Shown here piece by piece: positions 1 through 64,000 of a stretch of DNA of 64,000 nt; position 1 is the first letter of the stretch; every line of letters begins with the position of its first letter. Source of the stretch: Nitrospirota bacterium (GTDB lineage Bacteria > Nitrospirota > UBA9217); contig DASPSR010000030.1 in assembly GCA_035623825.1 (NCBI GenBank), forward strand, positions 1 to 64,000, given 5' to 3'. The notes beneath the pieces were generated by a model. It ran no database searches. It was not told the DNA's origin and saw only the letters and a program-made list of their open reading frames with translations. A program made the position numbers and the translations under genes.

Positions 1-989
1 CGTCGAATCTGCCGAAGGATCCCTATGTTGCACGCCTGTATTTGAGGTACTTCGTGCCTCTTTCCTCTGAAACCGAGAAGGTGGAGCGGGGGATGGATCA
101 ACTCCCGGGGTACCAACCAGTCGCGAGATGGGAAATAAAAGCCGGGAAGTTTACCCTCACGGACGATTTTGACCAGAACCGTTATGCCAATAATAACAGG
201 ACACAGTTCCTCAATTACGATTTTTTGTATAACACTGCCTGGGATTATGCATCGGATATTCAGGGCTACAGCTACGGATTTGTCACAGCCCTCGTACAGC
301 CGAGATGGAAAGTGGCCTTCGGGGTCTTCATGGAACCGAATACCGCCAACGGCGCCGATTATGATTTCTTCAATACGCGTGAACTGGGTTACAATCTGGA
401 ACTCACCCTGAAGCCAAACAATGCGGGGACCGTAGTCCGTCTGCTCTCCTATTTCAACGAGGCGAGGATGGGAAACTACAATGATGCCCTGGAGCTCGGT
501 CGTGCCACCTCCTCAACACCTAGTCTCCTGCTCGTCGAGAAGCCCGGCGGCACAAAGTACGGTTTTGGACTCAATTTCGAGCAACCGCTTGCGGACGAAG
601 GAGAAACAGGCATGTTCGGGCGCATTGGCTGGAATGATGGTTACTACGAGAGCTGGACCTACACGGAGTCCGATCGCCATGCAAGCCTTGGAGCCCAGCT
701 GAGCGGAGTGCACTGGGGGAGGAAGGAAGACCTGATAGGCATTGCGTACGGAATAAATGGCCTGTCTACCCCGCACAGTAGTTATCTTGCCACAGGCGGC
801 ATTGGCATACTTCTTGGGGACGGCAAGCTTAATTACGGTCTGGAGCAGGTTCTCGAAACTTATTATCGCATACAGATCGGCCGATACGCGCAATTGTCAC
901 CCGATTTTCAATACGTAGAGAATCCTGGATACAACCGCGATCGGGGACCTGCAGAAATCTATTCTCTGCGGTTACACTTGGTCTATTGA
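1..989 (+). CDS. Carbohydrate-selective porin OprB family / high-affinity Mn2+ porin-like outer membrane protein (5'-truncated by window edge)
   Basis: Frame is open from the window start (SNLPKDPYVARLYLRYF...). Motifs include GKFTLTDDFDQNRYAN, WDYASD and ETYYRIQ..LSPDFQYVENPGYNRDRGP, with an aromatic C-terminal residue. Confidence 0.8.
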   Translation, partial: SNLPKDPYVARLYLRYFVPLSSETEKVERGMDQLPGYQPVARWEIKAGKFTLTDDFDQNRYANNNRTQFLNYDFLYNTAWDYASDIQGYSYGFVTALVQPRWKVAFGVFMEPNTANGADYDFFNTRELGYNLELTLKPNNAGTVVRLLSYFNEARMGNYNDALELGRATSSTPSLLLVEKPGGTKYGFGLNFEQPLADEGETGMFGRIGWNDGYYESWTYTESDRHASLGAQLSGVHWGRKEDLIGIAYGINGLSTPHSSYLATGGIGILLGDGKLNYGLEQVLETYYRIQIGRYAQLSPDFQYVENPGYNRDRGPAEIYSLRLHLVY

Positions 990-1434
990 TTCAGGAGTGG
1001 GAAATCGAACGATGAACTTTTTTCACGGGGCTTTATTATAATAATCACAGCAGGCCATCCCCTCCCGGTACTGTCGTAATGTTGCCACAGCCCATACTTT
1101 GAGATCGCTCCAAGCAATATCTATTTTTTGCCATTAACATTGTTTATTTCTTAGACATGAAAAAGATTTCTATTACACGTATATCTCGTTTCGCATCCTT
1201 TCAGATATCATGCAATAATGATGGAATTACTCTTTTGCTTTGCCCTTGGGTCGAAATACAGTGAATTCATTGACTATAATATCTGGAAGTGGTAACTTAT
1301 AGAGAATTTTTCAGGTCGATGCGATATCAACATCAATGATACCTGCAGAGTGAGGCATGGCAGGCGGACCATGCATTCATCACATTTATTCCCAACTTCA
1401 GCCGCTGGAGCACCGCATATTACGGGTCATTTGC

Positions 1435-2121
1435 ATGAGCATGCGCTGTCTGATCATAGAAGACGAAGCTGATACTGCTCGTTTCATTCGCAATGGACTC
1501 AAGGAAGCGGGCTATACAGTAACTTGGTGCAGCGAGAGCGTGGAGGGGCTGCATCTTGCCATGAGTGAGGAGTGGGACATTGCGATTCTCGATAGGATGT
1601 TACCGGGTAAGATTGACGGTCTGTCGATTGTTAAGACCTTGAGAGAACTAGGGAAAACGACACCGGTGCTGATTTTGAGCGCTCTGGCAAGTTTAGACGA
1701 ACGCGTGCGAGGGTTGCGCGGAGGGGGCGACGATTATCTGACCAAGCCGTTCGCCTTTTCCGAGTTGCTGGCCAGAGTTGAAGCGCTAATAAGACGCTCC
1801 GGGAAACGGGAAGACACAACGGAGTTGCGGATCGCTGACCTGAGGCTCGATTTGAGGACGCGCAGAGCCGAACGCGGAGGGAAGCTGATCTCCCTGCAGC
1901 CCAGGGAATTCCGGCTGCTCGAATACTTGGTGCGTCATCAAGAACAAATTGTCACTCGCACAATGCTTCTGGAGTCGGTCTGGGACTATCATTTCGATCC
2001 CCAGACAAACGTGATCGATGTCCAGATCAGTCGACTACGCAGTAAAATTGACAAGGGATTTTCCCCCCCGCTTCTTCATACGATACGGGGTGCCGGCTAT
2101 ATGGTAAGTGCTCATGGTTAG
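1435..2121 (+). CDS. OmpR-family (CusR/CzcR-like) response regulator
   Basis: Receiver domain (IIEDE, DRMLP, DDYLTKPF) plus winged helix (VWDYHFDPQTNVIDVQISRLR..HTIRGAGY). Start placed at ATG 1435 by comparison with the paralog at 3647. Confidence 0.93.
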   Translation: MSMRCLIIEDEADTARFIRNGLKEAGYTVTWCSESVEGLHLAMSEEWDIAILDRMLPGKIDGLSIVKTLRELGKTTPVLILSALASLDERVRGLRGGGDDYLTKPFAFSELLARVEALIRRSGKREDTTELRIADLRLDLRTRRAERGGKLISLQPREFRLLEYLVRHQEQIVTRTMLLESVWDYHFDPQTNVIDVQISRLRSKIDKGFSPPLLHTIRGAGYMVSAHG

Positions 2122-3472
2122 ACTGTGGGAATCGGTTGCATTCCGACTGGCTATATTCTGCGGGGCTCTGGTCATGGGCTCCGTCACAATTTTTTCCGCT
2201 ATCTTCTATTTTGGAACTATCCGCGTACTAAATCAGGACGTCGATCGAAAAATAACTTCCATATCTCAGCTGCTTTCCGTCAAGTACGGGACTCAGGGGC
2301 TTGATGCGCTTCACAGGGAAATAGACGCAATCCTCAACGACAAGTTCGACGTTGATACAGAGATTTATTACCTCGCTGGAGCCGATGGGAGAAAGGTCGC
2401 AGGCAATATGTCGGACTGGAAAGAGCTTTCATCTCCGCTCGATCAGTCGATAGATCGGGATGTTCTTCGCGATGGTAATCCGTCATCCGCCCGGCTGCTA
2501 TTGCACCGACTCCCTAATGGAGGCCTCGTTATAGTCGGCCGTGATATGAAAGATATAAACGAAATCACCTATCTGGTATGGCGCACGATAGGCATCGGAT
2601 GCGGTGTTGCCCTGATGCTCGCTGTTGGTGGCACGATCCTTTTCCGATACCTGCTTCAGCGACGTGTGGGGGCCATCCGTAAGACCGTCGAAGAAATCGA
2701 AGCCGGGAGACTTGATAGACGAATTCCTATATCAGGAGTCGAAGATGAATTTGCACGCTTAGGCCGCGAGATGAACCGGATGCTTGATCGTATTGAGCAC
2801 TTGATGGATGGGGTGCGCCACGTTTCCAACACGATCGCTCACAATCTGAGAACCCCTCTCGGCCGCATCCGGGGCCATCTTGATGAGGCCCTTCGCGCCG
2901 CTGATTCGTCGCAGCTTGCCGATGCAGCCGAGTTTTCAATTGAACAGATCGATGGCCTGATCGCCGTTTTTGACAGGCTCCTGCAGATCGCCGAGTCGGA
3001 ATCTGGAATACGTCGTCAACCCTTCAAGACAGTAGCGTTAAGAGAGGTAGTGACCAACGTTGTCGAATTGTATGATGCAATAGCAGAAGAAAAGGGCATC
3101 GCCCTCGTTACGAACATCGAGGGCGATCCGAAGACACTGGGCGATAAGGACCTGTTGGCGAGCGCACTCGCAAATCTGCTCGACAATGCATTCAAATACG
3201 GGGGGCGCTCGGTTACAATCAGCGTTCGAACAAGGCAGAACACGGGAACAGTGTCTGTCGTAGTTCAGGACAACGGGCCGGGGATCCCGCCCGAGGAGCG
3301 TCCCAAGGTGACCCAGCGTTTCTATCGCCTTGACCAAAATGTGCCTGGAACCGGCCTTGGCCTTTCGATTGTTGACGCCATTGCTCAGCTGCACGGAGCC
3401 TCGCTCCAGCTAGAAGATGCTTCTCCTGGCCTGTTAGCCCGGCTTGACCTGCCGCCTAGTCCCTCTCAGTGA
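2114..3472 (+). CDS. Sensor histidine kinase (HAMP, HisKA, HATPase)
   Basis: Two TM helices, H-box IAHNLRTPL, N-box NLLDNAFKY, G-boxes DNGPGI and GTGLGL. Overlaps the regulator's stop codon. Confidence 0.93.
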   Translation: MVRLWESVAFRLAIFCGALVMGSVTIFSAIFYFGTIRVLNQDVDRKITSISQLLSVKYGTQGLDALHREIDAILNDKFDVDTEIYYLAGADGRKVAGNMSDWKELSSPLDQSIDRDVLRDGNPSSARLLLHRLPNGGLVIVGRDMKDINEITYLVWRTIGIGCGVALMLAVGGTILFRYLLQRRVGAIRKTVEEIEAGRLDRRIPISGVEDEFARLGREMNRMLDRIEHLMDGVRHVSNTIAHNLRTPLGRIRGHLDEALRAADSSQLADAAEFSIEQIDGLIAVFDRLLQIAESESGIRRQPFKTVALREVVTNVVELYDAIAEEKGIALVTNIEGDPKTLGDKDLLASALANLLDNAFKYGGRSVTISVRTRQNTGTVSVVVQDNGPGIPPEERPKVTQRFYRLDQNVPGTGLGLSIVDAIAQLHGASLQLEDASPGLLARLDLPPSPSQ

Positions 3473-3562
3473 ACAGCGATCAATAAACGCGCCCTTCATG
3501 GTTTCTCTCTCTTGATTCAGCCCCTATCCTGCACCCTCATCAACCTTTCCAAATGTTAATCT

Positions 3563-3581
3563 AACGGAAATGGAACGGAAA
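3563..3581 (+). promoter_or_regulatory. Direct repeat AACGGAAA x2 with 11-bp period; candidate OmpR-family binding site
   Basis: ctAACGGAAAtggAACGGAAAg upstream of the second regulator and the RND operon. Confidence 0.4.
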
Positions 3582-3646
3582 GACAATATCACTATAATAA
3601 GCACATAATGGCTCTCGGAGCCAGGCGCCTAGGAGCCATGTTTTTT

Positions 3647-4333
3647 ATGAGCATGCATTGTTTGATTATAGAAGATGAACGGGATACAGCACATTTTATC
3701 CGTAAGGGCCTTAAGGAAGCAGGTTATATAGTCACCTGCTGTAACGAGCTTGCGGAAGGCCTCAATTTTGCCGTCCGGAAACAGTGGGACATTATAATCG
3801 TCGACAGAATGTTGTCCGGCAACGTTGATGGCCTCTTGATCGTCAAAATCCTTACGAAACTCGACAAAAGAACCCCGGTTCTGATTCTCACAGCTTTGGC
3901 GATGCTGGACGAACGTGTGCGGGGGCTTCGCAAGGTTGGCCATGATTACCTTATCAAACCATTCACCTTTTCACATTTTTTGGCTCGAGTGGAGGCGCTG
4001 ACTCGCCGACACCTTCAATTGAAGAATATGGAAGAATTGCAGGTCGCAGATCTGAAGTTAAATTTGCGAACCCGCACGGCTGAACGAGGGGGAAGGCCGA
4101 TCTCCTTGCAACCGCGGGAATTTCGGTTGCTTGAGCATTTAGTGCGGCATCAAAACCAAATAGTGACGCGCACGGCCCTGCTGGAGTCGGTCTGGGACTG
4201 TCATTTTGATTCCAATGCCGGTGTTCTGAATGTTCAGATCAGCCGTCTTCGGCGTAAGATAGACAAAGGTTTCTCGCCGCGGCTTCTCCATACGATACGG
4301 GGCGCCGGCTACATGGTGAGCGTCGATGGTTAG
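3647..4333 (+). CDS. OmpR-family response regulator, diverged tandem paralog of 1435-2121
   Basis: Same length (228 aa) and clearly similar sequence (MSMHCLIIEDE..DRML..HTIRGAGYMVS). Confidence 0.9.
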   Translation: MSMHCLIIEDERDTAHFIRKGLKEAGYIVTCCNELAEGLNFAVRKQWDIIIVDRMLSGNVDGLLIVKILTKLDKRTPVLILTALAMLDERVRGLRKVGHDYLIKPFTFSHFLARVEALTRRHLQLKNMEELQVADLKLNLRTRTAERGGRPISLQPREFRLLEHLVRHQNQIVTRTALLESVWDCHFDSNAGVLNVQISRLRRKIDKGFSPRLLHTIRGAGYMVSVDG

Positions 4334-4550
4334 TGTTCCTTTCGCGAAACCGATACCAGATCAGTAGCTGAGATGCGTTCATTTCCTCGATGACGGCTAC
4401 AGGATTCGATTGCTTATTCTGCTAATGAAAATGAGAGAGGAAAACGCAGTATCGTAAAATATCTGGCGTTGCAAGGTCTGGGAAACAATTATTAAACTAT
4501 ATACTGTGCAAAATGAGCAATCAGGCTAGAGTCGAGAGCGAGGTCTATCC

Positions 4551-5555
4551 ATGCAATTAAAGAGAACTACCCTATTGGCCGCCGCTGCAGCAGTTGCAGT
4601 GATGGTGATCTCAATCGATATCTATTTCACAAGAACACGGTCAGGTTTTGGCCCTGAACAAGCAAATGCTGTTCGGGGCCAACTTTCAGGTCTATCGTCG
4701 AGTCAGACTCAGAGCACCGTGATCCTGGAAAAGGCACAACTAAAAACAATCAAGGTCGAGCCCGTAGGCACGCATCTTTTCCGGGTCGAGCGGGAGGCAG
4801 TCGGCGGCATTGATTTCGATGAAGACGTCTCCGTTGTCCAGGCTGAATCGGCTTTGGTTGGTGCGGCGGCGGCCCTCGAAGTGGCCAATAAGGAACTTGC
4901 ACGTGCAAGGGAACTTTACTCGGCCAATGTTGGCGTGTCCCAGAGGGAGCTGGAACAGGCGATTGGTGATCAACAAACCGCTGCAGCCGCCCTCAAATCA
5001 GCTCGCGATGCTGTCCGGATTCTTGGGAAGACGGAATCGGAAATCGATCAAATGATAACGACAGGCAAGATCGAGCCAGCGCTTGTTAGTCGGGTTGCGG
5101 TTGCAAACGTCAGCGAAAGCGACTCCCCACTTTTTCAAGTGGGGCAGCCAGTTACCGTCAGGGTCATGGCCTATCCTGACCGTGTGTTTGAGGGCAAGAT
5201 TTACAAGATATACGCCGTCGTTGATCCGAATACTCACAGGACCAAGATCCGCGCAAAAGTTGCAGATCCCAGAAGCGAGCTGCGTCCCGGAATGCTCGCA
5301 AGCATCATGATTCGCGTTCAAGAACCCCTGAAAGCCGTCGCGATACCAGCCACTGGCGTGGTCCGGGAAGGGGACGGCACCATGACCGTCTGGGTAACGA
5401 CCGATCGTCATCAGTTCCTACAAAGGACCGTTAAACTCGGTCTGCAAAAAGACGGCTGGGATCAAATTGTCGAGGGTCTCAATCCAGGCGAACTCGCAGT
5501 TACCGATGGAGGCATATTCCTTAGCAATATGCTGGAAGCCCCTCCGACCGATTAG
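4551..5555 (+). CDS. RND efflux periplasmic adaptor (CzcB/HlyD family)
   Basis: N-terminal TM, alpha-hairpin, VDPNTHRTKIR and LRPGM motifs. Lies immediately upstream of the RND pump. Confidence 0.88.
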   Translation: MQLKRTTLLAAAAAVAVMVISIDIYFTRTRSGFGPEQANAVRGQLSGLSSSQTQSTVILEKAQLKTIKVEPVGTHLFRVEREAVGGIDFDEDVSVVQAESALVGAAAALEVANKELARARELYSANVGVSQRELEQAIGDQQTAAAALKSARDAVRILGKTESEIDQMITTGKIEPALVSRVAVANVSESDSPLFQVGQPVTVRVMAYPDRVFEGKIYKIYAVVDPNTHRTKIRAKVADPRSELRPGMLASIMIRVQEPLKAVAIPATGVVREGDGTMTVWVTTDRHQFLQRTVKLGLQKDGWDQIVEGLNPGELAVTDGGIFLSNMLEAPPTD

Positions 5556-5557
5556 CC

Positions 5558-8500
5558 ATGTTCAAGTCTCTTATATCATTTTGTCTAAGCCACCGAGCGA
5601 TCGTCATGGTCGGCCTTTTGCTTTTTGCCGGGGCTGGATTCGTCGCTTTTCAGAAGCTCAACATTGAGGCGTATCCAAATCCAACACCCGTCATCCTCGA
5701 AATCACGGCCCAGGCGCCCGGTCTCTCGGCTGAGGAGATGGAGCGGTACTACACTCGCCCGATCGAGATCGGACTCTACACGACACCCGGCATTGATGTG
5801 ATCCGTTCCACTTCGTTTTATGGCTTGTCGTTCGTACGGGTCGTGTTCAAGTATGGCGTGGACTATCATTTTGCCTATGCGCAGGCGGCGGTGGCTCTGC
5901 AGCAAAACGTCAGTCTTCCGGGCGGCCTGACTCCTACAATACAACAGAACAGCACAACCGGCGAAATCTATCGTTATCAGGTAATCGGATCGAAACATTT
6001 CGGTCTTATCAACCTTCGCACGGTCCAGGATTGGATCGTGCGGCGCAGACTGCTGACCATTCCAGGCATTGTTCAGGTTAACAGTTGGGGAGGCCCGACG
6101 AAGCAATTCCAGGTTGAGGCCGATCCCCTCAGACTCGAAGTCTATAACGTTACGGTGCCGCAAATGCTGACCGCGCTTGGTAACGCGAACCTCAATGTCG
6201 GTGGACGCGAAATCCGCATTGGACAACAATCGATCAATATCCGGGGAGTCGGGTTGATCGATGATGGCGGCGAAGATGACCTGACCAAAGGCTACAAAGT
6301 CGATGACATCGAAAATGTCGTTCTCAGCCAGGCAAATGGCGTTCCCGTGTTGGTGAAGGATGTTGCGAAGGTCTCTGTCGGTTATGTGCCGAGACTCGGC
6401 ATCTGGGGACGTGACAAGGAGGACGATGCGGTTTCGGCAATCGTAGTGATGAGTCGGACCGAGCGAGGCCACGAAATGATCCCGAAGGTCAAGGCGGAAA
6501 TCGCTAAGATGAATAGCGACGGAAGCCTGCCGCCGGGTGTCAAGATTGTCCCTTTTTACGATCGCCAATCGTTGCTCGACGTCACCACCCATACTGTCCT
6601 CCATAATCTATTGTTTGGATGTCTTTTGATTTTCATAGTTCAATGGATATTCCTTGGAAATCTCCGCAGTGCGATCATCGTCGGATTGAACATCCCCTTT
6701 GCGCTTCTCTTCGCGGTTATCCTTCTCGTGCTGCGTGGAGAAAGCGCCAACCTGCTGTCAGTTGGTGCGGTTGATCTCGGCATCATTGTGGATTCGGCGG
6801 TTATTCTCGTTGAGAATGTCTTCCGCAACTTTCAAAAAACTCCTGAAGAAAGAATGGGAATTGTTCACCGGCTCACGGAGGGAGTTTTTGGGCCGGACCC
6901 TACTAGAATCCCCTTACGCTCCGCATCGGTTCACGGATGGACGGACCGCCTGCGGCTGATTCTGATCAGCGCGATGCAGGTGGACAAGGCGATTCTTTTT
7001 TCGGGGCTGATCACGGTTGCCGGTTTTGTCCCGCTCTTTACCATGCAGGGCGTTGAGGGGCAGATTTTCGGGCCCATGGCGCGTACGTATGCTTACGCGC
7101 TCGCAGGCGCGCTACTGTCTACGTTCAGCGTCACTCCCGTGCTTACTTCCCTGCTAGTCCCTGAGCACCTTAAGGAAGCCGAGACATTCGTTGTCCGAGC
7201 TTTGCACCGTATTTATAAGCCCGTGCTTCGGTTTGCGCTGGCACATCAGGTGATCATGGTATTGAGCGGAATTGCTGCTCTTGCCGCCACTGTATTCATG
7301 GCTTTGCACCTAGGCAGCGAGTTCCTTCCAGCTCTCGAAGAAGGCAACCTTTGGATTCGTGCCTCTATGCCATTGACACTTTCACTTGAAGATGGCGAGG
7401 CGGCGGCGAGAAAAATGAGGCTGATTCTGCTGCAGCATCCGGAGGTCATTACAGTGACGTCACAACACGGACGCCCCGACGACGGCAGTGATGCATCGCC
7501 GTTCTCCAACGTAGAGTTGTTCGCACCTCTCAAACCGCGAGAACAATGGCCCAAGGGGCTGACCAAAGAAAAATTGATTCAGCAGATTCAGGATGAGTTC
7601 AACGACGAACTTCCGGGAATCAGCTTCAATTTTTCGCAATACATCCAGGACAACATCGAAGAAGGGATCTCGGGAGTAAAAGGTGCTAATTCGGTCAAGA
7701 TTATCGGGCCCAATCTCGAAACCTTGACGACGCTGGCCGGGCAGGTCCGCGACCAGATGAGCCGGGTGCGGGGCGTAACAGATCTCGGCGTCTTCCCAGT
7801 GCTCGGGCAACCAAATCTGAATATCAAGATCGATCGGGCCAAGGCCGCTCGATATGGCCTGAATTCCGGCGACATCAACTCAGTCGTTCAAGCTGCAATA
7901 GGAGGCGTGGTGGCGACTACAGTGCTGGAGGGGGAGGGCCGCCAGTTCGGCGTTTCCATCCGGTTCCCTCCCGCGTATCGTGACAGCATCGATAAAATTA
8001 GAAATATCAAGGTGGCATATCAAATGGCGAATGGAGCAAATGCTTACATTCCCTTGGGGGAACTGGCTACTATTTCCCTGGATACGGGTGCGTCCTGGGT
8101 TTACCACGAGAGTACGGAGCGATTCATCCCTATCAAATTCAGTGTGCGCGAGCGCGATCTGGGAAGCACCGTCGCAGAAGCCCAGGAACTCATTGCGAAA
8201 AATATAAAGCTCCCGAACGGATATCGAATGGTGTGGGCTGGTGAGTTCGGGCAGCTTCAGTTGGCAAAGCAGCGACTATTGATAATAGTACCTATCACGC
8301 TCATGCTGATCTTCGGGCTGCTCTACAGTCTATTTAATTCGCTTTTGGAATGTCTTCTGACGCTCACCGGCATTCCTTTCGCGGTCGCCGGTGGCGTGTT
8401 GGCGCTTTATCTTTCCGGTCTCAATTTCAGCATTTCTGCCGGAATTGGCTTCATCTCGTTATTCGGCGTTTCCGTTATGAACGGAATTCTGCTGATGACC

Positions 8501-8770
8501 AATTACAATCGAGCAAAGCTTCACGGAGGAACGCCTCGTGACTCGATGTTTCATGCCGCCTCCACTCTTATGCGACCTTTGCTGATGATTAGCCTATCCG
8601 CGTGTATAGGCCTGCTTCCTGCAGCGATTTCGACCGGCATTGGAAGTGAAGTGCAGCGTCCGCTCGCCACTGTGATCGTCGGCGGCATGCTGGTAGGTCC
8701 AATCATGCTGCTCATCGTTGTCCCGTCGCTTAAGATGGTGTTTTTAGGGGAAAAGGATAAAAAGGAGTAA
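5558..8770 (+). CDS. CusA/CzcA family heavy-metal RND efflux pump
   Basis: 1070 aa. NIEAYPNP, DLGIIVDSAVILVEN (CzcA-type proton-relay region), GSEFLPALEEG, GSEVQRPLATVIVGG. Confidence 0.92.
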   Translation: MFKSLISFCLSHRAIVMVGLLLFAGAGFVAFQKLNIEAYPNPTPVILEITAQAPGLSAEEMERYYTRPIEIGLYTTPGIDVIRSTSFYGLSFVRVVFKYGVDYHFAYAQAAVALQQNVSLPGGLTPTIQQNSTTGEIYRYQVIGSKHFGLINLRTVQDWIVRRRLLTIPGIVQVNSWGGPTKQFQVEADPLRLEVYNVTVPQMLTALGNANLNVGGREIRIGQQSINIRGVGLIDDGGEDDLTKGYKVDDIENVVLSQANGVPVLVKDVAKVSVGYVPRLGIWGRDKEDDAVSAIVVMSRTERGHEMIPKVKAEIAKMNSDGSLPPGVKIVPFYDRQSLLDVTTHTVLHNLLFGCLLIFIVQWIFLGNLRSAIIVGLNIPFALLFAVILLVLRGESANLLSVGAVDLGIIVDSAVILVENVFRNFQKTPEERMGIVHRLTEGVFGPDPTRIPLRSASVHGWTDRLRLILISAMQVDKAILFSGLITVAGFVPLFTMQGVEGQIFGPMARTYAYALAGALLSTFSVTPVLTSLLVPEHLKEAETFVVRALHRIYKPVLRFALAHQVIMVLSGIAALAATVFMALHLGSEFLPALEEGNLWIRASMPLTLSLEDGEAAARKMRLILLQHPEVITVTSQHGRPDDGSDASPFSNVELFAPLKPREQWPKGLTKEKLIQQIQDEFNDELPGISFNFSQYIQDNIEEGISGVKGANSVKIIGPNLETLTTLAGQVRDQMSRVRGVTDLGVFPVLGQPNLNIKIDRAKAARYGLNSGDINSVVQAAIGGVVATTVLEGEGRQFGVSIRFPPAYRDSIDKIRNIKVAYQMANGANAYIPLGELATISLDTGASWVYHESTERFIPIKFSVRERDLGSTVAEAQELIAKNIKLPNGYRMVWAGEFGQLQLAKQRLLIIVPITLMLIFGLLYSLFNSLLECLLTLTGIPFAVAGGVLALYLSGLNFSISAGIGFISLFGVSVMNGILLMTNYNRAKLHGGTPRDSMFHAASTLMRPLLMISLSACIGLLPAAISTGIGSEVQRPLATVIVGGMLVGPIMLLIVVPSLKMVFLGEKDKKE

Positions 8771-9044
8771 ATGCAAAAGTTGAGAATTCACAGCCGTCGT
8801 GATCAGTGCTCAGGTTGAGTTACTTGGAGCGAAACCCGGCTTTGCGGTGGTTCTAGCATCTTTATCGGTTTACGCTTATCGCTTGAACAGGTTTTATACT
8901 CAGTAGTCTGATCATCGAAGGAGATGAAGTGCCTTGCTTTCTCGTCCTTCCGTGTAAGACGACGGGACCTGCATACGGCGGTTGCGAGTGCGAAGCGTGA
9001 GGTCAGTCAATGAGCCGTACTATCGGAGGAACAACACAAGGAAA

Positions 9045-10553
9045 ATGAGCGCCTATTTAAAACGCCTTTCAGTTATTGCGGCGATAGTGTCGGCTGTTGC
9101 CCTTTTCACGGGTTGCGCAGTGGGACCAAACTTCCATCGTCCCGCTCCTCCGGAAATAAGCGGGTATACATCCCAGCCTCTGAGCGCGACGACCTCTACT
9201 GCAAACGTGCCCGGTGGTGAGGAGCAACGTTTTGTCACCGGCATGGACATTCCCAAACAGTGGTGGGAATTGTTCAAATCGCAGCCCCTCAACGCGCTTA
9301 TCGAAAAATCGCTCAAGGCCAACCCGTCTGTCGATGCAGCAAAGGCGGCATTGCGGCAGGCTCGGGAAAATGTCGCCGCACAGGCCGGCTACTACTATCC
9401 TGCTGTCCAAGCCGGTTATTCGGCCAACCGTGCGAAGGACTCGGGCACCCTTTCGCCCGTTCTAGCTTCAGGCCAAAATCCTTACACTCTCCATACTGCT
9501 CAGGCGAATGTGACTTTTGTGCCAGATGTGTTCGGCGGCAATCGGAGGCTGGTGGAATCCCTGCATGCCCAGGCCGATTTCCAACGTTTCCAGCTTGAGG
9601 CGGCTTATCTCACGCTAACATCGAACGTGGTGGCCGCGGCTGTCCAAGAGTCCTCTCTTCGTGCTCAGATTTCAGCTACGGAGAGTATCATCGAGATTGA
9701 AACAGACATGCTCAATCAATTGCGAAAGCAGTTCGAAGTCGGCTACATTGCTGCGTCGGACGTGGCCGCTCAGGAAGCTGCCCTTGCCCAGGTTCAGCAG
9801 ACTTTGCCGTCACTACATAAGCAGCTTGCACAAAATCGTGATCAGCTCATAGCACTTGCCGGACGATTTCCAAACGAAGATGTGGAGGAAAAGTTCGAGC
9901 TTGCAGATCTCAGCCTTCCACAGGAGCTACCGGTCAGCCTGCCCTCGAAACTTGTGGAGCAACGTCCGGATGTGCGCGCCGCCGAGGAGCAACTACATTC
10001 CGCCACTGCCCAGGTTGGCGTTGCGGTCGCCGCCATGGTGCCGAATATTACATTGAGCGCCGATGTGGGCAGCACCGCTACCGCAATCGGTCGATTATTC
10101 ACATCAGGCACAGGCTTCTGGTCACTTGCCGCAAATCTGACACAGCCTGTCTTCCAGGGAGGAACACTGCTGCACAGGAAACGCGCCGCTGAAGCGGGCC
10201 TGGATGATGCGGAGGCGCAGTATCGCAGCACAGTCATCGTTGCATTCCAAAACGTGGCTGATGCCCTTCATGCGCTTGAATCTGATGCCGATGCGCTGAA
10301 AGCGGCAGCGGCATTCGAACAGGCAGCGAGGCGGAGTCTCGATCTTGCACATAAACAGTTTGAAGTCGGCTATGTCAAGTACTTATCGTTGCTCACTGCG
10401 GAGCAGGCTTATCAGCAGGCTGTGATCAATCTCGTGCAGGCGCGCGCAAACCGCTTGGTTGACACCGCAGCCTTATTTATGGCGCTCGGAGGAGGCTGGT
10501 GGAACGGTCCGGACCCGGCGCATCAGCCGGCAAGCCTGAATGAACGTCGTTAG
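9045..10553 (+). CDS. Efflux outer-membrane factor lipoprotein (NodT/TolC family)
   Basis: Lipobox FTGC-AVGP, PSKLVEQRPDVRAAE, C-terminal LFMALGGGWW. Confidence 0.92.
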   Translation: MSAYLKRLSVIAAIVSAVALFTGCAVGPNFHRPAPPEISGYTSQPLSATTSTANVPGGEEQRFVTGMDIPKQWWELFKSQPLNALIEKSLKANPSVDAAKAALRQARENVAAQAGYYYPAVQAGYSANRAKDSGTLSPVLASGQNPYTLHTAQANVTFVPDVFGGNRRLVESLHAQADFQRFQLEAAYLTLTSNVVAAAVQESSLRAQISATESIIEIETDMLNQLRKQFEVGYIAASDVAAQEAALAQVQQTLPSLHKQLAQNRDQLIALAGRFPNEDVEEKFELADLSLPQELPVSLPSKLVEQRPDVRAAEEQLHSATAQVGVAVAAMVPNITLSADVGSTATAIGRLFTSGTGFWSLAANLTQPVFQGGTLLHRKRAAEAGLDDAEAQYRSTVIVAFQNVADALHALESDADALKAAAAFEQAARRSLDLAHKQFEVGYVKYLSLLTAEQAYQQAVINLVQARANRLVDTAALFMALGGGWWNGPDPAHQPASLNERR

Positions 10554-10812
10554 CATTTTATCAGTTGCCGGGGATTACCCTGCTTGCGCTTTCGACCATA
10601 TTTCGCCATTGAATTGCTGCAAAAGGGAAAAAGCTCACCGGCAGATACTCAAATAAATTCAACTCGAGTCCCAAATTGCCAAATCGGACAATCAAGTGGA
10701 AACCTTAATACATTCGCGCGGAAGCGGGAACTCGGGGCTATGATGTTCTTGCTGGATGCCCGTCTTCACATGCATGAAGAACTGTTTTCCGCAAGAGACC
10801 TTTCCTCATGCC

Positions 10813-11595
10813 TTACACCGGAAGCGTGAAGGCAGACAGAATTTCCGCCAGCGAGTCTACGGCCTTCCCCAGGTTCTTCGAAGCCCTTGCTGCGTTTCTC
10901 CCTAATTTTATGCTCGCTGGGACCAGCTTCGGCTTTGCGAGAAGGAGGCCTAAGGCCCGCAAAAAACGGTACTGACCCTTCTCGTCTGTTACCGCATGAA
11001 GTCCCTGAGGAACATCTTCACCCAGCCGGTCGGTGATCGAGCGTAGTGCGATAAAGGGGATCCGATTCTGATGCGAGAGCTTCGCAAGATAATATGTTTC
11101 CATATCGCACACAGGGAAGGGGAGGCTGACGGGAATCAGCTTCCTGATTTTCGCTTTCGCCATCATTTCCGAGAGGGTAACGATGATTCCCTCAGCAGCG
11201 GCGGTCTTCTCGCTGAGTTTTTCCCCTATTCGCCTGATGAAGGGGGAATCAGGGACGGCGTCTTCACGGACATGTTCGAGTCGCTCCGTCCTGTCTCCCC
11301 CGATGAGGAGGGAGCGGGAAGACCATACGATATCTCCTATTCCGGCATCTTCGTACAGGGCGCCGCCAAACCCAGCGGACAGAACAATATCGGGGCGGCG
11401 CTCCTTGAGTACGCGCCAGAACGCGGTTTCAATATTCGCAGCTCCCATTCCGGTTTGTATTGCGACGATCTCGCACGAGGGGTGCCGTTTTCCCTGAAAG
11501 GGAAAAGCTTCGCCGTCCATATTTTGTACGGATGAACGGTTTTTATGTATATGTTTTAATTCCTGCGGAAAGGCCGCAAAGAGTGCCACAATCAT
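10813..11595 (-). CDS. hpnG: Hopanoid-associated nucleoside phosphorylase (HpnG-like, PNP/MTA-SAH nucleosidase fold)
   Basis: TGMGAAN, SAGFGGAL, DMET and LRSITD motifs. Divergent from the hopanoid genes. Confidence 0.72.
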   Translation of the reverse strand: MIVALFAAFPQELKHIHKNRSSVQNMDGEAFPFQGKRHPSCEIVAIQTGMGAANIETAFWRVLKERRPDIVLSAGFGGALYEDAGIGDIVWSSRSLLIGGDRTERLEHVREDAVPDSPFIRRIGEKLSEKTAAAEGIIVTLSEMMAKAKIRKLIPVSLPFPVCDMETYYLAKLSHQNRIPFIALRSITDRLGEDVPQGLHAVTDEKGQYRFLRALGLLLAKPKLVPASIKLGRNAARASKNLGKAVDSLAEILSAFTLPV

Positions 11596-11900
11596 ATAGA
11601 GAAGGTGCGCTCCCCCTGCCACAATCTTGAAGAAATTCATTTAATTCATGGAGTGAAAGGTCTTTATGTCTGACGTCGACGCGGTGTGTCCCGAAACATC
11701 TCTTTCCTCCTTTGAAACCGTTTTCTCGCGGGTACATTTTTTTGTCGTTTTGTAGTATAGTATAGCAGAGAAAGGAAGATGGCGAGCAACACTGTGAACG
11801 AGGCGGCGATTTATAATACCATAGATCTCTATGAGCGTGCAAGGGAGCCTTGGTCACTGGCAATCCCGTTGACGAGCCATGGCGCGGAACGCGAAGCGAC

Positions 11901-13058
11901 ATGATCATGATCGATACGATTCGGGCAATCATTATCCTGCTTCTCCTCTGTGCGGGCGGCTATCATCTTTTCTCTCTCTACTGTGTATGGAAATTTTTTC
12001 AAAAGGAGAAAAATGAGGCGGCGCTTCCGCAACATGTTCCTGTCTCAATTGTCAAACCGCTCAAGGGCATAGACCCTGGATTTGCTGAAAACCTCAGGAC
12101 CTTTTGCGAGCAGGACTATCCCGAATATGAGGTCCTGCTCGGATTTTCAGACCCGGACGACGATGCTATTTCGCGGGTCAACAGCATGGTTGCTTCCCTT
12201 GCGGACCGCAACGTCCGTATGGTCGTCAGTACGGGCCGTCCAGGCGTGAACCGAAAAGTGTCGAATCTCGAAGGGCTGGTGGAGTCAGCCCGGTACCCCA
12301 TTATCGCTATTAGTGACAGCGACATGCGAGTGGACCGGTCCTATCTCGCGAGAAGCATGGCGGAATACCTCAGCTCCCGAAATGTCGGGTTGGTCACATC
12401 TTTATACAAGATCTCAAACCCGGAATCGATAGGAGCTGCGCTTGAGTCCCTGACGATCGCGCTCGACTTCATTCCGTCCGTGCTTGTAGCCCGACGGCTG
12501 GAAGGCATAACGTTCGGATTAGGGGCATCTTTGGTGCTCTCAAAGAAGGCGCTGGAGGACATCGGCGGCTTTTCCGAGATTGCTGACTACCTTGCAGACG
12601 ACTACCAGATCGGCAACCGGCTGTGGAAGCGGGGGTATTCGATCATCCTCTCCCGACACGTCATCGAAAACGTTGCGGGTCCCATGAGCGTCGCTGATCA
12701 CTGCAGGCATCAGCTCCGGTGGGCGCGGACCTACCGGGCATCGAGACCGAAGGGGTTTGCCGGGTACGGCATTACGCACCTTGTCCCCTTTTCCCTGTTT
12801 CTCCTCATCGCAGATGGTCCGACCGCCCTCTCGCTGTCCATTCTCGGGTCCGCAGTCATGATGCGGTACTGCCTTGCGTTCGTCCTGCACAGAAGGGTCA
12901 TTCGTTCACCGCAGTGGTTGAAATGGCTTGTTCTTGTGCCGATCAAGGACATCCTCGGCTTCGGTATCTGGGCATGGAGCTTCACGGGCCGCAAAGTCCG
13001 CTGGCGGGGCAGCTTGTATCGCATTCTGAAAGACGGAAAGCTCCAGAAGTCGGGGTAG
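11901..13058 (+). CDS. hpnI: Bacteriohopanetetrol glucosamine biosynthesis glycosyltransferase HpnI (GT2 / ceramide glucosyltransferase-like)
   Basis: PVSIVKPLKG, QDYP, NRKVSNL, SDSD, LADDY, HQLRWART, VRWRG. Confidence 0.9.
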   Translation: MIMIDTIRAIIILLLLCAGGYHLFSLYCVWKFFQKEKNEAALPQHVPVSIVKPLKGIDPGFAENLRTFCEQDYPEYEVLLGFSDPDDDAISRVNSMVASLADRNVRMVVSTGRPGVNRKVSNLEGLVESARYPIIAISDSDMRVDRSYLARSMAEYLSSRNVGLVTSLYKISNPESIGAALESLTIALDFIPSVLVARRLEGITFGLGASLVLSKKALEDIGGFSEIADYLADDYQIGNRLWKRGYSIILSRHVIENVAGPMSVADHCRHQLRWARTYRASRPKGFAGYGITHLVPFSLFLLIADGPTALSLSILGSAVMMRYCLAFVLHRRVIRSPQWLKWLVLVPIKDILGFGIWAWSFTGRKVRWRGSLYRILKDGKLQKSG

Positions 13059-13119
13059 ACGCAAGCCAGCTGCAAAGCTGACCGCCACCAAAACCGTACT
13101 ACCATTCCAACATAAAACT

Positions 13120-14409
13120 ATGCGACTCTCGGCCTCGCTGCTGTTTTTGACAATGTTTTTAAGTGTGTTTGCCTGCACCACCATGGTGCCCGGCAAAAAG
13201 CTTCCGGACCCTTCGTCTAATGATACCTCGGTGCCTGGCAAAAAGCTCCCGGACCCCTTGACAAATGATCCCGCCGGAGAGCAGATGAAAGTAGTCACTG
13301 TGCCCCTGCCGGTCATAGCTGCCAGTCCGAACGAGGGGGTCACCTCTGGGGCCCTGGTCGCTTTCCTTCTCCACAACGAGAAGGACGAAGTCAGCACGCT
13401 GCTGGCCCCTCAGGTGAATTACAACTACTACTTCGGCACCTCCGCCACCCTCTACGGCGCCTTCTACCCCTCACCGGTTCGGAGTTGGGAATTCAACATC
13501 TCCAAGTCCACCCATGTCAACGAAGACTACGAAATCAAGTATGTCGATCGGTCACTGTTCAACGAAAAGGCAGAGGTGCGCTCCTTTCTCTACACTTTCA
13601 CTGACGGCTCCGCGCGCTTTTTCGGCTTCGGGATCAACAGCCCCCGTGCGAATGAGACGAACTTCGGCGACAGGGAGTCGGGTATCACTTTGTCGCTGGC
13701 TTACACGATCGCCGGAAATCTTCGATTGGTCGTGGGCGAACGTTACAGGCGCGTTGATGTTGTGCAGGGAGCGGTGCACTCGGTCCCCTTCATCCGCGAC
13801 GAATTCACATTGGCCGAGGTCCCCGGCATCGATGGCTTTACCGTGCACGCGCAGAAACTTGGTCTTGTCTACAGCACTCTCGACCTACCCAGCATGCCGA
13901 CTGCCGGTTTTTACGCGGAGGCGTATGTTGAAGGAAGCGCGGAGGCCTTAGGCAGCAGCGCCAGCTATGTTCATTACCAGGCAGAGATGAAGGGCTACGT
14001 CCCGTCTGCGAGTGGACGATGGATCACGGTTTACCAGATCTCCTACAACAGCACTCCGGGCGCTGATGTGCCCTTCCTCGAACGAAGCATTCTTGGAGGT
14101 GAGACCACACTGCGCGGGTATGGCCTCAACCGTTTTATCGACTCCACTTCCCTGCTTTTCAACCTCGAAGAACGGATCTATGTCTTCCGCTGGAAAGTGT
14201 TCGATGTTAATGCTGACTGGCAGGTGGCGCCATTCGTCGATTGCGGCGGGGTCATGAAATCGCTCGCTTCGCCGCGGTGGGACGATTTCAAGATCAATCC
14301 CGGCATCGGATTCAGGGCAGAGGTCCGTCCCAATATTGTCGGCAGGGTTGACATTGGCTTTGGTAACGAGGGATGGGCAGTATTTGTCGGACTCGGTTAC
14401 CCATTCTGA
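13120..14409 (+). CDS. Omp85/BamA-TamA family beta-barrel lipoprotein without obvious POTRA domains
   Basis: Lipobox VFAC, LGGETTLRGYGLNRFID (Omp85 loop-6-like motif), GIGFR, C-terminal VGLGYPF. Confidence 0.8.
   Translation: MRLSASLLFLTMFLSVFACTTMVPGKKLPDPSSNDTSVPGKKLPDPLTNDPAGEQMKVVTVPLPVIAASPNEGVTSGALVAFLLHNEKDEVSTLLAPQVNYNYYFGTSATLYGAFYPSPVRSWEFNISKSTHVNEDYEIKYVDRSLFNEKAEVRSFLYTFTDGSARFFGFGINSPRANETNFGDRESGITLSLAYTIAGNLRLVVGERYRRVDVVQGAVHSVPFIRDEFTLAEVPGIDGFTVHAQKLGLVYSTLDLPSMPTAGFYAEAYVEGSAEALGSSASYVHYQAEMKGYVPSASGRWITVYQISYNSTPGADVPFLERSILGGETTLRGYGLNRFIDSTSLLFNLEERIYVFRWKVFDVNADWQVAPFVDCGGVMKSLASPRWDDFKINPGIGFRAEVRPNIVGRVDIGFGNEGWAVFVGLGYPF
13186..13275 (+). repeat. 45-bp in-frame tandem duplication (VPGKKLPDPSSNDTS / VPGKKLPDPLTNDPA)
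   Basis: gtgcccggcaaaaagcttccggaccc... and gtgcctggcaaaaagctcccggaccc... directly after the lipobox. Confidence 0.9.
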
Positions 14410-14497
14410 AGCTGCGCCTGTTTGCCCGATAAGCGAGAGAGTGCACAATCGCATTGCCCTGACATTTATAGTAAAGGGCGATAATACCTTTTTCGCA

Positions 14498-14525
14498 TTG
14501 ACATTTTTAAGGGCTCAGATATAAT
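14498..14525 (+). promoter_or_regulatory. sigma70-like promoter upstream of the hpnJ operon
   Basis: TTGACA-N16-TATAAT. A weaker look-alike (CTGACA...GATAAT) lies about 40 bp upstream. Confidence 0.6.
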
Positions 14526-14954
14526 ACATTTTTATGCGTGCGCGGCTGAAGCGCATAAAATCCCGACGGTTAAGCCACAATCCCGCCTGTTTTGGATGGA
14601 ATTTCACTTCGGTAGTGAGATCGTTCGTTTTATCGAAAAAAACAGGGAGATTGGATCGTCACGTTCGATGAAAATGACAGGCGATAGGGGTAATCCTCGG
14701 CGGCAATGAACGAACGCCCCGTTTTCGGTTGCGACGGGATAACGGAGGTCAGACTCACGAAATTGAAGGCGTTGAGGAAGGATATCAAGAGGAATGGACA
14801 TCTCCCACCCCCATGCTCATTTTTGTGATGGAGCATAGGGGCTGAGGACTGTTCGGCGTGTCAATTCGTGCGAAGAGTACGGGACTGTTTCCTGTTACCC
14901 TCCTCAATTTTTGCTACTTTAGGGTTTCATGTTATAATTCTTAGAGAAATAACA

Positions 14955-16379
14955 ATGCGAACACTACTTCTTAACCCGCCTTCGTATGCGGGATTCGACG
15001 GCGGGGCCGGTTCACGGTATCAGGCCCGGCGTGAGATCCGTTCCTTCTGGTATCCCACTTGGCTGGCATATCCTACCGGCCTTATTCCGGATAGCCGCCT
15101 CGTAGATGCTCCTGCCGACGATTTAAGCAGAGATGACGTAATCCGCCTCGCCGATGGATATGACTTGATCGCCATGAGCACGAGCACTCCGACCATTTCT
15201 CATGATGTGGGGCTCGCCGGGGCGCTGAAGAAACAATATCCGCATGTCATAATTGGACTTGTCGGCCCTCACCCCATGGTGCTTCCCATGGAAACCATGG
15301 CGATGTCGGCAGCCCTCGATTTCGTCACCACGGGAGAATACGATTATACGCTGGCCGAAATCGCCAATGGAGTCCCGCTTCATCGTGTCAAGGGTATTGT
15401 CTTCCGCTCAAACGGGGAGCTGGTGCGTACGCCTGACAGGCCGCTCATCGAGGACCTCGATGCTCTTCCCTTTGTGAGCAGGATCTACGCTCGGGATCTC
15501 ACGATCAAGAACTATTACAACGGCTATTTGCTACATCCCTACGTTTCTCTCTATACCGGCCGCGGGTGTCGCGCGCGGTGCACGTACTGCCTGTGGCCCC
15601 AGACGATCTCCGGGCACGCCTACCGGGTCAGAAGCGTGGAAAACGTGTATGAAGAAATGGTCCTTGCCAGGCAACTGTTCCCGCAGGTTAAGGAGTTTTT
15701 CTTTGACGATGACACGTTGACCCAGGATGCGCCGAGAGCCGAAAAGCTCGCCCGGAGGATACAACCGCTAGGACTGACCTGGTCGTGCAATGCGCGGGCG
15801 AACGTCAAAAAAGAAACACTTAAGGTAATGAAAGAAAGCGGTTTGCGTTTGCTGACCGTCGGGTTCGAATCGGGCAATCAGAAAATACTCGATATCATGA
15901 AAAAGGGGATCAATACGGGCCAGGCCCGGGAATTTATGAAGGCGGCAAAAGAGCTGGGCATTCTGGTACACGGGGCCTTTATTCTGGGACTGCCGGGTGA
16001 AACGAAAGAAACCATTGAAGAGACGCTTCGGTATGCGCTGGAGCTCGATCCCTACAGCATCCAAGTCTCTCTTGTCGCACCCTATCCAGGGACTGAGATG
16101 TATGCACAGGGGATAAAAGAGGGCTGGATCGTGCGAGCAGGGGAACAGTTGTTGAAAGACGGCATACAGAATGTCGCAGTTTCCTACGACGGACTTTCCC
16201 GGGAATACATTTTTGAGGCGGTGGAACGCTTCTACCGCCGCTTCTACCTCAGACCTCGCCCGATCCTGAGAATGATGCAGGAAATGATTCATGACAGACA
16301 CATATTCGTCCGCCGTATAAGGGAGGGGGCGGAGTTCTTTTCGTTCATGGCGAAGCGGAAAGAGGTGGTCCAGTCGTAA
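14955..16379 (+). CDS. hpnJ: Hopanoid biosynthesis-associated B12-binding radical SAM protein HpnJ
   Basis: FDGGAGSRYQARREIRSFWYPTWLA, CRARCTYCLWPQT (CxxxCxxC), FFFDDDT. Confidence 0.95.
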   Translation: MRTLLLNPPSYAGFDGGAGSRYQARREIRSFWYPTWLAYPTGLIPDSRLVDAPADDLSRDDVIRLADGYDLIAMSTSTPTISHDVGLAGALKKQYPHVIIGLVGPHPMVLPMETMAMSAALDFVTTGEYDYTLAEIANGVPLHRVKGIVFRSNGELVRTPDRPLIEDLDALPFVSRIYARDLTIKNYYNGYLLHPYVSLYTGRGCRARCTYCLWPQTISGHAYRVRSVENVYEEMVLARQLFPQVKEFFFDDDTLTQDAPRAEKLARRIQPLGLTWSCNARANVKKETLKVMKESGLRLLTVGFESGNQKILDIMKKGINTGQAREFMKAAKELGILVHGAFILGLPGETKETIEETLRYALELDPYSIQVSLVAPYPGTEMYAQGIKEGWIVRAGEQLLKDGIQNVAVSYDGLSREYIFEAVERFYRRFYLRPRPILRMMQEMIHDRHIFVRRIREGAEFFSFMAKRKEVVQS

Positions 16380-17251
16380 TGGCGAGTGGCCGCAAAAAAT
16401 ACGCGATCATCGTTGCTGATGATTTTGGCCGTTCCTCATCAGTGAACCTTGCCGTTGCCGCGGCGCATGACAGGGGGATGCTTACAGCGGCGAGCCTCAT
16501 GGCGGGAGGGGCCGCCTTCGAGGAAGCGGTGGAGATAGCCCGGAAGCGAAGGGGCCTCTCAGTCGGACTCCACGTGACCCTCTGTGACGGAAGGTCCGTT
16601 CTGCCTTATTCCGAAATCCCCGATCTCGCGAATTCCCGCGGCTGCTTCGATAACAGCCCTTCAAGGGCCTGGATGAAATACCGTCACGCCGGCCTTCTTG
16701 ACCAGCTTGACCATGAGATCGAAGCGCAGTTCGACCGGCTGGAAAAGGCGGGCATACGTCCGACGCACATAGACGGCCATCACCACCTCCACATGCATCC
16801 TGCCATATTTGAACTGCTGTGCAGGCACGCATCACGTCGGGGGATTCGTTGGGTACGGATGCCTCGTGAACCCCTGTCACTCCTGTTCCGCTTTCTCTCC
16901 GCCAGACGCGGCGCGATGTCATTTATCGAATGGGCAACTTTCGCAGTCCTTGGGAGAATGCATGGAAGAAAGGCACGGGAGTACGGACTGCGTTCCGTCG
17001 ATGCGTACGGGTTGGCGCGGACCGGGCAGTGCGACGCGCGTTACCTGATGCACATTTTTGACCGCGCCAGTGGCTCCTTTGAGATTTTCACGCACCCCGA
17101 TACCGCAACATTGGAAGGACAACGCGAACTGGAAGCCCTGACCTCGGGCGTGGTGCGTGCCGCACTCGCTGCACGCGGCGTTGTTCTAGCAGGATATCGG
17201 GAACTTTCCGCGGGAGTAGCAGTCCCTAATGGTGCGATGGAGACCGCATGA
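16379..17251 (+). CDS. hpnK: HpnK / ChbG-YdjC family deacetylase
   Basis: ADDFG, GLHVTL, HIDGHHHLHMHP, THP. Translationally coupled to hpnJ. Confidence 0.88.
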   Translation: MASGRKKYAIIVADDFGRSSSVNLAVAAAHDRGMLTAASLMAGGAAFEEAVEIARKRRGLSVGLHVTLCDGRSVLPYSEIPDLANSRGCFDNSPSRAWMKYRHAGLLDQLDHEIEAQFDRLEKAGIRPTHIDGHHHLHMHPAIFELLCRHASRRGIRWVRMPREPLSLLFRFLSARRGAMSFIEWATFAVLGRMHGRKAREYGLRSVDAYGLARTGQCDARYLMHIFDRASGSFEIFTHPDTATLEGQRELEALTSGVVRAALAARGVVLAGYRELSAGVAVPNGAMETA

Positions 17252-17700
17252 AGACGTATATCGTCATTATGATTGCCGCACTTTCTGCGGCAGTAGGCGA
17301 GTCCCTCCTGAGCTTTGGCATGAGGAGATACGGTTCGATGAACCTTGCGGAGCCGTCCCACTGGCTCGTCCTTATTTCTTCGGTATTCAGAAATCCCTAT
17401 GTATTTCTCGGTATCGTCTTTCTTAGCATCTTCTTTTTTCTCTATCTCGCTGCCCTCTCATGGGCGGACCTCAGTTTCGTCCTGCCGTTGACCGCGGTTT
17501 CATATCTCTTCGCCGCGCTGCTGGCAAAGTTCTTTCTTAAGGAAGAGGTCTCATGGCATCGCTGGGCAGGTACCATTATCATTGTGATCGGCATCGCCCT
17601 GGTGGCCCTCGGCGGCAAATCGCGTTCAAGCGATGTTCCGCTTCCCGTGCCTCCTCATCACGGATTCACCGAGGATCGCGGGAGGGTGAACGGAAGCTGA
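17248..17700 (+). CDS. EamA/DMT small membrane protein (ArnE/ArnF-like)
   Basis: Four TM helices, ALSWADLSFVLPLTA, FLKEEVS..RWAG. Confidence 0.8.
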   Translation: MKTYIVIMIAALSAAVGESLLSFGMRRYGSMNLAEPSHWLVLISSVFRNPYVFLGIVFLSIFFFLYLAALSWADLSFVLPLTAVSYLFAALLAKFFLKEEVSWHRWAGTIIIVIGIALVALGGKSRSSDVPLPVPPHHGFTEDRGRVNGS

Positions 17701-17745
17701 CCGTCATTCCGGCTTTTTTTCGCTCAAAGACGCTGCCGCTTCGAT

Positions 17746-19803
17746 ATGATGGCCATGCGGAGGAAGAAAGAAGCAATGAAGAGGTTATCTATAAACCACA
17801 ACGAGAAAAAATCGGATTACGGGCGAGACTCCGAGGAGGTGGCCCGCATCCTGCCCGGAATCCGGAAGAGCGAATCCCGCGCTTTGCCGGGGCACTCGTT
17901 GTCTCTAAGGACAGTCTCTGACGCCATAAGGAAAACGCTATCCTATTACATTGACCAGCAAGATCCGGACGGGTACTGGTGGTATGAGCTGGAATCCAAC
18001 GTCACCATTGTATCGGAATACCTGATGCTCCTTCATTTCCTGGGGCTCCGGGACGAAAACCGTGACAGAAAGATCGTACGCAACATCCTTCGAAACCAGC
18101 GGGCAGACGGGACATGGTCGCTGTTCTATGAGGGAAGAGGCGACCTCAGCACTACCGTTGAAGCATATTTCGCTCTGAAAATCGCTGGTTTATCCGCCGA
18201 CGATGAGCCGATGAGAAAGGCCAGGGAATTCATTATCAGGGAAGGAGGGGTAGAGGCATCGAGAGTATTCACAAAGGTATATCTCGCCCTTTTCGGCCTC
18301 TACGACTGGCGGGCGATCTCTTCCATTCCTGTCGAGCTTACTTTATTTCCTGCTTGGTTTCCTCTTAACATCTATAACTTCTCGAGCTGGGCGCGGTCCA
18401 CGCTTGTGCCACTGACAATGATCTGGGCGTTCAAGCCTGTGAGGACCTTGGACCATGTGATGACGCTCCGGGAGTTGTACCGCGAACCTGACAGGATGCC
18501 GCCGATCACGTCCGGCAAGCTGCCCCGCTTCTCGTTGAAGAGGATATTTATCGCCCTCGACAAACTTGTCAAGGTTTACGAGCGCCTGCCGGTCAGACCC
18601 TTCAGAAAGACGGCCCTCACGAGGACCGAACGATGGATCCTTGACCACCAGGAGCCAACCGGGGACTGGGGCGGCATACAGCCCGCTATGATCAACTCGA
18701 TCCTCGCACTTACGGCGATGGGATATCCGAACAACTCTGAGCCTGTAAGAAAAGGGCTAGAAGCACTGAAGAAATTTACCATCGAGAGCAACGATGAGCT
18801 CGTTCTTCAATCATGCATCTCCCCGGTATGGGACACAGCCCTCACGTGCCTTGCGATGCACCACGCGGGATTGGGCAAAGACCATCCATCCCTCAAAAAG
18901 GCATGCACGTGGCTGGCCTCGAAACAGATTTTCAAGCGGGGCGACTGGAGCGTCAAAAGACCTTTGCTTGACCCCGGTGGCTGGGCTTTCGAGTTCGAGA
19001 ACAGCTGGTACCCTGATGTGGATGACACCGCTGTCGTTCTTTTGCTCCTCAAGAAATGCGCCGATGAGAGATCGATCACAGCGGAGAACTTCTCCCGGGG
19101 CCTTCGCTGGATGCTGGGCATGCAGGGAAAAGACGGCGGTTGGGGCGCGTTTGACGTGGACAACGACATAAAGATCTTAAACCAACTTCTCTTCGGGGAT
19201 CTGGAGGCAATGATAGATCCCAGTACCCCGGACTTGACCGGGAGGGTTCTCGAACTTCTCGGTTCGATGGGGTACGATCTCTCAAACGACGTAGTCATGC
19301 GCGCGACGGCGTTTCTCAAGCTCACCCAGGAAGAAGAAGGCTCTTGGTGGGGAAGATGGGGAGTCAATCACCTCTATGGAACGAGCACCGTGATGGCAGG
19401 GCTGAACGCAGTAGGAGAAGATATGTCGAACCCATATATCCGGAGAGCCGTGCAGTGGCTTCAAGCAACGCAGAACACCGATGGGGGATGGGGCGAGAGC
19501 TGTGAATCATACCGTCAAGCACCTTCGAACTCCTGCAAAAGGCTGAGCACCCCCTCGCAGACAGCATGGGCGATTCTGGCGCTGATTGCCGCAGGCGAGG
19601 CGGGCAGCAGTGGGGTCATGAATGGAGTGACGTATCTTCTCAAAAGACAAAGCGACGACGGCACGTGGAACGAGAAAGAGTTCACGGGCACAGGGTTTCC
19701 GAAGTACTTCTTCATCAGGTATCATAATTACCGGAATTGCTTTCCTCTGATGGCCCTCGGCAAGTATCTCTCCGCGATTGGGAACGAGGCGGCCGGGCGA
19801 TGA
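17746..19803 (+). CDS. shc: Squalene-hopene cyclase (start may be 17776)
   Basis: DXDD motif (YPDVDDTAVV), QW repeats (QRADGTW, QGKDGGWGAFD, QNTDGGWGE, QSDDGTW), FTGTGFP. Confidence 0.97.
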   Translation: MMAMRRKKEAMKRLSINHNEKKSDYGRDSEEVARILPGIRKSESRALPGHSLSLRTVSDAIRKTLSYYIDQQDPDGYWWYELESNVTIVSEYLMLLHFLGLRDENRDRKIVRNILRNQRADGTWSLFYEGRGDLSTTVEAYFALKIAGLSADDEPMRKAREFIIREGGVEASRVFTKVYLALFGLYDWRAISSIPVELTLFPAWFPLNIYNFSSWARSTLVPLTMIWAFKPVRTLDHVMTLRELYREPDRMPPITSGKLPRFSLKRIFIALDKLVKVYERLPVRPFRKTALTRTERWILDHQEPTGDWGGIQPAMINSILALTAMGYPNNSEPVRKGLEALKKFTIESNDELVLQSCISPVWDTALTCLAMHHAGLGKDHPSLKKACTWLASKQIFKRGDWSVKRPLLDPGGWAFEFENSWYPDVDDTAVVLLLLKKCADERSITAENFSRGLRWMLGMQGKDGGWGAFDVDNDIKILNQLLFGDLEAMIDPSTPDLTGRVLELLGSMGYDLSNDVVMRATAFLKLTQEEEGSWWGRWGVNHLYGTSTVMAGLNAVGEDMSNPYIRRAVQWLQATQNTDGGWGESCESYRQAPSNSCKRLSTPSQTAWAILALIAAGEAGSSGVMNGVTYLLKRQSDDGTWNEKEFTGTGFPKYFFIRYHNYRNCFPLMALGKYLSAIGNEAAGR

Positions 19804-20801
19804 AGGTCCTGGTAACCGGCGCAACGGGCTTCATTGGTTTTCACGTTGCAAAGCACCTGACCGAGAAGGGTTTTTATGTCAAGGCCTTGGTGCGCGATGA
19901 AAACAATGCGGCGGATCTCAAGGGCCTGGGCGCGGTCCCGGTCAAAGGAGACATCAGGGATTTCGACGCGTGTTACGACGCGCTCAAAGGATGCCAATAC
20001 CTGTACCACCTTGCGGCCGATTACCGGCTCTGGGTCCCCGACCCGGCCGTTATGTACGCGATCAACGTGCAGGGGACAAAGAACATCATGCGCGCCGCCT
20101 TGATGCACGCCGTCGAAAAGGTCGTATATACAAGCACTGTAGGTGTTCTGACCTCGGGTGCCAACGGCGTGCCGTCGAACGAGGAATCGTCGGCCGATAT
20201 CCGAGACATGATCGGCCACTATAAAAAGTCGAAGTTCCTGGCTGAAGGCGAGGTGCGGCATTTCATCGAACAGGGCCTTCGCGCCGTCATCGTCAATCCA
20301 TCTACGCCAATCGGGCCTTACGACAGAAAGCCCACGCCAACCGGGAAGATCATCGTTGATTTTTTGAACGGAAAGATTCCGGCATATCTTGATACGGGCC
20401 TGAATTTTGTCGATGTTGAAGACGTGGCGGCCGGCCATGTGCTCGCTGCGGAGCAGGGAAGGATTGGAGAACGATACATACTCGGCAATCGGAACATCAC
20501 GCTGAGAGAGTTCTTCGCTATCCTCGCGCGAATGACGGGGAAGAAGGCGCCGACCGTGCGGCTACCCTATGTACCGGTACTCATGGCGGCCTACATCAAC
20601 GAGGCGCTTTCCACATGGATAACGGGCAAGCAACCCGTGATCCCGTTGACCGGGGTCAAGATGGCGAGAACGTACATGTTTTTCGATTGTGCAAAGGCTG
20701 TCAAGGAATTGCATATGCCCCAGAGTCCCGTTGAGGGAGCACTGGAGAAAGCAATACGGTGGTTCGAACGCAACAATTATATCAAGGCGAGGACGTCGTG
20801 A
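19800..20801 (+). CDS. hpnA: Hopanoid-associated NAD-dependent sugar epimerase/dehydratase HpnA
   Basis: VTGATGFIG, HLAADYRLW, YKKSK, KPTPTG. ATGA overlap with shc. Confidence 0.9.
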   Translation: MKVLVTGATGFIGFHVAKHLTEKGFYVKALVRDENNAADLKGLGAVPVKGDIRDFDACYDALKGCQYLYHLAADYRLWVPDPAVMYAINVQGTKNIMRAALMHAVEKVVYTSTVGVLTSGANGVPSNEESSADIRDMIGHYKKSKFLAEGEVRHFIEQGLRAVIVNPSTPIGPYDRKPTPTGKIIVDFLNGKIPAYLDTGLNFVDVEDVAAGHVLAAEQGRIGERYILGNRNITLREFFAILARMTGKKAPTVRLPYVPVLMAAYINEALSTWITGKQPVIPLTGVKMARTYMFFDCAKAVKELHMPQSPVEGALEKAIRWFERNNYIKARTS

Positions 20802-21610
20802 CAGAGACAAGGACAACTCCGGCTGCGAGTACGGAAGTGCGCAAAGACAGAAAGCTCGGAGACGAGTGGATTGACTGGAAAGGCGAATCTGACCCGCGGG
20901 AACGGGAAATCAACGAAAACCTTTCCACTTTCCTCTCTCTGGCATCGGGCGTTCTCATAATCTTCATTTTGCTGCTGTTTCTCGGGTGGTTCATGGTGAA
21001 ACCCCGGTTCCAACAATTCGACCCGCTGCTCGCGACGTGTGCCGGGTGGGTGATCGCCGGTTTCACGATATGTCTCGTAATCTCCGCGATTCTTGAGGTC
21101 GTGTTGCTGCGCACATTCAAGAGATCCCTGCTCCCCTACGGATGGATCGAAAGGCTTATTGTTTCGCTGCTCCCGAAGACGATCTGGCTCGGGAAAAAGT
21201 TCGGCATCAACAAGGACAGGATAGGGAATTCCTTCATCAAGATGCATAATTTCGTCACCATGAACTTTGTCGGAAAGCTCAATGCCGACCGGATCCTGGT
21301 CCTACTTCCGCGGTGCCTGAAAAGAGAGGCGCGGGCCGAATTGATGAACAGATTGCAGGGAAGCGACTATAAAGTCATGACTGCCGCCGGCGGGGAGGAG
21401 GCGCGGGAGGCAATCCGGCAGTATCGTCCCACGACTATTCTTGCCATTGCCTGCGAGCGGGATCTAATGGGCGGAATCAAGGATGTCGCGGACAAGATTC
21501 CGGTGATCGCCATACCCAATAGGAGGCCTGAGGGCCCGTGCAAAAACACCGATTTTGCCATGAGCGAGCTTGATGAGGCTCTGACGGCCTTGGCGGCCGC
21601 ACGGTCTTAA
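20798..21610 (+). CDS. DUF116-like membrane-anchored protein
   Basis: Two TM helices, then LLPRCL, IACERDL and GPCKNT Cys motifs. GTGA overlap with hpnA. Confidence 0.75.
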   Translation: MTETRTTPAASTEVRKDRKLGDEWIDWKGESDPREREINENLSTFLSLASGVLIIFILLLFLGWFMVKPRFQQFDPLLATCAGWVIAGFTICLVISAILEVVLLRTFKRSLLPYGWIERLIVSLLPKTIWLGKKFGINKDRIGNSFIKMHNFVTMNFVGKLNADRILVLLPRCLKREARAELMNRLQGSDYKVMTAAGGEEAREAIRQYRPTTILAIACERDLMGGIKDVADKIPVIAIPNRRPEGPCKNTDFAMSELDEALTALAAARS

Positions 21611-21729
21611 CCGGCAGGAACTTCACCACAGGGACGGCCGCGACGTCAACAGATCGTAGGAACGGGCCGCGGGAAACAGCGTCCAAGAGCAGAGAGCTTC
21701 CGGGTCATTCTAACGTTCGAGAGGTTTTC

Positions 21730-22731
21730 ATGCGCTTTCCAGTCAGCTTGTATACATCGTTAACGAGATTTTTCGCGAGGAACGCACTAAAGGGCGTAAA
21801 GAGATTCCCGCTCGTCCTCATGCTCGAGCCGACGCATCGATGTAATCTTGCCTGCGCCGGCTGCGACAGGATACGGCTGTACGATGGCGAGCACACCGAA
21901 GACCTCTCCCCGGGCCAGTGCATCGATGCGGCCCTGGAGTCGGGTGCTCCGGTCGTGACGGTAACGGGAGGCGAACCGCTCTTGTATAAAGAATTGAAGT
22001 ACACTGTGCGGGAGCTGCTTCGGCTGAAACGGCATGTTTATCTCTGCTCGAACGGCATTCTTACCGGAGACTTTATCGAGGACTTTCCTCCGCACCAGAG
22101 GCTAACGCTTAATATTCATCTGGATGGGATGGAAGAGACACATGACCGCATCACGGGCAAGGCCGGAACATTCAAAAAGGCGATTGCTTCGATCAACTTG
22201 GCCAAGCAAAAGGGTTTCCGCGTGAGCACCAATACGTCGGTGTACAAGAACACTGACATCGAAGAGCTGGAGAGATTGTTCAAAACGCTCAAGGAACTTC
22301 GGGTAGATGGCATCCTGATGTCTCCCGCCTTCAATTATGAACGGGTCGAGAACGACATCTTTCTCAGCAGAGAGGAGGCGATGGAAAAATTCAAGCGGAT
22401 GGATTTTTTCAAGAGGTTCCCATTCATCAGCTCCCCCCTCTATATCGACTTTCTGAAAGGGAACAGGCACCTTCGCTGCACTCCATGGGGCAATCCGACG
22501 CGTAACCCGTTGGGTTGGAAATCCCCCTGCTATCTGATCACCGATGCCTACTATCCGTCATTTCGCGAATTGATGGAAAAGACACCCTGGGACCGGTATG
22601 AGGCCGGAACCGATAGGCGGTGCAGGGACTGCATGGTCCACAGTGGATACGAAGCGACCGTGCAGAGAATCGCCTTTTCACATCCGAAGGACTTCGTCAG
22701 GCTTGTTTTCTGGAACCTGGGAAAGACCTGA
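21730..22731 (+). CDS. hpnH: Adenosyl-hopene transferase, radical SAM HpnH
   Basis: RFPLVLMLEP..CNLACAGC, GGEPL, CTPWGNPTRN..GWKSPCYL, CRDCMVHSGYE. Confidence 0.93.
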   Translation: MRFPVSLYTSLTRFFARNALKGVKRFPLVLMLEPTHRCNLACAGCDRIRLYDGEHTEDLSPGQCIDAALESGAPVVTVTGGEPLLYKELKYTVRELLRLKRHVYLCSNGILTGDFIEDFPPHQRLTLNIHLDGMEETHDRITGKAGTFKKAIASINLAKQKGFRVSTNTSVYKNTDIEELERLFKTLKELRVDGILMSPAFNYERVENDIFLSREEAMEKFKRMDFFKRFPFISSPLYIDFLKGNRHLRCTPWGNPTRNPLGWKSPCYLITDAYYPSFRELMEKTPWDRYEAGTDRRCRDCMVHSGYEATVQRIAFSHPKDFVRLVFWNLGKT

Positions 22732-22745
22732 GGGGGCCTGCAAGA

Positions 22746-23594
22746 ATGCTTCTCCTCGACACAATCCTCCTCAGGCCATACGTGTTCATCTTCCTTGCCG
22801 TCTACCTCGCTGGATGCTCTCTGCACTTGGGATTTAAAAGGGCCCTCCTATTCGGCGTCGTGGGATACGCGATCGCGTGGCTATCGGAATTTTCCTCGAT
22901 TCACAATGGTTTTCCTTACGGGCACTATTACTATCTCGACGGCACGAGAGGGAAAGAGATATGGGTCCTTGGCGTTCCGCTCATGGATTCGATCAGTTAC
23001 GTCTTTCTTGCCTATGCGAGCTATTCGCTGGCGCTTCTCGTCTCCTCGCCGTTGCGCCACTCAAGATGGTTGGTCTACGTCCTTGAGACGGAAAAAACAA
23101 GGAACTCTTTTCAGGCGAGAATGCTCGGTGCGCTGCTGTTCGTATACCTCGATATCATTATAGATCCACTCGCCTTGCGAGGAGATCGCTGGTTTCTCGG
23201 TCGAATCTACGGCTACCCCGAACAGGGGGTCTATTTTGGCGTTCCTCTCTCGAACTTTCTCGGGTGGTTCGTAGTTGGTTTCGCGATGATCTATGTCCTG
23301 CAAAAGATCGATTGGTACCTGCGGAAAAAAGGGGTCTCCGATCTTATAGGGTACAAATATCCCTGGCGATTTCTTATCGGTCCTGCCCTTTATCTTGGCG
23401 TGCTTGTCTTCAACTTATCGGTCACGTTCTTCATCCGGGAGCACATGCTCGGATGGGCAGGGATCTTTATCGTAATGCTGCCCGCGTTCCTCATGTACTC
23501 GATCGTGAGGGGCAGGATCTCGCAGGAAAGCGGCGAGACGGCGGTGGCGGAGCATTACAGGGATTTTCCCCAAGCGATGTCCAGAGACCACTGA
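22746..23594 (+). CDS. CruF-like (carotenoid biosynthesis / DUF422) polytopic membrane protein
   Basis: SEFSSIHNGFPYGHYYY, GVPL, DIIIDPLA, YFGVPLSNFLGWF. Confidence 0.78.
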   Translation: MLLLDTILLRPYVFIFLAVYLAGCSLHLGFKRALLFGVVGYAIAWLSEFSSIHNGFPYGHYYYLDGTRGKEIWVLGVPLMDSISYVFLAYASYSLALLVSSPLRHSRWLVYVLETEKTRNSFQARMLGALLFVYLDIIIDPLALRGDRWFLGRIYGYPEQGVYFGVPLSNFLGWFVVGFAMIYVLQKIDWYLRKKGVSDLIGYKYPWRFLIGPALYLGVLVFNLSVTFFIREHMLGWAGIFIVMLPAFLMYSIVRGRISQESGETAVAEHYRDFPQAMSRDH

Positions 23595-23862
23595 AGGTTA
23601 TGTTTGAGACGTGTCTGGATCAAAGGAAATCGATCTCGCTGATTCTCCATGGGACTGAGGAATACTTAGTATTATCGCGTATTTTAGGCATGTAGCAACA
23701 TCATGCGATACGTTGCTTGCCTCGGTCGCGAGCCCGCATAAGGTATGAAAGCGGCAAACAAGAGTGCGGCTCCGCACAAACAAAGGGCTATGGGGCAAAT
23801 CTATTCTCACCTTAGATTTCCGCGTCATCGGGAAAAGATCAAATAGTAATCTTGAGGCAAGA

Positions 23863-24582
23863 ATGACCTTAAAAGGAATTTTTAATTTGCTACTGGGCTT
23901 TGCCGCCCGAAAACATGTATTCGCGTTTTTTTGTCTACTGATTTTTGCCCACGCGGCAATGGCGCAGGATTCGGCTTATACAAGCAAGAAGAGCGCTGAC
24001 ATGCCGGAGAACCCGGGGAAGTCGCTTGACTTGGGTACGAGCCAACTGGGCTTTTGGGCGGGATATTCTTCGACAAATCCGACTCTAATTGGCCATGCCA
24101 TCAACCGCTCTCTCTTTGAGTTCAACGTGCAATATGCGCGCGTACTGAGAACGGGCGATACGTGGGCGCTGAAATATACCGCTGAAATCGTTCCTGTAGC
24201 AATCGTCAGGCAGCCGCCGCAGGGTTTTGCGATGAACGGGGATCCAGTTGATCTTCCCGGCGGCAGACAGAGGATTTACGGCGCCGGGATTTCTCCATTA
24301 GGATTGCAGATGAACTTCCGACGAGGTAGCGTTTTGCAGCCTTATGTCAATGGAACGGCCGGTGTTCTGTATTTCTCAAAAAACGTACCGGTGGCAGATT
24401 CTTCAAATTTTAATTTCACATTTAGTTTTGGCGCGGGTGTGGAGATCTGGTATCGAGAGGACCAGTCGATTATCCTTGGCTATAAGTACCATCACATTTC
24501 CAACGGTTACACTGCCTCTCAGAATCCGGGTGTCGATTCGAATCTATTCTATGCGGGATTTTTATGGAGCTGGAGCAAATAA
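23863..24582 (+). CDS. pagL: Acyloxyacyl hydrolase / lipid A 3-O-deacylase PagL family
   Basis: Signal peptide (AHAAMA), beta-strand pattern, FNFTFSFGAG and YHHISN..NPGVD catalytic region. Confidence 0.75.
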   Translation: MTLKGIFNLLLGFAARKHVFAFFCLLIFAHAAMAQDSAYTSKKSADMPENPGKSLDLGTSQLGFWAGYSSTNPTLIGHAINRSLFEFNVQYARVLRTGDTWALKYTAEIVPVAIVRQPPQGFAMNGDPVDLPGGRQRIYGAGISPLGLQMNFRRGSVLQPYVNGTAGVLYFSKNVPVADSSNFNFTFSFGAGVEIWYREDQSIILGYKYHHISNGYTASQNPGVDSNLFYAGFLWSWSK

Positions 24583-24648
24583 GGCAGCAGTACGCGCTTT
24601 ATGCGAGATTGCTCCGTTCTTCGCAAAAACAGAAAATACATTCCGTAA

Positions 24649-24677
24649 TTGACAGATTCCGTCGTTCAGACTATCAT
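24649..24677 (+). promoter_or_regulatory. sigma70-like promoter of the cytochrome gene
   Basis: TTGACA-N17-TATCAT. Confidence 0.5.
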
Positions 24678-24768
24678 TTGAGGTAAGCGGCAGCATGAGA
24701 GAACTATCGAATAGGAGCCACATGAATAGGGGTCAAATTACATGTACTGTTAGAAAGGTGAGGTGCAT

Positions 24769-25590
24769 ATGGCCCGTGAAACATCGAATCAATTCGATTT
24801 TACAATGTTTGGCTGTTATGTAGCGCTGTTCATTGTTTTGCTATCTTGCCATCCTGATGCCCTCAGGGCACAAGAACAATCAGTAACCAGACCGTCTCTT
24901 CCTCCGACCTTTCCCGCCGGAACAGATTTGCAATCAAAATGCTTGGAGTGTCACAATTACGGGGAAAATCACCACCCTGTCGGCAGTGCCCCTTCGAACC
25001 CTGTAAACTATCCATTTCCGCTTTATAACGGGAAAATCATGTGTTTGACTTGCCACACAGAGGACCATCAAACAGGAGGCCTAGGACTCTTACGAGGAGG
25101 TCCGTACAATGACAGGCGGGATATCTGTTTTAAATGTCATACTCAGAGAGAGTATGCTGGTATCGATCCTCACATCATGATGGATGACCGCGGTAAAATA
25201 CGCAGCATGAACGGCCGACCGGTCTGTCTCTTTTGTCATTCCACATTACCTAACCCAACAACTGATAGAACCGGAGATGTCCGGTTCAGGGCGGATGTTG
25301 CTTTCCTCTGCTGGCGCTGTCACCCTCTTATGGCGAGCCCGATTTTTTTCAAAACGCACTTCCTCAAAAAGCCGTCAGAAGAAATGGAAAAGTACATAAA
25401 AGAAAAGGAACAACTGATACTAGTGACTATTCCCCTAGTGCCCAGAGACCGCATTACCTGTTCGACATGTCATAACCCGCATCAAAAAGGCGTCATTCTC
25501 TATGGCCCATCCGCTAGCGGGGCTGACCAAAAGAACAGGCTCCGGCTTCCGGGTGAAAAGCTCTGCATCGCGTGTCACAATTTCAGTTAA
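24769..25590 (+). CDS. Periplasmic multiheme cytochrome c (7 CxxCH)
   Basis: CLECH, CLTCH, CFKCH, CLFCH, CWRCH, CSTCH, CIACH. N-terminal hydrophobic signal. Confidence 0.9.
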   Translation: MARETSNQFDFTMFGCYVALFIVLLSCHPDALRAQEQSVTRPSLPPTFPAGTDLQSKCLECHNYGENHHPVGSAPSNPVNYPFPLYNGKIMCLTCHTEDHQTGGLGLLRGGPYNDRRDICFKCHTQREYAGIDPHIMMDDRGKIRSMNGRPVCLFCHSTLPNPTTDRTGDVRFRADVAFLCWRCHPLMASPIFFKTHFLKKPSEEMEKYIKEKEQLILVTIPLVPRDRITCSTCHNPHQKGVILYGPSASGADQKNRLRLPGEKLCIACHNFS

Positions 25591-25836
25591 CATGATAACG
25601 GAAGACGACCCTGTATTGATATACCACATTAACAGGATTGTCGCGAGAAACGGCATCGTAAACGCCTTAAGGAAAACAAATTGTACTGTTACTGCATAGT
25701 GTGAAAATATCGACTTCATGTTGTATTGTAAAATCTCCCGGCCATCCGAGGATTTGCTTGGACAGGAGAAATCTTATTTCCCCGCGCTGGCGGCTAAACC
25801 CGATTATTCGATAGAGACGGCAGGAAGGTATCGCCT

Positions 25837-26109
25837 GTGTGCAGGAATATCAAGACCCTCTTCAACTTTGAACCGCCTGTGACGGAAGAAGAGATCCGTG
25901 CGGCAGCACTACAATTCGTGAGAAAAGTGAGCGGTTTCAACAAGCCATCGAGAATCAACGAAAAAGCTTTCCTTGCTGCCGTCGATGGCGTAGCGACGGT
26001 TTCCAGAAGACTCCTGAGCTCGCTTGAAACGAATGCGCTGCCGAGGAACCGAGATGAAGAAGCCGCCAAGGCGAGAGCACGCGTTGCCAAGAGGTTCCCC
26101 GCAAAATAA
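25837..26109 (+). CDS. DUF2277 family small protein
   Basis: MCRNIKTLFNFEPPVTEEEIRAAALQFVRKVSGF signature. Confidence 0.85.
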   Translation: MCRNIKTLFNFEPPVTEEEIRAAALQFVRKVSGFNKPSRINEKAFLAAVDGVATVSRRLLSSLETNALPRNRDEEAAKARARVAKRFPAK

Positions 26110-26379
26110 ATTGCCATCTGACCGTATATATTGAAGCGAAGCACCTCCTGGCTGCTACTCATATGCGCAATATATAATTATTACCTGATGAAGCCAAGAG
26201 AGGCGAAAGCGGCTGGTCTAAGATCGTGATCGCGACAGGGCCATGGCATCGGATCCCAGGACGTATGGAGCAGCGTCCCGATTCAATTCTCGTAAAGGAT
26301 GAACGAGCGACGGGATAACCTCTATGAAAACCTGCCGACGGCATGGAGAACCGTGTCGATTCCGGGAAAACCGATGCTA

Positions 26380-27051
26380 TCAATCGAGCTCGAACTTGTA
26401 ACCGACACCGTATACTGACTGTATGAGTTTCGTTTCGGGATCGACGGCCTCAAGCTTCCTGCGCAATTTTTTTATATGGCCGTCGATCGTGCGGTCGTTG
26501 ACGTAACGATCATCCGGATAAATTTTTTCCATGAGTTGCTGACGGCCGAAGATACGCCCCGGGCTGACGGCGAGGACTTGCAGCAACTTGAATTCCACAG
26601 CCGTGAGACCCAGGTCATTTCCGTGGAGCGTGGCCCGGTACCGGTATTCATCGAGAACAAGTTCCTGCGCCTGCATGGTCCTTCCATCGCTAGCACGCCG
26701 AAGGACTGCTTTGACCCGTGCAACGACTTCGCGAGGGCTGAATGGTTTGCATATGTAGTCGTCGGCCCCGAGCTCAAGCCCGAGCAAGCGGTCAATCTCC
26801 TCAACCTTTGCCGTAACCATGATGATAGGAACTCTGGAGAAGGTCCGGACTTCCCTGCAGATATCCATCCCATCGCGTCCCGGCAGCATCAAATCGAGGA
26901 GCACCAAATCCGGCTTGTGCTCCCTGATCCATGGCACCGCCTCGGTTCCATTCGTCAGAGCAAAGGGGTCGAACCCTGATGCCCTCAGGTACTCGGTCAG
27001 CAGGTCAGCCAACTTCGCCTCGTCTTCAACAATGAGAATCTTCCCGTTCAT
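26380..27051 (-). CDS. baeR: BaeR-like OmpR-family response regulator
   Basis: DLMLPGRDG, EEIDRLLGLELGADDYICKPFSPREVVARV, DRTIDGHIKKLRRKL, SVYGVGY. Confidence 0.85.
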   Translation of the reverse strand: MNGKILIVEDEAKLADLLTEYLRASGFDPFALTNGTEAVPWIREHKPDLVLLDLMLPGRDGMDICREVRTFSRVPIIMVTAKVEEIDRLLGLELGADDYICKPFSPREVVARVKAVLRRASDGRTMQAQELVLDEYRYRATLHGNDLGLTAVEFKLLQVLAVSPGRIFGRQQLMEKIYPDDRYVNDRTIDGHIKKLRRKLEAVDPETKLIQSVYGVGYKFELD

Positions 27052-28478
27052 GCGCTCCTCACAGCGATCGGAAGAGTGATTCTGATCAGTAAGCCCCCCA
27101 GTGGAGATGGGTGGGCGGATATCGTCCCCTCGTGGGCCTCAACGATGTTTTTGCAGATTGCAAGGCCAAGTCCCGCCCCACCTGAATTCCGGCTACGAGA
27201 CTCTTCCACACGGTAGAGGCGATCGAACAATTTGCCCAGCTCTTCCTCCGGTACGCCCGGCGTAGAATCTTGAAATTCAATAGTCACTTGTCCTCCCGTC
27301 GACGTAAGACCGATGACGAGCGCACCTCCCGTGTCAGTATATTTCTGTGAATTCTCGAGCACGTTCGTGAAAAGCTGATTCAGCCGCTCCCGGTCGGCAA
27401 ACACCATGCTTGCCTGTTGCCGAGGAAAATTTTCGGTGACTGTGATTTCCTTCCGGCCGAACTCAGTGCGGTAGGACTCTAGGGAATCCCTAAGCACCGT
27501 GGCCAGATCAAGATTTTCCTTCCGATAGGTCAAGGCGCCGATATCGGAGAGGGAGAGTTGGTAGAGGTCGTCTACAAGACGGTTTAGCCTCATTGCCTCT
27601 GCGTGAAGTGATTGAACCGCTTCTGGAGTCATCGTTCGGATTCCGTCAAGGATCGCCTCAAGTTCGCCTCGCAGCACGGCGATGGGCGTCCGCAATTCAT
27701 GGGAGATGTCGGCAAGCCATTGACGACGTGCCTTTTCATTTTTCTCAAGGGTCAATGCCAGCGTGTTAAAGTCACGGGCGAGCTGCCCCAACTCATCCGA
27801 AGAGCCGACTGGAACGCGGATCGAATATTTGCCGGACGCGAGGTCCCCTGTTGCCGCGGTCATAGCCCGAATCGGACGTACGAGGCGTTCCGCCAAGGGG
27901 AACGAAAATATAATAATAGCCAACACCATCCCGCCTGCTGCTAGAATCAGGGCGGATTTCTGCTGCCTGAGAAACTGAAGCTGATGAGGGTTAAGAAATT
28001 GTTTTGGCGGTATGAATCCTACATAACCAACTGTTTTCCCGTCGTGGATAACGGGTCTGAAGTCCACTCCCTCCGTTTCCTCGGTCGTTCCGAAGACCGG
28101 TTTCCGCTCTGAGTCCAGAACGATGAATGGCCATCGTGAACGGCGTCCGCTCCTCGGGCCCTGTGGAAGGGGCCGCATCTCCTTGCCGTCTTCACTTTTA
28201 TTTGATGTGCCAGTTGCTGCGTCTTCGGATCTTGCATTCATTAGATTCGCTATCTCGACTCTCGGGTTGTTTCTTAGAAAATCCCAATTGCCATGCTCTG
28301 TATAGGATTCTTCCAGATTGCCGGCCATTTGCTCCAATCGGCTCTGGTCCAGTGTTTTGAGGTATTGGTAAAATCCCCGGTCAATATTCCACCGCATGAT
28401 TAAGAACAGGGAAAGGATTGCCATGCCCGTGGCCGCAAGAATGGAGAGAAACAGCCGATAGGTAATGCCAATTTTCAT
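27048..28478 (-). CDS. baeS: BaeS-like sensor histidine kinase
   Basis: DELGQLARDFNTLA, ADISHELRTPIAVLRGELEA, DSTPGV, SRNSGGAGLGL. Confidence 0.85.
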   Translation of the reverse strand: MKIGITYRLFLSILAATGMAILSLFLIMRWNIDRGFYQYLKTLDQSRLEQMAGNLEESYTEHGNWDFLRNNPRVEIANLMNARSEDAATGTSNKSEDGKEMRPLPQGPRSGRRSRWPFIVLDSERKPVFGTTEETEGVDFRPVIHDGKTVGYVGFIPPKQFLNPHQLQFLRQQKSALILAAGGMVLAIIIFSFPLAERLVRPIRAMTAATGDLASGKYSIRVPVGSSDELGQLARDFNTLALTLEKNEKARRQWLADISHELRTPIAVLRGELEAILDGIRTMTPEAVQSLHAEAMRLNRLVDDLYQLSLSDIGALTYRKENLDLATVLRDSLESYRTEFGRKEITVTENFPRQQASMVFADRERLNQLFTNVLENSQKYTDTGGALVIGLTSTGGQVTIEFQDSTPGVPEEELGKLFDRLYRVEESRSRNSGGAGLGLAICKNIVEAHEGTISAHPSPLGGLLIRITLPIAVRSA

Positions 28479-28564
28479 ATCAACCCCGTGCCTCGCAATA
28501 GTAGCATTTTTTGAATCGTGATATTGTAACCCATGATCAAGTGAAAATATACATTAAAGCAAAC

Positions 28565-28582
28565 TTTCTCAATTCTTTCACA
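28565..28582 (+). promoter_or_regulatory. Candidate BaeR-type direct repeat (TTTCTCA / TTTCACA, 11-bp period)
   Basis: Lies between the divergent baeS and the spy-like gene. Confidence 0.35.
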
Positions 28583-28658
28583 TTTGAGCCATATTCGGTT
28601 GCTATTCTGTGATCGAGAAGACGGCGGGGTCAAATGCCGAATTTAAAAGGGGGTTCAC

Positions 28659-29222
28659 ATGAAAAGAATTTTAGCTGGTCTTATGGTGGGGTTTTTGGCC
28701 ATAGTTTTTGTAACGCAGTATTCTTCTGCGCAGACTTGCGGCCAAGGGGGAGGTTTCCGGGACGCAGGCTCGCCAATGATGTCGTCTATGAGGCATGATG
28801 GCAGGGGCATGATGAGAAAGGAGCATCATCTCTGGAGATCACTCATGAGTCTCGGTCTTGATGAGAAACAGATGGAGGCAATAAAGGAGATTAAAAGCAG
28901 AGTAATGAAAGATACCATCAGGAAAAGGGCTGATCTCGAAGTGGCCAGAATAGACTTGAAGGATATTATTCATAAAGACCAGGTGGATATGAACGCGGCG
29001 GAGACAATGTTGAAAAAAATAGCTTCGCTGCAAACGGACATTCGCCTTTCCCATATAAAAGCAATGCAGGAGATCAAGTCAAAACTGACACCGGAGCAGA
29101 GGAAAAAACTCAAGGAGATGCGTGAAATAGGTCCCAAACAGGAAAGAATGATGCACGGCGGAATGCCAATGACCTCACAGACAGAGAAAAAGGAAGGAGA
29201 ATCACAAGAGAAGGCGCAGTAG
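28659..29222 (+). CDS. Spy/CpxP family periplasmic chaperone (LTXXQ)
   Basis: Signal peptide, Met/His/Gly-rich N-terminus, LGLDEKQ and LTPEQR motifs. Confidence 0.85.
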   Translation: MKRILAGLMVGFLAIVFVTQYSSAQTCGQGGGFRDAGSPMMSSMRHDGRGMMRKEHHLWRSLMSLGLDEKQMEAIKEIKSRVMKDTIRKRADLEVARIDLKDIIHKDQVDMNAAETMLKKIASLQTDIRLSHIKAMQEIKSKLTPEQRKKLKEMREIGPKQERMMHGGMPMTSQTEKKEGESQEKAQ

Positions 29223-29550
29223 CAACGCACACGGTGTTAGATGAGGCCGGCCATTGAGAAGGCTTTTTTGATTGAATCGTGCCCTGTGCACATCTGGGGT
29301 GTCGAGGTAGTGTCGGCACCTTTTTTTTAATGAAGGTAGAAGTATTTGAGGTATCGGTGTGCGCTCATGTTCGGATATTACCAAAGCAGTAAGAAAATAT
29401 TGTATGGATGTGAAACTAAATAGCTCTAGGAAGATTACAACAAGCGAAACTGAGCGATCTCGGCAAAAGGGGAAATGGAGGAGAGGCTTAAGCGCAAAAA
29501 GGAATAATTTTGAAATAAAATGATGTCTCTCTTTAGGAAAGGGGGCAGAG

Positions 29551-29907
29551 GTGAGCAGCGAAGCAGTGCTTGTCATCGTCGATGACAAAGCGACGAGAGA
29601 TAGTCTTCAAATGTTTTTAACATTTGAAGGATTTATCATTAGTTCTTCTAAATGTGGAGCAGATGCTCTCGATGTGACAAGGAAAAAGCGCTTCGATGTA
29701 CTATTGATATGTTATCGAATACTGGAGATAAATGGTGATGAGTTGATGAGGCAGCTTAGGTCTCGGTGCCCTGACTCGTTTATAATCGGTTTCGGCATCG
29801 AATCAAAGGGTCAAGCATTCTTGAGGGCGGGTGCAGACGCCTTTGTAAGAAAAGACAAGGTGGTTCATGAACTGGTTCCGCTCATTAGGAATAGAATACG
29901 GCGTTGA
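29551..29907 (+). CDS. Stand-alone receiver domain lacking the phospho-acceptor Asp (degenerate)
   Basis: VIVDD..FDVLLICY (Cys at the expected Asp position)..AGADAFVRK. Confidence 0.6.
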   Translation: MSSEAVLVIVDDKATRDSLQMFLTFEGFIISSSKCGADALDVTRKKRFDVLLICYRILEINGDELMRQLRSRCPDSFIIGFGIESKGQAFLRAGADAFVRKDKVVHELVPLIRNRIRR

Positions 29908-30039
29908 CAGTGGTGTCAGGTCGGTGTTATGATTCGGTCTGTATTCATTTCCCCCTCATCTCAAACGAAAATAATCAAAAATTAATTCTCCTTGCGTTTG
30001 CTGATCCGAAGGAGGGATAATTATCGAGAGGATATAGCG

Positions 30040-31257
30040 ATGACTTATTCGAAAGAAACGATGTCAGACGGCAAACAGGAGCAGACTCGTTTCCGGGCGC
30101 TGAATAACCGCTCGCGGATTATATGGACTATAGTTTGTCTCATAGTTGTTGGAGTGTTTATTTTTCTTGTAAAAGGTGTTAAAAAAGAGCCACGCGCTGC
30201 CCAGCAGGGGGCTGCGACAGCACCGGGTGTACCGGTCGTGGCAGCTCAGGTAAAGAAAGCCGAATTTGCTGTTTATCTATCCGGTCTCGGCGCGGTCACT
30301 CCGCTTAACACTATTACGGTAAAGACTCGAGTTGATGGTGAGTTGACGAAAGTCCTTTTTCGGGAAGGCCAGGTCGTGAACCAGGGTGAACTCTTGGTCG
30401 AAATCGACCCGCGACCCTTCGAAGTGCAGCTCACCCAGGCCCAGGGAGCCATGGCCCGGGATGAGGCGCTGCTCGAAAATGCAAAGCTTGATCTTGTGCG
30501 GTACCAGGATCTGGTTAAAAAAGATCTGATCCCCCTTCAACAGCTCGACACTCAGGCTTACCTGGTGCACCAGTATGAAGGAGAGGTCAAGGCCGATCAG
30601 GGCCAGATCGACAACGCCAAGCTGCAGCTGGTCTATGCCAGGATCACTGCTCCGATCAGCGGCCGCATCGGATTACGTCAAGTGGACCCAGGTAACATTG
30701 TTCATGCGAGCGATACCAGCGGACTTGCTGTGATCACCCAGCTCCAACCGATCGCAGTGATCTTTTCCCTGCCCGAAGACAATCTCGCACAGATATTGGC
30801 TAGACTCAAGAGTAGCGCACGCCTGACGGTCGAGGCGTACGACAGAGATCAGAAGCAGAAGCTCGCGACAGGGACTCTTTTGACGGTTGACAACCAGATC
30901 GACCCGAACACGGGCACAGTCAAGCTTAAGGCCGAATTTCCGAACAGAAACAATGAGCTCTTCCCTAACCAGTTTGTCAATGCCCATCTTATCATCGAAG
31001 TCAAGCACGATGCCGTCATTGTTCCGGCACCTGCCATACAGCGGGGACCTCAGGGCACATTCGTTTACGTGGTGAAAGAAGACCAGACGGCAGCACTGCG
31101 TTCTGTCACCGTCGGGGTCACCCAGGAAGGCAACGCGTCCATTGCGTCTGGTCTGTCAGTTGGCGAACTTGTGGTCGTGGACGGCGCAGACAGGCTTCGC
31201 AACGGCAGCAAGGTCGAGGTGAAGGGCCAGAACAGTGGTGCCCCGATAGCACCGTAA
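30040..31257 (+). CDS. mdtA: MdtA/MuxA family RND periplasmic adaptor
   Basis: [61 protein letters not shown]. Confidence 0.9.
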
Positions 31258-31268
31258 AGGCAGAGCAA

Positions 31269-34200
31269 ATGAATATCTCCCGAATCTTCATTGAGAGACC
31301 GGTAGCAACCACGCTCTTGATGATTGCTATTCTCCTTGCTGGCGCCGTGGCGTACAAGCAGTTGCCGGTCTCCGCGCTGCCGCAGGTTGATTACCCGACC
31401 ATCCAGGTCCGGACTTTCTATCCCGGGGCGAGCCCTGATGTCATGGCCTCTTCGGTGACCGCTCCGCTAGAGCGCCAGTTCGGACAGATGCCCGGTCTGA
31501 GCCAGATGACTTCGGCAAGTTCGGGAGGCAGCTCGGTCATCACGTTGCAATTCAGTCTTGATCTGAGCTTGGACGTGGCCGAGCAGGAAGTTCAGGCTTC
31601 CATTAATGCAGCATCCAATTTCCTGCCTGCCGATCTCCCGAATCCTCCGGTTTACAGCAAGATAAACCCCGCGGACGCCCCTGTTCTTATATTGGCACTG
31701 ACTTCGGATACGATGCCCTTGCCGAAAATTGAAGACCTTGCCGATACACGCTTTGCACAGAAAATATCTCAATTGGCAGGGGTCGGACTGGTCAGCATCA
31801 GCGGAGGACAGCGGCCTGCCGTGCGGATCGAAGCCAATCCGAGGTCGCTGGCAGCCTATGGGTTGTCACTCGAAGACCTGCGGACTGCTATTACCGCAGC
31901 AAATGTAAATGAGGCAAAGGGAGGCTTTGACGGACCGAAACAATCGTACGTCATAGGCGCCAACGATCAGCTTTTTACGAGCGCTCAGTTCAATTCGCTT
32001 ATCGTAGCCTATAGAAACGGCGCGCCTGTTCTCCTCTCCGACGTGGCCCGGGCAATCGATGACACAGAGAACGTTAATCAGGCCGCATGGATGAACACTA
32101 CCCCTGCGGTGATAGTCAATATCCAGCGCCAGCCGGGCGCCAATGTGATAGAGGTCGTCAATCGCATAAAGAAACTGCTGCCGCAACTGCGAAACTCTTT
32201 GCCGCCCGCTATAAAGGTATCTGTACTGACCGACCGCACGACTACCATCCGTGAGTCGGTTGCCGACGTACAGTACGAACTTATCCTGGCGGTGGCGCTG
32301 GTCGTATTTGTTATTTTTCTGTTTCTTCGCAACCTGCCTGCCACTACAATTCCGAGCGTTGCAGTTCCATTGTCCCTTGTCGGGACATTCGGGGTGATGT
32401 ACCTGCTGGGATTCAGCCTGAACAATCTGTCGATAATGGCCCTTACTATCTCAACAGGCTTCGTTGTCGATGATGCCATAGTCATGATCGAAAACATATC
32501 ACGCTATGTTGAAGCGGGGGAAAGCCCTCTTGACGCTGCTCTTAAGGGGGCGCAACAGATCGGGTTCACCATTCTCTCCCTGACTGTCTCATTAATTGCG
32601 GTGCTCATTCCGCTGCTTTTTATGGGAGATGTCGTGGGACGCTTATTCCGGGAATTCGCTGTGACCCTCGGAGTTACGATCTTGATTTCGGCGGTTGTAT
32701 CTCTGACGCTTACGCCCATGATGTGCTCGCGTATACTCAGGCATATACCGGAGGCGCGCCAGGGAAAGTTCTATCACAGATCGCAACAATTGTTCGAAAA
32801 GATCATCGAGGCGTACGGCAGGACGCTGAAATGGGTGCTAGATCACCAGACAGCTACACTTGTTGTAGCGGTGGCTACCCTCGTTCTGACAGTGTTGCTG
32901 TATGTTATAGCACCTAAGGGTTTTTTCCCTATTCAGGATACGGGGTCCATTCAAGGTATTTCTGAAGCGCCGCAGTCCATATCGTTCCTGGCAATGGCGG
33001 AGCGGCAGCAGGAGCTTGCAAAAGTGATTCTTAAAGACCCGGCAGTCGAAAGCCTGTCAACATTTATAGGGGTGGACGGCACTAATACGACACTAAATAC
33101 CGGAAGAATTCTTATTGACTTGAAACCACTCGAAAGTCGCAAAGCGACAGCGAGCGAAATTATCCGCCGGCTCCAGCCTGAACTATCAAAAGTGGACGGG
33201 ATCACGCTTTACATGCAGCCGGTGCAGGACCTTACAGTCGATGCTCGGGTCAGTCGCACGCAGTTTCAGTATACCCTAGATGACCCCAATGCGAATGAAC
33301 TGAACCTTTGGGCACCGAGGCTCGTGGAAGTGCTCCGTAAAAGTCCCGAGCTGCGTGACGTAAGCTCCGATCAGCAGGATAGAGGGCTCAGGGTTGCGCT
33401 CTCAATGGACCGAAGTACAGCTTCACGCTTCGGCATCACTCCTCAGATCATAGATAACATCCTCTATGATGCCTTTGGGCAGCGGCAGATCTCAACGATT
33501 TTCACTGAATTGAACCAGTATCGTGTTGTTTTGGGTGTCAAGCCGGATTTCCTGCAGGGTCCGGACGGCCTGCAATCTATTTATCTGCCCAGCACTGCAA
33601 GCACTTCTGGAGGCCAGGTGCCGCTGGGAGCCGTCATCCAGGTGTCGGAAACAACAGGACCGCTCGTGATCAACAGGCAGGGGCAGTTCCCTGTCGTAAC
33701 CACTTCCTTCAACCTGGCGCCAGGGGTGGCGTTAAGCAAGGCTGTGGAAGCTGTCGAGGATGCCGCTCGCAAAATAGGGTTTCCCGCAAGTATAGTAGGT
33801 AGTTTCCAGGGAACGGCACAGTCTTTCAAGGCGTCTCTCTCCAATCAGCCGTTTCTTATACTGGCGGCCCTCGTTACCGTCTACATAGTCTTAGGTGTGT
33901 TGTACGAGAGTTTTATTCACCCTATTACGATACTTTCCACCCTTCCATCCGCGGGTGTGGGAGCTGTACTGTCGCTGATGATCTTCGGTGCTGAGCTCGA
34001 TGTGATTGCGATTATAGGCATCATACTTCTGATCGGCATCGTGAAGAAAAACGGCATTATGATGGTGGACTTTGCCTTGGATGCCGAACGTAAGGAAGGC
34101 AAGAAGCCGGTTGATGCCATTTACCAAGCCTGCCTGTTGCGGTTCAGGCCTATTATGATGACGACCATGTCTGCGCTTCTCGGTGCACTGCCGCTTGCGC

Positions 34201-34373
34201 TGGGGCATGGGATGGGCTCAGAGCTTCGCCGTCCTCTCGGCATATCCATAATCGGCGGGCTCATCTTCAGCCAGGTGCTTACTCTTTATACAACGCCGGT
34301 AATCTATCTTGCATTCGATAGACTGGCAGAACGCATTCGCAATAGCCGCGGGAAGCGCCCAAATCAGGCATGA
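31269..34373 (+). CDS. mdtB: MdtB/MuxB RND transporter subunit
   Basis: [52 protein letters not shown]. Confidence 0.92.
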
Positions 34374-37300
34374 ATATCTCCGAAGTTTTCATCAAGAGGC
34401 CAGTAGCAACCTCGCTCCTCACATTCGGCATCGTCCTTGCCGGGGTGATCGCTGTCCGCCAGCTTCCTGTCTCTCCTTTGCCGCAGGTGGATTTCCCAAC
34501 AATATCAGTATCGGCGAGCCTCCCCGGGGCCGACCCTGAAACGATGGCAACATCAGTCGCTGCGCCGCTCGAGCGCCAGTTGGGGCATATTGCCGGCGTA
34601 ACAGAGATGACATCTGTTAGTAACAGGGGCACAGCGAGCATAACGCTGCAGTTTGATCTGGACCGTAACATCGACGGTGCGGCGCGAGATGTTCAGGCGG
34701 CGATAAACGCAGCTAGGGGATACCTGCCACCGAATCTCCCGAGCAACCCCACATACAGGAAAGTAAATCCATCCGACGCGCCCATTCTTATCATTGCCCT
34801 TACCTCCGATACATTGACAAGACCGCAGATATATGATGCGGCTTTTTCCATTATGGCGCAAAAACTGTCGCAGGTGAAGGGCGTCGGACAGGTGTTTGTG
34901 GGAGGAAGCTCTCTCCCGGCTGTCCGCGTCGAATTGAATCCATTGGCCCTCAGCTCTTACGGGATCAGCCTTGAGACCGTCCGCGGTGTTCTGTCCAGCA
35001 CTAACGCAAACAGGCCGAAAGGAAAGCTGGCAAAGGGTGATAAAATGTGGGAGATCCAGACCAATGACCAGCTCTTTACCGCCAAAGAATACGAACCCAC
35101 GATTATAACCTACAAGGCCGGGGCGGCCGTAAGGCTGCTTGATGTCGGACAGGTGCTGGATTCGGTTGAGGACATTCGCACGGCAGGGTATGTCAATGGC
35201 AAGCCGTCCGTCTTTCTTGTCATCTTTCGACAACCCGGCGCGAATATTATCGAAACAGTCGACAATGTTCATGGACTGCTCCCGCAATTACAGGCTGCCA
35301 TCCCGGCATCGATCGACCTCTCAACCGTCGTTGATCGCACCCCGCCCATACGGGGTTCATTAAAAAATGTCGAGGAATCGCTCATCGCCTCGGGCGTTCT
35401 CGTCATCCTGGTTGTATTCTGGTTTCTCCGTAATGCCAGGGCAACATTCATTCCAGCTGTAGCTATAATAGTGTCGATTGTTGGGACATTTGCCCTGATG
35501 TATCTGTTCGGTTACTCCCTGGATAATCTTTCCCTTATGGCGCTTACTATCGCAACCGGGTTTGTTGTCGATGATGCTATAGTTGTTCTCGAAAACATTA
35601 CGCGGTACATGGAAAAAGGGGAATCACAGCTCCAGGCTGCTTTTTCGGGCACAAAAGAGATTTCTTTTACGGTTCTGTCAATGAGTCTTTCACTGGTAGC
35701 CGTGTTTATCCCGATTCTCCTCATGGGTGGCATGGTCGGCCGCCTGTTTCGTGAATTTGCCGTGACGCTCTCCGCGGCAGTCATTGTCTCGCTTGTAGTA
35801 TCATTATCGACTACTCCGATGATGTGCGCTACGCTGCTCAAGCCTGAAAAGCCTTATAAACGGGCGGCATTTTACCGTGCGAGCGAGCGGATTTTCAACT
35901 GGATGTATTCAACTTATGAGCGGAGCCTTTCTTGGGCCCTACGGCATTCCAGGTTCATGATCGTATTAATGTTATTGACGATTTTAATGAGTATCGCATT
36001 GCTTATTGCTGTTCCAAAGGGTTTCTTCCCGGAGCAGGACAGCGGGCGTCTTTCAGGCGGTATCCAGGCTGACCAGCATATATCGTTTCAGGAAATGGAG
36101 CAGAAGCTTCTCCAGATAGTCAATATAATCAAAAAAGATCCTGATGTGGTATATGTTACGGGGTTCACCGGCGGAGGCGGAGGTTCCACGACAAATACCG
36201 CACGCATGTTCATAACATTGAAGGCCTTCGGAGAGAGGAAGGCGACTGCTATGCAGGTTATTGCGAGGTTGCGCAAGAAGCTTTCACTGGTGGCTGGTGC
36301 GTCGACTTTTCTTGCCCCTGTGCAGGACTTGCGCATCGGGGGCAGGATAGGAAACGCATTATACCAATACACTCTTATAGGAGACAATGTAACAGAGTTG
36401 AACAAGTGGGGACAGAGCGTGCTGCAGAAAATGCGCACCTTTCCCCAACTTACCGATGTGAACAGCGATCAGCAGGATAAGGGACTGCAGGCGATGCTTG
36501 TCATAGACCGCGATACCGCCTCCCGGATGCAGGTAACCCCGCAACTTCTTGATAAAACCCTATACGATGCCTTTGGTCAGGAGCAGGTGTCTGTCATGTA
36601 CACCCTCCTGAATCAGTACCATGTTGTCATGGAAGTGGAACCACGTTTCTGGCAGCACCCTGAAACGCTGAGGGAAATTTATGTATCGACATCCAGCGGA
36701 GCGCAGGTGCCCCTGAGCGCATTCACCCATTTCGAGCCGATTGCCACGTCACTCGCGGTGAACCATCAGGGCCAATTCCCCGCTGTGACAATATCTTTTA
36801 ATCTGGCGCCTGGCGTGGCGCTTGGTGATGCGGTTAAACTGATCGAAAATAATATTCGGCAAATGGGATTGCCGGAGAACATACGGGGCAGTTTTGCCGG
36901 GACAGCCCAAGCGTTCCAGGCATCTCTTGCAAACGAACCGTTCCTTATCCTGGCCGCACTTGTCACGGTATATATTGTATTGGGAATTCTGTATGAAAGC
37001 TATATCCACCCGATTACTATCCTTTCCACGTTGCCTTCCGCCGGGGTGGGGGCGGTGCTCGCGATGCTGATCTCCGGCACTGACTTAAGCATCATAGCGC
37101 TGATCGGCATGGTCCTGCTTATCGGTATAGTCAAAAAAAATGGTATCATGATGGTCGATTTTGCGCTTGAGCTAGAACGTAAGGAAGGCAAAAGTTCCGA
37201 GGAGGCTATATACCAGGCTTGCCTGCTGAGGTTCCGTCCCATTATGATGACAACTATGGCTGCACTCCTGGGGGCATTGCCGCTGGCAGTGAAAGGCGGA

Positions 37301-37504
37301 GTCGGGTCCGAAATGCGCCGCCCGCTTGGCATTGCCATTGTGGGCGGGCTGATATTCAGCCAAATGCTCACGCTTTACACAACGCCGGTAGTTTATCTTT
37401 ACCTTGACCGGTTCAGGATCTGGTTTGAAAGTGTGCGCGGGCGCCGCAAAACCCAAAGAATTCATGTATCGGGAGCCGCGGCGACAAGAGACGGAAATCG
37501 ATGA
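34370..37504 (+). CDS. mdtC: MdtC/MuxC RND transporter subunit
   Basis: [51 protein letters not shown] overlap with mdtB. Confidence 0.92.
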
Positions 37505-38532
37505 GAGGAAATGTGGTCATGAGAACGGTAGTATTCCTATTTTGTTGCCTCATTCTCAGCGTGAATGCCTATGCAGCAGAACCCGGTTATCATATCATCA
37601 AAAGACTGCACCTCGGCGGAGAAGGCGGCTGGGATTACGTCACTGTGGACAACGCAGCTCGACGGTTGTACATTTCTCGAAGCTCCCATGTTCTGGTGCT
37701 CGATATCGATACGGATAAATTGGTTGGTGATATTCCTGATACACCAGGTGTACATGGAATTGCAGTGGCTCCGGAGCTGCAACGCGGTTTTATAAGCAAT
37801 GGAAAAGCAGACACGGCAGCGATTTTCGAGTTGGGAACATTGAAGGTCCTCGGGCGGGTGAAAACGGGAACCAATCCTGATGCGATCCTTTATGACCCCG
37901 CGACGAAACGGGTATTCACGTTCAATGGCCGCAGCAATGATGCAACGGTGTTCGATCCCATGTCCGCTAAGGTCGTGGGTACGATCGTACTCGGCGGTAA
38001 ACCAGAATTTGCCGTAACAGACGGCAAGGGAAGGATCTATGTGAATATAGAGGATACGAGCGAAATTGTTGAAATCGACAGTCGCGAATTGACGGTAATT
38101 AAGAGGACTTCACTTAAGCCTTGCAAAGATCCCACGGGAATGGCCATCGATGCGGGTCGTCACCGGGTCTTTTCCGGCTGCCGCAGCAAGGTTATGGCTG
38201 TTCTGGATACTGAGTCGGACAAAGTGATGGCCTTCGTTCCAATCGGCGAGGGTGTCGATGGAAACGGGTTTGATCCGGGGACAGGACTGGCGTTCAGTTC
38301 CAACGGAGACGGCACTCTTACGGTGGTGCACGAAGCATCTCCCGGCAAGTTTGAGGTGGCCGAGACAGTCACCACGCAACGGGGATCTCGCACGATGGCC
38401 ATCGATCCGAAGACCCACAACATATACTTGCCAGCTGCATCGTTTGCACAGCAGACGCCAGCAGAGGAAGGACCAAAGCAGCGGCCGGTAATGATCAGGG
38501 ACAGTTTTACAATCTTGGTGGTCGGGAGATAG
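37501..38532 (+). CDS. YncE/YVTN-type beta-propeller periplasmic protein
   Basis: Signal peptide, GGEGGWDY, repeated blades (GVHGIA, NPDAILYD, GKPEFAV, GVDG). Confidence 0.85.
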   Translation: MRGNVVMRTVVFLFCCLILSVNAYAAEPGYHIIKRLHLGGEGGWDYVTVDNAARRLYISRSSHVLVLDIDTDKLVGDIPDTPGVHGIAVAPELQRGFISNGKADTAAIFELGTLKVLGRVKTGTNPDAILYDPATKRVFTFNGRSNDATVFDPMSAKVVGTIVLGGKPEFAVTDGKGRIYVNIEDTSEIVEIDSRELTVIKRTSLKPCKDPTGMAIDAGRHRVFSGCRSKVMAVLDTESDKVMAFVPIGEGVDGNGFDPGTGLAFSSNGDGTLTVVHEASPGKFEVAETVTTQRGSRTMAIDPKTHNIYLPAASFAQQTPAEEGPKQRPVMIRDSFTILVVGR

Positions 38533-38796
38533 GCTTCGTCGACAAGGACCCGTCCATTAGACAGGGAGGCAATTACTGCCCTCGGGGGAAACTAATATGG
38601 GGCTCGATTATTTGGAATGTTGATATTGCTTATTTCGGAGTTGGTTGTATTTACATGTTATGGGGGAGGTGGAGGTATTTCTCTAGTCAGCATGAGAACC
38701 GTGAACGTGACACATCTGGCCGGATCGTCAGAGGCGTGTGAACAGCGGCCCGCCATGGTTACGCTCTTTTATCATGACTGATGGTTTCCTCATTGT

Positions 38797-39954
38797 TCAG
38801 ATCCTGATTCTACTCATTGGAAGTGTTATAATCACTCGCGCACCCTTTTCCATTCTTTGAAGCGAAAGCGCGCCTCCATGCGCAGTTGCAATTTTTTTCG
38901 CAAGATACAATCCCAGCCCGCCACCACGGGATCGGTTGGTTACGAAAGGATCGGTCAATTTATCGAGATCTTCAGTCGGAGAAAACCCCGCTCCATTGTC
39001 TTCGCATGTGATGCCCACATTCGACATCCCATCCTCCGGGCGGGGATTGAGATGAATTTTGATTCTGTCCGCCCCGGCTTCCCGGCTGTTTCTCAGCAAA
39101 TTCTTAAAAAGCAGTTCCAGATAGAATTTGTCCCCAAAGATCATAAGCTTCGTGGGGATATCCACGATTATCCCTATCGTCGCGGCTTTTTTCAAAATAT
39201 CTCCGATTGCGGTCCATTCACCGTTCCGGACATCGATCTCCTTCCCGTAAGCAAGGAGATTGTCTATCAACTGTTGGGTTCGATTGATCTCTTCACCGGT
39301 TAGTTCAATGAAGCGTTTGACGAACTGTTCGTCCGCCCGGCGGGAGGGAAATGCCTGGAGAAGGTTCGATATAGAGGCAATCGGGGTTTTCAGTTCGTGT
39401 GCAAGCGCCGCCGACATGCGCCCGAGCAATGCCAATGCTTCATGCTGATGCAAGGCGGTGGTGAATTGCTGCTTCATGACGAGGGACTTCTTCCTATTCT
39501 CGAGGAAGTAAACAGTGAAAGTGAAAAAGATGATGGTCGCTGCAATCCCTGCATAAGCCCTCACATCCAAGAAGGTGAACTCGGATTCCAGATATTCATC
39601 CCGTAAGTAAACGTCGAGCAAATAGTCCCTACCGCTCAACGTAAAAAGGAAATCTTCATCGTCGACTCCAGGCCCGCTGGCTTTCCCATGTTCAAAGGCA
39701 ACCACTTTGTCTGCCATGACCGTCTTGATATAGTTTGTGATAAAGCTCTTTTCGTGGCTGGGTCTGTTAATGGCCGCCTCGTTAAACAACACGAGGGTTT
39801 TTTTGATATCGCTTTCCACGGATGCACGGATACTTTTTTCAATTGCAATATTTTCAGTCTTGTCGACGATAAAAGCAACAACGATACCGACAATCACGGA
39901 ACCAACGAGGCAGGAAACGATTGTTAATGTCTGCTTCAGCATAGAATTATTCAT
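38797..39954 (-). CDS. Orphan sensor histidine kinase (NtrB-like H-box)
   Basis: Two TM helices, LGRMSAALAHELKTPI, NLLRNS, DNGAGF, GGGLGL. Confidence 0.88.
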   Translation of the reverse strand: MNNSMLKQTLTIVSCLVGSVIVGIVVAFIVDKTENIAIEKSIRASVESDIKKTLVLFNEAAINRPSHEKSFITNYIKTVMADKVVAFEHGKASGPGVDDEDFLFTLSGRDYLLDVYLRDEYLESEFTFLDVRAYAGIAATIIFFTFTVYFLENRKKSLVMKQQFTTALHQHEALALLGRMSAALAHELKTPIASISNLLQAFPSRRADEQFVKRFIELTGEEINRTQQLIDNLLAYGKEIDVRNGEWTAIGDILKKAATIGIIVDIPTKLMIFGDKFYLELLFKNLLRNSREAGADRIKIHLNPRPEDGMSNVGITCEDNGAGFSPTEDLDKLTDPFVTNRSRGGGLGLYLAKKIATAHGGALSLQRMEKGARVIITLPMSRIRI

Positions 39955-40119
39955 AGTGAAATCTGCACTTGAAAATTACCACCATTGCCTTACCCCTGTC
40001 AATCGATATTATAATGGGAGTGGATGAGCAGGGATCCCGACTCGCGGACGGCAGAAAACACAAAGAAGTCTTATACCGGGAACCGGCGCAACGAGAGAAG
40101 AAATCGAAGATAGGGAATG

Positions 40120-40295
40120 TTGATCCGGGGACGGGACTTGCGTTCAGTTCCAATTGGAGACGACACGCTGCCGTGGTGTATGAAGCATCTTGGCAAGTTT
40201 GAGGTGGTCGAGACAGTCTCCACGCAACAGGGATCTCGCACGATGGTCATCGAACCGAGCCGGGGCCCCACAACATATACGTGCCACCTGTATCG
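40120..40295 (+). pseudogene. Frameshifted duplicate of the 3' part of the yncE-like gene (copy of 38270-38442)
   Basis: Near-identical DNA (TTGATCCGGGGAC..GCGTTCAGTTCCAA..GGCAAGTTTGAGGTGG..GGATCTCGCACGATGG..CACAACATATAC) with several indels. Confidence 0.9.
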
Positions 40296-40343
40296 ATGAG
40301 GACCTGTCTGTTAAACCGCGGGAAATTATTCTCTCGGGAAAAA

Positions 40344-42413
40344 CTAATACGGAGACTCGAAACAGGCGCTGAACCCCTTCGATGCCTGCTCCCGATGTAC
40401 CACTTTCTGCAGTTGTTGCCCGCTTGATTCAAGCATGCTGGACGCGGAGAATTGCTCCCACTTACTGACATGCATGAGCCTGACAACCCTGTTAGCAATG
40501 CTTTTTCTTTCATCCGGTGTTATCACCACGCATGATATGCTTTTGCGGCAATATCCGGAATAGCTGCAACCGACATTATGGCACATGTCATCGACGGATA
40601 TACTCTTGGACAAATTCCTCGGCTGGTCGATATCACAGCCTTTGATCGCTGCGACATGATATGCAAGGAGCTGCAGCGGTACAATGGTGACAAAGGGGAC
40701 GAGTGCGGGATGTGTCGACGGCACAACGATCATGTGGTCCACGTTGTCGCGAAAGGCAGCCGGAGAATCCGTAACCACGATGATTCTTCCGCCTCGCTCT
40801 TTCACCTCCTCGATGTTCGATAGGATCTTCTCTTGCAGGCCGTCGATCGTTGCAAGGAATACAACGGGGACTCCGTCCTCGATGAGCGCGATAGGGCCAT
40901 GTTTCATTTCTCCCGCCGGATATCCATCCGCGTGAATGTAGGCGAGTTCTTTCATCTTGAGCGCGCCTTCAAGCGCTATAGGGTAGTTGATTCCCCGACC
41001 TACGTACAGCATGCTCTTCGCGCCCGCCAGGGTCTTTGCGATTTCCTTGATTACTCCCTCGGTTTGTAGCGCCTGACGAATGAGCCTGGGCAGATCGAGC
41101 ATGAACGGCTTGAGCGTCTGAGTCTCGAGGTCGCTAAGTTTGCCTTTCTTAGTACCCAGGGCAATACCCAGAAGGCTCAAAGCGGCAAGCTGAGCGGTAA
41201 AGGACTTGGTGGATACAACCCCGATCTCCAATCCCGCTCGCGTGTAGAGGACCGAATCCGCTTCGCGGGCAGTTGTGCTCCCGACGACATTGCAGATCGT
41301 TAGGGTCCTTGCTCCTTTTTTCTTCGCTTCACGTTGTGCTGCGAGGGTATCTGCTGTTTCTCCAGACTGCGTAATGGTGATGAGGACAGTTCCTTTCGGG
41401 ATGATCGGGCACATGTCCCGGAATTCCGAGGCGATGTCCACAGCCACAGGGATTCGCACAAACTTCTCGATCATGTAACGGCCGGCTAGGCCTGCATGGT
41501 AAGACGTACCGCAGGCTACAATATGGAGCCGCCTGAGATCCTTGATGGTACCTGAAAAGCCGGTCTCCTCAATGAGCCTGTTCGTGTCATCGGTCCACTC
41601 CCGCAGAGTATCCATGACCCCCTGGGGTTGCTCGTATATCTCTTTGAGCATGAAGTGGTCGTATCCGTGCTTTTCTGCCATTGAAGGCGTCCAGTCTACC
41701 GTCGTTATCTTCCGTTCCGGTTGCAGGGTCTCCAGAGACACGACATGCTTCAAATCGACCCCGCTACGCCTGAGCGCGGCTAAGTACTGATCTTCGAGAT
41801 AAATGAAACTCTTCGTGTAGGGGAGGAGTGCGGCAACATCAGATGCAATGAAATATGCATCCGTGCTTATTCCAATGACTAGCGGGCTGCCGTTGCGGAT
41901 CGCAAACAGCGTATCAGGCGTGCCATCGTATATGATCCCTAGGGCGTAGACCCCGCGAAGGCGCTCGATTGCTCGTTGGATCGCCTCATCGATCTGAAGA
42001 CCTTGGTCGAGGTAGCGAGCGATGAGCTGAGGTACTACCTCTGTGTCCGTCTGGGATGTGAAAACACAACCTGCCGCCGTTAGTTCGGTCCTCAACCCGT
42101 GGTAATTTTCAATGATGCCGTTATGTACCACGGATACTCCATTCACGGTATGCGGATGAGCATTGGCTCCCGATGGCACCCCATGTGTGGCCCATCGGGT
42201 ATGACCGATACCGAGCGTGATGTCTGGTAACGGAATCGGCATTATCTTCTGGAGGTCCCTCAACTTGCCTTGATTCTTATAAATCTCGATACTCGATCCG
42301 TTTTTAAATGCAATTCCCGATGAATCGCAACCACGGTACTCCAAACGTGTAAGACCATCAAAGAGAAGCTGCAAAGAATCCTTTTTCCCAACATATCCTA
42401 TAATTCCGCACAT
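40344..42413 (-). CDS. glmS: Glutamine--fructose-6-phosphate transaminase (isomerizing) with read-through C-terminal tail; canonical stop would be at 40588
   Basis: MCGIIG, GHTRWATHG, HNGIIEN, TQSGETAD, EGALKMKE, DQPRNLSKSISV. Confidence 0.93.
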   Translation of the reverse strand: MCGIIGYVGKKDSLQLLFDGLTRLEYRGCDSSGIAFKNGSSIEIYKNQGKLRDLQKIMPIPLPDITLGIGHTRWATHGVPSGANAHPHTVNGVSVVHNGIIENYHGLRTELTAAGCVFTSQTDTEVVPQLIARYLDQGLQIDEAIQRAIERLRGVYALGIIYDGTPDTLFAIRNGSPLVIGISTDAYFIASDVAALLPYTKSFIYLEDQYLAALRRSGVDLKHVVSLETLQPERKITTVDWTPSMAEKHGYDHFMLKEIYEQPQGVMDTLREWTDDTNRLIEETGFSGTIKDLRRLHIVACGTSYHAGLAGRYMIEKFVRIPVAVDIASEFRDMCPIIPKGTVLITITQSGETADTLAAQREAKKKGARTLTICNVVGSTTAREADSVLYTRAGLEIGVVSTKSFTAQLAALSLLGIALGTKKGKLSDLETQTLKPFMLDLPRLIRQALQTEGVIKEIAKTLAGAKSMLYVGRGINYPIALEGALKMKELAYIHADGYPAGEMKHGPIALIEDGVPVVFLATIDGLQEKILSNIEEVKERGGRIIVVTDSPAAFRDNVDHMIVVPSTHPALVPFVTIVPLQLLAYHVAAIKGCDIDQPRNLSKSISVDDMCHNVGCSYSGYCRKSISCVVITPDERKSIANRVVRLMHVSKWEQFSASSMLESSGQQLQKVVHREQASKGFSACFESPY

Positions 42414-42488
42414 GATTTCTCCCTCAAACAGACGACATTATATCTATAATGGCATTCGTATTCTAGTCATGATCACTGTTAAATCTCA

Positions 42489-42505
42489 AGCAAGAAAAAT
42501 GCCGG
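42489..42505 (-). promoter_or_regulatory. sigma54 (-24/-12) promoter for glmS
   Basis: Minus strand CCGGCATTTTTCTTGCT (GG-N10-GC) about 75 bp upstream of the glmS ATG, next to an AT-rich region. Confidence 0.6.
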
Positions 42506-42918
42506 ATACTGTCAATTTGGCCCGGGAGTGATGAAATTTCTTAAGTTCTCCCCTTTTATTTTATATTTTAATGAGTTATAACTCTGCATCACTGGTATTT
42601 TAGAATCTTAGAAAAGGGAATGACCTTAAATTTCTTATTTGGGGTGAATTGGCACTGAATCAATCATTAAGTATTACAATTAGAGTATACAAAGTATCCA
42701 AAGAAAATCAGAATTTTAATTAATTCTCAAATAGGGCATAGTGATGTATCCATAAGATACAATATTATTGTTTTTATTTATATAATGTGTGTCAAATATA
42801 TACATAAATTAATAAGAAATGCAAGTGAGCCACCAAGTTTTTTCGCCAAAGATTGATATTTCAATTTACACATGCTATAGTTCCGCTCATTTAATAACAT
42901 TTTGGTATAAAGGGGCGC

Positions 42919-43446
42919 ATGAGAAAAGATTGCAGCATAGTCATTCTATTGTTCTCAACAATAACGCTTTTCATCTTCGGGTGTGTATCGGAGCCGGGCG
43001 TAGAAAAGGGAAAATTCCTGGAATTGAACCGGGCTGTTGAGGACCTGAAAGCCGCTATCATGTCGGGTAATGCCTGTGATATGCCCGATACATTGCAGCA
43101 AAGACTCGCCGATGGGATAGCTGCTATAAACGGCAAGGCGGCCTCAAAGGGTGAGCGTGACCTTGTTGCTGCCTACTCGCACCTTTTAACTACGTACAAG
43201 GATGGCTTGTTGCTTTGCCAATCTCGGAATCTGTTGTCCGACTTTCAATTTGTGCCGCGAGGACGCATCTATGTTTCCCAAGAACTCGATCCGCTGGTAG
43301 AGAAATACGGCTTGTCAACCAAAAGACACCTGTACAGCCCCACTGGGCAGTATTGGAGGAGTATTGACGGGGACTCGATAAAGGTGATATGGGAAAGCGC
43401 GCAGGTCCAGATAAAGAATATAGAGAACATGATGAACTACAATTAA
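42919..43446 (+). CDS. Hypothetical lipoprotein
   Basis: RBS AGGGG, lipobox FIFGC, 175-aa ORF. Confidence 0.7.
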   Translation: MRKDCSIVILLFSTITLFIFGCVSEPGVEKGKFLELNRAVEDLKAAIMSGNACDMPDTLQQRLADGIAAINGKAASKGERDLVAAYSHLLTTYKDGLLLCQSRNLLSDFQFVPRGRIYVSQELDPLVEKYGLSTKRHLYSPTGQYWRSIDGDSIKVIWESAQVQIKNIENMMNYN

Positions 43447-43539
43447 ATGTATCGAATCAATACGCGGAGAATATGAGGAATGACACTGGTGCGGACGGTG
43501 CTTTTTACGGAGCCGACTCCGCCATGTCCTCATGTGCCG

Positions 43540-45318
43540 TCAACATATCTCCGGATCCTCTCCCTTGCCGCCCGGCATCAGGTCGCATTCATTGAAGACG
43601 CGGAGGATGCACACCCGGCACCGTTCCGGATCGAGCCGCGGAACGAGTTTGCGGATGGCTGCAGTTTTCGAACCCAGGATGTTCTCCTCTCCGATTCGCT
43701 TGATATATCCGCCGCGATGCAGCGTCTCTATCACCGCTCCCTTGAGCGAGCACAAATAGAGCTTCCTGCCTTCCAAGTGAAGCCTGTGCGCCTCGTTCGC
43801 GAGTGTCTCCGCTCCAGCAACGTCGATGAAGTTGATTCCTCCGCCCACGATAAGGATATGTGCCTGCTCCGGGCTTGTCTGAGTCGCCGCGTTCAATTCC
43901 TCAGCGAAATGGTTGACGGCGCCGAAGAATAGGGACCCGTCCACTCGCAGGATTTTGAGCTGTGGACACTCGGGCAGGTCCTTTCTCTCGACATTAATGA
44001 ACCGCTGATGATACCCTTCGTGCTCAGGAACAAGCGTGACGAACCTCGGATGGGAGGTGCGATTGAGGTACAGGAGCAGGGACAACATGACACCCACGTA
44101 GATAGCGAACTCCAGTTCCACGAGCAATGTCGCCAGGAATGTGACCGCCATTACTGCCGCTTCCTGGTTACTGGTCATGATGATGGTGCGGATGTGATGG
44201 AAATCGATCAGGTTCCAGGCCACCAGCAGGAGGATGCCTGCCATGGCCGGCATGGGAAGGTACGCCGTGAGCGGCGCAATCAGGAGCAGAACCAGGGCGA
44301 GCGCCACAGCGGCGATCACGGCGGCCATCGGCGTCTGCGCCCCCGCGTCGTAGTTTACACCCGTGCGGGTAAAGGACCCTGACGATGCATAGCTCGAGAA
44401 GAAGCTGCCGACCATGTTCGCCAGCCCTTGGCCGATGAATTCCTGGTTGCTGTCAATGCGTTGGTGGGACCGAGTGGCCACGGCGCGGGCGATGGAGACA
44501 GCCTCAGCAAGGCCGAGCATGGCCACAGCCAACGCACTAGGAGCAAGGGTCCGAATGTTCTGCGTTGAAAGGTCGGGCACCGAGAGCGGCGGCAGGTGCG
44601 CGGGCAGCGAGCCCACAAGCCGCACGCCGCGGGCCTCACCATGCAGCGCTATGCACGCAAGGCTGCCAATCACCATGGCGATCATCATTCCTGGCAACTT
44701 CGGCACATAGATTTTGAGCAAGAGTGCTGCGGCAAGGGTGACAAGGCCGATGGCGACCACGAAGGGGTTGATGTCGGAAACATGGTGTAGCAGGTCCGTC
44801 CAGACATGAATGAACGCATGCCGTTTCGATCCTGGCACACCAAGCAGGTTGTTCATCTGACTCGTACCGATCAGGATCGCCGCGCCAGCGGTGAAGGCGA
44901 CTACGACCGAGTGTGAAACGAAGTTGATCAGGGCGCCAAGTCGAGCGATCCCGAGTGCCAGCTGGAACAGCCCCGCCAGGAACGTGATGGTCAGAATCAT
45001 CTCAAGATAGGTGACGGTCCCGGCCTGGGCAAGGGGGCTTACGGTCGAAAAGAGCACTATCGAGATGGCTGTGGTCGGTCCAGAGACGAGATGGTACGAG
45101 GACCCGAAGAGCGCGGCGAAGATCGCCGGCACGATGGCCGTGTAAAGGCCGTACTCCGGAGGCAAGCCCGCAATGATGGCAAAGGCAACACCCTGCGGCA
45201 GGACTATGACCGCGCCGGTCAGGCCCGCGAAGAGGTCCCCGCGAAGCGACCGACGGTTGACTTTCGGCCACCAGGCACGGAATGGCAACGCCGCGTTTAG
45301 AAGATCGGATTTGTCCAT
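43540..45318 (-). CDS. SulP family anion permease with STAS domain
   Basis: GDLFAGLTGAVIVLPQGVAFA..GLYTAI, SGPTTA, SSGSFTR, STAS (DGSLFFG, INFIDVAG), C-terminal CxxC..EC. Confidence 0.92.
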   Translation of the reverse strand: MDKSDLLNAALPFRAWWPKVNRRSLRGDLFAGLTGAVIVLPQGVAFAIIAGLPPEYGLYTAIVPAIFAALFGSSYHLVSGPTTAISIVLFSTVSPLAQAGTVTYLEMILTITFLAGLFQLALGIARLGALINFVSHSVVVAFTAGAAILIGTSQMNNLLGVPGSKRHAFIHVWTDLLHHVSDINPFVVAIGLVTLAAALLLKIYVPKLPGMMIAMVIGSLACIALHGEARGVRLVGSLPAHLPPLSVPDLSTQNIRTLAPSALAVAMLGLAEAVSIARAVATRSHQRIDSNQEFIGQGLANMVGSFFSSYASSGSFTRTGVNYDAGAQTPMAAVIAAVALALVLLLIAPLTAYLPMPAMAGILLLVAWNLIDFHHIRTIIMTSNQEAAVMAVTFLATLLVELEFAIYVGVMLSLLLYLNRTSHPRFVTLVPEHEGYHQRFINVERKDLPECPQLKILRVDGSLFFGAVNHFAEELNAATQTSPEQAHILIVGGGINFIDVAGAETLANEAHRLHLEGRKLYLCSLKGAVIETLHRGGYIKRIGEENILGSKTAAIRKLVPRLDPERCRVCILRVFNECDLMPGGKGEDPEIC

Positions 45319-45474
45319 AGCAGTCGGTCGGATCAGTAAAGCAGGCCTCGCGGAATATGTTCATATTGTACCATACAGGTGTGAAAAGTGCAGTTATGAG
45401 TGCGCAGATCAGCTCACATGCGGGGAATCGCTTTTTTGCAATCACAGCACTTCATACCGAATTGTTCTCCTCCC

Positions 45475-45769
45475 GGAGCGAACGAGGGAAATCGGCCTAC
45501 GCCTCGCGGTAGGAGCGAAAGCACGGATAGAGGCCCAGTTCCTGAGCGAGGCCGTCATCTTGAGCCTGTTCGGCAGCATTCTGGGGATCTTCGTAGGCGT
45601 GGCCAGCTCGTTCATCGTGGGGCACGCATTTGGATGGCCTATGTCCATTCCTCTTGAAGCGCTCACCGTCGCTCCGCTGTCCGCTGTCGGTCTCGGGGTT
45701 TTCTTCGGTTTCTATCCGGCGTGGAGGGCCGCACGGCTGGATCCTATTGTCGCCCTCCGTCATGAGTGA
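45475..45769 (+). pseudogene. 3' remnant of a MacB/FtsX-type ABC permease
   Basis: ERTREIGLRLAVGA..QFLSEA..GVFFGFYPAWRAARLDPIVALRHE*. No N-terminal part is present; upstream sequence is the SulP promoter region. Confidence 0.85.
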
Positions 45770-45927
45770 CAGGAATGATCAGAACTTTTTATAGCTCGTT
45801 CCATCCCGTAATTTGTCAATATTCCATTTTGACAAAAAATCCGAATTAATCCAGAATTGTTTTGCCTATGCCAAGTCAGCATATATTCTGTTGACAGAAA
45901 TGACGGCATAGTCCTCCTGATTGACGT

Positions 45928-46335
45928 TTATTTGCTTATGTCCTCTTGATCTGCCGGCATCACCTTTTCAATGACCGTCCCGAAGACGGTCAGCGTCACC
46001 TTCGGCCGCTTGGGGTCATTACTCGTGACCTCGATTGTTTCGGTGATTACACCGGTTTGATTCAGCGTTGCAACCTTGGCGCTGATGGCACCCTCTTCTC
46101 CCTGCTTGAGATGGCTTGAACTAGCCATCACGGCCGCGCACCCTCAGGAGGTGGTAAGGCTGTTGACTACCAGTTCGTCGGTGCCCTTGTTTTTGAATAT
46201 AAAAGAATATTCCACCTCTTCGCCTCGCATGACTTGGCCAAAATCATGCTTTTCGGTCACGAATTCGATGGATGGCTGGCTCCAAGCGAGAGTTGGCTGA
46301 CATAGTACAAGAATGAGAAAGAAAATCTTATTCAT
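45928..46335 (-). CDS. DUF1573-like exported protein with in-frame TGA (candidate selenoprotein, S-U-G-C), 135 aa
   Basis: Two track ORFs lie in the same frame and are joined by TCC-TGA-GGG-TGC (TGA at 46146-46144). HDFG..F.FKNKG...L...TS[U]GC...I.VTSNDP..P...L fits DUF1573, whose usual motif is SCGC. Confidence 0.8.
46110..46129 (-). promoter_or_regulatory. Candidate bacterial SECIS hairpin
   Basis: mRNA GAUGGCU-AGUUCA-AGCCAUC: perfect 7-bp stem, GU at loop positions 2-3, 21 nt between the UGA and the loop. Confidence 0.65.
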
Positions 46336-46422
46336 GATTAGAGTATAACATAGCGCCTATTGACATAACGTTGCACAGTAATCTGATAAAATATAGATGA
46401 TTACCAGAAAGGAGACTGTGTC

Positions 46423-46857
46423 ATGATGAGAAGAGCGATAATACCGTTGGTTGCCGCATTTTTAATCATCTCTGGAAACGGTTATGCAGCCGCTGCAGGC
46501 AAGACTCCCGATCAATTAGTGAAAGAGGCCAAGGCGTCTATCAAAGAGTTTACGGTCAACGATGTCAAGAGCATGATTGACGGAAAAGAGAAGATCATCC
46601 TCCTTGATGTCAGGGACAAAAACGAGTTCGAAGAAGGGAGCATCCCCCGTGCAATAAACATCTCTCGTGGAATGCTCGAATTCAAGGTGGCCCTGGTCAT
46701 CCCCGATAAGAATGCCAAAATCATCGTATTTTGCGGTCTCGACCTCAGAGGGCCTCTGGCAACGAGATCCCTGAATGAAATGGGCTATATGAATGCCGCG
46801 AACATGATCGGCGGCCTCAGGGCATGGAAAGAGGCGGGCTATGCCATCGCGAAATAG
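46423..46857 (+). CDS. Exported single-domain rhodanese (sulfurtransferase)
   Basis: Signal peptide, LLDVR...EF..G.IP.A, active-site loop CGLDLR, GGLRAWKEAG. Confidence 0.9.
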   Translation: MMRRAIIPLVAAFLIISGNGYAAAAGKTPDQLVKEAKASIKEFTVNDVKSMIDGKEKIILLDVRDKNEFEEGSIPRAINISRGMLEFKVALVIPDKNAKIIVFCGLDLRGPLATRSLNEMGYMNAANMIGGLRAWKEAGYAIAK

Positions 46858-47006
46858 AATGTCCGATAGCGTATCCGGTCGTTCTTTGCTGGTTTTTCCG
46901 GGAGATAATCTCTCTAAAGCGCAGGCCGCACCCGGATACGCGGACCGAATGTTCCGTTTACGTACCACAACACAGCGGAGGGGAAAATGGCGGTTAGGAG
47001 GAAATC

Positions 47007-47756
47007 ATGAGGACAATTGTCCGAACATCACTGCTGTTTGCAGTTCTTATTTTATCAGCAGGTGCAATTTTTGCCGTTGAGAAGGAGGACACTCAGAAAT
47101 CGACCCCAAAGGGAAGGACGTCCGTCCTGATAGAACCGGAATTTACCATTCTTCCGGCAAAAACAGCAGTGCTGATAATGGATTATGAGAACGATATCCT
47201 TGGCATGATTTCAGATGATGAACGGACGGCTTTGGTGGAAAGAGCGAGCACGGTTCTTCAAGAAGCTCGAAAGGCCAAAATTACCATTATCTATATTGTC
47301 GTACGTTTTCGTCAAGGCTACCCTGAAGTCAATTTGCAGAATAAACTTTTCAGCAGCTTGAAAGAATCTGGACGTCTTCTCGAAGGAACGGCCGGTGCGG
47401 AGGTAGATTCGAGAATAGCTCCGCAACCGGGTGATATCGTGGTAACGAAGCGACGAGTGGGTGCTTTTGCCACGACCGATCTAGAAACGATTCTGAAGTC
47501 GAATAACATCAGCAGGCTGGTTTTATTCGGGATCTCGACGAGCGGCGTTGTTCTCTCTACGGTTCGATGGGCTGCCGACATGGACTACTCACTGGTCGTT
47601 GTCTCGGATCTTTGCGCAGACCGGGATCCGGAAGCAGGTCGTGTCTTGATGGATAAAGTCTTTCCGTGGCAGGCTACGGTTGTGAGCAGTAAGGAATTCC
47701 TGAAGGCAATCGGGGCGAAGGACGCAAAGTATTCCGAAAAACTCGGCCGAGAATGA
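47007..47756 (+). CDS. Isochorismatase/cysteine-hydrolase family protein with N-terminal signal peptide
   Basis: TAVLIMDYEND, VTKRRVGAF, GISTSGVVLSTVR..ADMDY, DLCAD. Confidence 0.85.
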   Translation: MRTIVRTSLLFAVLILSAGAIFAVEKEDTQKSTPKGRTSVLIEPEFTILPAKTAVLIMDYENDILGMISDDERTALVERASTVLQEARKAKITIIYIVVRFRQGYPEVNLQNKLFSSLKESGRLLEGTAGAEVDSRIAPQPGDIVVTKRRVGAFATTDLETILKSNNISRLVLFGISTSGVVLSTVRWAADMDYSLVVVSDLCADRDPEAGRVLMDKVFPWQATVVSSKEFLKAIGAKDAKYSEKLGRE

Positions 47757-47909
47757 CCAATATAAACGAGTCGATGCATGTTCAACTTGAATTTTGCCTC
47801 CCGCTGAAATCGGGTCATAATTTATCGATGACAGAGTAAAATGTGAAGAGGTTGAAGATTAATTTCTCCCGTATTGATAACAACTCGGGACCGTCAGCCA
47901 AAATTGATC

Positions 47910-49382
47910 ATGACAGTGAATGCTTTCAAATGCGCTTACCATAAAAACCGTGCTGCGATCTGGCTCATAGCCGCCTTTACAGGCGTGCGTCTCCTTGTCG
48001 CGCCAACATTCGGGCTTGGGACCGACGAGGCCCATTATGTTCTCTATGCGAAGTACCTGGATCTTAGTTACTTCGATCATCCCCCGCTCGTCGGCTGGAC
48101 CCATGCGCTTTTCTATTACACGTTCGGTACGAATGAATTTCTGGCGCGGTTGCCCGCGATACTTCTTTTTACGGTCACATCGTTCCTCTGCTATCGGTTC
48201 ACGCTTTTGGAAGGAGGGGAGAGGACAGCGCTTCTTGCAACCGCTGCCTTGAATAGTTCGTTTCTGCTGAGCGGCCTCGGCCTCATGTTGCTTCCAGAAT
48301 CACTGCTCTTAGCCCTTGTTTTTGCGCTCATCTATGCTGTCAGAAAGCTCGAACGCTCTCCGGACCTGTTGAACTTCGTCCTCCTGGGGTTGATCCTAGG
48401 CCTCGCCGGCCTAACCAAATATACAGCCATTCTGTTTGTCCCCGCCATTGCTTTCTACGCGGTGATAAAGCGACGGTATGACATACTTTTCAATCCGAGG
48501 CTGCTTATATCGGCGGCCGTTGCCTTCATCTTCATCACTCCCGTGATTTATTGGAACGTCCAGAATGGTCTTATAAGCATCCGTTACCAGATAGGCCATG
48601 TGCTTGGCAGCCATTCACCCAGCTTCGGGACTTTGTTGGCTTCGCTTGCCGCGCAATTCGGCGCTTATAGCCCGCCTCTGTTCTGTCTCGCTTTTTATGG
48701 TCTCTATGCGTCGTTGAAGAGCCTCGACGATCTCCTGCTGTTGCCCGTGCTGATCGGGGGATCGGTTTTACTCTTCTCTATCTATGAGTCCTTGTTCAAA
48801 TTTACGCTACCTCACTGGTCTGCGGTTTTCTATGCAATCTTTATCCCTCTCGGGGTTGTTATGATGGACAATGGTCCCGTACGTGCGAAGCGCTCCATTC
48901 TCCTCATTTCCCTCGGGTTCAGCATCACTGTCGCCCTGCTCCTCCAGGCGGAAGTTGCGGTAAAGGCCTTTAGGTTTCCCGACTACAAGTCCCCATTCAG
49001 AACTGTATACGGGCTCAAGGACGTGGTCAGGCGAGCGAACGACACCATGGCGAAAGATCCGTCTTCCGACAAAGCCCTTGCGGTTCTGAACTGGACCGAT
49101 GTCAGCAGGACCTTATACTACAATCTCCCGTTCGGCAGCAAAGTATTTCTTGTCGATAAGCATGACGAACGGTTTTCCCGGTGGATCACCGGATCCCCCA
49201 TCGGTCTAGATATCCTGTTCATCAACAATCATTTTCACGGACGTGACATCGGCAACGATATGAGGTGCCGTGAAGCACGAACCGCTGGCCGGGTTGATAT
49301 CCTTTTGAATGGCGGCAAGGTTGACACAGTTGATTTCATATGGTGCAGGTCCTTCGGCGGAGTAAAACCCGGCAGGGAATAG
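47910..49382 (+). CDS. ArnT/PMT-like (GT-C) polyprenyl-phosphate-dependent glycosyltransferase
   Basis: DEAHY..LDLSYFDHPPLVGW, GLTKYTA, P.IYWN, multiple TM helices. Confidence 0.85.
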   Translation: MTVNAFKCAYHKNRAAIWLIAAFTGVRLLVAPTFGLGTDEAHYVLYAKYLDLSYFDHPPLVGWTHALFYYTFGTNEFLARLPAILLFTVTSFLCYRFTLLEGGERTALLATAALNSSFLLSGLGLMLLPESLLLALVFALIYAVRKLERSPDLLNFVLLGLILGLAGLTKYTAILFVPAIAFYAVIKRRYDILFNPRLLISAAVAFIFITPVIYWNVQNGLISIRYQIGHVLGSHSPSFGTLLASLAAQFGAYSPPLFCLAFYGLYASLKSLDDLLLLPVLIGGSVLLFSIYESLFKFTLPHWSAVFYAIFIPLGVVMMDNGPVRAKRSILLISLGFSITVALLLQAEVAVKAFRFPDYKSPFRTVYGLKDVVRRANDTMAKDPSSDKALAVLNWTDVSRTLYYNLPFGSKVFLVDKHDERFSRWITGSPIGLDILFINNHFHGRDIGNDMRCREARTAGRVDILLNGGKVDTVDFIWCRSFGGVKPGRE

Positions 49383-50222
49383 AGACTCGGAATAGGGGGT
49401 CTGTATGAACGGCGATGCATGTTTGCCAGATAAATCGCATTATGCGCGAGATTCTGACATATTTGGGGAAGCACCCGGATGCCCAGGGAACGTTGCATGG
49501 TATTTTGCAGGACTGACTTCTTGACAATCGTGAGGGAAAACGTTTCAAAATACTTCGTCCAGACCGTATGTGTAGGCTCTAGCCATCAAGGCAGAGATTA
49601 TGCAGCTTCCCTTTTCCCCGCTCTGCTGTCTGAGCAGGACATGAAAATCATTTACGATATCGAGAAAAGCTCAGAGGTTCGTTTTAATAATTACTAGTCG
49701 GCAGGCTACATGACCATTTAGCAATCCATTTATAACGATTGACTATTGTGGACTGGAAATGGTAAAAAGAAACGACGTCTGAACCTCAAACGACTGGGAT
49801 TATTGCACGCGTTATTTCTGATTACATAATGGGAAAGGCCGTCCACACTGGCCTGCTTCTTGATAATGCCCGATAATTAAATGATTTTATGGAGACAGAT
49901 TTATCTGGGTCTTCTTTTCAAGAAACTAATCAGCAACAGCCGCGAAGCGCCGGCGAGCTACGCGTGAGTGCGCACATCCCCCATAAGCGAGCGCCCATCG
50001 CGGAAAGGGTGCTTGAAGATGACGAAATTGGATTCCCGTTGTCTGCCGATCTGGAAAAACTTACAGCACCCTTTGAACAAGCTGGTCATGGGGTGGTGGA
50101 CTTGGTTTGTATCTTTCGGATAAAGTTGTGATGGCGCACTGTGTATTCTATCGCCGGCAGGAATGGAAGTGGAGCTCAGGTCATCATGACATTTCTTATG
50201 AAACGGATAAGAACCTGATATC

Positions 50223-51569
50223 ATGAAAAAACCGACAGTAATGATCGTTGACGATGAAAAGAATTTTGCTGAGTCGCTGCAGCTGGCGATCGAGGACGCT
50301 TTTACCGTCGTTTTAGTCTCCAGTCTGAGAATGGCGCGGGATGTAATCAAGGATAGTATGCCTGACGCCATCTTGCTCGATGTTTATCTACCTGACGGCG
50401 AGGGGATTGAGGTGCTTCGTGAGCTGAAAAAAAATCCTCGAATGCCTATCGTTATCGTCATGACTGCTTTCGCAACCATTGAAAACGCCATCTTGGCGCT
50501 TAAAGAGGGCGCTGTCGACTATGTCACAAAACCCTTGGATATTGATAAGTTGAAGCGGGAACTGGGAGTCTATCTCGAAAACAGGTCGCTTCAGAAGAAA
50601 ATCAGCAATCTTGACCGCGAGATAAAGAGGATCGTCCCGCCTTTTGTCACTTCAGGGAAAGGCTCAATGAAAGCAATTGTCGAACGAGTACCGGCCGTGG
50701 CTCATCTCCCAATACCCGTTCTTATCCAAGGGGAAACGGGGACCGGTAAGGAGAAACTGGCACAGTGGATTCATGGTCTATCCGATTTGCAAGGTGAATT
50801 GGTGACGATCAGCTGCGCCGCCGTTCCCAAGGATATTTTTGAGAGCGAACTGTTCGGATACGTAAAAGGGGCGTTCTCTGGCGCCGTCGGCAACAAGGAG
50901 GGTTTGATAGAACGGGCGGAGGAAGGCACCTTATTCCTCGATGAGATCGGTGAACTGGCGGATGAAACGCAAGCGAAATTGCTTCGTGTCCTTGAATCCG
51001 GCCGGTACTTTAAACTCGGCGATGTGCGTGAACGAAACGCACGCTTCAGGCTCATTACCGCTACGCACAAGAATTTGAGCAATCCGGCGAACAGATTCCG
51101 TCAAGACCTTTATTACCGCATAACGGGAATTGTGTTGGAACTGCCCCGTTTGCGCGATCGCAAAGAGGACATTCCTCTTCTGACGAGAGCGTTCTTGAAC
51201 GAAGCCGGGTATGCATATAATAAAAGCGTCAGAGATATTTCCGATGGGGCATCGGAGATGCTCCTGAACTATGACTGGCCCGGAAATATCCGGGAACTCA
51301 AATGGTGCATTCACCGTGCCGTAGCAACAACGACAAAAGACATCTTGAACGAGGATGATCTTGTACTTGGTCCTGGATCAATGAAGAATTCATGCGTGAA
51401 TGATAACCAGGTTCTCACTGTTGCTCTTAAGGACGCGGTAGAGGAAGTGGAAAAGAAATGCATTAAAAACGCTATGACCGCTGCGAGGAACAATAAAACT
51501 GAAGCAGCCAAGATCCTGGGCATATCGGTAAGACAGCTTCATTACAAACTCAATCAGTACTCCCTATAA
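50223..51569 (+). CDS. NtrC-family sigma54-dependent response regulator
   Basis: Receiver domain, Walker A GETGTGKE, ESELFGY.KGAFSGA, LFLDEIGE, WPGNIREL, Fis-type HTH. Confidence 0.95.
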   Translation: MKKPTVMIVDDEKNFAESLQLAIEDAFTVVLVSSLRMARDVIKDSMPDAILLDVYLPDGEGIEVLRELKKNPRMPIVIVMTAFATIENAILALKEGAVDYVTKPLDIDKLKRELGVYLENRSLQKKISNLDREIKRIVPPFVTSGKGSMKAIVERVPAVAHLPIPVLIQGETGTGKEKLAQWIHGLSDLQGELVTISCAAVPKDIFESELFGYVKGAFSGAVGNKEGLIERAEEGTLFLDEIGELADETQAKLLRVLESGRYFKLGDVRERNARFRLITATHKNLSNPANRFRQDLYYRITGIVLELPRLRDRKEDIPLLTRAFLNEAGYAYNKSVRDISDGASEMLLNYDWPGNIRELKWCIHRAVATTTKDILNEDDLVLGPGSMKNSCVNDNQVLTVALKDAVEEVEKKCIKNAMTAARNNKTEAAKILGISVRQLHYKLNQYSL

Positions 51570-51763
51570 TTCACCTGGAACAAACTCGCGGCTACTGCAT
51601 ATTATCTGATGAAATCCACACACATGATTTGGTCAAATAAGCACTGAAAGTTATTTGTAATGCGATCCACACGATTCGCCCCGTCCCTGCAATCCTTGTA
51701 TACAATTTGTGCGCTTTCCCCATGATGTCTAAAATTGGCCCTTGAAAAAACAGCATTTTAGAA

Positions 51764-51779
51764 TGGCACTCTATTTGCG
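51764..51779 (+). promoter_or_regulatory. sigma54 (-24/-12) promoter
   Basis: TGGCAC-TCTAT-TTGCG, a near-consensus site directly downstream of the NtrC-type gene and upstream of the operon starting at 51856. Confidence 0.75.
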
Positions 51780-51855
51780 TATCTTAGTTAATCACGAGTG
51801 AAAGATTCATACAAATTCGATTTTGTAAATATCTCTAACTAATTTAAGTATAAGC

Positions 51856-52248
51856 GTGAAAATGGACTTCCCTGGTAAACCAACTTTAATGATCGTAGAT
51901 GACGAGCAGAATTTTACTGAATCACTTCAGCTTGCCATTGAAGATGAATTTACGATATCCGTAGTAGGGAGTCTTGAAAGCGCTCGGCAAATCCTGAAGA
52001 GATTCCAGCCCGCCGCAGTCCTTCTGGATTTGCGGTTGCCGGATGGCGACGGACTCGATTTGCTTCACGATCTCAATATGCTAACCAAGCTGCCCGTTGT
52101 TGTCGTCATGACAGCCCACATGAGCGTGGAAAGTATCGAAAGGGCGATGAGCGAAGGTGTTGTTGATTACTGCACGAAGCCTCTTAATATTGAAAAATTG
52201 AAGTTAGAACTCAAAAAAAATATACAAAGAAAAGCAGAGCAAAAATAG
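51856..52248 (+). CDS. Stand-alone receiver protein, paralog of the adjacent NtrC receiver domain
   Basis: KPTLMIVDDEQNFTESLQLAIEDEF versus KPTVMIVDDEKNFAESLQLAIEDAF. Asp, Thr and Lys are retained. Confidence 0.88.
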   Translation: MKMDFPGKPTLMIVDDEQNFTESLQLAIEDEFTISVVGSLESARQILKRFQPAAVLLDLRLPDGDGLDLLHDLNMLTKLPVVVVMTAHMSVESIERAMSEGVVDYCTKPLNIEKLKLELKKNIQRKAEQK

Positions 52249-52414
52249 ATTGCTTGGTGAGAATCAGAAAAAGTTCACTTTTCGTAAATACAATTGTGTG
52301 ATGAAAAAAATGATATATTCCCGCATCTTTCCTGTTGAATTTTTGAAAGATGAAATGTATACTGCAAAATTGCACTCTGCAGTGAACCGCGGGCAAGAAA
52401 GGAAACGATAATTA

Positions 52415-53095
52415 ATGAAAGCACCGTATTTTGTTGCCATCGATTTTGATGGCACGGTAACCGATGTAGACATCATCGATGCTATCCTGCAAGAATTTGC
52501 AAGGCCGGAATGGAAAGAAGTGGAAATATTATGGGAGCAGGGTCTCATCGGGTCCCGAGAATGTCTTGAGCGACAGATGGCCATGGTAGACAGGACTCTC
52601 GGTCAGCTCCTTGACTATACCGACCGATTTTCTATCGACGAGACATTCGAAAATTTTGTTGGCATTCTTGAAGACCGGCAGATACCTTTTGCAATAGTCA
52701 GCGATGGTTTTCGTGTGTTCATAGAAAGGGTACTCGAAAATGCCGGACTAATGGGGGTGCCAATCATTGCAAACGGGCTTTGGGAAGATCAGGGCAGGCT
52801 AATTACTGCTTTCCCCTACGCTGATCGGGATTGCAATGCCGCCAACTGCAAGTGCACGGCCGTGCAAGACTTGAGCAAGGACCGCTCACTTATCCTGATA
52901 GGCGACGGACAAAGTGATTTTTGCCTCGCACATAAAGCAGGCCTTGTCTTTACAAAGAAGAAACTCACTGCTTACTGTCAGAGATGCAAAATACCGCATT
53001 ACCCCTTTGATAATTTTGCTGATGTGGCGAAATTCTTTGATGTAAAGCACGCTGAAGCGGCGTCCTTATATTCTGTTGTTTCAGGAAAGGATTAA
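52415..53095 (+). CDS. MtnX-like HAD-IB family phosphatase
   Basis: DFDGTVT, IVSDGF, NCKC, IGDGQSDFCLA. Confidence 0.88.
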   Translation: MKAPYFVAIDFDGTVTDVDIIDAILQEFARPEWKEVEILWEQGLIGSRECLERQMAMVDRTLGQLLDYTDRFSIDETFENFVGILEDRQIPFAIVSDGFRVFIERVLENAGLMGVPIIANGLWEDQGRLITAFPYADRDCNAANCKCTAVQDLSKDRSLILIGDGQSDFCLAHKAGLVFTKKKLTAYCQRCKIPHYPFDNFADVAKFFDVKHAEAASLYSVVSGKD

Positions 53096-53097
53096 TA

Positions 53098-54489
53098 ATG
53101 GAAAAACTTCACGCCGAGCAGCTCACCGAGCAGGGATTGCTCGATCTTGAATCGCGCTACTGTTCATACGGCGACACGGTGCATTATTCAGAGCGCCCTG
53201 TCATCTTCGATGAATGCGAGGGTTCCTGGCTCTACGACATGCAGGGGACTCCTTATCTGGATGTACAGATGTGGTACTCCGCTGTAAATTTCGGGTACCG
53301 GAACAGAGATATCGAAGAGGCACACAATCATCAGATGAAGAGGCTGCCTCAGGTTGCATCCCAGTATCTCCACAAGGAGAAGATACTTCTCGCTACAGCC
53401 ATTGCGAGGGAGACAGAAAAGAGGTTTGGCTTAAAAGGCAGAGTGCATTTTAATGTTGGCGGAGCGCAAGCTATCGAGGATAGTATCAAGCTCGTGCGCA
53501 ATTTTAAAAAAGGCAAATCTCTTATGTTTGCGTTCATGGGCGGATATCATGGCCGGACCTTGGCCGCGACAGAGCTTACGAGCAGCTTCCGGTACCGGAA
53601 AAAATATGGTCATTTCGGCAGCAGAGCAACCTTCATCCCTTTCCCCTATTGTTATCGGTGCTTTTACGGCAAAGAACGTAAAACCTGCGAATACGAATGT
53701 GTTCGCCAGTTCGAAAAACTTTTTGAGTCAGAATACTATGGGGTGATTGATACCAAGGAAAACGAAGTCGAATACGCAGCCTTTTTTATTGAACCGGTCC
53801 AGGCAACGGGCGGATACATCATTCCGCCGCCCGAATACTTTGCCCGGCTTGCAGAGGTGCTCTCGAAGCACGGCATCCTGCTGGTTGATGACGAGATACA
53901 GATGGGGTTTTACCGGACGGGGAAGTTGTGGGCATTGGAGCATTTCGGGGTAAAACCGGATGTCGTTGCCTTCGCCAAATCGCTCACGAACGGTCTTAAC
54001 CCATTGTCCGGCATCTGGGCGCGTGAAGAACTCATTAACCCGAAGATGTTCCCGCCCGGATCGACTCATTCGACATTCTCAAGCAATCCTCTGGGTACTG
54101 CCGCCGGGCTTGCTACCATGGAGCTTTTGAACAAGTATGATTTTGCAAAAATGGCCGACGAAAAAGGGAAGTACCTGGTCTCGCTGCTGAAAGACCTTCA
54201 GAAAGAACATCCTGTGATCGGAAATGTTGATGGTTTGGGACTAGCCGTGAGGATCGAAATGACCAAGTCCGATGGTATTACGCCGGACAAAAAACTGACA
54301 GATGCCATTTTTCAGGAAGGCATGAAGGGGGATATCGCCATCAACGGCAAAAAATATGGCCTTGTACTGGATGTCGGAGGTTATTACAAGAACGTATTTA
54401 CCTTGGCGCCGGCTTTGACCATAACTTACGAAGAGATGGACTTGTTTATCCGTCTTTTCGAATCTCTACTTAATAGATGCGGAGAATAG
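53098..54489 (+). CDS. Class III PLP-dependent aminotransferase
   Basis: GGYHGRT, IEPVQATGG, DDEIQMGFYRTG, PLP-lysine in FAKSL, HSTFS. Confidence 0.92.
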   Translation: MEKLHAEQLTEQGLLDLESRYCSYGDTVHYSERPVIFDECEGSWLYDMQGTPYLDVQMWYSAVNFGYRNRDIEEAHNHQMKRLPQVASQYLHKEKILLATAIARETEKRFGLKGRVHFNVGGAQAIEDSIKLVRNFKKGKSLMFAFMGGYHGRTLAATELTSSFRYRKKYGHFGSRATFIPFPYCYRCFYGKERKTCEYECVRQFEKLFESEYYGVIDTKENEVEYAAFFIEPVQATGGYIIPPPEYFARLAEVLSKHGILLVDDEIQMGFYRTGKLWALEHFGVKPDVVAFAKSLTNGLNPLSGIWAREELINPKMFPPGSTHSTFSSNPLGTAAGLATMELLNKYDFAKMADEKGKYLVSLLKDLQKEHPVIGNVDGLGLAVRIEMTKSDGITPDKKLTDAIFQEGMKGDIAINGKKYGLVLDVGGYYKNVFTLAPALTITYEEMDLFIRLFESLLNRCGE

Positions 54490-54518
54490 ACCTGGTTGTA
54501 AAAGGAGGATGAAGCACT

Positions 54519-54779
54519 GTGACCACGACCTTGGAACGTATTAAAAAACTGTTTCTTGAGAACTTCGACTTTCCTGAAGAGCGGCTGCGTCCGGAAGCGA
54601 CCATTGAGAGCATCGGCCTCGATTCTCTTGATAAGATTGAGTTTTTATTCGCCCTGGAAAAAGAGTTCGACATAAAAATCCCCGATCGTGAGGTGAAGCT
54701 CGACTCCATCCAGGACATTATCGATGTGGTTGAGCGATTGGTCATGGAGCAACATGCGGAGCAAAGGCAGAGTGTTTAG
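54519..54779 (+). CDS. Acyl carrier protein
   Basis: Acidic 86-aa protein with GLDSLD phosphopantetheine site. Confidence 0.92.
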   Translation: MTTTLERIKKLFLENFDFPEERLRPEATIESIGLDSLDKIEFLFALEKEFDIKIPDREVKLDSIQDIIDVVERLVMEQHAEQRQSV

Positions 54780-56009
54780 ATGACACGAGTGGTCATAACA
54801 GGGATGGGCATCATATCCCCTGTGGGGAACAGCTGCGAGGAATTTTTTGACAATCTTGCTGCGGGTAGATCGGGCATCAAAAAAATGTCCTGGGATTTCG
54901 CCGATCGATTGTCAGTGAAAATATCTGCAGAAGTGGATTTCGATGTCGAAGCCTATTTCTCAAAGAAAACCGCGCGCACCCTTGATAGGGTCAGTCAGTT
55001 CGCGATGGTCGCTGCCTCACAGGCCTGGCAGGATGCTGCTATACAGCTCCCCGAAAAGGAACAAAAACGTGCAGGTGTGTATCTGGGAACAGGCATGGGA
55101 GGAGCGCGAACGCTTGAAGAGTCCTATGTTCAGCTCCTCAAACAGAATGTGAAGCGACTTCATCCTCTCACTGTGGTCATGGTCATGAATAATGCGGCAG
55201 CGTCCTATATCTCCATGACGCATCGGCTGAAAGGTCCTTGTCTCACCTATTCGACAGCCTGCTCATCCTCGGCAGTAGCTATCGGTGAAGCTTTTCGCCA
55301 GATCAAGCACGGGTACGCTGATGTCATGCTTGCTGGAGGGACCGAATCACTTCTCACGTTCGGTATTTTTATGAGCTGGGAATCAATCGGAACTCTGGCA
55401 CTGGAAGCGGAAGATCCATCGACGTCGTGCAGGCCTTTTTCAAAGGATCGGAGCGGCTTCGTACTCGGCGAAGGGTCGGCAATTCTGGTCCTTGAATCGT
55501 TGGATCGGGCAAAGAAACGGGGCGCTCGGATTTATGGGGAAGTAATCGGCTACGGATCAACGGCGGACGCAGATCACATTACTAAACCTTCAGTGGAAGG
55601 ACAGGCTGATGCCATGAGGGCGGCCCTAGAAGAAGCCAGAATAAGCCCTGACGATATTGATTATATAAACGCGCATGGTACTGCCACAGTGGCGAATGAT
55701 GCTGTCGAGACAAAGGCAATAAAGGAAGTATTCGGCCAGCGTGCCTGCCATATTCCGGTAAGTTCAACAAAATCAATGCATGGACATCTCCTGGGCGCGG
55801 CTGGCGCCGTGGAACTTGTAGCGGCAGTTCTCGCCCTGAACAAACGAATCGTTCCACCAACGGCAAACTTGATGGTGCCAGATCCCGAATGTGACCTTGA
55901 TTATGTGCCGGGAAAAGCAAGGACTGGCCTCGATCTAAAGGTCGTAATGTCCAATTCGTTCGCATTTGGCGGAACCAATGCTGTGCTTATTGTGAGAAAA
56001 CATGAGTGA
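54780..56009 (+). CDS. fabF: Beta-ketoacyl-ACP synthase II (FabF-like)
   Basis: VVITGMG, catalytic ACSSS, NAHGTAT, KSMHGHLLGAAG, SNSFAFGGTN. Confidence 0.9.
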   Translation: MTRVVITGMGIISPVGNSCEEFFDNLAAGRSGIKKMSWDFADRLSVKISAEVDFDVEAYFSKKTARTLDRVSQFAMVAASQAWQDAAIQLPEKEQKRAGVYLGTGMGGARTLEESYVQLLKQNVKRLHPLTVVMVMNNAAASYISMTHRLKGPCLTYSTACSSSAVAIGEAFRQIKHGYADVMLAGGTESLLTFGIFMSWESIGTLALEAEDPSTSCRPFSKDRSGFVLGEGSAILVLESLDRAKKRGARIYGEVIGYGSTADADHITKPSVEGQADAMRAALEEARISPDDIDYINAHGTATVANDAVETKAIKEVFGQRACHIPVSSTKSMHGHLLGAAGAVELVAAVLALNKRIVPPTANLMVPDPECDLDYVPGKARTGLDLKVVMSNSFAFGGTNAVLIVRKHE

Positions 56010-56808
56010 ACATAAAATTGACATGAGGGGGGGAGAACATGCAGTTCTTCTGATCCATGGTCTGACCGGCAGCCCCTTTGAAATGAAATATCTGGCTAGG
56101 GAATTAAACCGCGCAGGTTTCACGGTAAAGGGCCCGTGCTTGGCTGGTCACGGTAAGACACTCGGGGACCTGAAGAGAACGCGATGGCAGGATTGGTATA
56201 GGACAGTATGCGAGTCGTTCCAAGAACTGAAAAGAAGTCATGCAAAGGTCTCTATCGCCGGTCTTTGCATGGGAGCGTTGCTGGCCCTTAAGTTATCCGT
56301 TGATTTTGAAGAAGAAGTAAGTTCTGTTTCTCTTATTTCAACGACATTGTTTTATGACGGCTGGGGGCTTCCTTGGTACAAATTCCTGTTGCCTCTGGCT
56401 TACTTTGCTCCTTTCTGCCACATGTATTCCTTCAAAGAGCGCGACCCGTACGGTATCAAGAATGAGGCACTCCGGACGAGGATTGTCGAAGGCATGCGGG
56501 ACGGGTCCATTGCTCACGAAAGCGTTCCTGGCGTAAGCATGCGAGAGCTCTACCGGTTTATCGATGTAACGAAGAAAAAAATCATTGCCCGGGTAACCGC
56601 ACCCACGCTGATCATCCATTCGAAGGATGACGATCTTGCGAGCGCAAAGAACGCCCTTTATGTTCTTAAGCACATCAAAAGCAAGGATGTCCGCATGCTA
56701 TTGCTCGATGACTGTTATCATATGGTTCCGATCGATAACCAGCGTAGCGTGGCGGCAAATGAGATCATTCATTTCTTCAAAGGTCAGTCCTGCTTGGCAA
56801 GAACTTGA
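56002..56808 (+). CDS. Alpha/beta hydrolase (carboxylesterase-like) with Cys nucleophile GLCMG
   Basis: LIHGLTGSP, LAGHG, GLCMG, HSKDDD, YHMV. Confidence 0.85.
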   Translation: MSEHKIDMRGGEHAVLLIHGLTGSPFEMKYLARELNRAGFTVKGPCLAGHGKTLGDLKRTRWQDWYRTVCESFQELKRSHAKVSIAGLCMGALLALKLSVDFEEEVSSVSLISTTLFYDGWGLPWYKFLLPLAYFAPFCHMYSFKERDPYGIKNEALRTRIVEGMRDGSIAHESVPGVSMRELYRFIDVTKKKIIARVTAPTLIIHSKDDDLASAKNALYVLKHIKSKDVRMLLLDDCYHMVPIDNQRSVAANEIIHFFKGQSCLART

Positions 56809-57040
56809 CTAAGACCTTGATTTCCACCAGCGAGACAAGTTCATCCAAAATGCATCCTGCTGCAAACCGGTTCAGGCGTTCTTACTCAACACAATGAAAA
56901 TGCAGCATCAGCTCACAAAAAAGTTTGCTGCATGCAATGTTGTCCGGGTGATCTTTACCCATCTGCTCGTCGTGTATACCAGGCCGAGCCTCGTTCCGCC
57001 AGTGTCGTCGAGAATAGTGCGGCACCTTCCATCAAATCTA

Positions 57041-57068
57041 TTGACAAAACACGTGCATTCCTTATAAT
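57041..57068 (+). promoter_or_regulatory. sigma70-like promoter of the MFS gene
   Basis: TTGACA-N16-TATAAT. Confidence 0.5.
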
Positions 57069-57105
57069 CCCTTGATTGCTGCTTGGACAACAATCGGAAA
57101 TCCTC

Positions 57106-58641
57106 ATGTCAAAACCTGACCAACATGAAGTTGTTCTGGCATCGCCCGGAGAGATACGGACCGTAGTCATCGGCCTGATGCTGGCCTTGACGCTCGCAGC
57201 TCTCGACCAAAACATCGTGGGCGTAGCCCTGCCCCGGATCGTGAGCGACCTGGGCGGCCTCGCACATTTGTCGTGGGTCGTCACATCGTTCATGGTGACC
57301 TCAACTGCCACGACGCCTCTATATGGCAAGCTTTCTGACCTCTATGGACGAAAGCCACTTTTCATCACATCGATCCTTATCTTTCTCATAGGCTCCAGCC
57401 TCTGTGGCCTATCGCGCTCGATGGCCGAACTCGTGGTCTTTCGTGGAATCCAAGGGATCGGCGCGGGTGGTCTCATAACCCTGGCTATGACGACCATCGC
57501 CGACCTCGTGGCCCCGCGCGAGCGGGGAAGGTATCAGGGCCTGTTCGGCGCAGCCTTCGCCTTTTCGAGCATCGCGGGTCCGCTCCTAGGGGGCTTCATC
57601 ACGAGTGCTCTGTCGTGGCGATGGATCTTCTATGTCAACCTGCCGATCGGTCTCGTGGCACTGTTTTTTTTCATCTTTGGTTTTCACCGTCCTCATCGCC
57701 GCGTATCGCATCGTATTGATTATCTGGGCGTGGTGCTCCTAACATCCGGGACCGTGGCGCTGCTTCTGGTCCTGAGCATGGGCGGTGTGCAGTACTCCTG
57801 GTCGTCGCCGCTCATCATCGGGTTAGCGGCATTGGCAGGACTGCTCTGCTGCCTTCTGGTTGCTACGGAGCGACGCTCCGCGGAACCAGTATTCCCCTCC
57901 CATCTATTTCAGAGCCGGGTCTTCATCATTGCTTCGGGAACCATGGCGACCACATTTATGGGCCTTTTCGGCGCCGCTGTGTTCCTCCCCCTCTTTTTTC
58001 AACTTGTTTTGGGTTATGCGCCGGCTGAGGCGGGGCTCTTGATGGCCCCGATGACCGCCGGCGTGGTCGTGTCCTCATTTCTCGGTGGCCGACTCGTCTC
58101 TTTGACCGGAAAATATAAGATCTTTCCCGTCGTCGGTCTTGCAGCGGCAAGCCTCGCATTCCTGACGGTAATGGCTGCGTCAGCCCTGCACGCAGGAATC
58201 GTCGTCATCGAAACGTCACTCATCGTTCTGGGCATCGGGTTCGGCCTGGTCATGCCTAATCTTATGGTAGCGATTCAAAACTCGGTCAGAAGCCGGGAAT
58301 TGGGCGCAGCGACAGCTGCCTCGACGTTCTTCCGTTCCCTCGGCGGCACCTTCGGTGTCGCTCTGTCCGGCGCTATCATAACGGCCCAACTCAAGGGACT
58401 GCACCTTGCCAGTACGCCGAGTGCCAGCGCCCGATCACTTCTCGAGCAGGGGCTCAGGGAGATCTCGCAGCTTCCCGAAGTCCAGCGAAACGTCGTCATT
58501 GAAACCTACCGCCACGCAATCACCATAACGTTCCTCGTAGGTGCTATCATCACCGGCCTCGCCTTTACGCTCGTGCTTTTTCTTCCAGAGCATCCACTCC
58601 GATCCGGCCGGCACAGCGAGAAAACAAGGGAAGATGGTTAA
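57106..58641 (+). CDS. DHA2 (EmrB/QacA-type) MFS efflux transporter
   Basis: LAALDQNIV..ALP, YGKLSDLYGRK, GPLLGG, WRWIFYVNLPIG. Confidence 0.92.
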   Translation: MSKPDQHEVVLASPGEIRTVVIGLMLALTLAALDQNIVGVALPRIVSDLGGLAHLSWVVTSFMVTSTATTPLYGKLSDLYGRKPLFITSILIFLIGSSLCGLSRSMAELVVFRGIQGIGAGGLITLAMTTIADLVAPRERGRYQGLFGAAFAFSSIAGPLLGGFITSALSWRWIFYVNLPIGLVALFFFIFGFHRPHRRVSHRIDYLGVVLLTSGTVALLLVLSMGGVQYSWSSPLIIGLAALAGLLCCLLVATERRSAEPVFPSHLFQSRVFIIASGTMATTFMGLFGAAVFLPLFFQLVLGYAPAEAGLLMAPMTAGVVVSSFLGGRLVSLTGKYKIFPVVGLAAASLAFLTVMAASALHAGIVVIETSLIVLGIGFGLVMPNLMVAIQNSVRSRELGAATAASTFFRSLGGTFGVALSGAIITAQLKGLHLASTPSASARSLLEQGLREISQLPEVQRNVVIETYRHAITITFLVGAIITGLAFTLVLFLPEHPLRSGRHSEKTREDG

Positions 58642-58880
58642 TGTTGATTCTCACTCGAAGGACACCGTTATTGTCGCACTGAGAACACCGCCAGCGTCAG
58701 CTTGTTCACATATTTTCAACCCGGATTGGTTCCTTCCAGAGCCCACGTGGCTATAAATTTCGTCCCGCCTTGATAAACCACCTGCCGCGTGATATCCTTT
58801 AGCAAGTTAATGAATCAATTTGTCAACCACTATCTGGCTTCATCAGTAAAAAAACGCTGTCTCGAAGAAGGGAGGAGAGT

Positions 58881-59813
58881 ATGCCGCCTCGTTCGATTTT
58901 GGTTGCCGATGATATAGAAAACCAGACCGATGCTGGTAAAAGACGCTCGCTGGCGATATGGAGTGTCGCCACATTTTTAGCACGGCGGCTCAATACCACT
59001 ATTGACCTGCTGTATGTGGAAGATATAAAAGCATACCCATACCGCGGTTTTGATCCAGCTCGTTTCCAGGGATGGCATTCACGCCATGAGATAAAAATTA
59101 AAGAGCTGGCTCGCCGCAATTCGATTTCCGTCCGCGCCGTTTTAAAAGGCGGGTCTGTTCCCGATGAAATTCTTAAGACCTTACGAGTGAAGACAGCGCC
59201 GGAGCTCATCGTTATGGGCACACAGGGCCGCAAGGGATTGAATCGCGTGTTCATAGGAAGTGTCGCCGAAGAAGTGGTCCGTCACTCGCGGCGTCCGGTG
59301 ATTGTGATAGGACCCGTCGCCCAAAAAAAGAGTCAGGATACGGGCGCACTGAAAAAATTAGACATTCTTGTTGCGACCGATCTCAGCAAAAACAGCCGTC
59401 CAGCTGAGCGGTATGCGCTTTCTCTTGCAAGGCGCATCGGCGCACGAGTCGTATTGTTCCATTGTCTCGGGGACAGTTACCGGATCATCATTCATGAAAG
59501 CAGTATGGTTTCCGGCTGGGTGCCGTTCAATCTCGAGGACATATTAGAAGATATCCGAAATAATGCGGAGAGATCCATGAAGCAAAAGACGGATTTTTTC
59601 CGCAGGCACGATGTGCCGTGCGAATATAAAATAGAAGATACCCCGATAACGTCTTCCTGCGCGGTTTACCAAGAGGGCGACAAGGGCTATTCGTTCATCG
59701 TAATGGGGACTCATGGCAGGAATGTATTGCTGGAAGCCTACTTTGGAAGCACTGCCCGCGAAACGATCTTAAACGCATCGATCCCTGTGATAATAGTGCA
59801 TTCAGGAAAATAG
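58881..59813 (+). CDS. Tandem-domain universal stress protein
   Basis: Two USP domains: IVMGTQGRKG..IGSVAE and IVMGTHGR..FGSTA. Confidence 0.9.
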   Translation: MPPRSILVADDIENQTDAGKRRSLAIWSVATFLARRLNTTIDLLYVEDIKAYPYRGFDPARFQGWHSRHEIKIKELARRNSISVRAVLKGGSVPDEILKTLRVKTAPELIVMGTQGRKGLNRVFIGSVAEEVVRHSRRPVIVIGPVAQKKSQDTGALKKLDILVATDLSKNSRPAERYALSLARRIGARVVLFHCLGDSYRIIIHESSMVSGWVPFNLEDILEDIRNNAERSMKQKTDFFRRHDVPCEYKIEDTPITSSCAVYQEGDKGYSFIVMGTHGRNVLLEAYFGSTARETILNASIPVIIVHSGK

Positions 59814-60014
59814 ACATTATCGATCCTGGAGAGTCACTTTTCAGCGAACGGCCGACGGGGAGGGGAGGTCCGGTGCTGCGAACGTTTTCGCGGCTCACGC
59901 GCAGGTCCGGTACATAACCAGGTCATCCTGTCCTGCCGAGCAATGCTGAAGGAGATCCGGGGCTAGGAAATCGTCACCAGAATACCGCTACCCTTGGCTT
60001 TTTAGACCTGCCGG

Positions 60015-60048
60015 GGATGCCCTCGATTTTAGCCGGTGAGGACGTCAA
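60015..60048 (+). mobile_element. Possible degenerate IS200/IS605-type right-end remnant
   Basis: GGATGCCCTCGATTTTAGCCGGTGAGGACGTCAA resembles the hairpin-TTTAG-hairpin-GAGGA.GTCAA end pattern of tnpB elements. No transposase nearby. Confidence 0.3.
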
Positions 60049-60328
60049 GAGCCTAACTTCAATGCCCTTGATAAACTTTTTTTGAAATTCACCTATCTCT
60101 TGATCATCCTTCATTAGTCCCACCGCTTAGGGAGTTATCACAATCCGTTTCTTATATTTCTTGATATATGATATTTTCATTTGAAGCAATGCACCAATAA
60201 AATATCAGTTAAGATGATCAGTGCAAACAAAGAGTGGCAAAGCAGTATCATCTATGATATCATTTCGACGGTCTAAAACTGTTACCATAGTGACACACCG
60301 CGGTCACAACGAGTCTCTGCAAGAAATC

Positions 60329-61567
60329 ATGCAAAACGACATCGAGGGAATTGATAAAGCTGGAAGCTCTTCCGGCAAAATGAGGCACACGGGTTTCAGG
60401 GTTCTAGCCGCAATCAGTTTTTCGCACTTTCTGAACGACATGATTCAGTCGTTAATTCTTGCGATCTATCCATTGATCAAGGGGACATTCCAACTCACCT
60501 TTGCGCAGATCGGTCTGATTACGCTGACCTATCAGATCACCGCTTCCCTGCTCCAACCCATGGTCGGGTTCTACACTGACCGCCATCCGAAGCCCTACTC
60601 CCTGGCCCTCGGCATGGCCTGCACCCTTGTTGGCCTACTCGTCCTGGCCGCGGCGCCAAACTACAGTGCTCTTCTTGTCGCCGCGGCGCTCGTCGGGACC
60701 GGTTCGTCGATCTTTCACCCGGAGTCGTCACGGGTGGCCCGCATGGCTTCAGGCGGCCAGTACGGGCTGGCCCAGTCGATCTTCCAGGTCGGGGGGAATT
60801 CAGGAAGCGCGGTTGGGCCGCTCCTTGCCGCCTGGATTATCATCCCACAGGGACAGAAGAGCGTGGCGTGGTTCTCGATCGCGGCTCTTCTTGCTATTTC
60901 GGTTTTGTGGCAGGTGGGGGGCTGGTATAAGCGCCGGCAGGCAAACATTGGTCATCGGCCAAGGTCGCACGATGGTCTACACACGACCTTGCCGCCGCGC
61001 ACCGTTTTACTCTCAATGCTGGTTCTCCTGCTGTTGATCTTCTCGAAGTTCTTTTATCTATCAAGTCTCAACAGCTATTACATTTTCTATCTGATGCATC
61101 GCTTCCACCTGTCCGTGCAATCAGCACAGGTGCACCTATTCGCGTTTTTATTCGCAGTGGCGACGGGCACCGTCATGGGTGGACACATCGGTGACCGTAT
61201 CGGAAGGAAGCGAGTTATTTGGTTCTCAATCTTGGGTTCAGCACCCTTCGCGCTTGTCATGCCATATGCGAATCTTGCATGGACGGGCATCCTCGCTTTC
61301 ATCATCGGTCTTATCCTTGCTTCCGCCTTCTCAGCTATCCTCGTGTTCGCTCAGGAACTTATTCCTGGAAAAGTGGGTACCGTGTCAGGCCTCTTCTTCG
61401 GCATCGCTTTCGGTATAGCCGGGATCGGTGCCGCTGTTTTGGGCAAAATAGCCGACCAGAACGGCATCGAATTCGTTTACCATGTGTGCTCGTATCTCCC
61501 CTTGATCGGTGTATTGACCGCCTTTTTGCCAGACCTCGGTCGCAAGAGAGACTCAGCCATTTCATAG
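60329..61567 (+). CDS. fsr: Fsr-like (fosmidomycin resistance family) MFS transporter
   Basis: SHFLNDMIQSL..AIYP, SLLQP.VG.YTD, GSSIFHPESSRVARMASGG, AFSAILVFAQELIPG. Confidence 0.85.
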   Translation: MQNDIEGIDKAGSSSGKMRHTGFRVLAAISFSHFLNDMIQSLILAIYPLIKGTFQLTFAQIGLITLTYQITASLLQPMVGFYTDRHPKPYSLALGMACTLVGLLVLAAAPNYSALLVAAALVGTGSSIFHPESSRVARMASGGQYGLAQSIFQVGGNSGSAVGPLLAAWIIIPQGQKSVAWFSIAALLAISVLWQVGGWYKRRQANIGHRPRSHDGLHTTLPPRTVLLSMLVLLLLIFSKFFYLSSLNSYYIFYLMHRFHLSVQSAQVHLFAFLFAVATGTVMGGHIGDRIGRKRVIWFSILGSAPFALVMPYANLAWTGILAFIIGLILASAFSAILVFAQELIPGKVGTVSGLFFGIAFGIAGIGAAVLGKIADQNGIEFVYHVCSYLPLIGVLTAFLPDLGRKRDSAIS

Positions 61568-61625
61568 ATTGTCCTGTACTCCAGCACTTCCATCTATCAG
61601 GTAACTGCTTAACTTCATTAATTTC

Positions 61626-61672
61626 TTGACAAATATCCGATTTAGAGTATACTAATCTAAAGTAAACTCTAA
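61626..61672 (+). promoter_or_regulatory. sigma70 promoter overlapped by an inverted-repeat operator
   Basis: TTGACA-N16-TATACT, with TTAGAGTATACT-N7-AGTAAACTCTAA (11 of 12 palindromic) covering the -10 box. Confidence 0.6.
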
Positions 61673-61751
61673 TAGATCAAATTGTAGTGGACCAACTTTA
61701 TTTATTCTAAATCAGCTTGCGGAAGGCTGATTTCTTCATTAGGTGAAAAAT

Positions 61752-61937
61752 ATGGCAAAAACAGATAAAATTTCAGTTTATTATGACAAGGAAAAAGATG
61801 GAGATTTGAAAGGGATGATAAAGAAATTGTCGGAAAGTGAGGGGAATTTTTTCCGCCGTTCTGAAAGCGAAATCATAAGAATGATATTGTCGAAAGCGCT
61901 ACCTAAAGAATTAGAAAAATTTGCGCTGAAAAAATGA
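61752..61937 (+). CDS. Small ribbon-helix-helix (CopG-like) DNA-binding protein
   Basis: RBS AGGTG, beta-strand KISVYY, a helix, then SESEIIRMIL (RHH helix-B pattern). Confidence 0.55.
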   Translation: MAKTDKISVYYDKEKDGDLKGMIKKLSESEGNFFRRSESEIIRMILSKALPKELEKFALKK

Positions 61938-62208
61938 TGAGTTCCAAGATATTAAACCTTGTGTTTTAAGAAAGGTTTGCAGTTTGCTAATGGTTGAAGG
62001 ACCTGAGATTCTCGTTCGTGCTCAGAGTCAAGCCGCAATGAAGTTTTTCGAAAGGGGGGATCACACTAAGATCTGGAACTCATTAGCAACAAGACGCAAC
62101 AATACCGTTTCTTCCATTGCCCGGCTGCAGTTGACGATACACAGTAGGCGATCCAATAGGAGATAGAGGTATATCACGGTAATGTTCTTGCTAAGGAGAC
62201 AATCGGAT

Positions 62209-62601
62209 ATGAAAACTATACTGTTGGTTGATAATAATCTCGCTTTTTTGTATGACATGGGAGAGGTTTTGAGCATGTTTGGATACAAGGTTATTCAAAA
62301 ACCTGATGCAGAATCCGCGCTATCCATCATTCAGAAAGGGGTAAGGGTTGATCTTGTAGTGACGGATTATCATATGCAAGGGATGAATGGCCATGAATTT
62401 CTTTATGCTCTCAAAAAGATTTTGCCATCTGTGCCGACAATTATGCTTACCGCACACGGATCCGTGGAGACCTATTTAAAATCTCTCAGCCTTGGCGTGT
62501 TCGAGCATCTCCATAAGCCGGTCGAAACAAAGGAATTGGGCCGTATCGTTGAGGCAGCACTCGAATGGTCAGATGCCGGTCATTCCTTGTCTGTTTCATG
62601 A
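62209..62601 (+). CDS. Stand-alone receiver protein
   Basis: ILLVDN, VTDYHM.GMNG, LTAHGSVETYLKSLSLG..KP. Confidence 0.85.
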   Translation: MKTILLVDNNLAFLYDMGEVLSMFGYKVIQKPDAESALSIIQKGVRVDLVVTDYHMQGMNGHEFLYALKKILPSVPTIMLTAHGSVETYLKSLSLGVFEHLHKPVETKELGRIVEAALEWSDAGHSLSVS

Positions 62602-63058
62602 TGTGGGGGATCAGCACTTTCGCCATGTGCTGACGAGACGGGCACCTCTTGCCTGTCCATGAACTTTTAAAGAAAGCTGTCGGTGTAAAATTTTTCTTCA
62701 CTTTTCACGCTATTTCCCTTCTCCAAATACTACCCCGGAAGGCCCGCCAATGATACCTGTTTTAGTTCACGCCTGAGAAAAATGCCGGGTTATGGAATTT
62801 TAAGTTTCCAAGTCTCGATAATTCTGCTATCGAGTCAAATTATAAAGACTGGAAGAGAAATACTGTAGGAAAGTATTATTTATGATATAGTATCTAACTA
62901 AGGGGCTTTATCCACTTTCACTTGACACATTATATCTAAATGAATAAATTACATCAAGAAAATACAGCCCAATCTCAACCGAGCGGAATGCAGTCGTTCA
63001 TTCGGCGTGATTGCCGTGCCGGGGTCGCCAGGAAGGAGATAGTGGACAGGTTATACTT

Positions 63059-63433
63059 ATGAAGACAATACTTCTGGTAGATGATGATCGAGACGTATTG
63101 AGTTACTTGGAGGACACCTTGGCCACGCTTGGCTACAATGTTATCCCAAAACCAGATGCAGCGTCTGCCCTGTCCGCCATCCGGGACGGGGCGAAAATTG
63201 ATCTTGTGGTGACGGATTACCGTATGCCGGGGATGGACGGCCATGAATTTTTCACTGCGCTCAAACAGGCGCTGCCGTCCGTTCCAGTAATTATACTCAC
63301 TGGACATGGCTCTGTGGAGACCTATTTGAAGTCTCTGAGCCTCGGGCTGTCAGATTATGTCAGTAAGCCTGTTGAGCCAAAGGAACTCGATCGTATTGTG
63401 AAAGCGGCGTTACGCAGGTCAGAGACGGAATGA
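63059..63433 (+). CDS. Stand-alone receiver protein, tandem paralog of 62209-62601
   Basis: ILLVDDD, VTDYRMPGMDG, LTGHGSVETYLKSLSLG..KP. Confidence 0.9.
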   Translation: MKTILLVDDDRDVLSYLEDTLATLGYNVIPKPDAASALSAIRDGAKIDLVVTDYRMPGMDGHEFFTALKQALPSVPVIILTGHGSVETYLKSLSLGLSDYVSKPVEPKELDRIVKAALRRSETE

Positions 63434-63622
63434 TTTTCATGCAGAGATAGAATATTCCACCATTCTATTTAAGTGGATAGGAGGACATATTCATATAGGT
63501 ACCACTTCCGGGATCTAGTAACCGCCTGATTTCTTTGATCAATTGTAGGTTCCAGTCGCGCTTCGGGAAGTTCATGATAATTAATGTCGCGTTTCCTTCA
63601 CGGCCCAGGTAGTGAGGGGGTA

Positions 63623-64000
63623 ATGTTGTTAATAAGAACCCTTACGATAATTACCCTACTCCTTATAATTGGCGGGTGTTCGACTACTCGCGTTGTCATG
63701 CTTTATGAATCGGCTAATTATCCACCGACCACCAATGTGGAAATTTTATCGGCAGCTCCAGACAGGCCGTGTAAAGCGATTGCTATACTGGAAACGACTG
63801 GACCAGCTAATACGCCGCTCCCCGATCTCTTGGAAAGCATGAGGCAAAAGGCTAAAGCTATTGGCGCTGACGCAATCATTCCGACACAAGAGGCAAGTCA
63901 GCGGCAGGTGCGGAATAGTCTGTATGTCCCATGGGTGAGTGAAGGTCAGAGTACGGATGCTGTCGTACCGAAGATACGGGGTATCGCAATTAAGTATCAA
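63623..64000 (+). CDS. Lipoprotein, YbjQ/dodecin-like (3'-truncated by window edge; not in ORF track)
   Basis: RBS GAGGGGG, MLLIRTLTIITLLLIIGGC lipobox, MRQKAKAIGADAII..GIAIKY. Open to the window end. Confidence 0.7.
   Translation, partial: MLLIRTLTIITLLLIIGGCSTTRVVMLYESANYPPTTNVEILSAAPDRPCKAIAILETTGPANTPLPDLLESMRQKAKAIGADAIIPTQEASQRQVRNSLYVPWVSEGQSTDAVVPKIRGIAIKYQ

Follow-up and report, generated by a model that had tools for sequence, protein, structure and literature searches.

A Nitrospirota member of the DUF1573/UGC family with a probable selenocysteine codon, a covarying SECIS-type hairpin and a divergently transcribed rhodanese neighbour

Selenoproteins of the DUF1573 type were first reported as OS_HP2, a new family from an Olavius symbiont metagenome (Zhang & Gladyshev 2007, PMC1976440). 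The GOS study of 2008 listed them as 'pfam07610, UxC' with 354 Cys homologues (PMC2398784), and reviews list a 'PF07610, UGC' selenoprotein family (PMC9312934, PMC13188914). According to these accounts, the members share the PF07610 domain, a U-G-C or UxC motif, a UGA aligned to Cys, a downstream SECIS element and an unassigned function, and the original OS_HP2 members were found in deltaproteobacterial worm symbionts and ocean samples (PMC1976440, PMC2398784). A full-text literature search for 'DUF1573' retrieved no assigned function. The gene analysed here, which a preliminary description had presented as a hidden candidate selenoprotein, is a further member of this catalogued family, so that its novelty does not hold: DUF1573/UGC (OS_HP2) selenoproteins have been in the literature since 2007. 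Unlike the original OS_HP2 members, the gene and 24 aligned relatives belong to Nitrospirota, although Nitrospirota DUF1573 selenoproteins may already be included in the supplementary tables of selenoproteome papers.

The window, meaning the whole 64,000-nucleotide stretch of DNA that was analysed, carries the gene copy located on contig C41 of the source genome (G000). The features of the locus were as follows.

46335..45928, minus strand: DUF1573(U) gene, probably encoding a selenoprotein; ATG at 46335-46333, TGA at codon 64, TAA at 45930-45928, 135 aa
46279..46335, minus strand: predicted signal peptide MNKIFFLILVLCQPTLAWS, residues 1-19, with probable cleavage after A-W-S
45973..46269, minus strand: DUF1573 domain, a PapD-like/ASH Ig-type beta-sandwich, residues 23-121
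46146-46144, minus strand: UGA codon 64, probably read as Sec, the first residue of U-G-C in the context T-S-U-G-C-A-A
46140-46138, minus strand: TGC codon of Cys66 in the U-G-C motif
46110..46129, minus strand: hairpin of the bacterial SECIS type, 7-bp stem and 6-nt loop AGUUCA, 14 nt 3' of the UGA
46423..46857, plus strand: exported single-domain rhodanese, 144 aa (Pfam Rhodanese, E 8.3e-18; active-site loop C-G-L-D-L-R-G)
43540-45318, minus strand: flanking gene for a SulP-family anion transporter, 592 aa
47007-47756, plus strand: flanking gene for an exported isochorismatase-family hydrolase, 249 aa

Translation table 11 divides the locus into two ORFs that share a frame: 46335..46144 (63 aa), which stops at the TGA, and 46131..45928 (67 aa), which begins at an internal GTG. 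The preliminary description had noted that the two were separated only by the TGA, which is exact; its coordinates were right and the strand is the minus strand. A plus-strand reading of the locus was rejected since its translation gave no sensible protein. When TGA was translated as U, 46335..45928 became a single frame of 135 codons (MNKIFFLILVLCQPTLAWS/QPSIEF...LTTS-U-GC-AAVMASSSHL...ISK), giving the 135-aa product with a U-G-C motif that had been proposed. The concern that reads might show TGC or TGT at this codon was also addressed: in four additional metagenome runs from peat (X4-X7), Logan contigs covered the TGA with 0 differences, which rules out a sequencing error. Three of the four runs (X4, X5 and X6) also contained short contigs belonging to other organisms; these matched only 46096-46157, ~50-60 nt spanning the UGA, the G-C codons and the hairpin, with 4-5 differences, showing strong conservation of the nucleotide sequence in this recoding core. 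A promoter and terminator scan upstream of the DUF1573(U) gene found nothing convincing.

In public gene calls, the gene was cut into 'hypothetical protein' pieces of 63 aa and 66-68 aa, as had been foreseen for standard annotation, and 27 half-length fragments of 59-71 aa were found, called 'hypothetical protein' where named. This separate listing of the halves, together with the two ORFs under table 11, would fit a TGA that is a true stop, in which case the locus would be a pseudogene or two unrelated small ORFs and the hairpin a by-product of the peptide or of chance. Against such a reading, the Pfam domain spans the TGA: the joined protein matched PF07610 (DUF1573) over the complete profile (positions 1-98 of 98) with an E value of 2.5e-21 and 76 bits against a cut-off of 26.1, and the match (residues 23-121) ran across the TGA. 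The joined protein also matched the Pfam HYDIN/VesB Ig-like model. Its top NCBIfam model was NF041425, 'OS_HP2 family (seleno)protein' (OS_HP2_seleno), with 79.4 bits, and the three genomic copies scored 73.1-76.3 bits, all below the curated cut-off of 100; the gene is thus filed under the broader DUF1573/UGC family rather than under NF041425.

A hydrophobic N-terminus similar to that of the predicted signal peptide was found in 30 of 30 homologues, and export of the DUF1573(U) protein is suggested by this segment. A lipoprotein reading of the Cys in L-V-L-C-Q was rejected, because by the general lipobox rule a Leu at position -1 makes no lipobox. The AlphaFold2 model, built with 30 homologues, showed one compact domain of eight strands with a mean pLDDT of 90.3, which also speaks against two unrelated ORFs or a pseudogene. 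Residues 4-11 formed a helix ahead of the domain, and U-G-C lay in the turn that links strand 55-62 to strand 67-71. The top Foldseek matches of the model were the HYDIN PapD-like domain 2e6j and the Porphyromonas gingivalis protein 2qsv; 2qsv and the HYDIN PapD-like domains (2e6j, 2ys4) have the PapD-like/ASH Ig fold in common with it (Foldseek E 3.3e-07 and 1.7e-07). The uncharacterised two-domain protein 2qsv was also the sole solved sequence relative (profile match, E 6.5e-05). Where the motif of the DUF1573(U) protein aligns, 2qsv carries neither C-G-C nor U-G-C, and hence no solved structure displays this motif. Assignment as a thioredoxin-fold oxidoreductase was rejected on account of the all-beta PapD-like sandwich of the model and of the motif, which is UxC rather than CxxC or UxxC. 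Pfam and NCBIfam matches to families of the bacilliredoxin type were weak (E 0.004 and 0.001) and far below the cut-offs.

To place the UGA codon among homologues, related loci were compared at the aligned position. A homologue was present in 32 of 41 related genomes. The preliminary description had called for both TGA- and Cys-containing orthologues at this codon, and both do align there: the best 30 loci of relatives comprised 23 with TGA and seven with TGC or TGT in the U column. The 23 TGA loci included every match in the window's own family (f1) plus one in G027. A scan of public species genomes with an alignment of closer sequences gave 49 loci, of which 15 had TGA, 33 had Cys and one was partial. 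All 15 TGA loci were labelled Nitrospirota or Nitrospirae and came partly from the same genomes as the set of relatives, and the 33 Cys loci were from Binatia, 'Deltaproteobacteria', Ignavibacteria, Bacteroidota and others. The residue aligned with the UGA in these other lineages was always Cys, never Trp or Gly. The S-C-G-C motif expected of DUF1573 proteins was seen in the Cys forms as [ST][SAP]-C-G-C. The gene thus has the pattern given in the literature for the family, with an in-frame UGA first in U-x-C (T-S-U-G-C) and aligned with Cys in homologues. Searches with the single protein as query yielded no related locus in public genome contigs and only two near-identical copies in metagenome contigs.

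The source genome itself contains two paralogues, C19:389-673 (minus strand) and C13:283286-283564 (plus strand). In both, the only TGA falls at this U-G-C, and the hairpins, with loops AGUUCG and AGUUCU, follow it at the distance seen in the window copy. C19 is a contig of 4.2 kb, on which the DUF1573(U) copy adjoins a TnpB/Cas12f-like TNB-domain ORF (L020:1683-2171) and, for this reason, may belong to a mobile element or border on one. A tree built by maximum likelihood from 57 domain sequences, from which L079-L093 (largely duplicates of genomes already represented), L100, L104, L108, L110, L111, L113, L114, L119 and L127 were omitted, placed the 25 Sec forms beyond a single weakly supported branch (83/43), adjoining the Nitrospirota Cys forms. 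The Sec forms fell into two subclades with good support, one of the window's type (G000, G003, G017 and G027; support 96/85) and a common subclade of 21 rows (support 100/98). The window's small subclade as a whole comprises G000, G003, G017, G152 and G027.

As to the downstream structure, bacterial SECIS elements of the E. coli fdhF type are SelB-binding hairpins that lie within the coding sequence immediately 3' of the UGA and have their apical loop ~20 nt from it, with a G-U early in that loop; such are the general properties against which the hairpin was compared. It consists of GAUGGCU (46129-46123), AGUUCA (46122-46117) and AGCCAUC (46116-46110), and was found as originally described, with a perfect 7-bp stem, a spacing of 21 nt from the UGA to the loop, and GU at loop positions 2-3. 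It resembles the fdhF type in lying within the coding region 3' of the UGA, with the loop ~20 nt away and an early G-U, and differs in its short perfect 7-bp stem, in the absence of a visible bulged U and in a lineage-specific loop consensus, AGUUCN.

Taken alone, a 7-bp hairpin departs only modestly from chance. Among 19,976 sampled random TGA triplets of the genome, 179 (0.9%, or 9.2% once G-U was allowed) were followed by a perfect Watson-Crick stem of at least 7 bp that started 8-24 nt after the triplet, a frequency that the reading as a true stop can invoke. The 61-nt local fold was no better than its shuffles (z -0.17), and an Rfam search at E values up to 10 returned only noise and no SECIS family. 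It is conservation with covariation across homologues that raises the hairpin above chance. In a gap-free alignment of the 48 nt from the UGA in 25 TGA forms, including the two paralogues of the same genome, helix columns 18-24 and 31-37 held standard pairs in 94.9% of 175 cells, and both-sided changes occurred in five of the seven pairs (28 cells). The covariation score of 0.512 was reached by none of 500 shuffles, and when the 3' arm was slid by 1-3 columns, pairing fell to at most 48% and the scores to 0.02-0.19. The loop was AGUUCN in nearly all 25 forms.

The hairpin was absent at the same position in the Cys forms, both in the loci of relatives and in the public loci. Substitutions in the stem also altered the peptide (V-I to M-A, N to S), and Cys forms that encode the same A-A-V-I-S-S peptide used other Ser codons and had no stem. 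These two observations indicate that selection acted on the structure as such, and did so only at loci with a UGA codon. Accordingly, the suggestion that other genomes should keep the TGA with a conserved hairpin was borne out in the 25 aligned TGA forms, and the SECIS-like element proposed 3' of the UGA was upheld by a conserved helix whose compensatory changes were confined to TGA forms. This is the expected signature of a bacterial SECIS element, and predicted recoding by SelB at the hairpin is well supported by the comparison.

Beyond the TGA, the codons were compared with those of the orthologues in G003 and G017, giving pN of 0.30-0.34, pS of 0.62-0.73 and dN/dS of 0.15-0.33, a ratio resembling that of the upstream half of the gene. 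Judged by these rates, the half 3' of the TGA is under purifying selection and translated. Such selection, the compensatory stem changes, and the occurrence of TGA at the same column in 25 sequences, with replacement elsewhere by Cys only, are at odds with a true stop, which we regard as barely credible.

The code of the genome is standard, since TGA terminates more long ORFs (207 of 474) than any other stop codon and is therefore not reassigned. A read-through scan for a coding-looking frame with a downstream stem produced 80 candidates, of which eight were chosen by motif. A Pfam domain extended across the TGA in six of the eight, the TIGR00476 match covered it in SelD, and the eighth had no family. 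The six genes, and the Sec-type selD, are listed below.

C22:12202-14871: FdhA, Pfam domain spanning the in-frame TGA
C40:92158-92766: peroxiredoxin, Pfam domain spanning the in-frame TGA
C27:129559-130455: DsbA-like protein 1, Pfam domain spanning the in-frame TGA
C48:55226-55813: DsbA-like protein 2, Pfam domain spanning the in-frame TGA
C24:11485-12003: rhodanese-like protein, Pfam domain spanning the in-frame TGA
C2:31450-31803: DsrE-like protein, Pfam domain spanning the in-frame TGA
C48:65513-66598: Sec-type selD, 375.7 bits, one TGA (GAG-U-ACK) covered by the TIGR00476 match

Seven other genes, including that of SelD, thus have an in-frame TGA where known selenoprotein families carry Sec, and at least 10 intact genes of the TGA-selenoprotein type are present in the genome, FdhA and the Sec-type SelD among them. 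The selenoproteome is probably larger, because the scan was motif-guided and eight of 80 candidates were checked.

The UGA could in principle be decoded otherwise, through a reassigned code (Trp or Gly), near-cognate read-through with Cys or Trp, or Cys insertion by way of the Sec pathway. A JGI call gives one orthologue (P0002, 52% identical) a W at the U codon, meaning that the gene caller read through the TGA, and the Sec machinery was not seen in the assembly. Such decoding conflicts, however, with the use of TGA as the commonest stop, with the lack of any suppressor or UCA-anticodon tRNA among 40 tRNAs, with an aligned residue that elsewhere is always Cys and never Trp or Gly, with the in-frame TGAs at catalytic Cys/Sec positions of known selenoprotein families, and with a SECIS-type element that would have no role in plain read-through. 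We consider it extremely unlikely; the option 'UGA read as Cys', kept as a less likely alternative in the preliminary description, found no support in a genome whose main stop codon is TGA.

Of the Sec machinery, the selD gene is present with its own Sec-UGA and is followed by a TusA-domain gene. The assembly, which is 89.65% complete and comprises 67 contigs, yielded no selA, selB or tRNA-Sec, a result that, strictly read, bears on the refuting condition named in the preliminary description. No match to selA was obtained, the best selB match had 101.3 bits against a cut-off of 242, and the best tRNA-Sec match had 41.6 bits against 47, those matches being Leu and Ser tRNAs. ARAGORN reported the 40 tRNAs with no SeC tRNA, BLAST with the tRNA-Sec genes of relatives gave matches of only 13-18 nt, and the region around selD on C48 contained no selA or selB. 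G003, the closest genome with an orthologue (86% complete), likewise had none of selA, selB, tRNA-Sec and selD.

These absences would agree with a true loss of the Sec machinery, leaving the TGA genes as recent relics and the locus with a 63-aa fragment as its only product. Several observations speak against a loss. The assembly also misses tRNA-Phe and tRNA-Ile(GAU). In relatives, selA adjoins selB, and three of four (G002, G019 and G001) have tRNA-Sec(UCA) at a distance of 2-6 kb, so that the three genes form one cluster of ~8 kb and a single missing contig would remove them all. At least 10 genes with a TGA have remained intact, free of any second lesion, and purifying selection after the TGA was evident between G000 and G003/G017. 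G001 (77% complete) keeps selAB and tRNA-Sec without selD, suggesting that incomplete MAGs drop Sec genes haphazardly. Furthermore, G002, at 99% the most complete genome of the same genus, contains selA, selB, tRNA-Sec(UCA) and a Sec-type selD. An assembly gap is therefore the likeliest explanation, and loss of the machinery is highly unlikely. A synteny search for the gap showed that the flanks of the selAB clusters of G002, G019 and G012 scatter over contigs of the source genome, including C40, C44, C48, C27 and C24; synteny around the cluster is not conserved and does not locate a gap. G012 also carries a second tRNA-Sec-like match (G012:C9:389439-389529, 52.9 bits, above the Rfam cut-off) besides the one near selAB.

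Taken together, the Sec/Cys alignment, the SECIS covariation, the selection on the downstream half and the Sec-type genes elsewhere in the genome support the original reading of a U-x-C selenoprotein, and the locus is very probably a genuine Sec-decoded gene of the DUF1573/UGC family, carried by an uncultured peat bacterium of the Nitrospirota. According to this proposal, UGA codon 64 would not be read as a stop in translation; the hairpin 14 nt downstream would act as a SECIS element and recruit SelB-GTP-Sec-tRNA(Sec), Sec would be inserted, and translation would continue to the TAA at 45928 to yield the 135-aa product. Selenium would thereby be incorporated at codon 64. The product, in which a signal peptide precedes one PapD-like domain of the Ig fold, would probably be released into the periplasm.

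The genomic neighbourhood bears on the possible function of this protein. The exported rhodanese is transcribed divergently from the DUF1573(U) gene. Among 151 genomes searched, six had a rhodanese orthologue, and the divergent pair was found in four of them (G000, G003, G017 and G152); the other two orthologues had no DUF1573 neighbour within 1.5 kb. This gene order points to the rhodanese as a possible functional partner of the DUF1573(U) protein. In public gene calls, the longest contigs given for the rhodanese and for the DUF1573 halves are equal in length (3215, 3152, 8745, 15872), a hint of co-location. The rhodanese orthologue of G009 (L136:1441-1980, minus strand; G009:C45) has a TGA at the position of the catalytic Cys (VVVY-U-MFDKRSP), which marks it as a Sec-type rhodanese; within 1.5 kb of it there was no DUF1573 gene, and the window-protein query found no close relative in G009.

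The other flanking genes were less constant. Both the SulP transporter and the isochorismatase-family hydrolase were missing at the loci of G003 and G017 with matching flanks. In an ORF of 198 aa at 45173-45769 (plus strand), the match to FtsX was confined to the last 93 residues, corresponding to the C-terminal permease domain, and the Arg/Pro-rich N-terminal half looks non-coding; judged by its sequence, the ORF may be what is left of a truncated permease gene of the MacB/FtsX type. In the common subclade (L021, L032-L051), a different gene order was conserved, namely a PP-loop ATPase (ATP_bind_3), a MshEN-domain protein of ~231 aa, DUF1573(U) and a class-V aminotransferase.

Cys-type DUF1573 proteins (S-C-G-C), including those of other Nitrospirota families, have the same domain, motif position and signal peptide, and differ in carrying Cys for Sec, in having no SECIS hairpin and in their domain architecture. 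Six of the seven Cys (C-G-C) forms in the phylum were fused to a C-terminal c-type cytochrome domain with two CxxCH motifs (L026, L027, L029, L030, L031 and L041, in G031, G039, G028, G025, G037 and G034), and those of G031, G039 and G037 adjoined DsbA-like thioredoxin genes.

On this basis, U-G-C in the strand turn could form a redox-active selenol/thiol pair capable of selenylsulfide formation, and its chemistry could involve a thiol, persulfide or chalcogen, possibly together with the divergent exported rhodanese. A redox or sulfur-transfer role is favoured by the replacement of one Cys of the conserved C-G-C by Sec, by the fusion of Cys forms to cytochrome c (six of seven) with three beside DsbA-like genes, and by the divergent pairing of the rhodanese in four of six genomes. 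The fold, which is not thioredoxin-like, the lack of CGC in 2qsv and the two of six rhodaneses with no DUF1573 neighbour count against it, and we advance the role tentatively, as possible although on balance unlikely. A more specific reading, which we regard as speculative and rather improbable, is that in a distinct Nitrospirota subclade that includes the window copy, DUF1573(U) and the exported rhodanese might constitute a two-gene periplasmic module, in which the persulfide or perselenide of the rhodanese would be passed to, or resolved by, the selenol/thiol pair, the Cys forms fused to cytochrome c being an electron-wired version. The Sec-type rhodanese of G009, with no DUF1573 neighbour and no close relative found, is consistent with a module of this kind. 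In the cited passages of published accounts of DUF1573 selenoproteins, the rhodanese pairing was not found.

For a selenoprotein specialist, the DUF1573/UGC findings hold nothing surprising. Nevertheless, since automatic gene calling splits the family, the selenoproteomes of peat and groundwater Nitrospirota are under-counted, and NCBIfam NF041425 would miss the Nitrospirota clade, whose 73-79 bits fall short of the cut-off of 100. The three paralogues per genome, the tightly conserved AGUUCN SECIS element, the rhodanese pairing and the cytochrome-c fusions provide leads to a periplasmic redox or sulfur-transfer role. If the two-gene module were true, these selenoproteins, 'hypothetical' since 2007, would receive a function for the first time.
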